Both the position numbers and the translations under genes were made by a program. From positions 1-64,000 of the forward strand of contig JAPEUG010000008.1 in the NCBI GenBank assembly GCA_026025795.1: a DNA stretch of 64,000 nucleotides, written 5' to 3'. The notes below the pieces were generated by a model. That model worked only from the letters and a program-made list of their open reading frames with translations. It did no database searches and was not told where the DNA came from. Each line of letters begins with the position of its first letter. The first letter of the stretch is position 1. Origin of the DNA: Thelocarpon superellum (lineage: Eukaryota). Shown here one piece after another: positions 1-64,000 of this stretch.

Positions 1-564
1 CTGGAGGCACACGGACCATTCCGGCCGTCGCGCATGCACGGCTGCGGTCGTGGCCCGCGAAGCCGCCTTTGCACGCGTGGTGGGGCGATCGCTCCAGAGT
101 ACGCAGGGCCAGATTAAGCCCGCCTATGACTACTGCGGGTGGTGTGGATGGCTGATGGTACCTGGACCACATGGCAAGCTCGCCAACGCCGAGGAATTTC
201 TTGGGTTCTAGTAATTAGCCAGCGAAATCTGTCAACTAGACTGAATTCTGTCTGTCAGGCATGTCCGGGTCACAGGCGAGCAAGGAAGACGGGTTCATCC
301 ACAGCATCTTTTGCTTGCTCCAAGGTACAACCAGGAGTTCACGACCTGATACCGCTTGGAATGCTGCTAGAGATGCGCGGTTGAAGGGTAGCATCGCCGG
401 GGCCCACCTTAGCTGGTGCGCGTACTAGTCCTCGGAGCACGGGAACATGACCAAGCGCTTGCAAGGATTACCACGTTCTTGCACGGTACCTACTAGTGCT
501 GGTAGCGGAATAAATTACCATTTTTTACGTAAGTGTATTAAACGTGTTTAATATGACACCAAAT

Positions 565-741
565 TGTCATGGTTCCGCAACGATCGTCACGTCTGTGACG
601 TTCTTTTAGGGCTAAGGTTGTTGTGTATTTGTCTGATTGATTGATTCTAGCTACGTGGGGAATCCTGCGATACGTATGGTATGTGGTGTACCACGTGACT
701 GAATGAGTCACGTGACGTCATTGACGCCATACGTTGTGACA
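565..741 (-). repeat. 3' LTR of the Ty3/Gypsy element
   Basis: TGTCATGG...TGTGACA; matches 8753-8929 except at 9 positions. Confidence 0.97.
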
Positions 742-840
742 GTGCCCACAACAAGAGGAAAAGGGTGCAGCCCTCTGCGCCATCGGGAGCGCCCACGTTC
801 CAACCTCCGCCTCCGTATCAACAGCCAACCTCGTGAGTCT

Positions 841-976
841 GTCGTACCCGCGCGTCGGGTATTCGCCTGGTTGTCGTCGTACCCGTGCGTCGGGTATTCG
901 CCTGGTTGTCGTCGTACCCGCGCGTTGGGTATTCGCCTGGTTGTTGTCGTACCCGCGCGTCGGGTATTCGCCTGGT
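841..976. repeat. Tandem array of ~3.9 x 35-bp units, each with an internal palindrome TACCCG-N5-CGGGTA
   Basis: Unit GTCGTACCCGCGCGTCGGGTATTCGCCTGGTTGTC starts at 841, 876, 911 and 946; the only variants are C>T at CpG. Confidence 0.95.
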
Positions 977-982
977 ATCGAG

Positions 983-1963
983 CTAAAGGACGTTGAAGTC
1001 CATCTTAACCTTCTTGCGTGGGGCGTTGGGGTTGTGCTTGTAATGGTTCGCTTTGACGATGAGGGCTTCGATTGTGGTATCGAGCGTGTCTTTTGTGAAC
1101 AGGTCGTCTTCGTTGTCAACCGTCAGCCGAGCGAGCGAAAGGACAAGCTCTCGCCCTCCAGGCGACAACCACTTCCCAGTGTCATTAAAGGCACACTGGG
1201 CCACAATTGTCACCTCCCATCTAATGCGCTCCTTCTTCCAATTTTTCAGCAAGACGTTCGCGTCGTCAAGCACCTTGTCGAGCTCGTCACATGCGTCGGA
1301 CTCTGTCAAATGTCGCCAGATGATCGCCTCGTCGGTCGTGATCTTATACCCTTCGCTCACCAGTACAGCTTTGACCAGCTTGTTGTTAGAATCGAAGGAC
1401 GATGCTGCCCAGTACACTGGGCAGTTGCTGATGAAGTCAGTGCCATCGATCGTCGTGCCGACAATGACATGGATTTCTGGGTTTGGCGGCGATTGCGATG
1501 GTCCATCTTTCGACAGGGACAGGCTCGACGTTGACGTAATTTGGACCTGGAACTGTGGTGGCATGTTTGATGTGAAGTAGGCTTTAGTTGCATCAGCTTC
1601 ATTGTCGTCGTCGTCGTCATTGTCGTCGTCCGCATGACGTTTCTCAGCTGATCCCTCGTCCGTGTCCTGGATGACGATGGGAGTGCCGGCGACAGGCGCG
1701 TTGACGGTGACAGCGGGAGTAGATGGTTTGTTGATTGCTGGGGCGTTTGAGGAAGTGCCAGTGGTGGGCGGATTGACCGCTGTGGGGGCAACGTTATCTG
1801 TCAGGATATTGACTGCTGCCCATCCTGGATTGGCCATGGCGTGGATTGTTTTGCAGTCGGGACACGCCTGGAAGTGACGGTTGATCTGGTTGAAGATGCT
1901 GTGGCAGTTGGCACAGATAATCGTCCCTGGGTCGCCTGGCATGTGCTTCGCTCGCTTTCCCAT
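983..1963 (-). CDS. Extra ORF inside the retrotransposon, 326-aa protein of unknown function (Cys/His Zn-finger-like motif, acidic tract, putative NLS)
   Basis: Uninterrupted ATG-to-TAG ORF between the pol stop and the 3' LTR, on the same strand as pol; CANC-x9-H-x3-CPDC motif; DDDNDDDDDNE tract; C-terminal PRKKVK. Confidence 0.7.
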   Translation of the reverse strand: MGKRAKHMPGDPGTIICANCHSIFNQINRHFQACPDCKTIHAMANPGWAAVNILTDNVAPTAVNPPTTGTSSNAPAINKPSTPAVTVNAPVAGTPIVIQDTDEGSAEKRHADDDNDDDDDNEADATKAYFTSNMPPQFQVQITSTSSLSLSKDGPSQSPPNPEIHVIVGTTIDGTDFISNCPVYWAASSFDSNNKLVKAVLVSEGYKITTDEAIIWRHLTESDACDELDKVLDDANVLLKNWKKERIRWEVTIVAQCAFNDTGKWLSPGGRELVLSLARLTVDNEDDLFTKDTLDTTIEALIVKANHYKHNPNAPRKKVKMDFNVL

Positions 1964-2274
1964 GACGATGAAGTGAGCTGAAGCTGAAAGCGTGGGACGA
2001 CAGTCACAAGTGAGGTGAAGCTGAAGTGAGCTGAAGCTGAACGAAGATTGTGAGCTTTATCGCTGTGCGACAACAGTCGCAAGTGAGCTGAACGTGCTGA
2101 TTGATCCCAGGTGGCGCTGTGAAGCGCACAAGCCGGGTGGTGTAGGAAGAAGGAAGGAAGAGAGCTTGTGGGAATGGAAGAAGTGGGCTATAGGCAGCCG
2201 TTGCGAGAGAAAAATGCAGGAGGCGGGTGATAGGTGAATGATGCCAAGCGAGCGAAGAGGTGAATATTCTTAAC

Positions 2275-5200
2275 TCAGGAGCCGGTTGTTGACTTCGATT
2301 GTTCGAAGTCCTCAATCGCCTTGGTCGCTGTTGATAGGTCTTTGACGTTGTACCACGTATCGAATTCCAGGCTGTAGCCTTTCCATCGAACGAGGTAGGA
2401 CGTCATCAGTCCTCGTCCTTGTCGAGACGTTCTCTTGTCGAGGATTTGTTCGATTTTGTAACTGTCGTCGCCTCCGTCTTCCATTTCGACAGCAGGAGGG
2501 TGAGATGGTCGCTTGCGATCAAATGGGTTGTCAGCGGGGTTTGTTGCTGGCTCCAGGCTGGCGATGCTTATGACTGGATGGACTCGCCAGTGGGGAGGAA
2601 GATCTAGTCGATACGCTAGTCGTCCCACCTTTTCGATGACCTTGAACGGCCTGGCGAATTGTTGTGACGTCTTCGGGTGTTTGACACTTGGGAGCGAATA
2701 TCCCTTGTGGAGTCGTAGATTGACGTAGTCGCCAGCTTTGAGAAACATCGCTGTGTGGCGACAGTTGTAGTGATGCTTTGCCTCGAGTGACGCGAACGCC
2801 AGGGCGTCTCTGATGTCCTGGTGGCGCGTTTTTGCTTCGTCCGGCTGCTGGTTGCTCCAAGTGTCAAGAAGTGTCAGAGGATTCGCGGGCCTGAAGCCAT
2901 AAACCACTTCGTTTGGTGTCTTGCCAGTTGTGTTGATGTTCACAGCGTTGTTGAGCGTAGACTGGAGATGTGGTAACAGCGTTGGCCAGGCGGTTTTGTC
3001 GTCTACTGCAGCGAAGAGATATTGTAGTGCAATCTCTGTTGTTTGATTCGTCTGCTCCGATTGGCTGTCTGTCTGTGGGTGGTAGGCTGTCGAGTAGAGC
3101 AGGGAGATGCCCGCCTTGTTGAATATCGTCTGCCACATGTTGCTCAGGAACTTAGGGTCCTGGTCAGACAATATTACCAACGGCAGGCCCCAATCGGCTG
3201 TTGCGAGGCGATCGTACATTAGCGAAGCCCAGTCACTGGCGCTGTATGTTGTCTTGCCTGCGATGAACAAGACTCTCTTCGAGTATTTGTCAGTGACCAA
3301 CATGACGCAGTCATACCCTTCAATCAACGTTGGAAGAGCGAGGATGTAGTCGATTGTCATGGTTTGGAACAGCTGCGACAGCGTGTATATGGGTTGTAAG
3401 GACCCATACAGACAGTGTCGTGGCGTTTTCATCATTTGGCATTGAGGGCAATGCCTTATGAACTCCGTTAGGTGTTTGGAGAGTCGATGGATGTAGAGGG
3501 ATTGGATGATGGCCTCATGAGTCCTGTGATATCCTGGGTGACTGGCGACGTTGTGGGCAAGGTGGAAGACATCTGCCACACAGCTTTTCGGGATGCAGAG
3601 GCGGTGTCGACTGTTGTCACCATCAGTGTGGAAGAGTAGATCTTCCTTCTTGCTGAATGGGAGATCAGCGGTGTTTTTGCCTAGGGCGTCGTTGCTGCTG
3701 ACGATGCTGAGGACGCGTGTCCAGTGTGGCTCTGCTTGGTAGCTGTCGACAAGACACTTTTTGAACTCGTCGTTCATCTTGACAAGTGTTGTGCAATAGA
3801 TGTGGGCCAAGAGGTCTTCCAAGGTGTTGTCGTTTGTCGTTGGCGCAGTGTTCTGCTCACGGCTTGCCAGGCAGGAGAGAGTGTCTGGGACAGCGTTTTC
3901 TTTGCCAGGCTTATGCCTGATGTTGAGGTTAAAGCACTGGAGGTATTCGGATGCCTGGACGAGACAGAGATTCAGCTTGTCAGTCGAGGACATTGATAGC
4001 GACATGCTGCGAGCGATGGACATCGTTGCGGAGTGATTGGTATAGATGATTGCTGGGCATTTGCAAGCTTCCAGGACATGTCTGATCTTCTTGACAGTCC
4101 AAACAAGCACTGCGACCTCAAGCTCGGTAGGCCAGTATTGTGTCTCAGTAGACAACAGCATCTTGCTGAGGAACAAGATTGGTTGAACTAACGTCTGGGG
4201 GGGAGGTGACTCGCTGGCTGGATACTTGCTGTCGTTGACGTGATACAGCATGGCACCAAATCCAAATGCCTTGGAAGTGTCGAGGTCGCAGAATAATTGT
4301 CGCTTGGGGTTGTGGTGAACAAGGATCAATGGCCTTGTGAACAATGACTGGAGATGATTAAATGTGTCCAGCTCCTGCGTTGTTGGGTTATTGACATCGA
4401 TGTGCTTGGTTGCACATCGTCAAGCGCCCTTATTCTTGTCTCGAACAGCCTGACCAAGCAATGTCTTGCATTCTTGAAGTGGCTTGACTATCGCTGTGTA
4501 GTATGGGATATACTGACACAGGTATCCTGTTATCCCTAGGTAGGACTCAAGCGCAGCAAGCATATAGGGAAATTGCAGTTGAGCGATCGCTTGCAGCTTG
4601 TTGTCAGCAGTTGACAGGCCTAGGGCATCAACCTGTTGGCTGAGGAGCTGTACTGAAGGATAGCTGATGAATGACTTCAAGGCGCTTAGGGAGATGCTGA
4701 ACTCAGTGAGAGCTGTTATCACTTGTTGTAGGTGATCTTTGTGCTCTCCAGCAGACAACAAGTGGATGACGATGTTGTCAATGTAGGCTCACACGAATTG
4801 TTGGAAGGGGTGTAGCACATTATCGATTTGTTGTTGGACATACAACAGAGAGTTTCGAAAGCCCATGACTGCAATGTTGAACACTTCTTGTCCTTGGTGT
4901 GAGACAACTGTGAGGCGATGGCAGTGCTTGGTTCTCACACACCATTGGTAGAAGAACGACACGCAGTCGACAGTTGAGATGTATTTTGCACCTTGTACCA
5001 AAGCGATGATGTCTTCCTGTGATAGAACTGGGTAGATGTCAGGCACTGTGATCTTATTCAGGGCGTGTATGTCAACAACGACTTGTCCCTTTCAGGTGCT
5101 GTTGACATTTCTCCACACCACGAAGCAGGGGAAAGAGAAGGGGGTACTCTCTGTCAACCACGATAGTTGTCCTTGTGCATGGAGCTTGTCGAATTCCCTG

Positions 5201-8200
5201 TCGACTTGATTGTGGTCTGCAGGTCCCAGGGGGTATACCTTGGCTGCACCTGGGCGATATGTCTCACGCCAGTTGTTGTAGAGAGGAATCGTCATCCAGT
5301 CCTCTTCAGGGATGTTCGCTGTGGTGTTGTAGTTGTCCTAGAGAGATAGGAAGTCATACACGACACTGGCGAATCTGGGGACATCTGTTGTTGTGTCATC
5401 GCTGTAGATTGTGACACTGTTGTCAAGCGTTGTTTGGAGGGAGGGCGATACAGTTGTTATGAACACGAGGCCAAGCACTGCCTTCTTGACAATTCCCCTT
5501 GATGAGGTTCGTGCCATCTCATGGAGATGGGGTGACACAAGGTAGCAGCTGTCTGTGTTGTATTCTGCGAGGGAGCCAAGCTTTGTGTGGCGACGAAGCG
5601 TGATAGGTTTGTTGTTGCTGTTAGCCACTTGCACATGGGACATATTGCAGTCCACGACATGTGTGTAGACAGCGACGTTGGCAATGTCCTTGAGCGACGT
5701 CGGCTCAAACAGGAGGTCTTGGTTGTCTGGAAGATGAGTGGGTCAGTTGACCTTGATCGTCACGACCGAGTTAGCAGCAATCTTGATGTCTTCTGAGGCA
5801 GAGATGTTATGGTGAAGCCTATTGTTCAACTTGGCTGTGATCTCGACTAGGACGACAAGCTTCTTGCAGCTATTGACGATGGCTGTTTGCGATGGTGTGT
5901 TGATGGTGATCCCTTCTGGCCTGAGTATGTCCACACCCATGAGCATCTTGGCTTGGAGGTCGTCGACAAGATGAAGTTCTCAATGGAGGACTGCTGTGGC
6001 TTGTGAACTGTCTGGAAGCTTCCTGTTGAGATGAATGTCGACTGTCGCATATTCTGACATATTGTGATGATTGGTGCTGATGCCTTGAACAGCAATTGGC
6101 GAGGGAGTGCAGAGTATGACAATGGAATGGTCTTGATCCTTGAGCCACTTGTGATCAACAAGCGACATGCTACATCCTGTGTCGATGCAGATTGGTTCTG
6201 CCTTGTTGGTATGGTTGATGGATGCCATTGCAGTGACATAGTGCTATGCGCAGAAGCTGTAGCTGTGACCCTGAAGGTCAGCGGTGTTGGATCAGACAAC
6301 TACAGGAGCAGGCTGATGGTCTGTGTCAGTGATTGGGGCAACAAGGGAAGACTTGACCTTGGTGTCAATAGCCTTGCACGATTTCGCACAGAGGTGCTGA
6401 TGGAGTGCGTTGTTCAATTGAAATGTCTCACAACATTGACAACAGCTGATTTGTTTGATGCTTACAACGTGGTTGGCATCAACTGTCAGTGGACCATACT
6501 CTTCTTCCTGATCAGGCTGATAGGGCTCATCCTGCTTGTCATTGTGAGCCTGAGGATCAGGATGCTGCTGGAAGTCGATGGGCTTGTCATAGGGCATCAT
6601 GTCTTGCTGAGACATTTCACAATTTCCAGTGTTGTTGTATGGCACAACAGTGTCTGGTCGATAGTGGACAGAGTCGTCGTTCCCTGAGGCGTGATAGGCT
6701 TGTTGAGGACAGTTTGAGCCACAGAAGCAGCTCAACAAAGCATACATGCCTCTCAACAGGTGTTAATCATTCATCAGGCGCCAATCGTTTCCCAACATGA
6801 TTTGGAGAGGCACTTGAGGTGCAGGTAGCTGCGCCTGTTCGCTCGTCTGATATTGTTGACAATTAGCACCAGTCCTGTTGCTGCCTGTCCATGGTTCCTA
6901 CAACAACAACAAGGACTGCTGTCCTTGGTAGGACTGGAAAGGAGACGACCACTGGCCAGGCTGTTGCTGCCCTTGGTACAACAAGGAAGGAAACGACTGC
7001 TGGCTGTACTGCTGCTGTCCCTGGAAGGACGATGGAGAAGAACGATACTGAAAGGGTTGATAGGAGGGCCTATCCTGGAACTGCATGCGTCCTCTGCAGG
7101 GATCATACTGGGACTGACCTTGCTGTATCATCTGGCAAGGGCGAAAGTCGGTCTGGTATCGATTGCCATAGCTTGTTGCCTGTCAACTGTAGATGTCGAA
7201 CCAGATGTCCTTACGCTTGTTGACTTCCTCGATGAAGTCAGCAATCGTCGAGTGTTTGTTGGGCACATGGAGGTCGTGTCATAGCTCGCCATCCATGTGC
7301 TGATAAGCACTCATGACTTGGGTGTAGTCAGATGTCGCTGTTCCAGCGTTACACCTGTGGGTTATGATGGCTTGGATGAAGTCGCTTGGGTCACGCTGGA
7401 GGCGGGTGTCGTTAATCGTGTACCTGGCTCACTCGAGGGCAGTGAGCGACTTCGCTGGGGGATCACAGAAGCGTTGTTCAAGTGCCTTACACCATTCCTC
7501 TACTCTGTTGGTGTCCGCTTGTAGGCCAACACAACAGACATGATCGAGCTCCTCAGTGTACCACTTGTCTGCCTTGCCAAGGAGGCAAGTGTCGATATTC
7601 TGTTGAATGACAGTGGGGTCCATCGTTGTTGCCTTAATGCAGAGACGATTGGTGAAGCTGAAGACATTTTGATATGTCTGGTCGCAATCTTTGACAAGGA
7701 CGTCGTTGTGGGCGTCTGGCTTTGGATCAAAGTAGCCAATGTCCTTGGCTCTGAACACTGGCTGACCACCAGCTATCGTCTCGCTGTTGAGCCCTGGGGG
7801 TCCTGGTGGACCTGGTGGTCTGCAGGGTCCTTCATGGTTAACGCCTGCCAAGGCGTCATTGACAGCTCGATTGACAGTGTTGTTAACTGCAGAATCCATC
7901 ATGGCTTGAAACTGAGCCATGACTTCTGGGGTCATACCCCTGTTGTTCAGCATGGCGTCGTTCGTTGGAGAAGGCTGCGTTACCAGGGGAGGCTGCGAGA
8001 ATCCTCTGTGACATCATACAGGCTGAGGGGTGAAGCTGCTTGACAGCTCAGCCGTGGAGGGTCGCAGGACCTCTTGTGTTGTGGCCGACGACAGCGAGGA
8101 CGATGGTGGCTCTGTGGAGGTCTGGCGGGTGATAAGAGCCTGAAGAGACTCAGTTTGGTCCTTGAATCGTTGTAAGGCTTTGGCGAATTCCGAACGCTTG

Positions 8201-8412
8201 TCGGGCGTCACGTCAACTGGGAGCTTCGTCCAGGATGTCGGTGGTGGAGGCTCACAGGTGCGAGTGTTGTACACCTCTCGCACGAATCGAATCCGATCTA
8301 AGAGCTGTTGCTCGACGTTCCTGTTGCCGCTCAGAAGGAAGTTGTAAAGCTGATGCCTGAGGGTGATGATGCCTCTGGACAGTGGAGGAAGGGAGGTGTT
8401 GGCTGTTGTCAT
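2275..8412 (-). pseudogene. gag-pol polyprotein pseudogene (Gag, aspartic protease, RT, RNase H, integrase, chromodomain)
   Basis: All fragments (8014-8430, 7429-7953, 6898-7131, 6292-6756, 5980-6228, 5743-5946, 5338-5655, 5092-5295, 4789-5046, 4420-4761, 2275-4344) lie in one frame. Motifs: DIGYFDP (gag), CIDTGC (protease), AYIDNIVI (mutated YIDD), YWPTELEV (RNase H), H..HPG..CPQC and YHPQTDSQSE (integrase), YLVRWKGY (chromodomain). Confidence 0.95.
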
Positions 8413-8740
8413 AAGGGAGTAGAACGACAACGACGATCACAGGATGGTGTAACGCCAACGCTTACACTGGAGCGTAAGACTGCCTAATGGCGATGACAGG
8501 AGGAGGAGCGAGAGACAGGAGCGACACTGATCAAGCACAGACAAGCTTGACAATGAAGGGTGTCGGATGAGGAGGAGGAGATGATTGATGACAAGGATGA
8601 AGGTAAGGAGGGAGGTTGGGTGAAGCCAGAGGACTAGGATGGAGGTGTGGTTGGCTACACTTGACATGAGAGCCTGGTGATCGTTTGACAACAATCTGGT
8701 GCTTGCTGCAACGTGGATGGTTACAGCAGCTGGTTCAGGG

Positions 8741-8751
8741 TGTTGCTACCA
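8741..8751 (-). promoter_or_regulatory. Primer-binding site, probably for initiator tRNA-Met
   Basis: Minus strand reads TGGTAGCAACA starting 1 nt after the 5' LTR; TGGTAGC is how Ty1/Ty3 tRNAiMet PBSs begin. Confidence 0.65.
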
Positions 8752-8752
8752 T

Positions 8753-8929
8753 TGTCATGGTTCTGCAACGATTGTCACGTCTGTGACGTTCTTTTAGGGC
8801 TAAGGTTGTTGTGTATTTGTCTGATTGATTGATTCTAGCTATGTGGGGAATCCTGTGATATGTATGGTACATGGTGTACCACATGACTGAATGAGTCACG
8901 TGACGTCATTGACGCCATACATTGTGACA
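8753..8929 (-). repeat. 5' LTR of the Ty3/Gypsy element
   Basis: 177 bp, TG...CA, adjacent to the PBS and to TSD CAAAT. Confidence 0.97.
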
Positions 8930-9415
8930 CAAATAGTAAAAAACCCTATACAAAATATTCCCCATACAAAATGTATGGGGAATATTTAATTTGATATTTA
9001 TTGATATTTAGTCTTGATTTTTGGATTGACTATGGTGATAGGCAGGAATCGAACCATAGATGCTATAGAATAGAGTAGGATATCTTACTGTTGCACCATG
9101 TGGCTGCTGAGATCACATGTGGCTCAATGGAGGAACCATATTGCAGCAGAAGTAGCTCACTCTGTATTGACAGTGGGCCCTGAATTGCTAGGCCTACTAC
9201 TATCAGCACCTGTTCTACAATTTTTATATCAGAAACAACAACTCAGGAGCAGCTTGTAAGAGGTCTTGTATTGCTAGCTAGTTGTATAGTCTAGTCTAGT
9301 TGTCAGCGCTTCCTGGTGCAGCCAGAAGCTTGTAGTAGACCCCCCCCCTCCTCCTGTTCCAACTCAATCAACAAGCTGGTGAGAGAGTCAGAGAGCTGAG
9401 TCTCTTGCTGTTGAC

Positions 9416-11462
9416 TCAGCTTGTAGTAAGAAGGCTTAGAAGAGCCTTCTTGATCAGCTGCAGTCTCCTATGGCAAGCTGCCACAGGAGACTGTGTCAGA
9501 CCCCCCCCCCCCACCCCCCCTGATCCACCCAATTGCTGCTGTAGCCACATCCCCCTCTTCCAATTCATCCTCAGCTGCCACTCCACCTGCAACCATTGCC
9601 TTATCCTCAAGGTCCAGTATATCCACAGTTGTAAGGTCATTGAATCAAATAGGTGTATCACACCAGGGTCCAAGCACTTGGTTGTTTGTATAGATATACT
9701 AGAGCATATCCACACACTTTGTATCTAGGCTATTCCAAAGCTTTGTATAGGTGAGGTTCTGTGTCAAAAAGGCACACTCCGAAGGCACCAAGTTCACCAG
9801 TGTTTTGATTAGTCATATGGCAAGGTGAGCCAGTGCAGGTGTCTGGCTCCAGCACATCTGCTAGAACAGCCAGGGCTTCTACTGGTCTTTCCAGCAGTTG
9901 GAGTCTGTACAGAAGGTGTCCTCCTGGTACTGGAAGGAGAGGAACTAGCCTCAGATATCATTGTATTGGTCAGGATCCACATATTGCTAGAAGATGTCAA
10001 GCACTTGGTTTTGTTGCTTCAAGTCAAGAGGTTGTGATATCAAGGCTGGATCCATAGCATAGGCAGCCTAGTAGAGAGGTTGGACCTGCTTCTTGAATTG
10101 AAGAGGCTACAAGGAATCCAGGAATTGACAGAGGTGAGGCTAGAGGACAATGCTCAACCAGTTGACTGTTGTCTAGAGGTGTTCCTCAATTGACAGCCAG
10201 CAAGGAACAACATTGTGGAGATAGGCTTGTTCACCTTTAGAGCAGACCTATGCAATGTGGATGGGGTGGAGGATGACCTGCAAGTCATCCAATATGCCCT
10301 AGAACAGTGGATCAACAATTGTTGAGTGCATGATGTTGTTGATCTTTGACACAGGATCTACAGCAAAGTCCTTCAACACCTGGCGATTCTTGTTAAGGCT
10401 CTTGATCATCTGTATCTGCAAGCCCCAACAAGTGACAACAGAAGCTAGTAGCGCTTGTTGTTTTCTATAGAGGAGGACCTGCTTCTTGCAAAGAAGCTTG
10501 TATTGCTGTAGGGTGTAGTAGAGGGTAGCAACTATCACAGAGGCACAGTAGTGGATCGAACAGAGGAAGGGGAGTTCTAGAAGATCTTTAATTAGCAGCT
10601 ACAACCTATAGCTATCACAGGGAACAAAGAAGATGTAATGTAGATCCTTGCAAGATCTGAGCAATCTCCAGATCTTCCACATAAGGCCACATGTATCTGT
10701 AGCCATTGAATTGACTTGATCAAGTCTCCTGTTTGTAATGTGTTGTAGTTTGTTGTGAAGCCACAAGGCATAGTTGGTTGTGTCTATCTTCTTTGCACTG
10801 ATTGCCTCTGATTTCAGGTAGTAGACTCTGCCTGGTGTATGCAGGCAGAGGTTGACAATCTGTTGGAAGTGGACATTGGTCGACTTGTCTATAACAAAGT
10901 TGAGTAGGTCCACTGTCTGGATGTGCTTGTCAACTCACAGCTTTGTCTTGTTGTAGCATTGATCTAGGAGTCATGTTGAAAGTGTGTGCTGGTCTGGAGG
11001 GTTGTAAGCTGCATTGAGGGCTGTCAAGAAGGTCTGCATGCTGGGCTTGTGATATAGGGCAAAGGGGCATGCACCACAGTAGACAGCTATTGCTACAAGA
11101 CAATCCAGACACTGTTTTGTGGTAGGGGAAATCAATTGAACCACTAGGCATGGCTGTTGTCCCATAGTATGCACTGCTTCCTCTGTAATGTCATTCTGTA
11201 CCTCCTTCTGGGCCATTGCTTGGAGGTAGGCACCACAGCTCTCTAGGTGATGTTGTTGACAATCTGTATTCTAAGCCAGCGAATAGGGGCAGAATTTGCA
11301 TTTGATGCACAAGCACTATTTCACCTGATTAGTGTACTGTAACAGGGCTCAGGAAGACCTCACCTTATCACTAGGAACTTGTAGGATAACTGAGAATTTG
11401 TTAGAGACATCAGTTGTGTGTGGACAGCCCATAGTGGCTTGGAATATTATAGGAATAGTCAT
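9416..11462 (-). pseudogene. hAT transposase pseudogene
   Basis: BED-finger remnant IKCKFCPY...HHLESC (~11230-11310); DUF659-like FVIDKSTN...IVNL (10599-10913); dimerisation-domain remnant LIKTLVNLVPSECAF (~9760-9815, resembling ANSVPSERAF); many stops. Boundaries approximate. Confidence 0.85.
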
Positions 11463-11989
11463 GGTGTTGAGGTCAGGAAGCTTGCTGCTTCAACCCAAGC
11501 ATAAGAGCCTAACCATAAGTAGTAACTGACTAGCCAAATAGAGCTAGATATCACATGATCTTGGCCAAGTAAAATACTGCTAAAATAGGTTTATTACTAC
11601 ACTAGTGGTTTAATACCACAGGCCCGAGTAAATTACGGTAATTTACCAGCACTAGTACCTACATTTGACGTTCGGCCATCCCGAGCAAGGACTCTGCCGC
11701 TAGACAGCACTGGCGAACCTGCCGGATCAGTCAAGCGTTCAGCACCAAGGGCCTGCAAGCATCTTGCGTTCGGACAGACCGACCGTCGAGCTCCCAGCAT
11801 GAGTTCCCTGCCAAGGGTCGATGAGAGTTGAGTACAAGTTCTTGGACAAGGACCACCGATGAAGGATGAGATAACGAAAAGTAGACAAGCTGGTTTGGGT
11901 TAGAGGTACGTGTACTCAGAAGTTGGGGAGACGACGGACGAGTAGAGATGGATCAGGCAAAGATGGCGCCGCTGTGCCGCGCCCCCCTT

Positions 11990-12163
11990 TGTCACGATGT
12001 ATGACGTCAATGACGTCACGTGACGTCAGTCACGTGGTACACCACGTACCATACATATCGCAGAATTCCCCACGTAGCTAGAATCAAGCAATCAGACAAA
12101 TACACAAGGACATTAGCCCTAAAAGAACGTCACAGACGTGACGATCGTTGCGGAGCCATGACA
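11990..12163 (+). mobile_element. Solo LTR of the same Ty3/Gypsy family, opposite orientation to the full-length copy
   Basis: TGTCACG...CCATGACA is the reverse complement of the LTRs at 565 and 8753 with some divergence; 5-bp TSD CCCTT at 11985-11989 and 12164-12168. Confidence 0.95.
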
Positions 12164-13241
12164 CCCTTCGCTTCCGCCCGCCTTTTCTCCGACCCGTCTC
12201 TCAGAGGTCGAGATGATCAAGCCCGCCCGGGTGGATTGGCCAGCACCCGTCTCCGCGTGGCCCAACCGGGAGAGGTGCCATTCGAACAGTCTCAGCCGTC
12301 AGCCACCTTCACGCCAGTGATACAGACGGGACGGGTGGCAGAAAAACGTGGCTCCCACTTTTCCTCCACGCCCCTCTTCTCGCTTCACCACCTTTGCTGG
12401 GCCTCCCCCACACGCCACATCACACGCGATGGGCAGGGAACGCTGCATATCTCCTTATGAAAATTTGGCCACGCCCAATCTGCACGTACGAATAGCCGGC
12501 ACGATCAGAGCTAAAGCCCGAACTGTATTGCCGCTCGAGTGGCCCCACAACCGTCGTGGCCAGGTCCCCTCGCCTTCTCACCCTCGCGCCCCCGATGAAG
12601 CGCCGCGGCGCTGAAGATGAAGCGGACCAGGCGCTGGGACCGTGCCATCGCGCCACCCAGCCGACCGCTGTCATCTGGGGACGGCCTCGCGTCCACCACG
12701 CTGGCCCTCGCCCGAGCGCCTGTTAGCCAACAGTCCGACCAAGGCCCCTAGGCTCCTAGCCCTCGCATAGCGTTCGAGCGGACTTAGGGTAGCGGCTTAG
12801 TGGAAGCTCTCCCCATCGGTCGCCATCCCCGGAAGAGGGCCACCAGCACTACGAGGGCCAGACTACCGCGTCCCCTCTTGCCGTGGCTGCATTAGTTGTG
12901 CAAGGCGGGCTCACCAGCACATCAGTCCACATTACGATGGGCGGGGGGTGCCGTCTTTCGTTTTGAGGCGACTCGGTAGTAGTCTTCCTTCTCGTACCGT
13001 CCCCTGCCTTGCGCCTTGACCACCTGCCAAACCATTTCCCTCCCTTTTGCCCCAGGAGTAGTCTGGCCCGGGGCACGATAAGCAGCGCGAGACGGCTACG
13101 CCTACTTCGGTCACCACCCTTTCTCGAGAGCGCTACGCCAGACGTCCCACGTCCGTGACAGTTCTTCTGGCCCGTCAGGTTCAATCGTCGCATGTTACCT
13201 TCGTCCTTCTCGTCGAATTCGACGACGCCTGACGCTCCGGT

Positions 13242-14654
13242 ATGGCTCCCCACGACACGACTGCCTTGATCGCGCGCAAGGTCGAGGTGACGGCGAACGA
13301 CCGCGGCCCCTTGGTGAACACGGCGTCATGGATATCCATGATTATCATGTGTCTCGCCGTCCTGACCCGTCTGGGGAGCAAGTACATCATCACTCGCGGC
13401 TTTGGGCGTGATGACCTCTTCATCACCGCGGCCATGGTAAGAGACGAGACGACGGCGCAGGACACGAGAGGAAAACCCTGGCTGACACTCGACTGGTAGC
13501 TACTCGCCGTTGGCCAGACTGTAGCTGTCTCCGTCCAGGTCATGGACGGACTCGGACGACACCTGAATACCCTGAGCCCCGAGAGCGCCACTGCATACCA
13601 GCAAGTACGTCGCTCGATGCCCACAGTCCCGCAACGTCGTCAACCTACTGACGCGTACGCGCTCGTCACAGTCCGGATACGCAGCGGAGCTGCTCTTTGT
13701 GCCTGTCCTGGCCCTGGCGAAGCTCTCCCTCATCATTTACTTGTTCCAGCTCACCCCCCAGCGAACGTACCACAAGGCCAATCGCGTCGTCATGTGGACC
13801 GTAGTCGTGTGGGGCGTGATCTCCTTCTTCGTGGTGGCGTTTCAATGCAAGGCCCCTCAAACCTGGGCCATCATCGGCCGTCAATGTTTTGACCAGGTTC
13901 GTTTGACTCCGGCCCCGATGACACTCCTTACGACATCGCTGACCCCCATGACAGACGGCCTTTTGGGGCTGGTTCGGAGCGCTGGATATGGTGACCGAGA
14001 TTGCCATCGTTGCCCTGCCGACGGTCATCGTCTCACAACTGCAGATGGATCGTGGCCGGAAGATCGTGGTCATCGGAGCCTTTGCCTCGCGTCTCGCGTG
14101 AGTGGTGAACTTCCGGGGAGGCATAAGCAGCGTCGCTGACCTTCTCCAGCATGCTTCCCATAATCGTCCTCCGCCTGGTGTATATCGGTCGGGCGGCTTA
14201 CTCGCCCGACCACACCTTTGACGACTTCAACGCGGCCATCGTCACGCAGGTCGACATGAATATGTCTATTTTCGTCTCGTGCATTCTCTACCTCAAGCCT
14301 TTCTTCGAGAACTTGCCGGCGGATTGTTTGCGCACCTCGGAATTCCGACATCGGGACACCTTCGGCACCAAGGGCTCTATGGGGGCCAGCTTCCATCTCG
14401 GCTCGAGGGCGCAGCGCGAGAACGACACGTATGGCAACGGACACACTCCGATTGGTAAGGAGGTCGACGCACGCACGAACGAGATCACGAGCCACGCCAC
14501 CGTCATGACCTTCCCACAACCCGGCCGGGCCGATGGGGATGAGTCCGAATCACGCACGAGCACCGGCTCCGACAAGATGATCATCAAGCAAACCAAGGGT
14601 TGGTCCATTCAGTATGACGAGGAGCAGGAGAAGAAGGATGCGCAGAAGGCCTGA
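13242..14654 (+). CDS. Pth11-like (rhodopsin-domain) integral membrane protein without CFEM domain; spliced
   Basis: Exons join to give FGRDDLFI...GLGRH...LAKLSLI...FQC...W...LKPF with several hydrophobic helices; GT-AG introns with CTGAC branch sites (first intron 13437-13499). Confidence 0.85.
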
Positions 14655-16638
14655 GCGGACCGCGCCTGCCCGCATTCCCTGCACGGGGTGCGGCGGTTTA
14701 GGGACTGAGAGGGGGCGAAGCGCAGGCTGGGCCCTTCCCAAAATCGGATCGGCGCTATTTTCTCTTTTCTCTTTTCCTTTTCCTTTTCCTTTTCCTCTTC
14801 CTTCTTCTCCCCATTGAGGGATCGGGGATGGGGGCAGGGGCTGGGGTGGGACCAGTATTACGGTGTGGCAATGGACTCTGGGGGCTTGATTGAGGGTGAG
14901 TGACGTACGTGGCCGGTCCTGCGGTTCTTTAGGGCATGACATTTTCACACGAATTCCGTATACTTGAGCTTTTGAATCACGCTAGATATGACCTGTTGTC
15001 AGAGACTCGGGACGGCCGAATACGTGGAGGTTGGACGAGCAATCACGATAATAGCTCAGTTTTCCCTTGCGGGCCGCACGATCAAGGCATGGCAGGATCT
15101 AGGAGAGTCCGGCATTATTGGATCGGATGGGTTGCCGGCGGAGACTTCGGCCTCCGCAAAACCTGCGTTTGGCATTGAAATGGTGACATCTCTTGAGCGC
15201 GGCCTGCCATGTGAGAAGACGATGCACGACGCAGATGAGATTCAATCGAGTCGGCAAGCCCCCTCCCCAGTGTACAAGGAGCAGTCGAAAGCATGTGTGA
15301 TGAGCACAAAAGCACAGCGCCTCATCCTTCGCCAATAACGTCACCCACTCGTTCTTGTCGCGGTGGCTCCTAATTCGCTACCGACAGCTGATTCGCGTGC
15401 TGGGGCTGGTCCGAGTTCCGCAAAAATAGCTCGATTTCATGGTGTCGAGCTTTGGTTGCTGATGGGCGCGTCAGGAGTGAAAAGGTGCGATGATCAGGCC
15501 ACGCGCGATCTCCACGGATCTACGGGTCGACGTCATGGGAGCTGCCGCATTCGAGCTTGAAACTCGATGGAACAGTTGTACGAAGGGCGGCCAAGCTCGG
15601 GCCGCGGCGAGTCATCGCATGCCGCCTGGTTCGAGTCCTGGTAAGTTATCGGGAAGGGAGCATTATCACATCCTCGGCCGGCTCGCTACCTTAGACCTTG
15701 CGATTGTTCGAGTGCGTCCTGTTGCTCGAAGCGTCAACGAGAGGGTTTTACTTCGGCAGTTGCCTCTCTTCGCCCTCCGTCGGTGGGGCTCCTCTTCGCC
15801 CGTGCCCGTGCCAGCGCTATCCATGTGCCGGGCGAACCGGGCTCGTCCCTGCTGTCGACGAGAACCTGTGCCTGCTGGCTCCCATCCCTTCGCACTCGCT
15901 CGTACATCGTGCGTGGCCCGTCAGCTAGCCCCGGCTGGATCGTGCCCTGGAAGCACGCGGAGAACCTTGACACACAATTACTGGACCCCAAACATCTTCC
16001 GGGCCCGTCATTCGCCATGGAGCGACGGAGCAGGCGAACGCGGTTGACATCTGACAGCTGGAAATCCCTTCACGGCTCCTGAGCTGGGCAGAGTGCTTGG
16101 TATTCAGCCTACAGACCACAATGGCACAATCGCAGAGGGCCTGAGCAAGCCCACCTCGGGCGGTGATTGGTGGCTGCCGCCGAGGGGTTGCCTCGCTCGC
16201 CGGACGCCAACGCCAATGCTAACGCGTTCGCATCGTATCTACGCTTCCGCATGCGCCACCATTATGCTCGCGCGGCCAATGAGACCGAGAGCGCGAACCC
16301 AGGACCTGGAGCCCGGGTTTGCTGCAGCTGGCGACGTCTGCGGTTAGACGTGCTCGCTCCAGGATGGTTGTGGAGCACGGTGGGGTACCTAGGCGGGCTC
16401 CTACCGACGCGTATGGCGCCGGTACTGATACACACCCATGTACCCGGGCACGAGTACTCGTGTCTCCGTAACTCTCCGGTTGAGGATCCAAGCACTGCGC
16501 GGCCTAGGTCAGTTTCGGGACGCTCTGAATCAAAAAGGTACGAGGACAGGCACGGATGATCCGGCCCTCTCCCTCCCGGCGCCCTTCGGACACCACGGCG
16601 GAAGGGGTCGCCAGCCATACCGGCGCTGATGGTTGCAA

Positions 16639-16836
16639 TGGTAGTGGTAGTGGTAGTGGTAGTGGAGTGGTAGTGGTAGTGGTAGTGGTAGTGGTAGTGG
16701 TAGTGGTAGTGGTAGTGGTAGTGGATTTGGTGGTAGTAGTGGTGGTGGTGGTAGTGGCGGTGGTAGTGACGGCAGGCGAATTGCAATTGTAGCAGCGGTA
16801 GCAGCAGTAGCAGCAGTAGTAGCAGCAGCGGTAGTG
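16639..16836. repeat. Compound microsatellite (GGTAGT)n/(GTG)n/(GCA,GTA)n
   Basis: Directly visible low-complexity tract. Confidence 0.95.
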
Positions 16837-17876
16837 CACTTAGCAGTCGTAGGGTGGTCTCGCACGGCGTGTAGTGCCTCATCGCTCGACTCCCCAACAC
16901 GGTTTAGGACGGGGAGACAATCTGACGCAGCCGGATCAAGCTGACCCTCGTCGGACGAGCCATCGCCCTCTCTCTCACCGGCGGCCTACCCATTTCGATG
17001 GTGGTGTGGGTGTCGGGCTAGACTCTTCGCACCTGCGATGCGCCTGTAGACTGTCGTCACGCTCGCCATCCCACTGCCCGTCGCCCGCCGCCCGTTACCC
17101 GTTGCCCGAATGCCCGTTTACTCGATTGCTCACTCCACGGTGTAAATCCCTACCGGGCGAGGAAAAGTAACTTTTGTCAACGTTTGTTCGCCTCCACCAA
17201 TCCGAGGGCAGAGAAATCCAAAGATCCGCTCGACTTTTGCTTCCACGCAATCCTGGGCCCCCCCATCTCCTTCCTGTCCCGGGTCAGTGATGCATTGCGC
17301 TTCCTCCGCGTGATACGAAGCCCCTCGCCTTGCGATCCGGCCCCGCGCACCGTAGACCTTGTGCAGCTTCGATATTGAGACAATTCGGAAGTGCGGCGCA
17401 TTTCTCTCCCAGCGTCGGAGGCTTCAACCAGCCTGGCACGGCGACGCCCTCCAACCCCCACCCCTCCCTTCCTACCCTCGCTCCCGGCACTCGGGTCTAC
17501 TTTATCCCCTCGTGGGATTCTTCCCACGCTTGCCTTGGCATTGAGTCCCGAGAGAGAGCGAAGTCTCTTGGGCTGAATCGGGAGCTAGCCAGCCCTATGC
17601 CATCACCACGCTCCTAATCTACGTAAGTTCATGCCCTGAAATCTCGCTCGGTCCCCCACAAGTTGATGCAGATTGCGGCGTGATTGGCGTTTGACATCAC
17701 CAGCAGCATCCTTTTTAGGTATATGATCCATAAACACCTCCCACGCACCGTGCCCGATTCGCGTCAGCCGATCCTCACCACACCATCACCACCGTCGCCC
17801 GACCATCTTACTCCCCGTTCATGATCCCCTCGTCCACCACACTTCGGCAACGCTCCGGAGCATCACTGCCTTTGAG

Positions 17877-18880
17877 ATGCAGCAAAGGTGGGACCTCTAT
17901 TGTGATGGACTCACGATGAATCATGCGACTGACACGGCGGCCAGAAGAGAGTCTAACATCGTGGTCCTTGGGGCAGGTGAGTGACACACCCTCGGCGAAG
18001 GGTCACGTCGGCCAAGACGCTGACGTGGCCGTAGGTGGAGTCGGAAAAAGTTGCCTCACCGGTATGTGACCGCTGCCGTCCATCGTCCGGCTCTCGAGCT
18101 TCCCAGCTAAGCCCAGCTGGCAGCACAATTTGTCCAAAACGTTTGGATAGAGAGCTATGACCCCACCATCGAAGACTCGTATCGGAAGCAGATTGAGGTG
18201 GATGTATGCCATGCAATCTCTACGCCGGTGTCGTGCGGGGCTAACCTGTTGCAGGGGAGACAATGCATTCTGGAGATGTGGGCAACTCTCATGTCTTGAC
18301 GTGTGAAGCAGTGCTGATTAGCTGGAAGATTGGATACTGCCGGAACGGAACAATTCAGTAAGCCCCTGTGCTCGATGGTGAAGGGCGGCCGCTGACGTTT
18401 GTCCAGCTGCGATGCGGTACATTAGCTCCCCACAGCCGGTCGAAGATGCGCTGATGCACAAGCAGAGAACTCTACATGAAGACAGGCCAGGGCTTCCTGC
18501 TGGTCTTTTCCATCACGAGTCTCAGCAGCCTACATGAGCTCTCGGAGCTGCGAGAACAAATCGTGCGGATCAAGGACGACATCAACATCCCGCTAGTCAT
18601 CGTGGGCAACAAATCGGATCTCGAGGAGGACCGGCGCGTGTCTCGGGCCCAAGCCTTTGCCATCTCCCAGAGTTGGGGTAACGCGCCCTACTACGAGACG
18701 TCGGCTCGGCGCCGAGCCAACGTGGACGAGGTCTTTGAAGATCTCTGCCGCCAGATCATCCGCAAAGACACGGCCTACGCGCAGACGCGCAGTGACCGAG
18801 ACATCACCCAGCCTCGACGCTCACGCACGCAACGCCGTCGCAAACGGAGACGCGACAGCCCGCCTTGTAACATACTATAG
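17877..18880 (+). CDS. RSR1: Ras-family GTPase Rsr1/Bud1 (Rap1-like); 7 coding introns
   Basis: Spliced product [46 protein letters not shown]...[18 protein letters not shown]...GNKSDL...ETSAR, ending in CaaX CNIL; Thr in DTAGTE is characteristic of Rap/Rsr1. Confidence 0.93.
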
Positions 18881-19095
18881 GCATGCCCCAGACGGCGAGG
18901 TTCGGGGCATTTACGACCCTGTCCTGCTTGACATGGATGCGATCTAACGGCTTCATCTCCCACCCCTCCATCTTCCTTCATGGTCACACTACGATTTCTT
19001 TGGCCTCCAAAGTCGTCCTCATCCCCGTCATCATCATGATTCCCTTCTTTTTCCGATTCCATCTTCATTCCACTTTTCATTTACATCAGCATCAG

Positions 19096-19149
<54 letters not shown>
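19096..19149. repeat. (CAT)18 microsatellite downstream of RSR1
   Basis: Directly visible. Confidence 0.95.
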
Positions 19150-19699
19150 TCACTGTCATCGTCATTATCTGAGCGAGAGCAAAGGCAAATGCAAAGGCAA
19201 AGGCAAGGGCAAGGGCAAGGGTTCAGGGCAAGGGCGTTGGCGAGGGGCATAGGCGACAGGGCATTTGGAGTGTTCGTGCGTGCGTGCGCGCGGGCGTAGG
19301 TGTGGATATGGATGAAATGGACATGAGCATGGATGGATATGAGCGAGGGCGAAGACGAGAACGACGCCGGAGGCGAGGGGCAGGGCGAGGGCGAAAGGCG
19401 GAGCGAAAGGGAGAAATTCTTAGATAGCGTCATGGGCACAAAGAATCGGCGTGGCGCGTCTTGTTTATTCGTCTCTCCACCCATCGATCCATTCATCCTT
19501 CCATCCATCCATCCATCCATCGAATGGTAGAGGGAAAAGAGGAACCGACCGTATACACAGCTAGGAAGGGGCCCTGCTTGGACTATTTCTGGCCTTTATG
19601 ACACTTACGTACACTTTTACAACCAACCAAGCAGCTACACAGCACCGGCGAAGACATCATCACACCCCATCACATCCCATCACATCCCATCACATCCCA

Positions 19700-21937
19700 T
19701 CACATCCTGAATATGCCAAACCTCGTTGGCTTCCCCCCACTTCCACTTCCACTTCCACCCGCGCTTCCAAAGGCAGGGAATGCATGTGCGCCAAGAGCAG
19801 CATGGAGTCCACGACCAAGCACATAGCGCGTGTGGGCAGGATGAATGACGCCGTCGTCCCAGAGGCGCGCGGAGCCGTACAGCGCCGTGCTCTGCTCTTC
19901 GATCTTGCCTTTGAGATCGACATTGGGTCGCGAAGGAGACGCGGATGGCTCCCCTGGCCCGATCGCGCTCCCGGTCTCGGTGCTTGGTGGTGGCGGCGGT
20001 GGTGGTGCAGACTTGCCCACGCTCGCCATCACTGCTGCTAGCTGCTCTGGTCCCATCACGCTCGTGCGTGCTGACGGCCAGGTCCAGAGGAAACGGGGCG
20101 AGTAGGCCCGTCCGCTGCGCCCGTACGTTATTTTGTGATTTGCAAAGAGAGAAAGAGATGGAGGTCCTTAAAGAGTGCCTGGTTCACTTACCACATGCCG
20201 TAATTGCCGGCTCCTGCGCTCGCGCCAAAGACGACGGTGAACTTGGGCACCTCGGCACAGGCCACTGCCGTCACCAGTTTGGCCCCGTTCTTCGCGATCC
20301 CGCCCTTCTCTGCATCTTGTCCTACCATGAAGCCGCTGTCATGTGTCAGTGGAGTGAAGAAAGGGACGGAAGGGCGGAGCCGGCCGAACCTGATGTTCTG
20401 GAGGAATACCAAAGGGATATTCCGTTGCGTGCAGAGTTGGATGAAGTGGGCCCCTTTGAGCGACGATTCGGAGAAGAGAATCCCGTTGTTGGCGATGATT
20501 CCCACTTGTTGTCCATAGATTCGCGCAAAGCCTAGAGTTGACATCAGTTGAGCATCATCGGAATTGATTCGCAAAGGAGCATGACACGTACCCGTCACCA
20601 AAGTGCTGCCATAGTCTCTCTTGAATTCCGCAAACTCGCTCCCGTCCACAATCCGAGCAATGATCTCGTGCGCGGGGATGGCCTTTCGCAGGTTTGTACC
20701 CACGATCCCCCCCAGCTCTTGTGGATCGTAGAGGGGCTCGCGGAAGGCCTTGTTGCTTTGATTGGGCCCCGGCCAATTGAGATTGGCAATGCATCTTCTG
20801 GCCAACACCAACGCATGCGCGTCATCCACCGCCAGATAGTCCGTCACGCCAGACACCGAGCTGTGAAGCCGCCCACCGCCGAGCTCTTCGGCGCTGACCA
20901 CTTCTCCCGTTGCCGCTTTCACCAGAGGTGGTCCCGCCAGAAAAATGTGACCTTGATCCTCCACAATGATCGATTCGTCCGACATTGATGGCACGTAAGC
21001 CCCACCAGCCGTACACGGACCCATGACCACGCTGATCTGCGGGATGCCCACGGAGCTCACTGTCACAAGTCAGTGTCGGAGAAATGGTAAGCTGGCTGAG
21101 ACCGTCGTACTCCGAGCCTGATTGTAAAAGATCCTGCCAAAGTGCTCCTTGTCAGGAAACACATCTGCCTGGTGGGGCAAGTTCGCTCCGCCAGAATCCA
21201 CCAGATAAATGCAAGGGAGCCCTGACACACGTCAGCCTCTCAAATGGAGTGCACTGCAGGTCACCCACGATTCTCTTGCGCAATGGCCTGGGCCCTCAAA
21301 TGCTTCTTGACCGTAAGTGGATAATATGTACCCCCTTTGACCCTAATGCCATGTCTCAGCAGGCATCTCTCTTATAGGATGGGTAGAAGCATACGTGCTA
21401 TCATTAGCGACAATGACACAACTGACGCCTTCCACGCTTCCCACTCCGGTGATGATGCCTGCTGCAGGTACATCTTCTCCGGGGTAGACTTCCTGAGCGG
21501 CCAGGGCTGAGAGCTCGAGGAATGGGGTCCCGGGATCTATCAAAGCGGTGATTCGACTGTCTCGGTCAGCCTCAGCCTGCCCTTGGGGCCCTCGGCGTGA
21601 ACGAGATGACTCACTCTCGTGCGAGCATCTTCTTCCTCGCAATATGCTTGTCCCTCGCCTTCTGTGTGCCGCCAACCGCAATCTTGGCATGGAGCTCTTC
21701 CATGGCTCGAATTGCTTCCTCCATCTGCCCCGCATTCTCCTTGAACTCGGTCGACGAGGGGTCGATCTCGGTGGGGAGAATCGAGATAGCGGCGGACTGA
21801 TGGGCGAGCGGGTGTGTGGCAATGGACCTGTGACCGGTGACGATGTTCCGGCGGGTTCGTGGGAGGCATCTCCATGAGGATGATGTGGCCGCTGCCAGGG
21901 CCGTGAAAACGGCTCTTGATGCCATACGGGCTGTCAT
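19700..21937 (-). CDS. mccB: 3-methylcrotonyl-CoA carboxylase beta (carboxyltransferase) subunit; spliced
   Basis: Motifs [71 protein letters not shown]-terminal FGIFRM; basic mitochondrial-type leader. Confidence 0.95.
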
Positions 21938-22270
21938 CTTACCCGTCGGTGCCACGAGACCGCTATGGCGCTCATCACACCATCGCCAGCTCTGGACGAA
22001 AGCACTCGGTCCTTGTCAATCGACAGATCAATTCAGGGCGATGCATAGGAGTACCCCAATGGCGGTAACGATGCTCTCTGTAGCTTGCCCATACCATACT
22101 CCGTCACCCTCTCGACGCCGACGGTAGCCGAGGAGCACGAGAGCGAGCAACACGTTCGGTATCAGCCATCCGTAAGACCGAAATTGTAAGCTCCAACCAC
22201 GAGAAAGTCGTCTCCGTCTACGGTCGCCAGAGTGGGGATCTGGAATCGAGGGCGTATCCAAGTTCCCACA

Positions 22271-23825
22271 ATGACCTCGATCTCAGTCCCTGGATTGCTG
22301 TCGCGGTCAATTCGACAATGTATGCGGTCTCACATCCCCTCCTCAGCCCACCTCGCCCGCCGATATGCTTCGACCAAACATCCCAGAGGCTTCGTCCCAC
22401 CTACGACGGATGATTTGAATGAGCTACGAGAGAGCGTGCAGGAATTCAACAGTATGATACTTCTTGGGTTGATCTTTCACGGTGCCTCGGCTGACAAACC
22501 TGGACAGGACGAGAGATCCCCGAAGCCGTGGCGTTACAGACCGACCAGGCGAATGAGTTTCCAAAAGACATGTGGCCAAAGTTGGGACAAGCAGGGTCCG
22601 TAATAAATCATCCGGTCAGTGGATGAGGCACTGACCTAGAGATGTAGGTTCCTGGGCGTCACGGCGGAGGAAGAGTACGGAGGTCTGGCGATGGGATACC
22701 AAGCCCATTGCACCGTCATGGAAGAGATCAGCCGAGCGTCCGGCAGCATCGGTCTCTCCTACGCCGCCCATTCTCAACTCTGCATCAATCAACTGTCACT
22801 CAATGGCACGCCCAAGCAAAAACAGCGTCTTCTCCCGGGTCTCATCTCGGGCGAGAAGGTGGGCGCGTTAGCCATGTCAGAGCACTCAGCTGGCTCCGAC
22901 GTTGTGAGCATGAAGTCCACGGCCAAAGCTGTCGATGGCGGCTGGATCCTGAACGGTACCAAGATGTGGATCACCAATGTTTGCCTCCCTTCCCTTTCCC
23001 TTTCCCTCTCCCTTTCCTGTCCCTGGCCCGCGCCATTCGTCACCAATCTAACCAGAGATAGGGACCGGACGCCGACTACTTGGTGGTATATGCCAAGACG
23101 GAGCCGATCAAGGGCTCCAAGGGCATCACAGCATTCATCATCGAGAAGAACTTTGAAGGCTTCTCATGTGCGCGGAAGCTGGACAAGCTGGGAATGCGAG
23201 GATCGAATACGGGCGAGCTGATCTTCGAGAACGTCTTCATCCCGACGGAGAACCTCCTCGGAGAACTAAACAAGGGTGTCAAGGTGCTCATGGAGGGACT
23301 GGACATTGAGCGATTGGTGCTGAGCGCCGGGCCACTAGGGTATGATGCCGACGTGTCTGCAGCGTTGTCTTCATCCTGCCACGAGATCCCTAATGCTGAC
23401 GGCACGACACACGCAGCCTAATGCAAGCGGCCCTGGACGTAGTGCTGCCGTACACGCACGCGCGGCGCCAATTCAATACGCCCATCGCGCACAACCAATT
23501 CATCCAAGGCAAGCTGGCTGATATGTACACGAAGCTGCAGGCCTCGCGCTCCTACACCTACACGACGGCCAAGCGCATCGACGAGGAAGGGCTTATCCGC
23601 ACCGTCGACTGCGCCGGCGCTATCCTCTACGCCGCCGAGCGCGCCACCGAGTGCGGCCTCGACGCCATTCAGCTCCTCGGGGGCAATGGATACGTCAACG
23701 AGATCCCTGCGGGCCGCTTGCTGCGTGATGCCAAACTGTATGAGATCGGCGCGGGAACGAGCGAAATCCGCCGCATGGTTATTGGACGCGCCTTCAACAA
23801 GGAATATGAGGACCACCTTGGATAG
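22271..23825 (+). CDS. ivdA: Isovaleryl-CoA dehydrogenase, mitochondrial; spliced
   Basis: [85 protein letters not shown]. Confidence 0.96.
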
Positions 23826-24089
23826 ACGGCTGGGCGGTAGATGAATTATATTCTAGTGCTGGTATCGTGCCCTGTCAGAGGGGACTGATTCCCTGCTGCG
23901 GTGATGTACCCCCTCTCGTATGACATACGTCGTGTGGAAACAGGACCGGCCCAGCGTGGCGAAGGCAACTAAATATGAGCCTGGCATTCTTTGCTCCCCG
24001 AAGCGCACACAACGTCCTACTTCTGGCCCACTTCCGCTCCCGGCCGCCAGCGCTCGGGGATGGCTTGGGCAAGGGGGATGCGGGCACGA

Positions 24090-24917
24090 TCAACGCCTTG
24101 CAGCATCTGTACCATCCCGAGGCTTTTTGTGTGACATGTACGCGTCGTCATGGTTCTTCTCGGGTCCTGGCACTTGGTCTATGGTGTTGGCGGCCTTGCG
24201 CTTGCGCGACGGAGCTGGCGCGTCAGTCAAGAGGGACGCGACGGAGATTTGGCGGCTGGCGGACTTGGGGCTGAGCGGGGCACGCTTCGACCGGGCTGGC
24301 AAGGTCCCTGTACTTGCTCCACGTTCGCCCCCTAACTGGCATGGTGCTGGTCCAACGTTGGCTCCCGGGCTCTTGCTGGGCGTCCGAATTCCTGCCGACT
24401 CGCGCGTCTTGCAGAATGTTCGCCAGTCTGCCATGACCGACACCTTCTCCGCCAACGTCGGGTCAAGCAGCGGGAGGGTATGGCCCACGTTTCTCGGTCT
24501 CCACTTGACCACGGATAGGGCCGGACCCGCCGTTGCGGAATTGGGCATCGCCGTGTCTCCTCGTGCTCGCTTTCGTTGCTCATCCTCGTCGGCACGCTTT
24601 CGCTTTCGCGGACTCGTGAGGGTGGGATCGTTGATGCCGGCAGTGGCCTTGCGGCGTCGCGGCGTCGATTCGATGTCGTAGTAGTCGTCCGAGTAGTAGT
24701 CCCAGTCACTCCAGTATTCCGCCATCTCGAAGGTGGGGTCATTCAACCAGACCGGCGAGTGTACGGCATGTTCAGCCAGATCATCCGCCCAGGCGGCCTA
24801 GCAAAGGTCAGGCGGGTCGAGGGATCAGTGTGCAACAAGACGTACCACGTCATCGGCCGGCTCGTCCTCCCAACCGAATAAGTCGTCCATCTCGAAGTAG
24901 TCTTCGTCGTCCGACAT
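24090..24917 (-). CDS. Hypothetical protein with acidic/aromatic N-terminus and basic NLS-like tracts; one intron
   Basis: Exon 1 MSDDEDYFEMDDLFGWEDEPADDV, then a GTACGT...CTAG intron, then AAWADDLAEHAVHSPV...YWSDWDYYSDDYYD...PRKRKR joining ORF 24090-24746. Confidence 0.7.
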
Positions 24918-26419
24918 GGTGGCGGAAGCACACGGGACCGAGACCGTCAACTCGCGAGGGCCGGGCGGGGTCGAAGTGGTCCACCCAGATGAGGAATGGG
25001 AGCTCCTGACTGCCGCCGCGGGCTCATCGATATCCTTCCGATTCAAGCCAAGGAATCAACAAGTCATCGTACGTGCTGAGCTGCGTTACGACTGCCGTCA
25101 CCCATGACGGGAGCCAGCCGCGGGGTAGTTGGGACGAGGGTGACTAGACAGGATGTTCAATTCACTGGCGTCAACGTATGCAATTGGTCTAACGGTGGTT
25201 TCGGTAGGCACGCGTAAGTCTTGGGCATGACAGTCGGAAAGAAAGAGGCAACGGGTTGAAGGGACGCATCAACCCAGCAGCGAAACTTCCGCAGAGCTCG
25301 ATCCTACCAGGACGCAGCCAGGCAGCCGGCCGTGCATGCACAAGCAAAGCATCTACCGGACGGGGGTCTTTCTACTCGCACCGGTGCCCGTGTGGGCGTG
25401 ATGACAAGTACAGGTACATTCATGCGGCTAACTGTAAAGAGTGTAGTGTGAGAGGGCATGAATGGAGAGGCAGCCGTAGCAGCCTCTCTTAGACCGGACG
25501 AAGCGGAGAGGCTCGAGCGGTGGAATATTCACGTGATGGCAACGAACAACCTACAGACCATTGGCGAGTCGCACTACAGATGCGGAAACGGCAGGGCGGC
25601 ACTGTAGGATGGGTGTAACTTAATATTGTAGGAGCGCGCATATGATCTGGTCACGTGCCCACTCCTATTACCATCCCAGACTACGCGTAGATTAGAAATT
25701 GAGCTCTGATTCCTACAATATCCTATTGCTCCGATGGCCCTTTCTGCCTTGTGAATACACCAGCTGGAATCCGACCGATTTGAAATCTCGCACCAATCGA
25801 GCCTCATCCCGATCTCCCACGCCCTGGATCCTTGCTCCGAGTCAACAATGCTTGAGTCGGTGGCACTTCGGTCAGCGGAGAGAGATCCTAGCGCTATACG
25901 AGAGGAGGGTAAATGCAAATGCACGTGAACGCTGAGTCTGTTTTCGGACGTCGCGGCTCCTGGGTCCCGGTGTCATCCTCGGGGCCAGGAGCCGCGACGT
26001 CCGATGTTGAACTCAGCGCTGGATGAAGAGACGAATCCGCAGCCGAGCCGGCAGTGAACATATCTAAGCTCGAGCTGCTGCTGGACCCGGTCGGCGCGAT
26101 CGAGGGCAAGTGGTTTCCATGCATGAGAGAAGCACAGGAAGTTGTGCTCGGTGCAGATCGTCGAATCCCATGTAACGCTGGAGTATCAGAGTGCTCGTGA
26201 CCTCTTGTTGTGGAGAGCCCCTGGGGTCGTCCTTCCCCGCCGTTCGCTTAGATGCGGCTTATGGTGGAGAAAAGCTCGAGATGCGTGCCGCACTGTCATG
26301 TGGTGATGCTCCTATTGTAGTACTTCGTACATTAAGCTCGAGGGGCAAGTCCAGGGAATGACTCCTCCATAATCGACGTTCGTTGCCGTCAATCGCTTGC
26401 ATGAGCCCTATCAGTGGGG

Positions 26420-28812
26420 ATGTCTGTTCGTCCGGCATTGCGACGGTCACCATATCTGGCCAGATGGCTTCCCGCATCGCACCTGGTCAGCTCGCGGAGG
26501 ACATTGACATCATCGGACACCGCACTCCCGCAATCCTTGCCCCATTCCTATACACCCCTAACCTCCGTCTTGGTCGCCAATCGAGGCGAAATTGCGTTGT
26601 GAGTACAGTGTCCAATGCCTAGATGCTCTTCCCCGTCAAGTCCTTAACGACCAGCAAGGCGCGTGGCCCGTACGGCAACCCAGGCTGGGATCCGGACTAC
26701 GACCGTCTACACCGATCCTGATGCACGCGCCCAACATGCTCTCTGCTCGCCCTACGCGGTCAACTTGGGCGCACCATCTGCCTATCTGGATGGGGACCGC
26801 ATCATCGAAGTCGCCAAGCAGCAGGGGTGCCAAAGTGTCCATCCAGGCTACGGATTTGTAGGTCGCCGTGCAAGGGGTTGGATCGCTCTAATGCAAGCAC
26901 CGCTAGTTGAGTGAAAATGCTGCCTTTGCGCGCAAGTGCGCCGAAGCCGGGTTGATCTTCGTGGGCCCACCATGGAAGGCCATCGAGGCTATGGGCAGCA
27001 AGAGGTTCGTCATCTCCCCTTGGCCCCTCCGACCAAACTTTGACGTGGCCCAGCGAATCCAAGAATATCATGAACGCCGCCGGCGTGCCCTGCATTCCAG
27101 GATATCACGGCGCCGATCAGGATCCCGCGCGGCTCGAGTCCGAGGCGGAACGGATAGGCTTCCCCGTCTTGATCAAAGCCGTGAAAGGGGGCGGCGGGAA
27201 GGGCATGCGCATTGCACGAACCGCGGCGGAGTTCCCGGCCCAGCTACGATCCGCCAAGTCCGAAGCTATGAACTCCTTTGGGGATGAGGTGATGCTCGTG
27301 GAGAAATACATCACCACTCCTCGCCACGTCGAGGTCCAGGTTTTCGCCGACAAGCATGGCAATTGCGTGGCGCTGGGCGAGCGTGACTGCAGCATTCAAC
27401 GACGGCACCAGAAGATCCTCGAGGAATCCCCAGCCCCACATCTCGCTCCCGACATCCGTCGGGATCTTTGGGACAAGGCGCGGGCAGCGGCGCTCGCCGT
27501 CGGATACGAAGGCGCTGGCACGGTCGAGTTCATCTTCGATACCGAGACGCAGGAATTCTTCTTCATGGAGATGAACACACGTCTCCAGGTTGAACACCCT
27601 GTCACCGAGATGGTTACGGGCGAAGATTTAGTCCATTGGCAATTCCTGGTCGCCGAGGGACACCCTTTGCCCGTGTCGCAGGGGCAAATCGAAGCCAACA
27701 TGGCACGCCGAGGATGGGCTATCGAGGCACGGATCTACGCCGAGAATCCGGATCAGAACTTCATGCCTGATGCCGGCCGTCTGGTGCATCTCCACACCCC
27801 GGCCACTACCGACACAATCCGCATCGACGCTGGCTTCGTCGAGGGCGATGAAATCTCCTCGCACTACGACCCGATGATAGCTAAGTTGATCGTGGGCGCT
27901 CCGACACGGCACGACGCCATCCAGAAGCTTCGAGCGGCCCTAGAAGAGTACGAGGTGGTTGGAGTTGCCACCAACATCGCTTTCTTGAAGAGAGTGTGCG
28001 AGAACCCGCGGTTTGTCGCCGGCGAGGTCGAGACCGGATTTATCGAGAAAGAGCACGATCATCTCTTCGCTCCCGCGCCTATCGAGCCCGAAGCTTTTAC
28101 GCAGGCTGCCCTGGGGCTGTTGTTGCACGACATGAGCACGCATCCGACCGACAATCAACCGGGGCCAACCGGAGCCACGACGGGGTTTGGACCGGCTTCC
28201 GAGCGACGACAAGTCGTCTTGACCGAAATCGTGCCTGGTGTCGGCCCGGAGACGTCCCGGAAAGTGGTCGTTTTACTCGAGCAGCGGGCACCGGGGACAT
28301 TTGACCTCGAGGTGAACGGCCAGAAATACCCGCAGGTGCGATGCCATCTCGATGCCGCTCGCAATGTGCTCACGAGCTTCTATCCGCACATGCGCCTCGC
28401 CAGCACCTTCGTCCGGGTGGACGATGCAATCACCCTCTTCCAACGAGGCCGACAATATCGGTTCCATTGCGCCTCGCCACCGTGGCACACCAAAGCCTTG
28501 GGGATTCAGGCGGCAACGAACAGCGTGCTGGCGCCCATGCCCTGCAAGATCCTCCGCGTCGAGGTTGCCGCTGGGGAAAGGGTGAAGAAAGACCAAGCGC
28601 TGGTGGTGATTGAAAGTATGAAGATGGAGACGGTAATCCGCAGCCCACACGAGGGAGTGGTGTCGAGGATCATGCATGAACCTGGGGTATACGATACCGC
28701 GATTCTTGATGGTGCACTCACATAGCTGACCCGGTTCCAGGAACTCTGTAAGGCTGGCACCGCGCTGGTCGAGTTTGAGGACCGCGACACGGCGCAGGCG
28801 TCACCACCGTAA
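26420..28812 (+). CDS. mccA: 3-methylcrotonyl-CoA carboxylase alpha (biotin carboxylase/biotin carrier) subunit; spliced
   Basis: VLVANRGEIAL, HPGYGFLSEN, KAVKGGGGKGMR, ERDCSIQRRHQK, FMEMNTRLQVEHPVTE, biotinylation motif ESMKME. Confidence 0.96.
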
Positions 28813-29759
28813 TGCCCCGACACGAGACACCTTCTTCCTCGACACGGTGAGGCACGCGTAGATGACCCCACCGCCGTGATTCACGTAGCGCCTTCGGAGC
28901 GTTGGGGGCTTCGCAAGAGCTGTAGACCAAGTGGAGGTCATCGGCGCTTCGACCTCCAAACGCCGACTGCTATCTATATCGCCCTCGCTTGGCAATTTGA
29001 CCAACCACAACGGCGCCCGCGGCCGGCCTGTCATCCTCTTGGCGAGGTGTCGCACCACACATGACCCTGGCCCATTCATGGCCGTATCCTTCCAACAACG
29101 CCAGCCAAGCACCGACCAGCTCGCGTAACGCCGACAGGCCCTGTGAAACGACTCTCTCTCCTCTCCGTCAACCGCGAGGCGCATCTGGATCAAGCCGTAT
29201 ATCTGCACATGCTGCATCTCGGCGGCCGCGTCTCGCGCCGAACATGATGATGCGCGTCGTGTCATGGCTCTGGTTGTGAGCTATGCATCGTGCAGGTCTC
29301 AGAGGCAGACTCCACTCCGGTGAAGGTGAGGCAGATGCGTTTCACCAAAATTCTTGCGCGGCTACCAGCAGAGTAAACGACAAGTGCCCATACGTCCATT
29401 GTCCTTGCAGTGAATTTCCACTCGTACCAACGTGATGGGTCACAGTATAAAGTCGGGCTGAACGTCCCGCCGGGCTGCGATGGCAACTCCTGCACATTCC
29501 GACCCACGCCCAGCGCCATCTTTTACATTCCTCCTCGCCAGCCTTTCCTACGAGCCTGGAGCTCCGTTGTCACCCCCTATTTGTTACGGTCCACTTCAAG
29601 TCCTCTTATTCCTCCTTCTTCCCTTGGCCCTTTGTCCTCGGAGTTCAGTAGCATTGACTTCTCCCTTACGACGATCCACGACGATCCACGACGACGAATC
29701 TCCTTTTCCTTCTACCTTCGTCGCACCTCATCCGGAAACCTCTTCGGTGCACCTTCATC

Positions 29760-30420
29760 ATGGGCCTCAAGAACAATGCTAGCTCTCGTTCGGGTGGGGC
29801 CATGATTGCGGCAACCACCCGCGCCTTTTTTCGCCTGCTACAGTTCATCATGGCGCTGGCCGTCGTCGGACTCTACGGCACAGATCTGAACGCGGCGCGG
29901 ATGAGCAACACTACGGCTGACCCGAGATGGGTGCGTATGCCTGGGGGCGGATGCCCGTCGACTTTGAGCCACTGCTGATAGCATGCAGATCTACGCCGAG
30001 ACCATCGCCGGATTGTCCGCCATCACCTCGCTGATCTACATGATTCCCTTGGTCAAATCCTACCTGGGCTTCGGCTGGGATACGCTGCTCTTGTGAGCTT
30101 CCGTGCGGCCATTGGTCGTCCTTGACATGAGCTAACGTGGCTCGCCAGCATTCTCTGGGTGGCGGTCTTTGGCACCTTCGGTAAGAGACAACATGCCCCC
30201 CCTCACCACGGCGCTAGTAACACGGAGACTGACACTATTGTTAGGCAAGCTGTACATCAACGCCGACCCAGCCGGAGACGACAATATTCAGCGCATGAAG
30301 AACGCTGTGTGGGTGGACTTGTTCAATCTTTTCCTCTGGTTCTTCAGTGCCATCTACGGTGCCATCACCTTTTTCCGATCTTCTCATCGGCCTTCGTCCA
30401 TGCCGACGGTCACGGTGTAA
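29760..30420 (+). CDS. MARVEL-domain membrane protein; spliced
   Basis: RLLQFIMALAVVGLYGTDL...W(I)YAE...WDTLLFILWVAVFGTFG...RMKNAVWVDLFNLFLW; four predicted helices; GT-AG introns. Confidence 0.85.
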
Positions 30421-31936
30421 GCTGCAGCCACCACCTTCAAGCATGACGTGCCCTCGGGAGTTGGTCTGCGGGTGGGGCGTATGTCTTGCTATCTATCCAT
30501 TCAGCCAACCGACCATTGCATTCCTATCGCGTTCACCAATGGGCGTCGAGGGCTCGACTGGCCCTTGGTAGATTCATGGAGCTAGATTTGCCATCGCCGT
30601 GTCTCGCGCTGAATAGCAAGAAATGAGCAAACGACGATTAATATGCGTCAACCTCGTCAGTAATCGGTAACTCAATCGTCGTTCAGAGAGATTGCTACGT
30701 AAAGCTCCCCTTAAGTCAGGCCAACCCCCGAATGCGGTAGTGGTCCTGCCAGTTCTACTTCAGATCCAAGGGCAGAGTACTGTCCCCGCACGTGGACTTT
30801 GCGTTGCGGCAATTGGCGAGTGACCAGTCGTAGACTAGCTGCTGCCTGCAGCCGAGGCGAGAGCTCAGACCGTGGGAAGCGCTGGATCTACTTAGGCACA
30901 CCGTGCCTTCGTACCTGCGGCCGTTCGCGAAGCCCGGGCGACACCTTTCCATCGTGTCTCGAGCAGCTGTCCGCGCCCGGCGCACCCGGAGAAGGGACGC
31001 CGTGGGCGCTTGCTCAGGAGGGTCAGGTGGCATCGTCGGGATGGGGGTGCTTTGCACCTCGAACTGGTCCTCCCCCTCCCTACCGGTCCTTCGCTCACAT
31101 TGAATGTCATTAGTAACCACGACGATCCGGTGGCTGTTTTCGTCAAGCCGAGCACCAGGTGGTCGCACATACGTCAGACTGCAGTTGAGGTCCAATCCGA
31201 TCCAATCCCATCGTGAGGCGACTCCCTCGCTACCTACCATTGGGTGTCACTGTTGCTGCTCCTCGAATCCTAGTAGGAGCTCGTAGGCTTGCCACCGAAT
31301 GAGGATCCAATCTGCCACCAGCATGTAACTACTTTCGGTGTAACGATGCACTCCTTGCCGGGTACTAGGTACCTCGTACTATCGTGCTTCCAGGGGCGGG
31401 GAAACATCAGCTAGCGAGCACAGCAGACGTGAATGAAGACCCTTCACCTTCTCAAGCTTGCTCAGTCCGGTCCTACACGCAAAAACATCAACCTGTCAAA
31501 GGTGGTGCCCGAGTAAAACTGGAGGTCCGCGGCGACGCGTCCTCATAGCTCCCCCAACGTCAAAGTGCGGCATCGTCGTAACCTACTTCCTTTCATGCTA
31601 AAAGCACCGCGCTCGTTCATCGTCAGGGTTGGCCGCACCTTCCCTACTATCGCCTGGGCTCTCGAGAGATTCGAACGAGGCTCTCCACGAACGAGGCTTT
31701 GCACGATCGAGGCTTCCCACGATCGAGGCTTTCCACGCCGACCTACCCAGTACGTATAATGAGCGGCCATGTGAAGCTCCTGCACCGCGTTTCCAACCTG
31801 CAATACATCACGACCAGCCTGTCCTGCTTGAAGACTTGAGAGACCTGCTTTGGTGAACCCTCACTGACAGTTGAACAGCAGCTCGATAAGTAGCACACCG
31901 CGCGTAGGGACAGCTGTTGGAAGATAAAAAGACGAC

Positions 31937-33231
31937 ATGCCCAAGATGCTCGGCACATCAGTCATCGGCCAGGCATCACGAGCTCTGTCGCGGACGCTCC
32001 CGCCGTCCTCATATTGCGTATCCCGCCTTCCTACCCTGACCCGCCCTAGCACCAATGCCTTCTCTACATCCTTCGCCCGGACGGACGCGAAGAAGTCTTC
32101 CACACCCGCAGATCTGCCGAACGAATCCGGAGAGCATGAGGGATCTTTCGCTCGGACGGACCATCTCGTCCGTGTCAAATACCCCGAAGATCACGAGATG
32201 CCCAAGAGCGACTTCGTGCAAGGTCGGGGCGGGCTGCACTTCAAGCGAACCCTAGCAGCCTTCTCGCTCGAGGGCAAGGTTGGTGTTGTGACAGGTGGTG
32301 CGAGAGGCCTGGGACTTGTCATGAGCCAGGCATTAGTGGTCAGCGGAGCGGACGTGGCCATCGTCGACATGAACTGTGAGTGTGCTCTGCTTCACGATGA
32401 CCTTTGGTATCGTACGGTGGAAGAGCATCTCGCTAAGCCCCAGCAGTGGAAGAAGCGCAGCAACAAGCCAAGGAGCTGGAGGCCACCTTCCGCCGTGAGA
32501 ATCCTGGGGCAGAGACGTAAGCATCCTCGTGTGTACCGGAGAGGCCATTTCGCTGACGACGCGCAGAGTCCCTAGCGTCACTGCGCACTATGCAGATGTG
32601 TCGTCGCCGGCCTCGGTGGACGAGGCGATTTCCGACATCGTCGAGCAACACGGCCAGGTTGATCATCTCGTGACCTCAGCCGGGTTCGCTGAAAATTTTG
32701 AAGCCATCTCCTACCCCTACGAGCGCATGCAGAAGCTGTGGGGTGTCAACGTCGACGGCACCTACCTCTTTGCCATCGCGGTGGCGAAGCATCTGATGGC
32801 GCGAAAGGCCGGTGGGAGCATGGTCTTCATTGGAAGCATGTCCGGTAGCATCGTCAACGTCCCGCAGCCCCAAGCGCCATACAATGCGGCCAAAGCAGCA
32901 GTGAGACATCTTGCGGCCAGTCTGGCGGTGGAATGGGCTCACGCCGGCATTCGTGTCAACTGCATCAGCCCGGGCTACATGCTGACCGCCTTGTACGTGC
33001 ATCCGTTACACCTTTCGTGTGACCGGCCGTGACTGACAGCGGCCATTCAGGACGCGCAAGATTCTCAATGACAATCCAGATCTCATGAAGCAATGGACGT
33101 CCCTGATCCCGCAAGGAAAGATGGGCCAGCCCGAGGATCTCATGGGACCGGTGACTTTTTTGTGCAGTGACGCCAGTGGATACGTGACCGGGGCCGATTT
33201 GAGAGTGGACGGAGGCTACACGCTTACTTAA
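31937..33231 (+). CDS. Short-chain dehydrogenase/reductase (D-arabinitol 2-dehydrogenase/polyol dehydrogenase-like) with N-terminal leader; spliced
   Basis: VVTGGARGLG, SMSG, catalytic YNAAK, IRVNCISPGY, terminal YVTGADLRVDGGYTLT. Confidence 0.92.
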
Positions 33232-36200
33232 TCGTCGGCTCCGCGCACCCTCCTGCGCAATGGCAATCACCCAGATGGGCGTCGGAAACTCCGCAAGTTG
33301 CCGCCATTACGCCGGGAGCCATGGTGTGGGCTCTGTGCTTGAAATCCAAACTCGTCTTTAGCGACGGAAGGGGGGGGTCGGAGCGATAGGCAGTGACACA
33401 GGATTTCAAGGCCGGCAAGCCTTCACTGTTCGTGGACTTTCACTCCGAGGCAGGCTGTTGGAGCTATTGGACATCACTTCTTCCAACACGTTCCCAAAGA
33501 GCGTGCTCATACTCCTGGCTTGACCCAAAGAACGTAATGTAGCAATAGGAATCACATCTCGCATGCATTGTGCGCGCCGTCAGGCGTACATTCTGATCCA
33601 AGTCATGGACAAGACACAGCCAATAACAGCCCTTTAGCCAATTTCCCCTGCGGCGCCGACTCCTACGAGGGACACCTTTGATGGGACAGGCACTCGAAAT
33701 GAGGTGACTGTACTCGCACCACCATCGCACGCTCGAAGCACTGAACAGCTGGCTGCCTACCGCGTCGGAGCTGGGTCCCGTAAACCCAAGCGCAGACACG
33801 ACAAGCACCCGCCGACGAATCCCGCCTGGGTGGATTAAGAATGAAGATGGAAGCAGCGTGGTCAGCGCCGCCGATTGCCGGTATTTACGTTGCGTAAGGC
33901 AGAGTCCGTCCAGATCGGGAATTCGATGTGACAGGGGCGCTCGTAGCCCCCTGCACTGTAGAGCAGCTTCCCCTGAACTTACAGGCGTAGTTGGGTGTCC
34001 ACCGCACGCTCGTAACTGATTGATTACTGGTCTGGCACTGGTCGCGGCGGGTGCCGAAATCGTCTCCGCGGTGCACGAAGCAGCCAGAGCACGAAGCAGC
34101 CGGAGCGTGGGGGTCCGGGGGCGGTGGGGCGAGCAACGGGTGACGTGGGAGAAAGGACATGCTCGGGACCGACAGACGGACTCGGTCAGGACCCCCACCC
34201 ACGCGGTGGTGGAGGGTGTGGCAGAAACTTGGAACTGGTTCGTCGCCTCCGCATCTGAACCCCCGTCGTGCACGTCCGCTATCGCACATCATTTCCTCGT
34301 AGCCGGTACCTTGGGCCCGCGACGAGCTTTTCTCATCGTCTGGGTGGTCAGCACGGGTCGTTGGCGAGGTGCTTCCTTGTACCTGGTACAAGGCGGATGC
34401 TATGAGTGCAGGGTTGTTGGGGATGCAGGGGACTGACTGGATCTCGCCTGGGACCAGGGCTCTCCGGGGCGGCGGGCTATTGTCTGAAGTGGATGTTGGA
34501 TTATAACAACCCCGTAGTCGCTGTCCTACCTATGTCAAGACCCTCCCTTCCCAGGATAAGCCACCACTATGCGTGCTGCAGCCTCCATGGTCATCGCTTG
34601 TCCTTCGTCACCGTGCGAGTGTGCTTGTACTTCGTATGTATCGTGCTGGTAGCCAGGAGGGAACGCCATTTGCGGTCTAGACGCTGAGGCCCACGCGAGC
34701 CCGAGATTAATTGCACGCCTTCAATACATTTCGGCGAGGGTGGCGCCCCCAGGACCATCCACCCATCTTCTTGATTCCGTTGGAGAGGAATTGGCCGGCT
34801 AGAGAGGCCCCCCACAACAGAAATGATGGTCATGAGTCAAAGACATTGGTGCAACTGCATGTGCATGACTCCCGGCTCACGGCTACGGCATCCGGAATAA
34901 CAATACAAGTAGTGATGGGACCCGGCGGTTCCGCAAATCTGGTACGAGTATGAACTACCACCGAATGGTCAGGATCCGCTACGTCGAAGAAGCCGGTGGG
35001 GCGTTCCTCCCGAGAGGGGCGGAGACCCACGCTTGCCAGGGTGGCTTGACAGGGTGGGTTCACCGCCACGTGGAGCGCAGCACGGACGGGAGCAACAGAC
35101 GAAGCGAAGCAGGCGTTCCGACGATCTTGGGGCCCTCCTTGTCTGGCCGGGGAGATCGACCGTACCCAGGGCCAATCGGACGAAATCGCACTGGTCGAGT
35201 GTTTCGGTGACCTCGACACGGCCTCTATCGCGGTTCGAACTCTGCTTGGCCCGTAAGGCAAGATATCGGGCCGTGGCAACAGAGATGGATCAGACGGAAC
35301 CCTGCTCTCTGAACTCTGAACCACAATATAGGCCGACGACGCCGGGCCACGTGGAATACGAACCATGCTTGTCGCCCACTACCAGCGCCGTTGGCCATCA
35401 CTACGAGAATTCTCCGCGTTTCAAGGACGGTAGGGGTACCTGACCGAGTGTCGGTCATTATCCGCATGGGCGAAGCTGCTTGATAAGCGGCTGACTGCAG
35501 GCGGCGCGAGCAGGCCCGGTCCCCATGCTGGCACGCTGCGGTCTCGGAGGGCGAAGGTCCGATCGCATGTTGCCACGGGCAGTCCGTCATCGCTCTTCGC
35601 GGGCCACGGTACCTGGAAGCTGGTTCCGGAAAGGAAAAGCATGACAGCTGCAGGTGACCTCCTTGCCCCTGGCACGGGGAGGCTGGATGCATCCAGGTCT
35701 ACGATGGGCTCGGGCCGTAGGTCGCGCCCCTCGTGCGTCTTGAGTGGTGATCTGAGTGCGTGGAGGCGACCACCCACCCTTCGTCAGGTGCAGCGGCTGG
35801 GCTCGAGAGCCTAGGGGAGCGAGCCGCCGCCTGGGTGGACCAGACATATAGCAAGCCCAGCGCGGCGGGAGACAGGACGCAGACGCCACAGAAGAACGGT
35901 GGAAGGGTGACTAGTTCGCTGGCGCGAATGGCCGACCCAAGATCCCGGTAGCTCACGAGGATCGAGGTGCGTCCACTGGGACGGTGGGTCTTCCTAGGCC
36001 CGTTTCCGTAGGGGGCATGACCAGCTGGAGGCCGCTGGCGGTGCGGGTGGTGGTGGCCACCCGCAGGCCCAGCAGAGCGACAGGGGTCTGCGACGCACGC
36101 CCTAAGCCGAGGGCGCATTCGCATCCCGAAGCGCCATTCTTCTTCAGATCACCAGACGCCTTCCAGGACCGACTCCGAGACCGCCTAAGGGACCGAATCT

Positions 36201-36932
36201 TGCGATTCCATTTTCCATGCCCGCCCTACCTCCCTGTTAACCGACCGACCGACCGTCCGTTCGACCGTGCTTCTGCTCGGCCACGGCGAAAGCGTGGGCG
36301 CAGCGTAGCGCTGTTACCGGTGCCGGTGCGCGCCGTCGTAGTGGCGTGTTGCCAAAAAACAAGCTTCGACTCCACGCACCCTTCCGCGACCGTGACCGCG
36401 AGGCCGCCGGACCCGCCAGTAAGCGGCACCCAAGTCGTCGGCGGGCCTTGGCCCATGGTATATGGGCCCTCCATCTTCCGCTCTCCGCTGGCTTGGAATG
36501 ATGAGAGGACCAGAAGACCTCACCCAGCTTGCATCGCCGAACCACTGCGTGCATCGCGGCGGCACACCACTGCTGCCGCCATCGCCACTGCCGTCACGAA
36601 TGGTCCCCCCGCCCCGCTGGGACACCCTTACCTCCGCTGCTCACCTCTTACACACTCTCGTCATTTCGCTCATGGCCCCGGTGCTAGTCACGCGCCTCAC
36701 CCAACCGTTGCTAGGTCCGACCTGACCGCCAGTCTCCGCCGCGGCTGCCGCTCCTTCCTCGCAGCCAGATCCGACGGCGTCAGCGCACACGTCATCCGTA
36801 AACGCGAGGCCTCCCCCAGGCTAGTCCGTGGCGTGGGCAGCTCCAGGCGGTGGCAGAGTCTTATCTGCCCCCTCCAGGAGCTGTCTCGGGCTCGGTGGAC
36901 GAGGCGAGTGCGTGCGCTTGACAGAACCTGAC

Positions 36933-38286
36933 ATGCCGGCAAGACTGCCACCGGGCATCATCACGAACAGTGACTCGGTCCCTGGCGAGATCGAGCGGGT
37001 TGATACCGTGGGCGCCGACGACATTGCCCGTCTCTGGAGAGGTAAGTGGACCGCCGCTGCATTGTCGCACTCGCGCCAGCGGCTGATGGGACGCTCGTGA
37101 TGCAGTCTTTGCCGCGAACAAGAATCCACGCCTGGAAAACTTGTTCTGGAGAATATGGGGCAACGATGCCATCCGTCGGGCCCTTGCGGGGCCGACCATC
37201 GCACGCCTCTTTATGCAGATTGCCAGCGATCGCGAGGCTATCCGCACCACGCCGGTGCAGTCGCCACGGTCCGAACATCGGAAGCCGAGCAGCGTCCGGC
37301 CTGACGAAGGGCACAGCCAGGTGACCTTCCACGCGGGCGCGCCGGTCGACGCGCAGCCGGTGGGCTCATCGTCACCCGAGCGGTCCCGACCAGCTTTGGT
37401 CCCTCCTTCCATCCTGAAAAAGCCACGAGACCGGCGCGGTGCGGAGACTAATCCTTCAGTCGACCCGTCCGCCCTGACCGCATCGGAGGGGGATAACGAC
37501 CCCGAAGAGGAAGCCGGGCTTGCTTCACAGCACCTACGACCACCGACACCGCCACGGGGACACGGTGAAGGCAAAAAGAAGAAGGCTACGTTTGTCGCGG
37601 GCCCTGCGTCGTCCAAGCGTCGGCCGGGCATGGGTCGAAAGCGTTCGTCGCAGTCATCTCCAAGTCACATATCGTCCGCGCCGCCCACGCACACATCCAC
37701 AAGTCACGGCTTATCCATACCACCCACGCACCCATCTGAAGAGGTCGACACTGCTTTGGAGACTTTTCCGGACCCGTCTTCAGCCCAAGGGGGAGAACAG
37801 CCCGAGGCGGTCGAAGCCCCACCGGCCGAAGTTCCCCGGACGCGGGCAAGAGAAGAGGGGGGACAGGAGAGAGGGCGAGGGACGACCGACGTCACGGCTC
37901 GCAGTCGTGCCACTCGCTCGGACCCAACCTGGGTGGTGGACGTGGACTTTCGAACACGTTTTGCCGCACGATCGCAGGGCGAAGGCGTCAAACCTGTGGC
38001 GGGCAAGTCCATGGCCCCTCTCACGGCCACCTCGGCCGTGGCGGTGGGCACCATCGAGCTGGGCGATCGCAGTCCTTCAGCCCGCAGAGCCAAGGGCAAA
38101 GGGAAGGCCAAAGCCGTTGTCGACGATGTGGAACCGTTGAAGCCGGAAGGGCCTTCAACCTCCCCAGCGGACGAACCAGATGACGCGCTGACACCCTTGG
38201 CGCGGACCAAAAGCCAGCTCACCCTGCTCTTGGAACGCGACCGGCAACACAAGGGAGGGTCAATGAAGAAGGGCAAGGGCAGGTAA
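36933..38286 (+). CDS. Fungal protein with DUF1752 (AreA N-terminal-like) motif and low-complexity C-terminus; one intron
   Basis: DIARLWR|...RLENLFWRIW signature across a GTAAGT...CAG intron; later PPSILKKP and LARTKSQLTLLLE. Confidence 0.8.
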
Positions 38287-39945
38287 GCTGACGTTGACTT
38301 TTCACCTTGTATCAACAGCATTGCACATTGCACATAGCGTTTGTCCTCGCTTGCTCAGACTAGAAGTTGGAGTCCACACGGACCGGAGGGCCGGAGGGCG
38401 GTGGGCTTTGCATGCAAAGGCAGAGCAAAGATGGGGCGTTGGTGGTGGCATGGACAGTCTATCAGCGAAGCTTGGCCAAAGAGACGGATGGCGCCCTTCT
38501 TTCTCTTCTACCATGAAAGGGCCATCCGATGTTGTACGGGGCAACCCGACACCGCCACTGTTGCTACAAGGAAACCAAGTGCCCGGCAGCATAGATTTCT
38601 CGCCGAAGCACTGAACGCATGCCTGTCTCGGCAGCTTTGCATTTTCATTCACGGAAATGTGCCTGATGGTTGACCCACGCCTGCCATGGCATTGCTCGTT
38701 CGCGATCATTCCCTCAAGGCCGCACGCGTGCTCGTACGTCGTGTCAGTCCTTTGTACGAAGCGAGGCGAAGGACAGGCCACCAGCCAAGATACCACTCAC
38801 AGTAGTAGAATCTTCTAGAAAAGTACCGAAATCTGCGGTGGCGTTGATCTGGGGGATTTCGATCATTACGGCTAATGACTACAGGCGACATTATTCCTGC
38901 TCGCCCACATTGGTCATCAAGGAAGGCCAATTGAGACGAGCTTGCGTCAAATCAACGTGGAGGATCTACGAATAATCGTTGGAGGAAGGGACCTGTCGGG
39001 CTCGAAAGCCGGGGTGCCGCGGAGTCTAATTTGGTCAATTCGCCCGGCATCTGTGACACGCGGCAGACCCGGCGATCAGACCTCGGCCTCGGAGACTCGC
39101 AGGCAATTGAGATACACAGTAAGCCGCACCACGACCGCTTCGGCGTATCGTAGCAGCCGGAGAAGATGAAACGTTGCTGATGTCTGGAGCGCGGGGAATG
39201 ATCTCATCGCCAGGGTGTCATCGGCACTGCAATCAGGGACAAGGGAAATACTCGTCTTGGTTGGCCGAGGGTTTGTGCCATTGAATCGCCTCATCCCTGA
39301 GCATGAAGGATCATGGGGGATGTTTATGGACTTGCTTGGGCCCCGCTTGGCTCGGTTGGCTCGGTCGGGCATGGTCAGGCGGGGGGGCATGGGTGGATGA
39401 AGATTGGCTGGGACTTGATTAGTCCGTCTGGCGTGGAGTGGCCGTGTCCTAGGGCTTGGCCCGGTTAAAGATCGAATGACCTGTATTCCCCCTTGATCGT
39501 GTAACGATAGCGCGGACTCGTCGTACAGGCGCACGTCAGCCCTCGTGGTGTGCCTGGGCTTGGTTGCGTGGCCTGGTGCGGGGAGGGTACGCAATACGCG
39601 GTGGTTATGCAGTAACGACGCGGTACGGGGACGTCGTAGTCGAGGCCCGCATTGGAAGATGGCGCCGTCTGCGACGCTCAGGTCCCTTGAAACGGGGGCT
39701 CAGCCGGCCTGGCGGTCATGCTCTCTTACCACCGCCTCCAAGTCCCCATCCTCCACTTAAGCATGGCCACCCACCAATTTTCCTTCTTCGCGTCTTCATC
39801 CGTGTGATCTTGAACAACGTACGGCGTGTCGTATCGAGCCGTATCGTCCCCTCCCTCTCGGTCCTTCTCAAACGTCGGGTTCGTCGCTGGTCGGATAGGA
39901 TCAACTGCGTTGCCATACGCCCTCCACATCCGTCGCCCCTTTGCC

Positions 39946-41172
39946 ATGTTGACCTCTTTGCTGCTGTCGGCCACGGCCATTTCTGCCGTCTCGGCCTGGC
40001 GGACGCCGGTGCTCCAAGTCGACGCTCCGCCGAGTCGTTCAGTGACGCTGCAGTGCCCTGAATGTGCTCCCGCCGTCCACAGCTTAGTGGACGAGCCGGT
40101 ACCGTCGTTGGTGAGAAGGCTCGACGCTGTGCTACGCGGTGGCTAAGACTGCGCTGACCATTTCTCCCAGTCCCTCAACTTCTCCGTCTCCGACACAGCA
40201 CCGTACGACGTCTTGCTCAACGGGATCGGTATCTATCCGCAGGCCTCCCCGCTGCCCGAACCGCTGTTCGCGCCCGTCACCAAGGCCGGCGACGATCACG
40301 CGACGGTCAAGGTCCGGCTCGGATATGAACTGGACATCCGGCGCAACAACTGGATCTACCCGCCGCACGTCGAGGACGTGTCGCTGTCCTTCAGCGTCGT
40401 GCAGGTGGCCGGGCAGTTCACCAAGGCCCCGGAGACTGTGGAGATTAAGCTTTTGAAGACGCCCGACTCGCGACCCCATCTCATCCACGCCCTGACCGTC
40501 AAGCCCGCTCTCGACGGCAACGCCAGTCCCAGCGAGCAAGATCAGGCCGGCGGGGCCAAAGGATGCTCGCGACTCCCGCTCTTTTGCAAGTGGAAGGCCA
40601 TCCTGGCGCAGAAACTGGCCAAGCTCACCAAGCCACACAAGTGCCACCATGGCGGCAAACACATGGCACACCACGTCCCCTCCATCCCCGTCGACCAACC
40701 TGCCGCCACACCGCCCACGCCGCCCACGTCTCCTACCACTGCCACGATTCCTACTCCAGAAAAGCAGGCCGAGGTGTTCCGCGTGCAACATCATCGCCAC
40801 GGGAAGCATCACCGCCAGCCTCTGGTCAAGAAGCTGATCCTGCACGTCATCTTCCCCATGCTCGTCGGCATCGCGGCGGGTCTGACGGCAAGCCTGATGG
40901 GAATGATCGTCGGGCACCTGGTGGTGCTGGTCTGGCGCCGCTTCTACCGCGGCAACAACAGCGCCATCATCGGGTCCTGTTCCGCCTGTCCAGCGTCGTA
41001 TCGCTACCTTCCTCTTCTCTTCCACGCTCATCCTCACGCTCCCTCCGCCACCGAAACCGTCCGGCCGGGCGACAAAGCCCCGTCCTACGAGGAGGCCATT
41101 GGCCAGACCTACCGTGACGAGAAGGTGGGACTGCTCGAGGAGGAGGTGGAAGACATCGAGGAGCGCGAGTAG
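39946..41172 (+). CDS. Hypothetical membrane-anchored protein (signal peptide, CxxC, C-terminal TM); one intron
   Basis: MLTSLLLSATAISAVSA leader, CPEC, intron 40111-40170, His-rich tract, TM VIFPMLVGIAAGLTASLMGMIVG, APSYEE motif. Confidence 0.75.
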
Positions 41173-41915
41173 GTCAGACGTCCTACTGCCACGAGATGAC
41201 AAGACTGTAACAAGGACGATGGAGGAAAAGGAGGGCGAGGAGTAAGGAGCGAGGGGAGCAACAAGTTTGAAATGGACCGATCAAAGACGACTGGGAATGG
41301 ACCAGGATGGAAGCGAGCGTGCTTTTCTTTTTCTCCCCTTGCACTTCTCTCTCCCTCTCCGCACCGCCCACAGTCTTTCTATGTACTTGTGCCTCTATCT
41401 CTACAGCGTCAGTGATCAGTGACCACTAGTGATCATGAACGAGGGACCGGGGGTTTTTCCCACTCCATTTTTCCAAATCGGCAACGACCGTCAATCGTCG
41501 GAGAGGTGCAGCGGAGGCTTCTTCGTAGAGGGAGAGCTGTACAGCTAGACTGAAAGATGGAACTTGTTCCTTCGACTGTTCACCGTCGTCTTTCTACCTC
41601 CCGCCCTCCCCTTTCATTGTCGACCAATCCCGTCCATCTATTGTCCAGGTGGAGTTCGGGTACGAATTAGATGGAGAAGTCAGTCAGCCGGCTTTAGTCT
41701 GACTACTTGTACTCGTCCAGGTGCGAAGTTAAGCATACATGTTCAGCGACCGCGCAACACAAAGCGATGATTAAACGATGATTGCCGAACGAAAGAAAGG
41801 GTGTCGTAGTAATCTCGAACATGGCCAACGCCGCTCGCTCCCGCTCTCGCCTTCCGTCTATCCCTGTACCCATCTATCAATAGCTTCGTCACAGAGCAGG
41901 TCCAAGCGCCGTCAG

Positions 41916-44900
41916 TCAAGCAAACCCCAATTGATCCCTTGCGTCGTCCGTCAACCGACCCCATTCCAACAGTAGTCGAAAGAAATATATCTCCATGTCC
42001 TCCTTCCGAAGCACCTTGGCCGCCCATTCGCGGCCCTGTTCGGCAATGGTTTCGGCTTCTCGCGCGTGCGCGCGGAGGTTGATCCGTCGCCCGCCCATCG
42101 GGCCCTGGATCCCTGCAAAGTAGGCCAGCGTGCTATAGACCCCGTGCAAGCGCAGATCCTGTGGGAAAAAGTGCACCCACGCCGTCAGGCGTGAGTCGTA
42201 CCATTCGCGGAAGAGGGCCGTCTTGATGGGGAGGGAGTGCGAGTGTAGAAAGGGGAGGAAACGGCCGCTGAATCCGGCGCCGTCGAGGTCGAAGAGATAT
42301 TTGTAGCCCCAGTGCTGCTGGAAGCCCGTGCTAGTCTTGAAACCAAACTCTTGCTCTTGATCTGCGCAGTCACGTCCACTGCATCGCTGGATCTGATCTA
42401 TTGTTCCAACGTCGAAGCGGAGGTGGGCACCCACGTCGCGTATGGCCACGTTCTCGTATTCGTAACCCTCCTGTCCCCGACCTCGGGGGAGCAGTACTGG
42501 CACATGAGTCGCGGCGGTGAGGTCGCTGGTCATGTGGATGAGACGCTGACGGGTCATTCCCTTCCAGGTGCCGTCTAGCGATACCCCTTCCGTGGTCGAG
42601 CCGCGCCAGAAGAGCGTCCCGTTCTTCTGGCTGAACGGCAGATCAGGCTCTTCGTCCGTGGGTTGGTACGATGCCTTGTCCACGTAGTTCCACGCGCTGG
42701 GATAGCTGTGACCAAATCAGCCGAGCCTCTCCATCGTCAAGAGGGCCTCGACCCACATGATGTCATTGAAGCCAGACACCTTACTCTGGCTAAACACCGG
42801 CATCAACTCATGCGTGCCCTTGAACGCCGCCGGACTGAGGAAGAAGCCGTGTAGATCCGCCAAATCGGGCTGATGACAGATCTTCGAGGCTAGCGTCCAA
42901 TTTGACACAAACGCCCCTGTCGAGTGCGGCTGCACGCAGGAGAGACAGAGGCCAGTCGTCCCTCGACGTCGTTGCGTGCGTGCGAGAGACTCGGGAGGAC
43001 AAGTCACGGCGCCATACGCGTGAAAGATATTTGTAAAGGACAGATCCTCGAACCGGGTCTTGTCATACAACGTCGTCGAAGTTTCCTTCCAACCCTCTTC
43101 CCGCTTGGTGCTCCATTTGGTCAACGCCGGATTGTTCGACATCGCGTCGACCATCATGTGGCTCAACATGCGCGTTTCTTCTTCCTTATGCCATGGTACC
43201 GCGACGCGGCATTCATCGTTGAGGTTCAAGGCAATGTCCATGTCCGGCAGCCACTCGCAAAAAGGCTGCATCATCTGCAAGACTCCCTCGAGCATCCACC
43301 GATGAGTGGGGATCGTGTTGGGGGCCAGGTCGGCCACGCCGTTCCGTACGCTGATCGCTGAGATCTCATTCCACGGATTCGAGGTTGCCTCCCACGTGCG
43401 GTCTCGTAGGTCGGATGGCTGAAGCGACCAGAATGGAGCGAGATCATCATGGATGCTGTCAAAGTCATCGATCACGATCGAGGACCGATTCGCGGCAAAC
43501 TCATACCACTTGTCGAACATCCTGTCATCCAGTTAGGGCCCTGTCCTCGGCTGAACAGCTTACCCGGGGAGAGACTGACGGGGGTGGATGACGATGATAT
43601 CTCGCGCGGTACTCTGCCACGACCGAACGAAGCGTTCTCCTCGCGGAAATGTTTTCCACCCAATCGCGATGCTGCTTCGTTGCTTCGGTGATGAGCCGAT
43701 CGATTGGGTGGGTCAAGATCGCGCTGCTTCGGGAGAGGGTCAAAGAGAGGTGAAGGAGCGCGAGCAATAGGACGAGTCCCGAGCACCATGAGATCAGGTA
43801 TTCGACGATCCGTGCCTTTGGAGGCGAATTACTCCCCGAGGATCTCAATTTGAGACGCGGGCCGATAAAGAAGACGGTGCCAAGGTTTAGGAGAAGCATT
43901 GATATGACGGTCATGCCAATCTCAGCCGGAGGAAACGAGTCTCGATTCGACATAACAAACGCCAGCGTGGAAATGTACGTCGTTGTGGACACCACCGTCA
44001 CCGCCAGCGTCTGCAGGCTGAAGTATGAGAGCTGGTGGAGAGGTCAGTACAGATCACGGGGCAGGATAGATCATCACACTCACGCATCGAATGGCGAAGC
44101 ATCCGGTCAGTGACCATAGGATGCTGGGCCAAAACATCCCCCGTAGCCATAGGTGGTAGAGGCTTTTTGGCCAGTGGTGGGTTTGGGGGGAACGGAAGAA
44201 AGAAGCCAGTACGGCGGTATCCAGGAGGAGCGCGGAACCCTGTCGAGTCATAAGTATGGTCTCGTCCAATCCTCGCGGGCTCATTCGAGGTACCAGTAAT
44301 GCCCACGCAACCCGTTTCACGTTCTTCCCGTCCCCTCGAGCAAATCGAGAGTCTCGGGCGCAAAGAAGCCTCGCAACGCACCGAAGAACGAACATGTCCA
44401 ACAGCAGACCACACACCTGATAGATTGGAGTCCACGCTGCCCGGTGACGTGGGCAGATATATGTCGATCTAGGCGCGGTCAGGGTAGACACCGCCAAGAC
44501 GCTCCCACTGCTCGCCAACAAGGTAGACAGTACATCAGCGATCGGTGCAGACGAGGACTGATCGGAGCCTTGGTTGTCTCCACCGGCCCACCCCAGCTCC
44601 GGCCGGGATTGGCGTTTGCGCTGGGCCTTGACCAGCTTATGGAGCGCAAGAAGTAGGGGCAAGAAAGCCTCGACAGTCCAATGCGCGCATTGCGGGGTGG
44701 ACCACACAAGGTGAAGAATCGCCGCTCGCAAGGCTACGGCAAGCGTGGTCCATATCACCACCGATGCCTCCCCAGTTCTGCTATGCCCCGGGAGAGTGTT
44801 CGCTCCGTGAAGATGCAACAGGTACTGGCTGGATGGTGACTTGGGCGAACGTAGCGCAAGGATATCCTGCCGCTGCCGCTTCAGGTGAGATGGAAGCAGC

Positions 44901-45121
44901 AGAGCGGGACGAACGGCATCGACACAGAGTAAGAGGATGCCAGTGACCGTGAGGAGGACGGAAGAGGATGGAATGGGATAGTCTGTCCACAGCGCCGGTC
45001 AACGGGAAGGATCGCCGCGTCACGGCCGCTGACCTACCCAAGACATAGGAGCTCTCGCCGTCGAGTGAACCAAGGATGACACCGAAGAGGAGGCCGCTGT
45101 CAAGGGTCGAGAGACGAGCAT
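41916..45121 (-). CDS. Glycosyltransferase family 90 (CAP10/beta-1,2-xylosyltransferase-like); spliced, start uncertain
   Basis: YRARYHRHPPP.FDKWYEFA, LPDMDIALNLNDECRV, PVFSQSKVSGFNDI, LFWRGSTTEG, YKYLFDLDGAGFSGRF, DMEIYFFRLLLEWGRL; hydrophobic N-terminal exons. Confidence 0.9.
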
Positions 45122-48100
45122 TAGCTAGCTATTCGTGGGCGAGTCTTGGTCGAGGGGGAGTACGAGGGAGCACCAACGTCAGAGCAAGGGAGCTGGACCA
45201 CCCCATCCTCTACGCGGCCGGTCCGGAGGGGTGGGCTTAGGTGAGCACCGGCCTCAGCGTGGCCCACGGGCATTTCATCAGTGCTATGAGGAGAGGAGAC
45301 GGCGATATTGTTGATGTCCAGTGGCATTGGGGGCCAGCATGGTCGCGATCACCGTCGAGACCGTTGCCAAGGAGGGCGACATTGAACCGGGCTTGGAGGC
45401 ATCATGAATGCACGCATTCTGAGGGCGTCATCGCCCACCTAGGCATACTTAGGTAAGGGAGGAGCACAATCGCGCTGTGGAGGGAAATCAATCGTCCTTC
45501 CGCATTGGTCATTTAGCGTGAGATGGCGGCGGATAGATGGCGATTCATCTCTGCAATGTCAATGGACAACGAGCCGAACTGAGCGGACCAGACCCTGAGA
45601 GATCTATCGGCAGCACTCGATGCTGCCGGAGGTCCGTCCGTTGGGTCTCCCACTGTGCCGAAGCTCATTACGCAGAAACGGAATGATATAACCGCGGTAC
45701 TCTCTTACTACCCATTGACCGATCATTCCAAGGTCAAGGGCATACATTTATCGCCCAGGAGTGTATGATCGAGGCGTAAGAGAGACAGCAACATAACATA
45801 TATACTCGAACGAATACCGAAGACGTTCCACTTGGACGGGGTTCGATTGGGAGTTGATAGGGTGAAATCACGACTTACGCCACTTCGAGGCTGCTCTTGA
45901 GGCTGGCCAACCCGAGCGACGAACGAGCGCACGCGCCGCGGTACCAGCGGCACGGGTCCAATTGCCTCGTTGCGATGCTTGGCACGCGGTAGAGGTGGTG
46001 CGAGGTACGAGTACAAGGTCTAGGCAAGGCAGAGGGTGAGTGCGGTAACATACCTTGCCGGTCGCTTGCTCCAGGCACGCCTTTGTGACAGATGTGTGTC
46101 GAAATTCTTTGATTACTTCAGTGCATGAGCACGGGTGGATTTGGGCCAGACGCCCGCCGTCTACCTGCGCTTGCGATTGCACTACATGCACGTACGGACA
46201 TTCATCTCGCTCCAAACAGTCAGCAGCCTCCAAGCCGAAGCAGGCAGAGCGAGGCGTGCGTTCTGGAGTAGATCACGATTGAATCTCTTCCTGCCTTGAC
46301 GAGCCAGAAGCAGTCTACCTTTGTTGACATTCCTACCGCAGGGGCGCGCCTTTTTCAAGTCATGATCAGCCATACTCTGTAGGCAACGAGCCCCATTCGC
46401 TGCGCTCGTGGCCCAGTGCACCCGTGAGACTATTCTCCCATTCCTCACCACCACGGCTACGAACGACTAGTCGTCGTAGCGAAGCAACTATCGTCTAGAT
46501 TTTAACCGTACGCTCGACCTGCTGTTCGTTGCATCAGGGACGCTCGCAAGTCAGGCCACAATGGCCATCATTCGGCTAACTGTTGTGCCATGGGTGAGTC
46601 ACGAAGCACTTGGATCTATTTCATAGCGGCACACCATGACCAACCAACATGACACCCGCTCGCGACGTTCGACATCTCCGCCCAAAATCTGGTGCGTGCA
46701 TAGTCTCGGGCAAGATGGAAGGTGGGACGCAGAACATGCTCAATGATTCCGGAGGTGTCCCAGAGAGAACTTGCGCACCGAGATGCATCAGCCCCACGTT
46801 GTATATCATCCTCTCTGTCCCTCTTCACGTGTATCGCCGATCATCCGCGCCGTCACCTCGCGGGGCATCTGGCATCTTTTGGAACAATGGGACAATAAAA
46901 GAATGCCCGGGGGCGCACTAGCCATGGCCCTCCTGGCGATCGGACCCTAGAGGGTGTGGAAGGCCAGACGCGTGCCGATCGCTGGCAAGCTCCGTTGCCT
47001 ATCCACCACCAACTAAGTCCAGCCTACCGCCTATCACGTTCCAAAGCAGCGTCATGGAAGAAGTCTATGCAGGCGGCCGAACACGTTCATCGTCTGGTTA
47101 GGCAAGTCGTCATGTCTCGTCGCAAAATGAGCAGATCCAACATTATGCATTTAGGAAAACAGTTGTGTAACCTGTTCCTACACGGTGGTATCTTGTGGAA
47201 TTTCATGCAGAGCCATTCGAGCTGGCAGCGCCGAGTGGAGAAGGCGCCGCTCGGCTGGCCAGCTGAGGCGAGGGGCAGACGACAACAACCTAGCCGGCCG
47301 TGAGTTTGACGCGATCCGGTGCGGCCGGTTGACCTTCGGAGAGCGCCGAATACCACGTACTCCTTATGACCGCATGAGAAAGCACGCCGAGCCTTCTCCC
47401 AGGACTTCGATGGTTCCCTACTTTGGAGACTCGGCCGTTCGCCACGTCCAAGGGTTGGCCAGCAAGACGGTGGGTGATGGCGCAACATGGATGCCGAAGG
47501 GGCTGCGCAAGGAAAACAGAGCCATGATCGGTCCATAACTATCGCGGCTATACATGGATCGGACAAATGCACGTCCTCGATACTCCACGTCTCACACAAA
47601 CGCCGGTGCTCCTCGCGTGGGGCTGGCGGCGAAGGCGAGCAGCGGAAGCGAGGCGTACAGGGCAGGATATGACCTGGGATCGTCGATGGTACGGGGTTTC
47701 AGGCACCGTTGTGTGTGTCACGATGGTCGAGCTCGAGCGCCTGGCCTGCCATGGGAACGAGACTTCAAGCTAAGGCAAAGACGACGTGCATCTGGTCAAG
47801 ACCGGCTGGCAGTAATTTTCAGGAGGCCGTGCGGGCAAGCGTGGTGCCGCGCCAGCGAACCGAGACCACCGCCCGACCGGAAACTCGAGCTTGACTGATC
47901 GCCTCGCGTGCCTCAGTCCCTCCCACCTCCCGCGAGGCGCCGCCTAAGCTGGACCCTAGCCTTCCATCCCGCCCGGGGGGTGAGATGAGAGCCAGATCGG
48001 CGGCCTCTGCGACTGCACCCACCCAATACCGGACGGATGCGGGCTGAAACCCAATCCGACGTGGGTGGCCTCGTCTCCTCGCGGCCGTGGCCTCTCCGCG

Positions 48101-48237
48101 CTCCGGATGAGGGCATGTGAGCAGGCAAAGTATATAGATAGATTGGACGTGCACACGCCACTTCGTCTCTATCTACCTCCACGATCTCGCGAATCTTCAT
48201 CTGCCCCGTCGTCCTCGCCGGGTCTGCTCTCACAGCC

Positions 48238-49719
48238 ATGTCGGGCACACTAGCGACGCTGGAGAGCCCCGACGCGTCGTATCAGTTGTCCCACCTCAAT
48301 GAGAGTCGACAAGGCAGCCTCATGGCGGTCAACATCTCCATGGTCATCATATCCACCGCGGCCGTGGCGCTCCGTCTCCTGGCTCGACGACTGGCCAGAG
48401 TCGGCTTGAGTTGGGATGACTACATCATTCTCGCGGCGCAGGCGCTGGCGTATGCCTGCTTCGGCGTTCTCATCCCTCCAATTCAACTGGGGCTGGGGAA
48501 ACACACATTTTCCATCCCGCTGGATGACTTGATCCCGCTCGGCCAGGTAGGTCCAGATTCGCCGTCCCCTTTCCCAAGATGTGTCATGGTCCTAATGCGG
48601 CCCTCCGCTGGCGTGCAGTATCACTATATTTTCAACATGTGCTACGCCTTCGCGCTCCCCGTCGTCAAGTTCTCCATCATCTTCTTCCTCTACCGCACCT
48701 TCCCGACCCAGGGCTTCCGGAGAGTGTGTGTCGTGTTCGGTTGGTTCATGTTCACCGCGTGGATCGCCAACCTGTTCCCCGCCATCTGGATCTGCCGGCC
48801 CATTTCCTATTACTGGGACAAGTTTCAGGAGGGCAGCTGCTTCGACGAAGAAAGGTTTCTCATCGCCACGTCGGGGCTCACCATCCTCTTTGATCTGGTG
48901 CTCCTTTTCATACCCCTTCCGCTGGTGTGGACTCTGCGGGTGTCCCCCCAGCAGAAGGTCGCTCTCATGTTCATCTTCACCATCGGAGGCTTGTCAGTCG
49001 CCCGCTGCGTCGGCACTTTGGGACACGTTGGCTGACCTTCCCGCGCAGCGTCTGCGTCTTCAGTGCCCTCCGGATCCCATTCATCCATCTGCTCTTTTCG
49101 GACGACCCGCTCTGTAAGTTGGTGCCAGATGCGACCGCCGCGGACGGAAGCGCTGATGATGGGTGCAGATGACGGCTACTGGCCGGCGGTGGGGAGTCTA
49201 CTGGAGCTCAACATGGGCATCGTCGCCGCCTGTCTTCCGGTGCTCCGTCCCGTCGTCCGACTGATTGGCAAGCTCGCTGGCGCCGATAACGTGCTGGACA
49301 GCCGCCAACAGCTGCGACCGTCGTCGCACAAGAGCTTTGGCTTCCCTTCCTTTCTCAGCCAGCGGCGAGGGTCGGATGGCAAGCTTCTCACCTCGCCGTC
49401 GACGATGGACGAATCCAAAGGGGGCTTTTCGGGCCTGACCACGCTCGCCTCGCCTTCGATCCCGCATGAACACGGCGTGGACGGCGGCGATGTCGAAGCG
49501 GGCAAGGTGGAGGTGTCGACGCAGCTGCAGGATCTAGGCAACCTGGCGACGGAGCCCGAGGATCTCACAGCGGAACGGCGGGTGAGCGAGTCGGCGCGCG
49601 CCTACCACGGCGTGGCCGCGATGCCGCCACGCGGTCCCGCTCCCACGTATCAGCTCCCTCCCATCCCAGCTCACGTGCGCCCTGGCCCCGACGTCTACAC
49701 CCCGTTCCGCCCGCGATAA
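48238..49719 (+). CDS. Second Pth11-like (rhodopsin-domain) integral membrane protein; spliced
   Basis: VALRLLARR...LSWDDYII, GLGKH, VKFSIIFFLYRTF, CRPISYYWDK, DLVLLFIPLPLVW, ELNMGIVAACLPVLRP. Confidence 0.9.
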
Positions 49720-51075
49720 ACTTGTCGGGCGTTCAGTGCAGCAAGAAACGTGACGAGCCGCGATGGTTTGGTCTGGTCTGGTCTGGTCTGGTCTGGCCTT
49801 TGCGGATGCGATCTGATGACGACACTGGCATTTTACTCCTTGAATCATTGCGTGGCAGGGTAGGCATGGCATGGCATTGCATGGTACTGGACGACACTCA
49901 TTCTCTGCATACTTCTACGGCGTTGGGCGGATCAGCGATCCCGGATGATGACTGCCGGTCCGCGGTCCGCGGTCAAGGGAAGCTGGAGTTTGGCGCGGGG
50001 CTGCAAAGGGATCAGAAGGCCGTGTAGGCGGCCCAGTCCTTGGAAGGCATTATTGCTCGCTGGTCCGAACGTTCATTAGTATATACACCCGTCATCTATA
50101 TGTCAGTCATGACGATATAGAGCCTACTTATCTTCGTACAAAGCATGGCGCGCAGCGACTTAGCCAGCCAGCCGGCTAGTCAGCCAAGTGGCAACTCAGA
50201 CGAATCGATACGGATGAAACGGAACAGAGCCTTTTTGATCCGGGGCCGGTTATTCGCCACTAGTGGAGTAGATGTGCAGATGGGTATGGAATACCACGGT
50301 GAACTCGTAAATTACGGTGAACACCGGGGTGTTTGGGACCAATGAGATGGGCCATTATGGCGACTATAGACCGGAGGGATGGCCGACAACTAACCAAATC
50401 ACTCATTCAATTTACCCAAGTGTGGGCCCTAGGGGATGGCCTGCTGGTATCTACTGGTCGAGCTGTCGCGTGGGTGTGCTCCCTCCCATATTCACCCTAT
50501 TATCACGGTAAAGTCGTAGAGCCGTAGACCGGTGGGTTCTCCCGCACACGCCTCCAGGTCTCTACGGAGCAACAATGGTGTGACTGGTCCGTACTACTGT
50601 AGGTACAGGTGTGCGCATCTGGAGCCAAGCCAAGCCAAACAACCAAGCCAGCCGCGTTGACCACGCGTTTCTAGTCGACAACCTTTACGACACGGGGTGG
50701 TGGGTGTGGGCAGACCAGCAAGCTACTTCACGCGCTTCGTATTAGTGGCTTGAGCCCGTAGTAGAGTACGGTCAGTAGTGGACGACCTGGCGGGAGGGGG
50801 ACGGGACGATGGCACGGCATCCTCCGTCTGAAGCCCCACGGCGGGCCTCGTGCGTAACCTGCTCTTCTTCTCGTCCTGGTGGTAGGGTAGTTGAGCTGGC
50901 CCCAGGGAAGTTCTGGCGTGGCACGATGCCTGTACTCGCACCTGTCAGAGTGCTGGTAGAGAGCACGTTAACTGGTGATTCACCCGTGCCCGGCAAAGTC
51001 CCACGCGATACTCGTCCGAGCACCTACCTAGTGCATGCACGGCGTGGTTGCTGTTCCCGTTACCAATGGAGTTTT

Positions 51076-51107
<32 letters not shown>

Positions 51108-52055
51108 AGATGGGCCAATGACATGCAAAGACAAAACCGCGCGAGTCCGCAAGTCTGCTTGTCAGACGAGACCTGCTGCATTATTGTAGAGCAGGATATG
51201 GCTAGTACCCGTACCTGGATATGAGGGGCCTCGTCCGCTCCACCAGTCATTTTCTCATCTCTGTCCGGTCCAGCCCGCGAGCCCCAGTCACACATGGCCA
51301 GTCACGTCGACTCCGCCCATCTCCTGCGATAGGCCCGTGGTCGGGAACACCCCCGCAGGCTGACCGGACAGAGGACGCTTCTTCTGCTACGACGATGACT
51401 GCGAGGACGAGAACAGGTACGCCTCGAGGAGGGGAGGGGCCTGGTGGAGTGAGGAGATTGTGCGAGTGGTGGGAAATTCCGCGTCTTGCGACACTACCTA
51501 TGTTACAACAACTTGAAACGAAGTGGCCCGCTCGTTGACGGCCTTGTTTCTATTTCCGCCAAGTCGCCCACACGCCCAACCCGTTACTCGTACGCGAGCC
51601 GGGACTCACTCTTCTTGTGCTCGCACACGTCAGCAACGTTACTTCGTGCCTTGGTCGTTACCCTGACGAGTTCACCATCACTACTGGAGCTTGTACGAGG
51701 GTGCGGGCAGCGGCTGGCAGGGAACTGGAGGCGAGCACTCGGGAATGTCGTGGAACACTGGGAGAAGCAGGAACATCGCAAGCGTCTGACCTGCTCTCTG
51801 AGTGTCCATAATACGAAGCCTGATGTCGGGGATGGGGACATTGTCAGTCACTGTCACTGTTCCTGTCGCTGTCGCTGTTGCTGTCTGAATACATGTCGTA
51901 TTGTCAATGCCACGAAAGATCTCATCTGTCTCCCCCGCGCATCTGAGTCGTGTGGTATCAGTACATGTACAAGGACACGATAATACAGATTCAGGTCGAT
52001 GATAACGCCCCAGTAACCCCGGTTTCGTCGCTTTTTCCCATCCTGTCCCTGCGCC

Positions 52056-54527
52056 TCATCCGGTGCCAGTATCCCCCATCGCAGCACCCGCAACATTCGG
52101 AGCCGCAATCGGATTCGCGTTCGGGCTCAGACTCACGTTCGCATTCGCATACGCATTCGTATGCTCATTCCCCGGTCCGCTCGCCTGTCCACTCCCGTTC
52201 GAATCGCTTCCGGCCGTGAGAAACCACGACCAATCCTCGCGCAGGTCCAGGTTCACCATCGACGTCCAGTCCGTCGGGAGATCCTGCCATGGATGTTGCG
52301 CCTCGCCTGCGCCGCCCGTCAACGGCTGAAAGTAGTTGTTGAGGGCGACGAGTGGGTCGCCATGGATCTCGACAGAATGCGGCGGCGTGCTGCTTCCCGT
52401 CGTGGTGGTGTGAGGTGTGTGCGTGCTGGCGGGGGTGGTGCTAGGCTGGGAGGTGGAAAGGGATGCACCGCTGCGACTCGACATCCTCGCCGCCTCGCTC
52501 TCCGGAGGCGTGTGGAGCTGCCCGTTCAATTGAGGCGTGTTGATAGATGACGGCGGCGCCTGGTGTATGAGATTCGAGTTGAAGCTTTTGCCGGCGCCGA
52601 TGCGGATCTTGCCAAAGTATGGAATCACGGCCTCGTACGTGTCCCCTTCGCACGCCTGGCACGGGTTATGACGCACTTGCAGGAAGTCTTCCAGCACCCG
52701 GGCGCCTTGTTGCGCCACGCTGCACCGGTTCCGGCGCGCCTCGCGGTTCAGCACCGAGCTGATGGCCTCGACCAGGTCCCAGTCTCGCTCCGTCTGCGTC
52801 GGATCGTGATAGAAGGACGACTGCGCAAAGCCCAGCATGTCCAACACGAGCACCATGGCGGCCGTAAAGGCCTGGAAGTCGAGCAGATTGCACACCACCA
52901 GCGCCGGCTTGCTCTCGTCCCGCAGCACGCGGTAGTATCCGATCATCTCGCGCGCCGAATCCAGCGTCGCGATCCGACTGTACTCGAACCGCCGGTCCGT
53001 CGGCGACTTGAGCATGAAGGGGAGGTGGAGCAAGGTCCGCAGGTTGTGGAACCAGAACTTGGCCAGGAACATGTCGTACACCGCTTCCACCGACATGTCC
53101 GCCGTCGCCGTCGCCGCCCACCAGCTCGCGGGCATCCGCTTCCTCTCTTCCTCAATCTCCTGGTCGATCGCCATCGTCACCACCAGCGTGCTGTTGCTCA
53201 GATCCTGGTTGCGGTCGATGATGTGCCCCGTGGCGAAGCCGAGGCGGAGCATGAACTGATGGCCCAGGAGTCCGTCGGCGTGTGTCGAGGCAAAGTCCGT
53301 CTCCATCAATTTCGGGTCGATGTGGCAGTCGTTCGAGGCGTATGGCAACCCCAGGAGCAGCGACAGGAACCGATCCGCTTGCCAGATCTGTAACCAGCAC
53401 GCCTGCTTGCGCTGCACCATCGCATCCTCCGCTTTCCCCTTGACCCGGTAGAGACCGAGCAGATGTGCGAAGCCGGAAGCGCGTCGGAAGACCAGCCAGG
53501 CTCGATGCGGCTTGCCGAGATTGATGTAGAATCGGCCTTGGAGCATCATGCATTCCATCCCATCGATCGTCCCCGCGAAGCTCTCGTCGGACGAAATCAG
53601 GCTCTCCACGGCCGACATGTAGTGAGTTTGCAGCGCGTCGGGCGGCGCCGGGAGATTCATGTTGGCAAAGTCAAAGTCGCTGGGGATTTGCTGGATGCAG
53701 AGGGCCAGACAAAGCCAGACCTTGCATACCAGGCCGACGTGGTCCGAGTTGACCACCTGGCAGATGTGGTTCCGTAACGGTTCAATCTGATCCTCTTCCA
53801 ATGACACCGCCTTCACGCCCAGATACTCCGGGAAGCAGTGGTTCCACATATTCCAGTGCGACCGGCTCAGATTCAGGATCGCCGTGAGATCGTTGTTGCC
53901 GGGCATGAGCGCCCGCAAGGCCCGGAGCATGCGTCGGTCTCCTTGAGCCAGGGGCTGACGAGGCTTGCTGCCGGCCCCGGGTAGGGCCTCTTCGCCGCCC
54001 TCCTCGTCTTTATGGCTGATGACGGCGTTGTCGAAGAGGCTCAGCAGTGGCGCGTTGAACCGATGCGCCGACGTCGTCGGCAGATCCGCGCTCTCCGACG
54101 CCGGCGATCCTAGATTTCCGAGGAGCTCCGTCCGCAGGCTCTGCAGCGCCTCGGCCGCGTTCATTTCCGTGTCGTCGAGTTTAGAGTTGTCGGCCTTGGC
54201 ATCGAGCTTCTGGAGGACCGACGTGATCATCCCCTCCAGCTCGCCTGCCCGCTGTCGTAACGTCTTCCGCTTGTCGATGGCATGGCGCTTGGCGTCTCCA
54301 TATTTTTGCTCTGTGCACGAGATGCCTCGCGCGGTACATTCATTGCAGACCCGAGCATCGGGCGTAAAGACACACCGGATCTTCCGCCGCCGGCATTCTA
54401 GGCAGCTGTGCGTCCCCTTCCGCATCCGCTTGCGCGGACCCTGCTCCGAGTCGGTCGGAGGCGTCGATCGAAGCCCGTGACGGGACACGGAGGGCGAATG
54501 AGATTCACGCTCACCCACGGAAGACAT
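52056..54527 (-). CDS. Zn(II)2Cys6 fungal transcription factor, 823 aa, intronless
   Basis: RKGTHSCLECRRRKIRC...CNECTARGISC binuclear cluster, followed by a middle homology region (DRFLSLLLGLP). Confidence 0.95.
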   Translation of the reverse strand: MSSVGERESHSPSVSRHGLRSTPPTDSEQGPRKRMRKGTHSCLECRRRKIRCVFTPDARVCNECTARGISCTEQKYGDAKRHAIDKRKTLRQRAGELEGMITSVLQKLDAKADNSKLDDTEMNAAEALQSLRTELLGNLGSPASESADLPTTSAHRFNAPLLSLFDNAVISHKDEEGGEEALPGAGSKPRQPLAQGDRRMLRALRALMPGNNDLTAILNLSRSHWNMWNHCFPEYLGVKAVSLEEDQIEPLRNHICQVVNSDHVGLVCKVWLCLALCIQQIPSDFDFANMNLPAPPDALQTHYMSAVESLISSDESFAGTIDGMECMMLQGRFYINLGKPHRAWLVFRRASGFAHLLGLYRVKGKAEDAMVQRKQACWLQIWQADRFLSLLLGLPYASNDCHIDPKLMETDFASTHADGLLGHQFMLRLGFATGHIIDRNQDLSNSTLVVTMAIDQEIEEERKRMPASWWAATATADMSVEAVYDMFLAKFWFHNLRTLLHLPFMLKSPTDRRFEYSRIATLDSAREMIGYYRVLRDESKPALVVCNLLDFQAFTAAMVLVLDMLGFAQSSFYHDPTQTERDWDLVEAISSVLNREARRNRCSVAQQGARVLEDFLQVRHNPCQACEGDTYEAVIPYFGKIRIGAGKSFNSNLIHQAPPSSINTPQLNGQLHTPPESEAARMSSRSGASLSTSQPSTTPASTHTPHTTTTGSSTPPHSVEIHGDPLVALNNYFQPLTGGAGEAQHPWQDLPTDWTSMVNLDLREDWSWFLTAGSDSNGSGQASGPGNEHTNAYANANVSLSPNANPIAAPNVAGAAMGDTGTG

Positions 54528-55762
54528 GTTGAGGCCCGTTGGGTACTACCATTAGTTACCTGAGCGTGGTGGGAGCTGATGGCCAGGAGTCATCGCCAGA
54601 ATCACGTCACGCTCCGGCGGGAGGTCCTCGTGGACGCTGATTAATTGCGAATACGAGGGGCATGGGGGCCTACGAGCACGCGAACCATTACGGCCCGGTA
54701 CGGGGGGACTCCTGGTAGCGCGAAGCTCGGGCCAAGGTTTCTCCGGCCACGGGCGTCATCGTAGAACAAGTGCCTACTTTGTAGTACAAATAACACCAGG
54801 CTTCCCGGTGCTGCCATGACTTTGATCTCGAGCAGCGAGGTAGACGGATTCGAGAAATCTCCAGCCGTTGGCGTCTTGAGGGATGCCTTGGTAGGGCTGA
54901 GAGGGATCGGGGTAGGGTCTCTTGATTGGCCTGGACTGACAACGGTCTTTTGTCCGACGGTCAGCCACATGGGTGGATCTTCAACATACCACGGAACCTT
55001 CACATCAGTTGGATCATCGCACCAATGACACGCAAGCCATGCCAAATACTCATCTATCTCCATCCTGACCGCGCCTTCTTCATCCGGACGTGCAACGTTG
55101 CAACAACGTGGGCGCACCGGCCATGTGCACGGGTCTTCCAGCGGTGCGCCCTGGTCGGGATGCCAGGCGAAAGATAGTCCAATTTGGAAGTTTCGCGTCT
55201 GAGAGGGATCATCCCACCAACAAGTAGATGCTTGAATGCCAATATGTATTCGAAAATGGTCTCACCATCATCTATTCAAAAGATCTATGCACCAACGTGG
55301 CGGAACCATTTTATTACATGCCTTTTCCGTCATCGTGCGCCATTGGTATACGATCTGGGCTGGTCGGCGTCGGCGGAGAGTCCTTCCGACCTGCCGGCTC
55401 GGCAGAAAGGCTTGCCCGCGACTTCACCATCCGACGGCTACCTCCCGACCGGGTGCGTACCCGACCGGCAACTATCCGAATGACTAATCTAACGGTAGCT
55501 TCACGGCGACCATGCACTCCTCGACTTTGGGAGTCCCGACGGTGCCGCTCTCTACGGCTGCAGCCTGATGACCCTGTAGAAGATATAAAGCGTCATGGAA
55601 GTCGTTCGAGACCAACAGCATCCGCGCCCAACTAACCTCAGCCCAATCTCGTCGCACTCCTTGCCGAAACCTCCGCAGTCTGCCTCCATCCGCCCGTTGC
55701 AAACAACCTGACAGCTCTCCCCACCAAAGCATCTCCCCGGCTCCGCCTTCTCACTCGAAATC

Positions 55763-56536
55763 ATGAAGGTGATTCTCGTCGGCGCGACGGGCAAGCTCGG
55801 CCTCCGCGTGCTCTCGGCCCTCCTCACGCACAAACACAGCGTGGTCGCCTTCGTCCGATCCGAAGCCAAGCTCAAGACGCTGGTGCCCGCCTCGGTGCTT
55901 GCGCGAACCACCGTGGTCGAAGGCGACGCCAAACACTCGGCTCAGATCCAACAAGCCATCCTCGACCACGGCTGCGACGCGCTGGTCAACACAGCCGGCC
56001 TGGCTGCCATGATGCCGTGGCAAAGCAGCGACTTCCCCGAGATCGTCAAAGCTGTCGTCAAGGGCGCCACGGACGCCAGCGTCGCCCGGGGCAAACCCCT
56101 CCGCGCCTGGATCCTGGGCGGGATGGGCACGTTGACGGCGCCGGGTACAGATGCCGTGCTGACCAGCTACCTACCGCTGTTCCAGGAGCACGAGCAGAAC
56201 CTCGACCTCCTCACGTCCCTCCCGGCCCACGCTCTGCGCTGGTCGTTTCTCTGCCCGAGCGGGATGTCGGCCGCGTCGCCCGAAATCAGCGTGCCGATGA
56301 CCCCCGCGCCTGCCCCGCTCATCAGCGCCGCCACGTATCCGCCGGAGTGGCAGGAGTCGTGGGTCCAGCGCGTCCCGCTCATTGGGGGCTGCCTGCTCCT
56401 CTTGTCCAACGCCATGCGGTATCTCATCACGTACGAGAGTGCGGCCGACTTCATCGCCGCCGATCTGGAGACGGGTAGCGACGAATGGATCGGTCAGCGA
56501 GTTGGCCTCATCGCGGCGTCCAAGAAGAAACAGTAG
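55763..56536 (+). CDS. NAD(P)H-binding oxidoreductase (atypical SDR/flavin-reductase-like), 257 aa
   Basis: N-terminal Rossmann motif VILVGATGKLG...AFVRS, EGDA; intact ORF; TATA-like GATATAAAG ~180 bp upstream. Confidence 0.88.
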   Translation: MKVILVGATGKLGLRVLSALLTHKHSVVAFVRSEAKLKTLVPASVLARTTVVEGDAKHSAQIQQAILDHGCDALVNTAGLAAMMPWQSSDFPEIVKAVVKGATDASVARGKPLRAWILGGMGTLTAPGTDAVLTSYLPLFQEHEQNLDLLTSLPAHALRWSFLCPSGMSAASPEISVPMTPAPAPLISAATYPPEWQESWVQRVPLIGGCLLLLSNAMRYLITYESAADFIAADLETGSDEWIGQRVGLIAASKKKQ

Positions 56537-56914
56537 GGACGTGGCCTCATTACCGCGTCTGAGGAGATCTCGGAGAACAGGCGGGCACATAGCTCCAAAA
56601 CCGGGATCGAGACTGGGGACCGTGCGTTTCCGCTTCATGTGGCATTGGTGATGTGTATGAATATTCCAGGGTATCGTACGGAGCGTATCGTACGGCATCC
56701 AGGGGGTTGGATGTTTCTCCTTCAGCCATTCTATCCACTCTCGCATCTCTAGTCTCATCAGGGCTTGAGCCCGGTGACCGCTCCACTCCCTACGAATCTA
56801 TGAGTACCCCTGTTCTTGATGCAGACATCGGACACATCATATGTGCAGCGTGGAGGACGAAAGACTGGAAAGATCGCGGGGAGAAAGATACAACAACGGC
56901 GACGCTAAAAACGC

Positions 56915-58708
56915 TCAGCCTCCGCCCATAGCTTTCATGGCGTCAATCTTCCGCCACGGCGCGAAGAAGGCGGCGATTAACGAGCCGCCGGCTAGGGCGA
57001 TGCCAATGGCGAAGGATATGTGCAGGCCGTCGAGGTAGCTTAGCAGGATGCCGTTGATCGTGTCGGCGGGGAAGTTGCCGCGAATGTTGGTCGCGCCCGT
57101 CGCCACCACCTTGGCCGCGTCGACCGTGGGCGCGTTCCTGGCCAGGCTGGACACCAGCTCGTTGGAGAAGCCTGCCTGTCCGGCCGAGACAAAAAAGGCA
57201 CCGCCGATGGTTTGGAAGACTCGAAGACGTGTCAGTATCGGCTCGTAGTGCGAAAAGGAGAGAAGGCATGACTCACAGAGCACGACGGCCGTGACAGCGG
57301 AAATGTCAGACGAGTCCACGCTGGCTTGGGCGACAATGATGGGAATCTGGAAGCCGAGGCCGAGGCCAATGCCCACCAGGATTTGATATCCGATCCAATG
57401 GCCAGACGGCGCATTGATGTCCAGGGTGTAGATCAAGCCCGAGCCGATGGTCGTGATCACGGACGAGACGAACAGGAGCGGGACGTAGTGGCCAAACGTT
57501 GTGATGAGCCCGCCCGAGATGATGCTGAACAACGAGATGGCCACGACCATGGGGATGTTCCGAATGCCACTCTGCGACGGGGAGATACCGTCGACGGCCT
57601 GGAAGTAGATGGGGAGGTAGTAGAGCAGGATGAAAAAGGACCCGCCCAAGAGCACCACGTAGATACATCCCACGATGATGATGCGTTGCTTGAAGATCCG
57701 GCCCTCGAGCAGGGCGCGTGACCCCAAGAGCACTTGGATGACGACGAAGAGGATCATCAGCAGGACGAAGCCAACGAGGGTGCCGATGACGGAGGAATCT
57801 TTCCAGGACTTGGTGACGCCGCCCCACTGCAGCGCCAGCAGATAGCAGACCACGGCACCCATGATGGTGATGGTGCCGAGGGGATCCATCTGAAGGATCT
57901 TCTCCCGCCAAGGCGCCGCCACTGGCTTGGCCGCGGACGGGGTGACAAAGGTGAAGAGGATGATGGCGGCAGAGGCGCCGCCCACGGGGAGATTAATGTA
58001 GAAGCACCAGCGCCAAGTCAACTTGTCGGTGAAGACGCCCCCGAGGAGGGGCCCGATGACACTCGCCGTGCCATAGGTCGCCCCGAGCAGTCCCGTAAAG
58101 GCCGGTCGCATCTGTGGCCGAGCGCTGAAGGCGATGATGGTGTACACGCCCGAGGCAATCCCAGCCGCGCCCATACCCGCGACGGCGCGGCCCACAATCA
58201 ACGTCGTGCTGTTCTGGGCCACGGCGCAGATGAGACTCCCAAGCTCGAAGATGCCGACGGATAAGAGGAAGGTGGATTTGAGCCAAAAGTATTTGTATGC
58301 CTTGCCCCACGTGCTCTGAAAGGCGGCCACGGTGAGGAAGAAGGCGGACCCGTACCAACCGACCTGGTCGAGCGACTTGAAATCATCCGTGATTCGAGGG
58401 ATGGCCGTGGCGACGATGGTCATGTCGAGGGCGACGAGAAAGATGGAGAGGATGAGGGCGATGATGATGGGCACCAGCCGCCAGGCCGTTGGGTAGTCCA
58501 TGTCGTCTTGGCTTGCCACCTTCTGCTCCTCCAACGCCCCGCCCGCTTCGGCCGTCTCTTTGGTCTCGCCGGGTGGGCTGTGTCCGGCCGCGCCATCGTG
58601 AATCGAGCTGGGCGTCGTGCTGGTAGGGACGTTGGGATCTCCCTTCACCGCATCTTTCTCGTCCAGGGCATGGTCGCTCGAGGGAACACTGGGGGCCAGG
58701 TCGGCCAT
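56915..58708 (-). CDS. MFS drug:H+ antiporter (DHA2, 14-TM, AflT-like efflux pump)
   Basis: FLVALDMTIVATAIPRIT, WYGSAFFL, GRAVAG, GPLLGGVFTDKLTWRWCFYINLP, YYLPIYFQ; probable 57-nt intron at 57220-57276. Confidence 0.95.
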   Translation of the reverse strand: MADLAPSVPSSDHALDEKDAVKGDPNVPTSTTPSSIHDGAAGHSPPGETKETAEAGGALEEQKVASQDDMDYPTAWRLVPIIIALILSIFLVALDMTIVATAIPRITDDFKSLDQVGWYGSAFFLTVAAFQSTWGKAYKYFWLKSTFLLSVGIFELGSLICAVAQNSTTLIVGRAVAGMGAAGIASGVYTIIAFSARPQMRPAFTGLLGATYGTASVIGPLLGGVFTDKLTWRWCFYINLPVGGASAAIILFTFVTPSAAKPVAAPWREKILQMDPLGTITIMGAVVCYLLALQWGGVTKSWKDSSVIGTLVGFVLLMILFVVIQVLLGSRALLEGRIFKQRIIIVGCIYVVLLGGSFFILLYYLPIYFQAVDGISPSQSGIRNIPMVVAISLFSIISGGLITTFGHYVPLLFVSSVITTIGSGLIYTLDINAPSGHWIGYQILVGIGLGLGFQIPIIVAQASVDSSDISAVTAVVLCESCLLSFSHYEPILTRLRVFQTIGGAFFVSAGQAGFSNELVSSLARNAPTVDAAKVVATGATNIRGNFPADTINGILLSYLDGLHISFAIGIALAGGSLIAAFFAPWRKIDAMKAMGGG

Positions 58709-61310
58709 GGCTCTGCGCGTCGTCTTGGTTGCGCGTGACAGAGACGTGATGAGTCGAGTTCAATTGCGGAGGGAAAAGACCCACGGGTCAAGAACGTAGA
58801 GAAAGGTAGGGAGAAAGGGAGCGAGGGAGCGAGGGAGGGAGAGGATAAAGTGGGGAGGTGATAGAAGAAAGTGTAAGGGAGGGCAAAAGGTTCGGTCCAC
58901 GTTTATAGCATGGCCCAGAGGACGCAGGCAAGTGCTGACGGAAATAAGTCTGTGCTGTCCACCGACCGGACAGTAGCATGGAATACGATGGTCGCGGTGA
59001 TAAGCTGACATATTTCCGCCCAGGTGGACAGGAACGGACTAAAAATTTGGTCCGAGCCATTGCGGCAGACCATACCGACACCGACGTTGTCAGGGTCTTA
59101 CGCACCGACCGGAGGAGATATCTTCCGAGCGCCCGGCGAGCAGCTACGCCCCGGGAAGAGCAGTGCCAGCGACCGAGAGCGAGTACGAGTGCGCGGTACA
59201 GGGGCCGCTAGTCAATTGCGCCAGGCGTCAGCATCAGGCATTATTGGCGTATACGTGCGCGGGTGCGTGGAACCAGGGCGATCGAGAAGTCGTCGTGAGT
59301 CAAGGCGTCTGAGTAGTACGATGACGAGGAGGGTAGGGAAGCCTAGGGATGGATCTGCAGCGCGGTCTCTTAGGCCTAGGAAGCTCTCAAGATCCCTGAC
59401 GTTGGCCCCCTTCTAAGCCTGACGCGTGCCGCCACGGAAGGTCAACGCGGGCCTTTGGCTGGCTCGCCCGGTCCGGCAGGGTGGCATCCCTTGCGACCAT
59501 GCGACCTAGGCGACTTGTTAGCGGCCGCACCCGAGCATCGCCTCACCATTGGCTGTATGGACTAGTAAGATCATTCCTGCGGCCGAACACTTCGACCGAA
59601 CCTCCGGACCAAACTCGCACCAAGCACTTGGCTGCGTCTCGCGATGTGCACACCATGCTACTAAGACGGTGCGAGTGGTCGGATTCGCAATCCTCCTGAC
59701 ACATCACCGACCTTTGTCATCATCAAGGCCTTGGAGTATGCGGCCTGGGATCGCCAGCGTGGAATGCGCCGTGCGCCCCGCCACCCGACTTGGGCCGTTT
59801 GGTTCGCTGCGAGTCATCTGCCTTCTCCTACTCAATTGGCTGTGGTCGCCAAGTCCTCACGTGCTTCCGTGCGCCTTCCGAGCGGTGCTCCTAACCGTGA
59901 TTTGAGTGCTCGCAAGTCGGCGTTTGTGACCTCGTTAGAGGACTTGGCAACACAGAGGCCGGCAGTAGAATGCGGAAAATGATGACAGTTGCCATACGGC
60001 GCTTCCCAGAACGCGAGCATAGGAGCGAAAAGACTTGCAATATTCCAGAATCTCTTGCCCTGCTTCCTCTAATGCGATCTGAGCACCTGTTGCCTATGCC
60101 TCTCTGCTACTGGCGTACTTCATGGAGGGGCCTGAAATGGTGGGCTCCTGGGGCGGTTGATGTCATCATGCATAAAGCGGCGATAGCGTCGGTCTCTGGT
60201 CCTCGCTTGAATGCATGATGGAATTCGTACGTAAGGAAGGCTAAGGAGGATGGCGAATCGAATTGTACAAAGAACACAGGTAAGGAACGCCCGCTGTCCT
60301 AGCGAGTCACGGGGTTCAGAGAATGGGCGTTCAGGCCATCAGGTACGGACCCCGTCCTCTCGTACGAATACAGGAGCTGGCCATCAACATCGATTCTGGA
60401 AAGGACAGCTGTCGATGCACCATCTTGGCCGTTCGCGACGAGAGCTGTATTTGTAAGATTGCCATGGACCATAAGCACTCAGTCGTCTGGGATCGGGGTG
60501 ACGGTAACGAATGGTGTACTGTGCGCACCCCGATCTTGATCATCTCCATCCCGACTTTGTTGCTCCTTCTGCGCGGACTACCATGCTTGCACTGAGAGAA
60601 AATGGTCCAGAGGAAATGAGCAGGAGATAGATTCAATATGATATTCGTCACGAGCACCGCTGGCATTCCGCCGTCGTGCACTGGCTCCGTTGGTCGGAGC
60701 ACATGGCCGCTCTTGTGCGCTTGTTTCAGCTGCCCGAGCCTGGAGAAGCGAGCCTGGCCCACCAGCAAGATGGTCGTAGGGTCAGGAGACAAATCCCCGT
60801 CGCCGTGGATGAAGCCACGATGCATCAGGTGATATCGTGCCCAGTCGACTGCGCTCCTGATCCTCGTCGATGAATGTCACCTCATGTCGACAGATGAGAC
60901 GTGGCTTGCACCGTGATGCCCTGATTTCTACGGGATGCAGCCTTGCGTCAGTGACTGCACAAGTCGATGCGCGCTTGCGTGGGGCCAATCAATTCCCACC
61001 CCCACCAGCGCCTCTCGGACTTGACCAGCCAGCCCATCGTCCTGGTCGAGTCGAAGTCGAGGCGGGTCTCTCAACTGTCTCTTTGGCCCGTTGTCGTCTT
61101 GACTTGACCGTCGCATCGGCCCTTCGCCTGCCCTTGCTTGTGCTCGGCCCGTCACATGCTGATCAGCGATCGAACGTCGCCCGCCACGCTCGTCACCTTC
61201 ACCGTCGCTTCACAGCCCGAGGTGGGCATCGCGACATCGGCGCTGACATTGGCCCTCACACCGGCCACCACGACCTCCCTTGAGTGATACTTTCGTCCAG
61301 ACGAATCACC

Positions 61311-63209
61311 ATGTCGCGTCGAGTCTACAGTGACGCGTACGAGAACGACTACTACGATTCAGGACCGACACGTGAGCGTGACCGCGATCGCGACTATGGC
61401 CGACCAGTGCGCGAACGCGAGCGAGACTACGAAGAGATTGATGTCGGGCGCCGGCGCGATCGGCAGCCCGACCTGTTGCGAGAAGACTACGGGCGAACGG
61501 AGGGTAGCCCATTGGTGGTCAAAGAACGCGAGCGGGAGCGGGAATATCGAGGGCCCCGCGAGAGAGATCGCGAGCGAGAGCGAGAGATTGACGTCATCGC
61601 CCGACCTCGAGAGCGAGAGCGAGAGCGAGAGCGAGCGCGGTCCAGCGTGGCATACGACCGCCGCGAACGGGACTCGGAGACGGACGTGGAAGTCATCGGC
61701 CGGCCACGCGAACGGGCGCGCAGCCGCGGCCCGGACTTCTTGCGCGAGGACTACGGCCGAACGGATGCGGGGCCGTTGGTGATGCGGGAGCGAGAGACGA
61801 CGACGTATCGGCGACCACGCGATCGCGAGCGTGATCGAGAGACGGACGTTGACCTTGTTACCGGCCGGCCTCGAGAGCGGGAGCGGGACTTCGACCGAGA
61901 CACTTATCCGCGGCCACGGGAGCGGGAACGAGAGACGGAGATTGATATCATCCGGCGCGAGCGGGACCGCGGGAGGGACTCGGAAACGGACATCGATATC
62001 ATCAGTCGCTCCGGGGACAGGGACCGCGAGCGAGATCGGGAGGGATATCGGGAGCTGCCGCCGCTGCGTCAAGAGATCATCACCCACCACCGCCACATTG
62101 ATCACGGTTCGTGTGGATTGAGAGTGAGATTGTCCGAGGTCCCCCGCTAATGGTCGCAGGGATCGAGAGAGCCCCAGGATCTTCACCAATCATCCCCCCT
62201 TCGCCCCCACTAGCACCCTTACGACGAGATCGAGGATACGAAGAGGAGATTGAGATCACGCGGCGGGGCACGCGCGACGGTCGAGAATACTATGACGATG
62301 TGACTATTGAGCGTGAGCGTGAGCGTGAAGGGGGGCGACGACGACGCGGAGATCGAGACTGGGACGAAGGGGAATACTACAACCGACGACTGGAAGAGCG
62401 CGGCGTGATCGGCGAAGCTTACAACGGCGCGACGCGAGACTGGGCCATCGTCGACGTGCCACCCGGCACAGAGCGGGTGCGCATGGATGGCGTCGGCGGC
62501 GGCGCGGCCGAGATCACCTGGCAGCGATACAACGGGGTCCGACGCTCACGATTCATTCCGGACGGCGGGAGCGTCAGCACAAGTAGCACGGAGATCATCG
62601 ACGACCGAATTGGCGACGGCCGCCGTCCCTCGGGGAACCGCAACGGCTACAAAGAGATGTGGACGGAGATCACCAAGGATCTCGTGGTTCGCGAAGCCAT
62701 CGAGGAGGTTGGATACGAGTTTGAAGAGACGGAGTTTTTCTTCTACATTATGGAGTATTTGCGATATGTATGTTCCCCTCCCCCGCCCTCTCTCATCCCA
62801 CCTCCTCCGCCTTCCTCGGTCTACCCTTTTCCTCTCTCCCATCCGCCCCTGGTCCCCCTTTCTCCCCGCTGTGTACATGTCTGCTGACAAAAAGCAGGAG
62901 GACGTCGTCGAGCTGGTAGAAATCAGCGACGTGCGACGGGCACGACGGGACCGCATCCGCGAAATTCAATGGGAGCGAGCGTTGATCGAACGCGGCGGCG
63001 GGGGCAGAGACCGAGACCGAGACCGAGATCGAGATCGAGACTGGGACCGCGACAGGGAGAGAGAGATTGAGATCACGCGCGAGCGCGATCGCGAAATCAT
63101 CGCGCCGCGCGTCCCGGAACGTATCGAGTATCGTCCTGCTGTCGTCGATCCTCTCGAGCGGAGGATCTACGAGCGCGAGGTGGTTTATGAAGGCTCTGGA
63201 CGCCGCTAG
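61311..63209 (+). CDS. Arg/Glu/Asp-rich fungal protein of unknown function; two introns
   Basis: RE/RD repeats plus structured-looking blocks EIITHHRHIDHG, WAIVDVPPGTERVRMDG, WTEITKDLVVREAIEEVGYEFEETEFFFYIMEYLRY; introns ~62107-62160 and ~62768-62897. Confidence 0.85.
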
Positions 63210-63533
63210 TCTCCGTCCATCCACCCATCCATCGCTTCATCCGTTGTTGCTGATGATGGGTGAGGGATGAGTAATGACTTGGTACCTTGAACGAGTGACG
63301 AACAAATGGCACGGCATGGAATGAATTCAACTTCTTCATCTACACCTCCACATGTTCACATTCACATTGACATTCACATTCGCACATTTTGATTCCATTA
63401 GAGCGAAAACGCCGATTCGAAGTACAATCAGACAAGACAGGCTACTGTCTTATCCTACTCATACACTTCCCCGTCCTCTCAACCACCGCTCTCACAACCA
63501 ACCCATGCCAGATGCTGCACCCTTCGATTCTTC

Positions 63534-64000
63534 CTACAATGTCTTCTTCCCCGGGGTGTTCCTTACCGGCTGACTATACAACCAAAGAGCAACAAAGGCA
63601 AGCCATCCCGCAATCGTGGTGGCAATGCCCGCGATCCAGACCCAAGCGCCGCTGATCTCCCAGCTACGAGGCCACTCGTCATGCGCGAAATGGCGAACGG
63701 TGACGGTGCGTTTCTCGTCCACGGCGCTCAGGAATGGCCGCTTATAGTTGACTCGGAACGTGAACATGCCGTGTTGATCGGGCAGCGAGAAAGACGCCGT
63801 GTAGAGGCTGGAGTTGGCTGTTTGTCGGAGCGGCGTCAGGGGCAGGCGGTGGAAGGGCGATAGCATGCTGAATTCAAGCTGTACCGCGTCCTCGGCCGGT
63901 GCCGTGTACGGTGTGTAGTGCGTGTAGCTGTATTCCGAGAGTTCGATGGTAAAGGTCTGGGCACGTTAGCTGGGTCGGGGAAGACGGTGGAGCCAAGACA
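63534..64000 (-). CDS. WBP1: Oligosaccharyltransferase subunit Wbp1/OST48, C-terminal part (gene continues beyond the window)
   Basis: LEFSMLSPFHRL...LPDQHGMFTFRVNYKRPFL...VRHFAHDEWPRSW, C-terminal TM and KKxx ER-retrieval signal (KKTL). Confidence 0.92.

Follow-up and report, generated by a model that had tools for sequence, protein, structure and literature searches.

Accessory open reading frames (aORFs) of Ty3/gypsy retrotransposons, for example those of the plant Tat/Ogre elements, are lineage-specific and lie between pol and the 3′ LTR, together with a variable 3′ UTR that carries tandem repeats. The gene analyzed here, ORF326, is similarly located inside a transposed unit, after pol and beside tandem repeats. 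It differs from the plant aORFs in its fungal host, in having no Pfam relative, and in lying on the sense strand behind a CT-rich spacer of its own.

In fungi, the Boty-like (BcGypsy1) elements of Botrytis cinerea carry an extra antisense gene, brtn (PMC8365987, citing Zhao et al. 2011). They share with our locus the presence of a gene beyond gag-pol in a gypsy element of the Pezizomycotina; brtn is described as antisense, whereas ORF326 is sense. An initial sequence-only reading of this DNA had stated that fungal chromoviruses normally encode only gag-pol. This is roughly right, with exceptions such as brtn. In our literature search, we found no account of a fungal chromovirus with an ORF after pol on the sense strand.

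Three other systems are relevant. The VANC proteins are anti-silencing proteins of the Arabidopsis VANDAL (Mutator-like) transposons (PMC5735166). Like ORF326, they are encoded by a transposable element, are not transposition proteins, and are found beside short tandem motifs in the non-coding DNA of the element; they belong to another class of element, have no sequence similarity to ORF326, and have their motifs in many non-coding regions rather than in a single array. The CERV protein of the C. elegans element Cer1 is an LTR-retrotransposon accessory protein that acts in the nucleus on the RNA of its own element (PMC10309623). No similarity to it was found, and an RNA role for ORF326 would be purely conjectural. 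Finally, replication of LTR retrotransposons is known to leave tandem repeats in their 3′ UTR as a by-product (PMC7004042). The array described below resembles those hypervariable repeats in being a short tandem array just upstream of the 3′ LTR, and differs in being small (3.9 units of 35 bp) and in a fungal chromovirus, the published arrays being from plants.

The insertion and its CpG hypermutation

The window is the whole 64-kb stretch of DNA that was analyzed. The best explanation, which we consider probable as a whole, is that the locus is one 8,365-bp Ty3/chromovirus LTR retrotransposon inserted on the minus strand of a Pezizomycotina-type fungal genome, and that ORF326 is a lineage-specific accessory gene of this chromovirus. 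The transposed unit spans positions 565–8929 and includes both ORF326 and the 35-bp array. It is bounded by a target-site duplication, CAAAT, read from the sequence at 560–564 and 8930–8934. The empty site was found in contigs of sequencing run X1, which join 559 to 8930 with five letters fitting either side. X1 is a DNA run with a region share of 0.92 that may be from the source sample; two further runs of the same study contain almost none of the region, and no RNA run was listed as containing it.

The 3′ LTR (565–741, minus strand) is 177 bp long, has TG..CA ends and a CpG observed/expected ratio of 1.39, and is 94.9% identical to the 5′ LTR (8753–8929, minus strand). All nine differences between the LTRs are at CpG sites and, with a solo LTR as the outgroup, they are mostly derived in the 5′ LTR, which carries 6 to 8 of them. 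One base past the 5′ LTR begins a putative primer-binding site (TGGTAGCAACACCCTGAA, 8734–8751, minus strand; PBS-like TGGTAGCAAC...), assigned from the LTR alignment. On the other side of the element, a spacer (742–840, minus strand) separates the array from the 3′ LTR, with a purine run, GGAGGCGGAGG, at 804–814. As read from the sequence, no polypurine tract lies directly at the 3′ LTR, the closest run of purines being some 60 nt upstream; the lack of an adjoining tract would be unusual in an element able to replicate. A contig from a second copy covers approximately 754–874 and has three substitutions and one 3-nt insertion in this region.

The chromovirus assignment agrees with the TG..CA ends and short target-site duplication and with the domain order of pol (RT-RNaseH-integrase-chromodomain). 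The C-terminal part of pol is an intact ORF of 689 aa (2275–4344, minus strand), in which Pfam detects RT_RNaseH, Integrase_H2C2 (a zinc finger), rve, SH3_Tf2-1, and Chromo. Related polyproteins carry PF00078 upstream of these domains. Here, the upstream gag, protease, and RT part (4345–8430, minus strand) continues in the same frame with 14 in-frame stops and no frameshift, and gag-pol aligns to a 1962-aa relative (P0005) as a single HSP in one frame, from 8391 to 2296.

The 14 stops (10 TGA, 3 TAG, and 1 TAA) are all found within 8016–4422, and the probability that none would fall in the last 2142 nt is 0.0025. The CpG observed/expected ratio follows the same division, with values of about 1.0–1.4 over 500–3000 and 0.4–0.65 over 4000–8000. 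Outside the element, the block abutting the 5′ LTR (8930–11989) is nearly CpG-free (0.03–0.2), the host DNA from 12164 on is at about 1.0, and the left flank is normal (0.97). Moreover, 921 of 1000 variant places between copies in the X1 contigs are transitions. Transitions in CpG context, the lack of indels, and the repeated nature of the DNA make up the signature of RIP-like or methylation-driven CpG hypermutation. The internal stops of gag-pol arose by CpG-to-TpG hypermutation, and the 3′ third of the element was wholly spared. A CpG-to-TpG/CpA process, either RIP-like or methylation-driven, would have struck the 5′ two-thirds and left the 3′ 3.8 kb, that is the integrase-chromodomain region, ORF326, the array, and the 3′ LTR.

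The sequence-only reading had counted at least 10 stops in gag-pol, in line with our 14, and had argued from the fact that ORF326 stayed open while these accumulated. This argument does not hold, because the stops are regional and the 689-aa pol ORF is equally intact, with 12 CGA codons remaining against only 3 in ORF326; even a uniform spread of the 14 stops would leave ORF326 untouched with a probability of 0.13. The survival of ORF326 in an otherwise dead copy is probably explained by its region and not by copy-specific selection.

ORF326, its homologue and its copies

The ORF map places the 326-aa frame at 983–1963 (minus strand), between the pol stop at 2275 and the 3′ LTR, as had been claimed; it begins at the first ATG following a stop. 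Other features noted earlier can be read in the translation: a zinc motif near the N-terminus (C17-x2-C20-x9-H30-x3-C34-x2-C37), a Pro/Thr/Ala linker, an acidic stretch rich in D and N at approximately residues 112–122, and PRKKVK at residues 315–320. The description of the protein as not env-like also stands, the highest Kyte-Doolittle mean over 19 residues being 0.95, with no TM-like segment. A conserved C-terminal block covers about residues 239–303.

ORF326 is a real coding sequence belonging to the mobile unit. None of 2000 shuffles of 742–2274 gave an ORF of at least 326 aa (median 93, maximum 240). Its GC content at codon positions 1, 2, and 3 is 0.535, 0.422, and 0.664, with a GC3 > GC1 > GC2 periodicity; the values for pol are 0.519, 0.406, and 0.626, and GC3 in five host ORFs ranges from 0.66 to 0.82.

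Upstream, a 311-bp spacer (1964–2274, minus strand) separates the pol stop from the ATG of ORF326. This spacer is pyrimidine (CT)-rich on the sense strand, has short direct repeats (a 16-bp unit present 2.1 times at 2008–2041), and is a candidate internal promoter or leader. ORF326 could be expressed separately, either from this spacer or via a subgenomic RNA. Its message would end in the 3′ LTR, which would place the array in its 3′ UTR.

The homology and structure searches suggested in the sequence-only reading gave one distant homologue, P0004, but no match in Pfam or the PDB and no fold of good confidence. P0004 is a 324-aa protein of another ascomycete, Piccolia ochrophora, with 36% identity over residues 239–302 of ORF326 (pairwise E 4e-13, library-wide E 7e-4); in the alignment, C17, C20, H30, and C34 do not vary. 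It is annotated as a 'hypothetical protein', forms a single-member cluster, is found on a 190-kb contig, and may be an ordinary host gene. The library-wide search of 1.84 billion representatives returned four matches, the query, P0004, P0002, and P0003. On pairwise inspection, the last two were found to be driven by repeats and were dismissed. The family thus appears to have one other detectable member among the 1.84 billion representatives. In word-indexed protein searches, ORF326 and P0004 each found nothing but the query, and no other protein of the same genome matched ORF326 in the protein searches. Similarly, no metagenome contig matched the ORF326 alignment or the C-terminus of pol, and no viral contig was found.

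For the fold, no Pfam family reached the cut-off with ORF326 (best HypA, E 0.099) or with P0004. When the two-sequence alignment was used as a profile against the PDB, the sole matches were antibody light chains (E 0.2 or worse). The ESM Atlas gave nothing usable by features, and all structure rows had a TM of 0.28 or less. AlphaFold2 models were of low confidence, with a pLDDT of 35.4 for the full protein and 42.1 for residues 157–326 modeled with the homologue, and any domain assignment for ORF326 is therefore weak.

We also compared 120 related polyproteins with ORF326 and P0004 and found no similarity (best E 0.08, for ORF326). Several of these polyproteins are on contigs too short for a 1.5-kb module, for example one of 2067 aa on 6,749 bp. 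The module is therefore not shared across the clade and may have been captured recently.

The same sample contains at least one additional copy of ORF326, whose differences are mostly synonymous. The window copy is the sole full-length copy read, the others being short contigs of the single run X1. A second-copy contig at single-copy depth (110.9) covers 1433–1541 with nine differences from the window copy, of which seven are synonymous and two are not (V166I and S156P). The probability of at least seven synonymous changes out of nine under neutrality is 0.002 to 0.013, for a small sample of 109 nt. For dN/dS across copies, put forward earlier as a check, the data are a 7:2 ratio in 109 nt of one second copy, and ORF326 shows signs of purifying selection. 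Another contig of low depth (5.7) covers 1376–1599 and 1760–1906 and is approximately 13–15% divergent; it has 145 nt in place of the 160-nt linker, a difference of 15 that keeps the frame. Judged as an aORF, ORF326 is thus inside a unit bounded by a target-site duplication and occurs in variant contigs at depths of 110.9 and 5.7, both fragments from X1. Summed contig depth is 180–245 in the ORF bins, roughly double the 103.9 of the window's own contig, and similar in the pol bins (184–436).

One second-copy contig links 1433 to 4236 on opposite strands, and this copy may be rearranged. No second copy of ORF326 was found by tblastn within the 64-kb window. Matches in runs X2 and X3 were confined to a GAC/GTC low-complexity stretch near 1591–1631 and were not accepted as homology.

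The 35-bp array and alternative readings

The array (841–976, minus strand) has 3.9 copies of a 35-bp unit with 95% matches and starts 6 bp past the ORF326 stop, close to the four copies of the sequence-only reading. The three differences between units are all CpG to TpG. Each unit contains TACCCG-N5-CGGGTA, an inverted repeat with 6-bp arms, of a kind seen in 910 of 20000 shuffled units (4.6%). The hairpin proposed for the unit is no stabler than shuffles: for a single unit as RNA the value is −8.5 kcal/mol (z = −1.1), which 30 of 200 shuffles equal or surpass. As DNA, the whole array has a z of −4.47, a value expected from the tandem repetition of a self-complementary unit. Most simply, the array would be a replication-generated tandem repeat of the kind that accumulates in the 3′ UTRs of LTR elements. 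The proposal that ORF326 and the array form a protein-plus-cognate-motif system fared poorly. In the 64-kb window, the sub-motifs of the array are found only in the array (4/4 matches are array units, with up to 3 and 2 mismatches allowed), and the protein has no Pfam similarity, VANC included. The coupling of ORF326 to the array is unsupported.

The origin of the gene is open to another reading, which we regard as unlikely: a chromovirus lineage would have acquired ORF326 from a fungal host, as an intronless retrocopy or by transduction, and the gene would sit between pol and the 3′ LTR as a functionless passenger. P0004, the only homologue, would fit this origin as a single-member 'hypothetical protein' from a 190-kb ascomycete contig, as would the related polyproteins that have no similar domain, many of them on contigs lacking room for the module. 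The promoter-like CT-rich region upstream and the missing polypurine tract next to the LTR point the same way. However, the codon-position GC of ORF326 fits pol rather than most host ORFs, the ORF region is at about the same summed depth as pol, and the differences between copies are mostly synonymous, which suggests that constraint acted once the gene had joined the element. That ORF326 is a chance or decayed frame without function, open merely because it lies in the part spared by hypermutation, we find scarcely credible. The regional sparing is real, there are just three CGA codons, and neither a confident fold nor a family match was obtained; yet the shuffles never reach its length, the codon periodicity and the 7:2 ratio are those of a gene, and P0004 is a conserved homologue of the same length and architecture.

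Two further readings accept ORF326 as a gene and give it a function on the 35-bp units. As an RNA helper of the Rev/RRE or Cer1-CERV type, it would bind the repeated stem-loops in the 3′ UTR and help the unspliced genomic RNA to be exported, stabilized, or packaged. The array is indeed on the sense strand, in a 3′ UTR common to the genomic RNA and to any ORF326 message, the NLS-like basic ends and zinc motif are compatible with such a role, and LTR-element accessory proteins of this kind exist, for example CERV (PMC10309623). With the weak unit hairpin, no Rfam match over 500–9100, and no family showing homology, CERV and Rev included, we judge this role quite improbable. As a VANC-like anti-silencing protein, ORF326 would instead bind the units as DNA and locally block CpG methylation or hypermutation of its own element; it would then be the founder of a new retrotransposon-encoded family of sequence-specific nucleic-acid-binding proteins that shields the element in cis. 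We hold both this activity and the founding of such a family to be highly improbable. If true, the CpG-preservation gradient, highest at the array end, would be the footprint of ORF326, which would be a fungal LTR-element counterpart of plant VANC. CpGs are best preserved nearest the array and ORF326 and drop with distance, the 3′ LTR retained the CpGs of which the 5′ LTR lost 6 to 8, the protein combines a zinc motif with NLS-like ends, and VANC targets are short motifs in tandem (PMC5735166). The same gradient is equally explained by spread from the CpG-free 8930–11989 block or by patchy RIP, however, and the left flank outside the element is also CpG-normal. Three CpGs within the array itself are mutated, and the gag-pol of the window copy was inactivated regardless. 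In addition, the motifs are confined to one array instead of recurring across non-coding regions, the unit hairpin does not exceed shuffled sequence in stability, and neither Pfam nor the PDB profile search relates ORF326 to a known family.

Under the preferred explanation of a lineage-specific accessory gene, the product of ORF326 is predicted to assist the element in the nucleus and to bind zinc and nucleic acid. The features that suggest this role are basic residues at both termini, the C2HC-C motif, an acidic linker read as disordered, and a C-terminal domain read as helical.

Significance for fungal retroelements

The sharp regional gradient of CpG hypermutation within one insertion bears on the way in which defence of a RIP-like or methylation-driven kind spreads in this fungus. 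A further lesson is one of caution, as one ORF being open while others are dead should not be taken as evidence of selection. The accessory genes of LTR retrotransposons are poorly understood, and few have been described in fungi. ORF326 is a clean case, being on the sense strand after pol, in an insertion bounded by a target-site duplication, and with signs of purifying selection. If functional, it could point to a novel means by which fungal retroelements deal with their own RNA or with the genome defence of the host.

Structure of the element and its insertion site

The Ty3/chromovirus element occupies positions 565–8929 on the minus strand and is bounded by two 177-bp direct repeats with TG..CA ends, the 3′ LTR at 565–741 and the 5′ LTR at 8753–8929 (94.9% identity), as well as by copies of CAAAT on both sides (560–564 and 8930–8934). 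X1 is the only public sequencing run containing the DNA of the window (share of words, 0.92). In two X1 contigs, position 559 is joined directly to 8930, with five letters that fit either side, which is the empty site; 565–8929 is therefore a single inserted unit that includes the accessory ORF326 and the neighboring repeat array. At 494–564 and 8930–8991, the combined depth of these two contigs was 216, against about 104–126 for the filled copy, and loose contig ends were found at 494, 565, 8953, and 8991, which points to a repeated insertion site or else to polymorphism or heterozygosity of the insertion within the sample. On the sense strand, TGGTAGCAACACCCTGAA, located one base past the 5′ LTR, may be a primer-binding site. 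An odd feature is the lack of a polypurine tract next to the 3′ LTR (742–840): the sense strand there reads ...CCCTTTTCCTCTTGTTGTGGGCAC up to the boundary and TGTCAC beyond it, and the nearest purine run, GGAGGCGGAGG (804–814, minus strand), lies ~60 nt off.

The block abutting the 5′ LTR (8930–11989) is almost CpG-free (observed/expected 0.03–0.2), with TpG and CpA raised, and carries a stop-to-stop ORF (10599–10934, minus strand) with a weak, sub-threshold match (E 6.8e-5) to DUF659, a domain associated with hAT transposases. The block probably represents the remains of an old, hypermutated DNA transposon, and the chromovirus would have inserted into it or next to it. The boundary of this CpG-dead block with normal host DNA is marked by a solo LTR of the chromovirus family (11990–12163; 91.5% and 89.8% identity to the two LTRs), which is oriented opposite to the element and has AAGGG on both sides, presumably a 5-bp target duplication of its own. 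The neighboring host ORFs encode Fungal_trans, Fung_rhodopsin, MFS, biotin carboxylase, and carboxyl transferase domains; the host is thus a fungus and, judging from these families, most likely a member of the Pezizomycotina.

Regional hypermutation

The gag-pol region aligns with a 1962-aa relative as a single HSP in one frame, and its damage consists of point mutations only, without frameshift. At least 10 stops had been proposed; there are 14 internal stops in frame, 10 of which are TGA. At 7281 and 4791, the stop is TGA in the window copy and CAA in other X1 copies, the pattern that an ancestral CGA would give if it was mutated on a different strand in each. All nine differences between the LTRs fall at CpG; taking the solo LTR as the outgroup places 6 to 8 of the changes in the 5′ LTR and one in the 3′ LTR. 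Transitions account for 921 of 1000 variant places between the X1 copies. CpG is hit in any context (CCG, TCG, ACG, GCG), in a graded manner within the one insertion (565–8929), whereas classical Neurospora RIP follows a CpA-to-TpA pattern.

Mutation is strongly regional along the window. The CpG observed/expected ratio is 0.03–0.09 at 9000–11500, 0.38–0.70 at 4000–8000, and 0.99–1.44 at 500–3000, and is about 1.0 in host DNA from 12164 on. All 14 stops lie between 8016 and 4422. The final 2142 nt of pol contain none (P = 0.0025 under a uniform distribution) and form an intact 689-aa ORF keeping 12 CGA codons. The sequence-only reading noted that ORF326 stayed open while gag-pol gained stops. 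Position explains this: ORF326 is open in this copy because it lies in the spared region. It has only three CGA codons, and its escape from stops has P = 0.13 even under a uniform model. The evidence for selection is the comparison between copies.

ORF326 as a gene and its relatives

All the features listed in the sequence-only reading are present: pol stops at 2275, with RNaseH, integrase, SH3, and chromo domains upstream (Pfam), and is followed by the 326-aa ORF (983–1963, minus strand), which has an N-terminal C17-x2-C20-x9-H30-x3-C34-x2-C37 motif, a linker, an acidic run, PRKKVK, and no TM-like segment (highest Kyte-Doolittle mean, 0.95). Four lines of evidence indicate that ORF326 is a gene. 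No ORF of at least 326 aa arose in 2000 shuffles of 742–2274. GC content across codon positions 1, 2, and 3 (0.535/0.422/0.664) shows a coding periodicity close to that of the intact part of pol (0.519/0.406/0.626).

Other copies of the element are known from short contigs of one run, X1, possibly the source sample. A second version of 1433–1541, at single-copy depth (110.9 versus 103.9 for the window's own contig), shows nine differences, five of them outside CpG context; seven are synonymous and two are not (V166I, S156P). Under neutrality, at least seven of nine synonymous has P = 0.002, or 0.013 counting transitions only. A low-depth contig (5.7) spans 1376–1599 and 1760–1906 at about 13–15% divergence, with 145 nt in place of the 160-nt linker, a difference of five codons. 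Summed contig depth, which is not copy number, was similar in the ORF326 bins (180–245) and pol bins (184–436). One X1 contig at depth 110.9 links 1433, in the ORF326 region, to 4236, in pol, on opposite strands, which suggests that a second element copy may be internally inverted.

An exhaustive search of 1.84 billion protein representatives found four proteins: the query, two repeat artefacts, which were rejected as homologues, and P0004, a 324-aa hypothetical protein from a Piccolia ochrophora MAG (leotiomyceta incertae sedis). P0004 is thus nearly equal in length and shows 36% identity to ORF326 over 64 residues (pairwise E 4e-13). Both share WK-x-[ED]-R-[IL]-RWE ... VA-x-x-AF ... KW-x-x-PG-x-RELVL, and the N-terminal Cys/His spacing is the same in the two, with C17, C20, H30, C34, and P35 invariant. 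No Pfam family scored above cut-off for either protein, the PDB profile and ESM Atlas searches gave no usable match, and two AlphaFold2 runs were not usable (pLDDT 35 and 42). Oddly, the protein database searches returned no further match from the same genome. A set of 120 related polyproteins from chromoviruses (median length, 2032 aa; at most 52% identity to the pol part) contained nothing resembling ORF326. Several of these lie on contigs with <1.3 kb beyond the polyprotein ORF, which suggests that the module is not shared throughout the clade, although this is weak evidence, as contigs may be cut.

The array and competing explanations

The array (3.9 × 35 bp, 841–976) lies 6 bp from the ORF326 stop, as described. 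Its units differ at three places, all CpG to TpG, and it was therefore homogeneous at insertion. The hairpin is a modest one: each unit has 6-bp arms, and an inverted repeat of this kind occurs in 4.6% of shuffled units. The unit RNA fold does not surpass shuffled sequence (z = -1.1, with 30 of 200 shuffles folding at least as well). We regard an RNA-level helper as improbable. The proposed analogy with the VANC anti-silencing proteins of Arabidopsis VANDAL transposons is very improbable in our estimate. Array-centred protection is one reading of the CpG gradient; spread from the almost CpG-free block at the 5′ LTR, or patchy RIP, fits at least as well. VANC targets occur at high density in several non-coding parts of an element (PMC5735166), whereas both array sub-motifs are confined to the four array units within the 64-kb window. 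For plants, LTR-element replication is described as generating tandem repeats in the 3′ UTR, immediately before the 3′ LTR (PMC7004042).

A captured host gene is unlikely, though to be kept in view: GC3 exceeds that of ORF326 in four of five host ORFs (0.70–0.82) and is 0.663 in the fifth. That ORF326 is non-functional is hardly credible beside the excess of synonymous differences. In the literature searched, of which coverage was partial, we found no report of a fungal chromovirus with an ORF behind pol on the sense strand; fungal gypsy elements with extra ORFs are known, as with brtn in Botrytis (PMC8365987).

From the pol stop to the ORF326 ATG (2274–1964), the sense strand is rich in pyrimidines and contains a CT-rich tract and short direct repeats, including a 16-bp unit (×2.1, 2008–2041) and two similar 23-nt CTCACTTG[CT]GACTGT... 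stretches. Core promoters of filamentous fungi typically have CT-rich tracts. We consider it probable that ORF326 is a genuine accessory gene belonging to the element family. It would be expressed independently, from a message ending in the 3′ LTR, and its product may be a nuclear zinc-binding protein that acts on RNA or DNA of the element itself.
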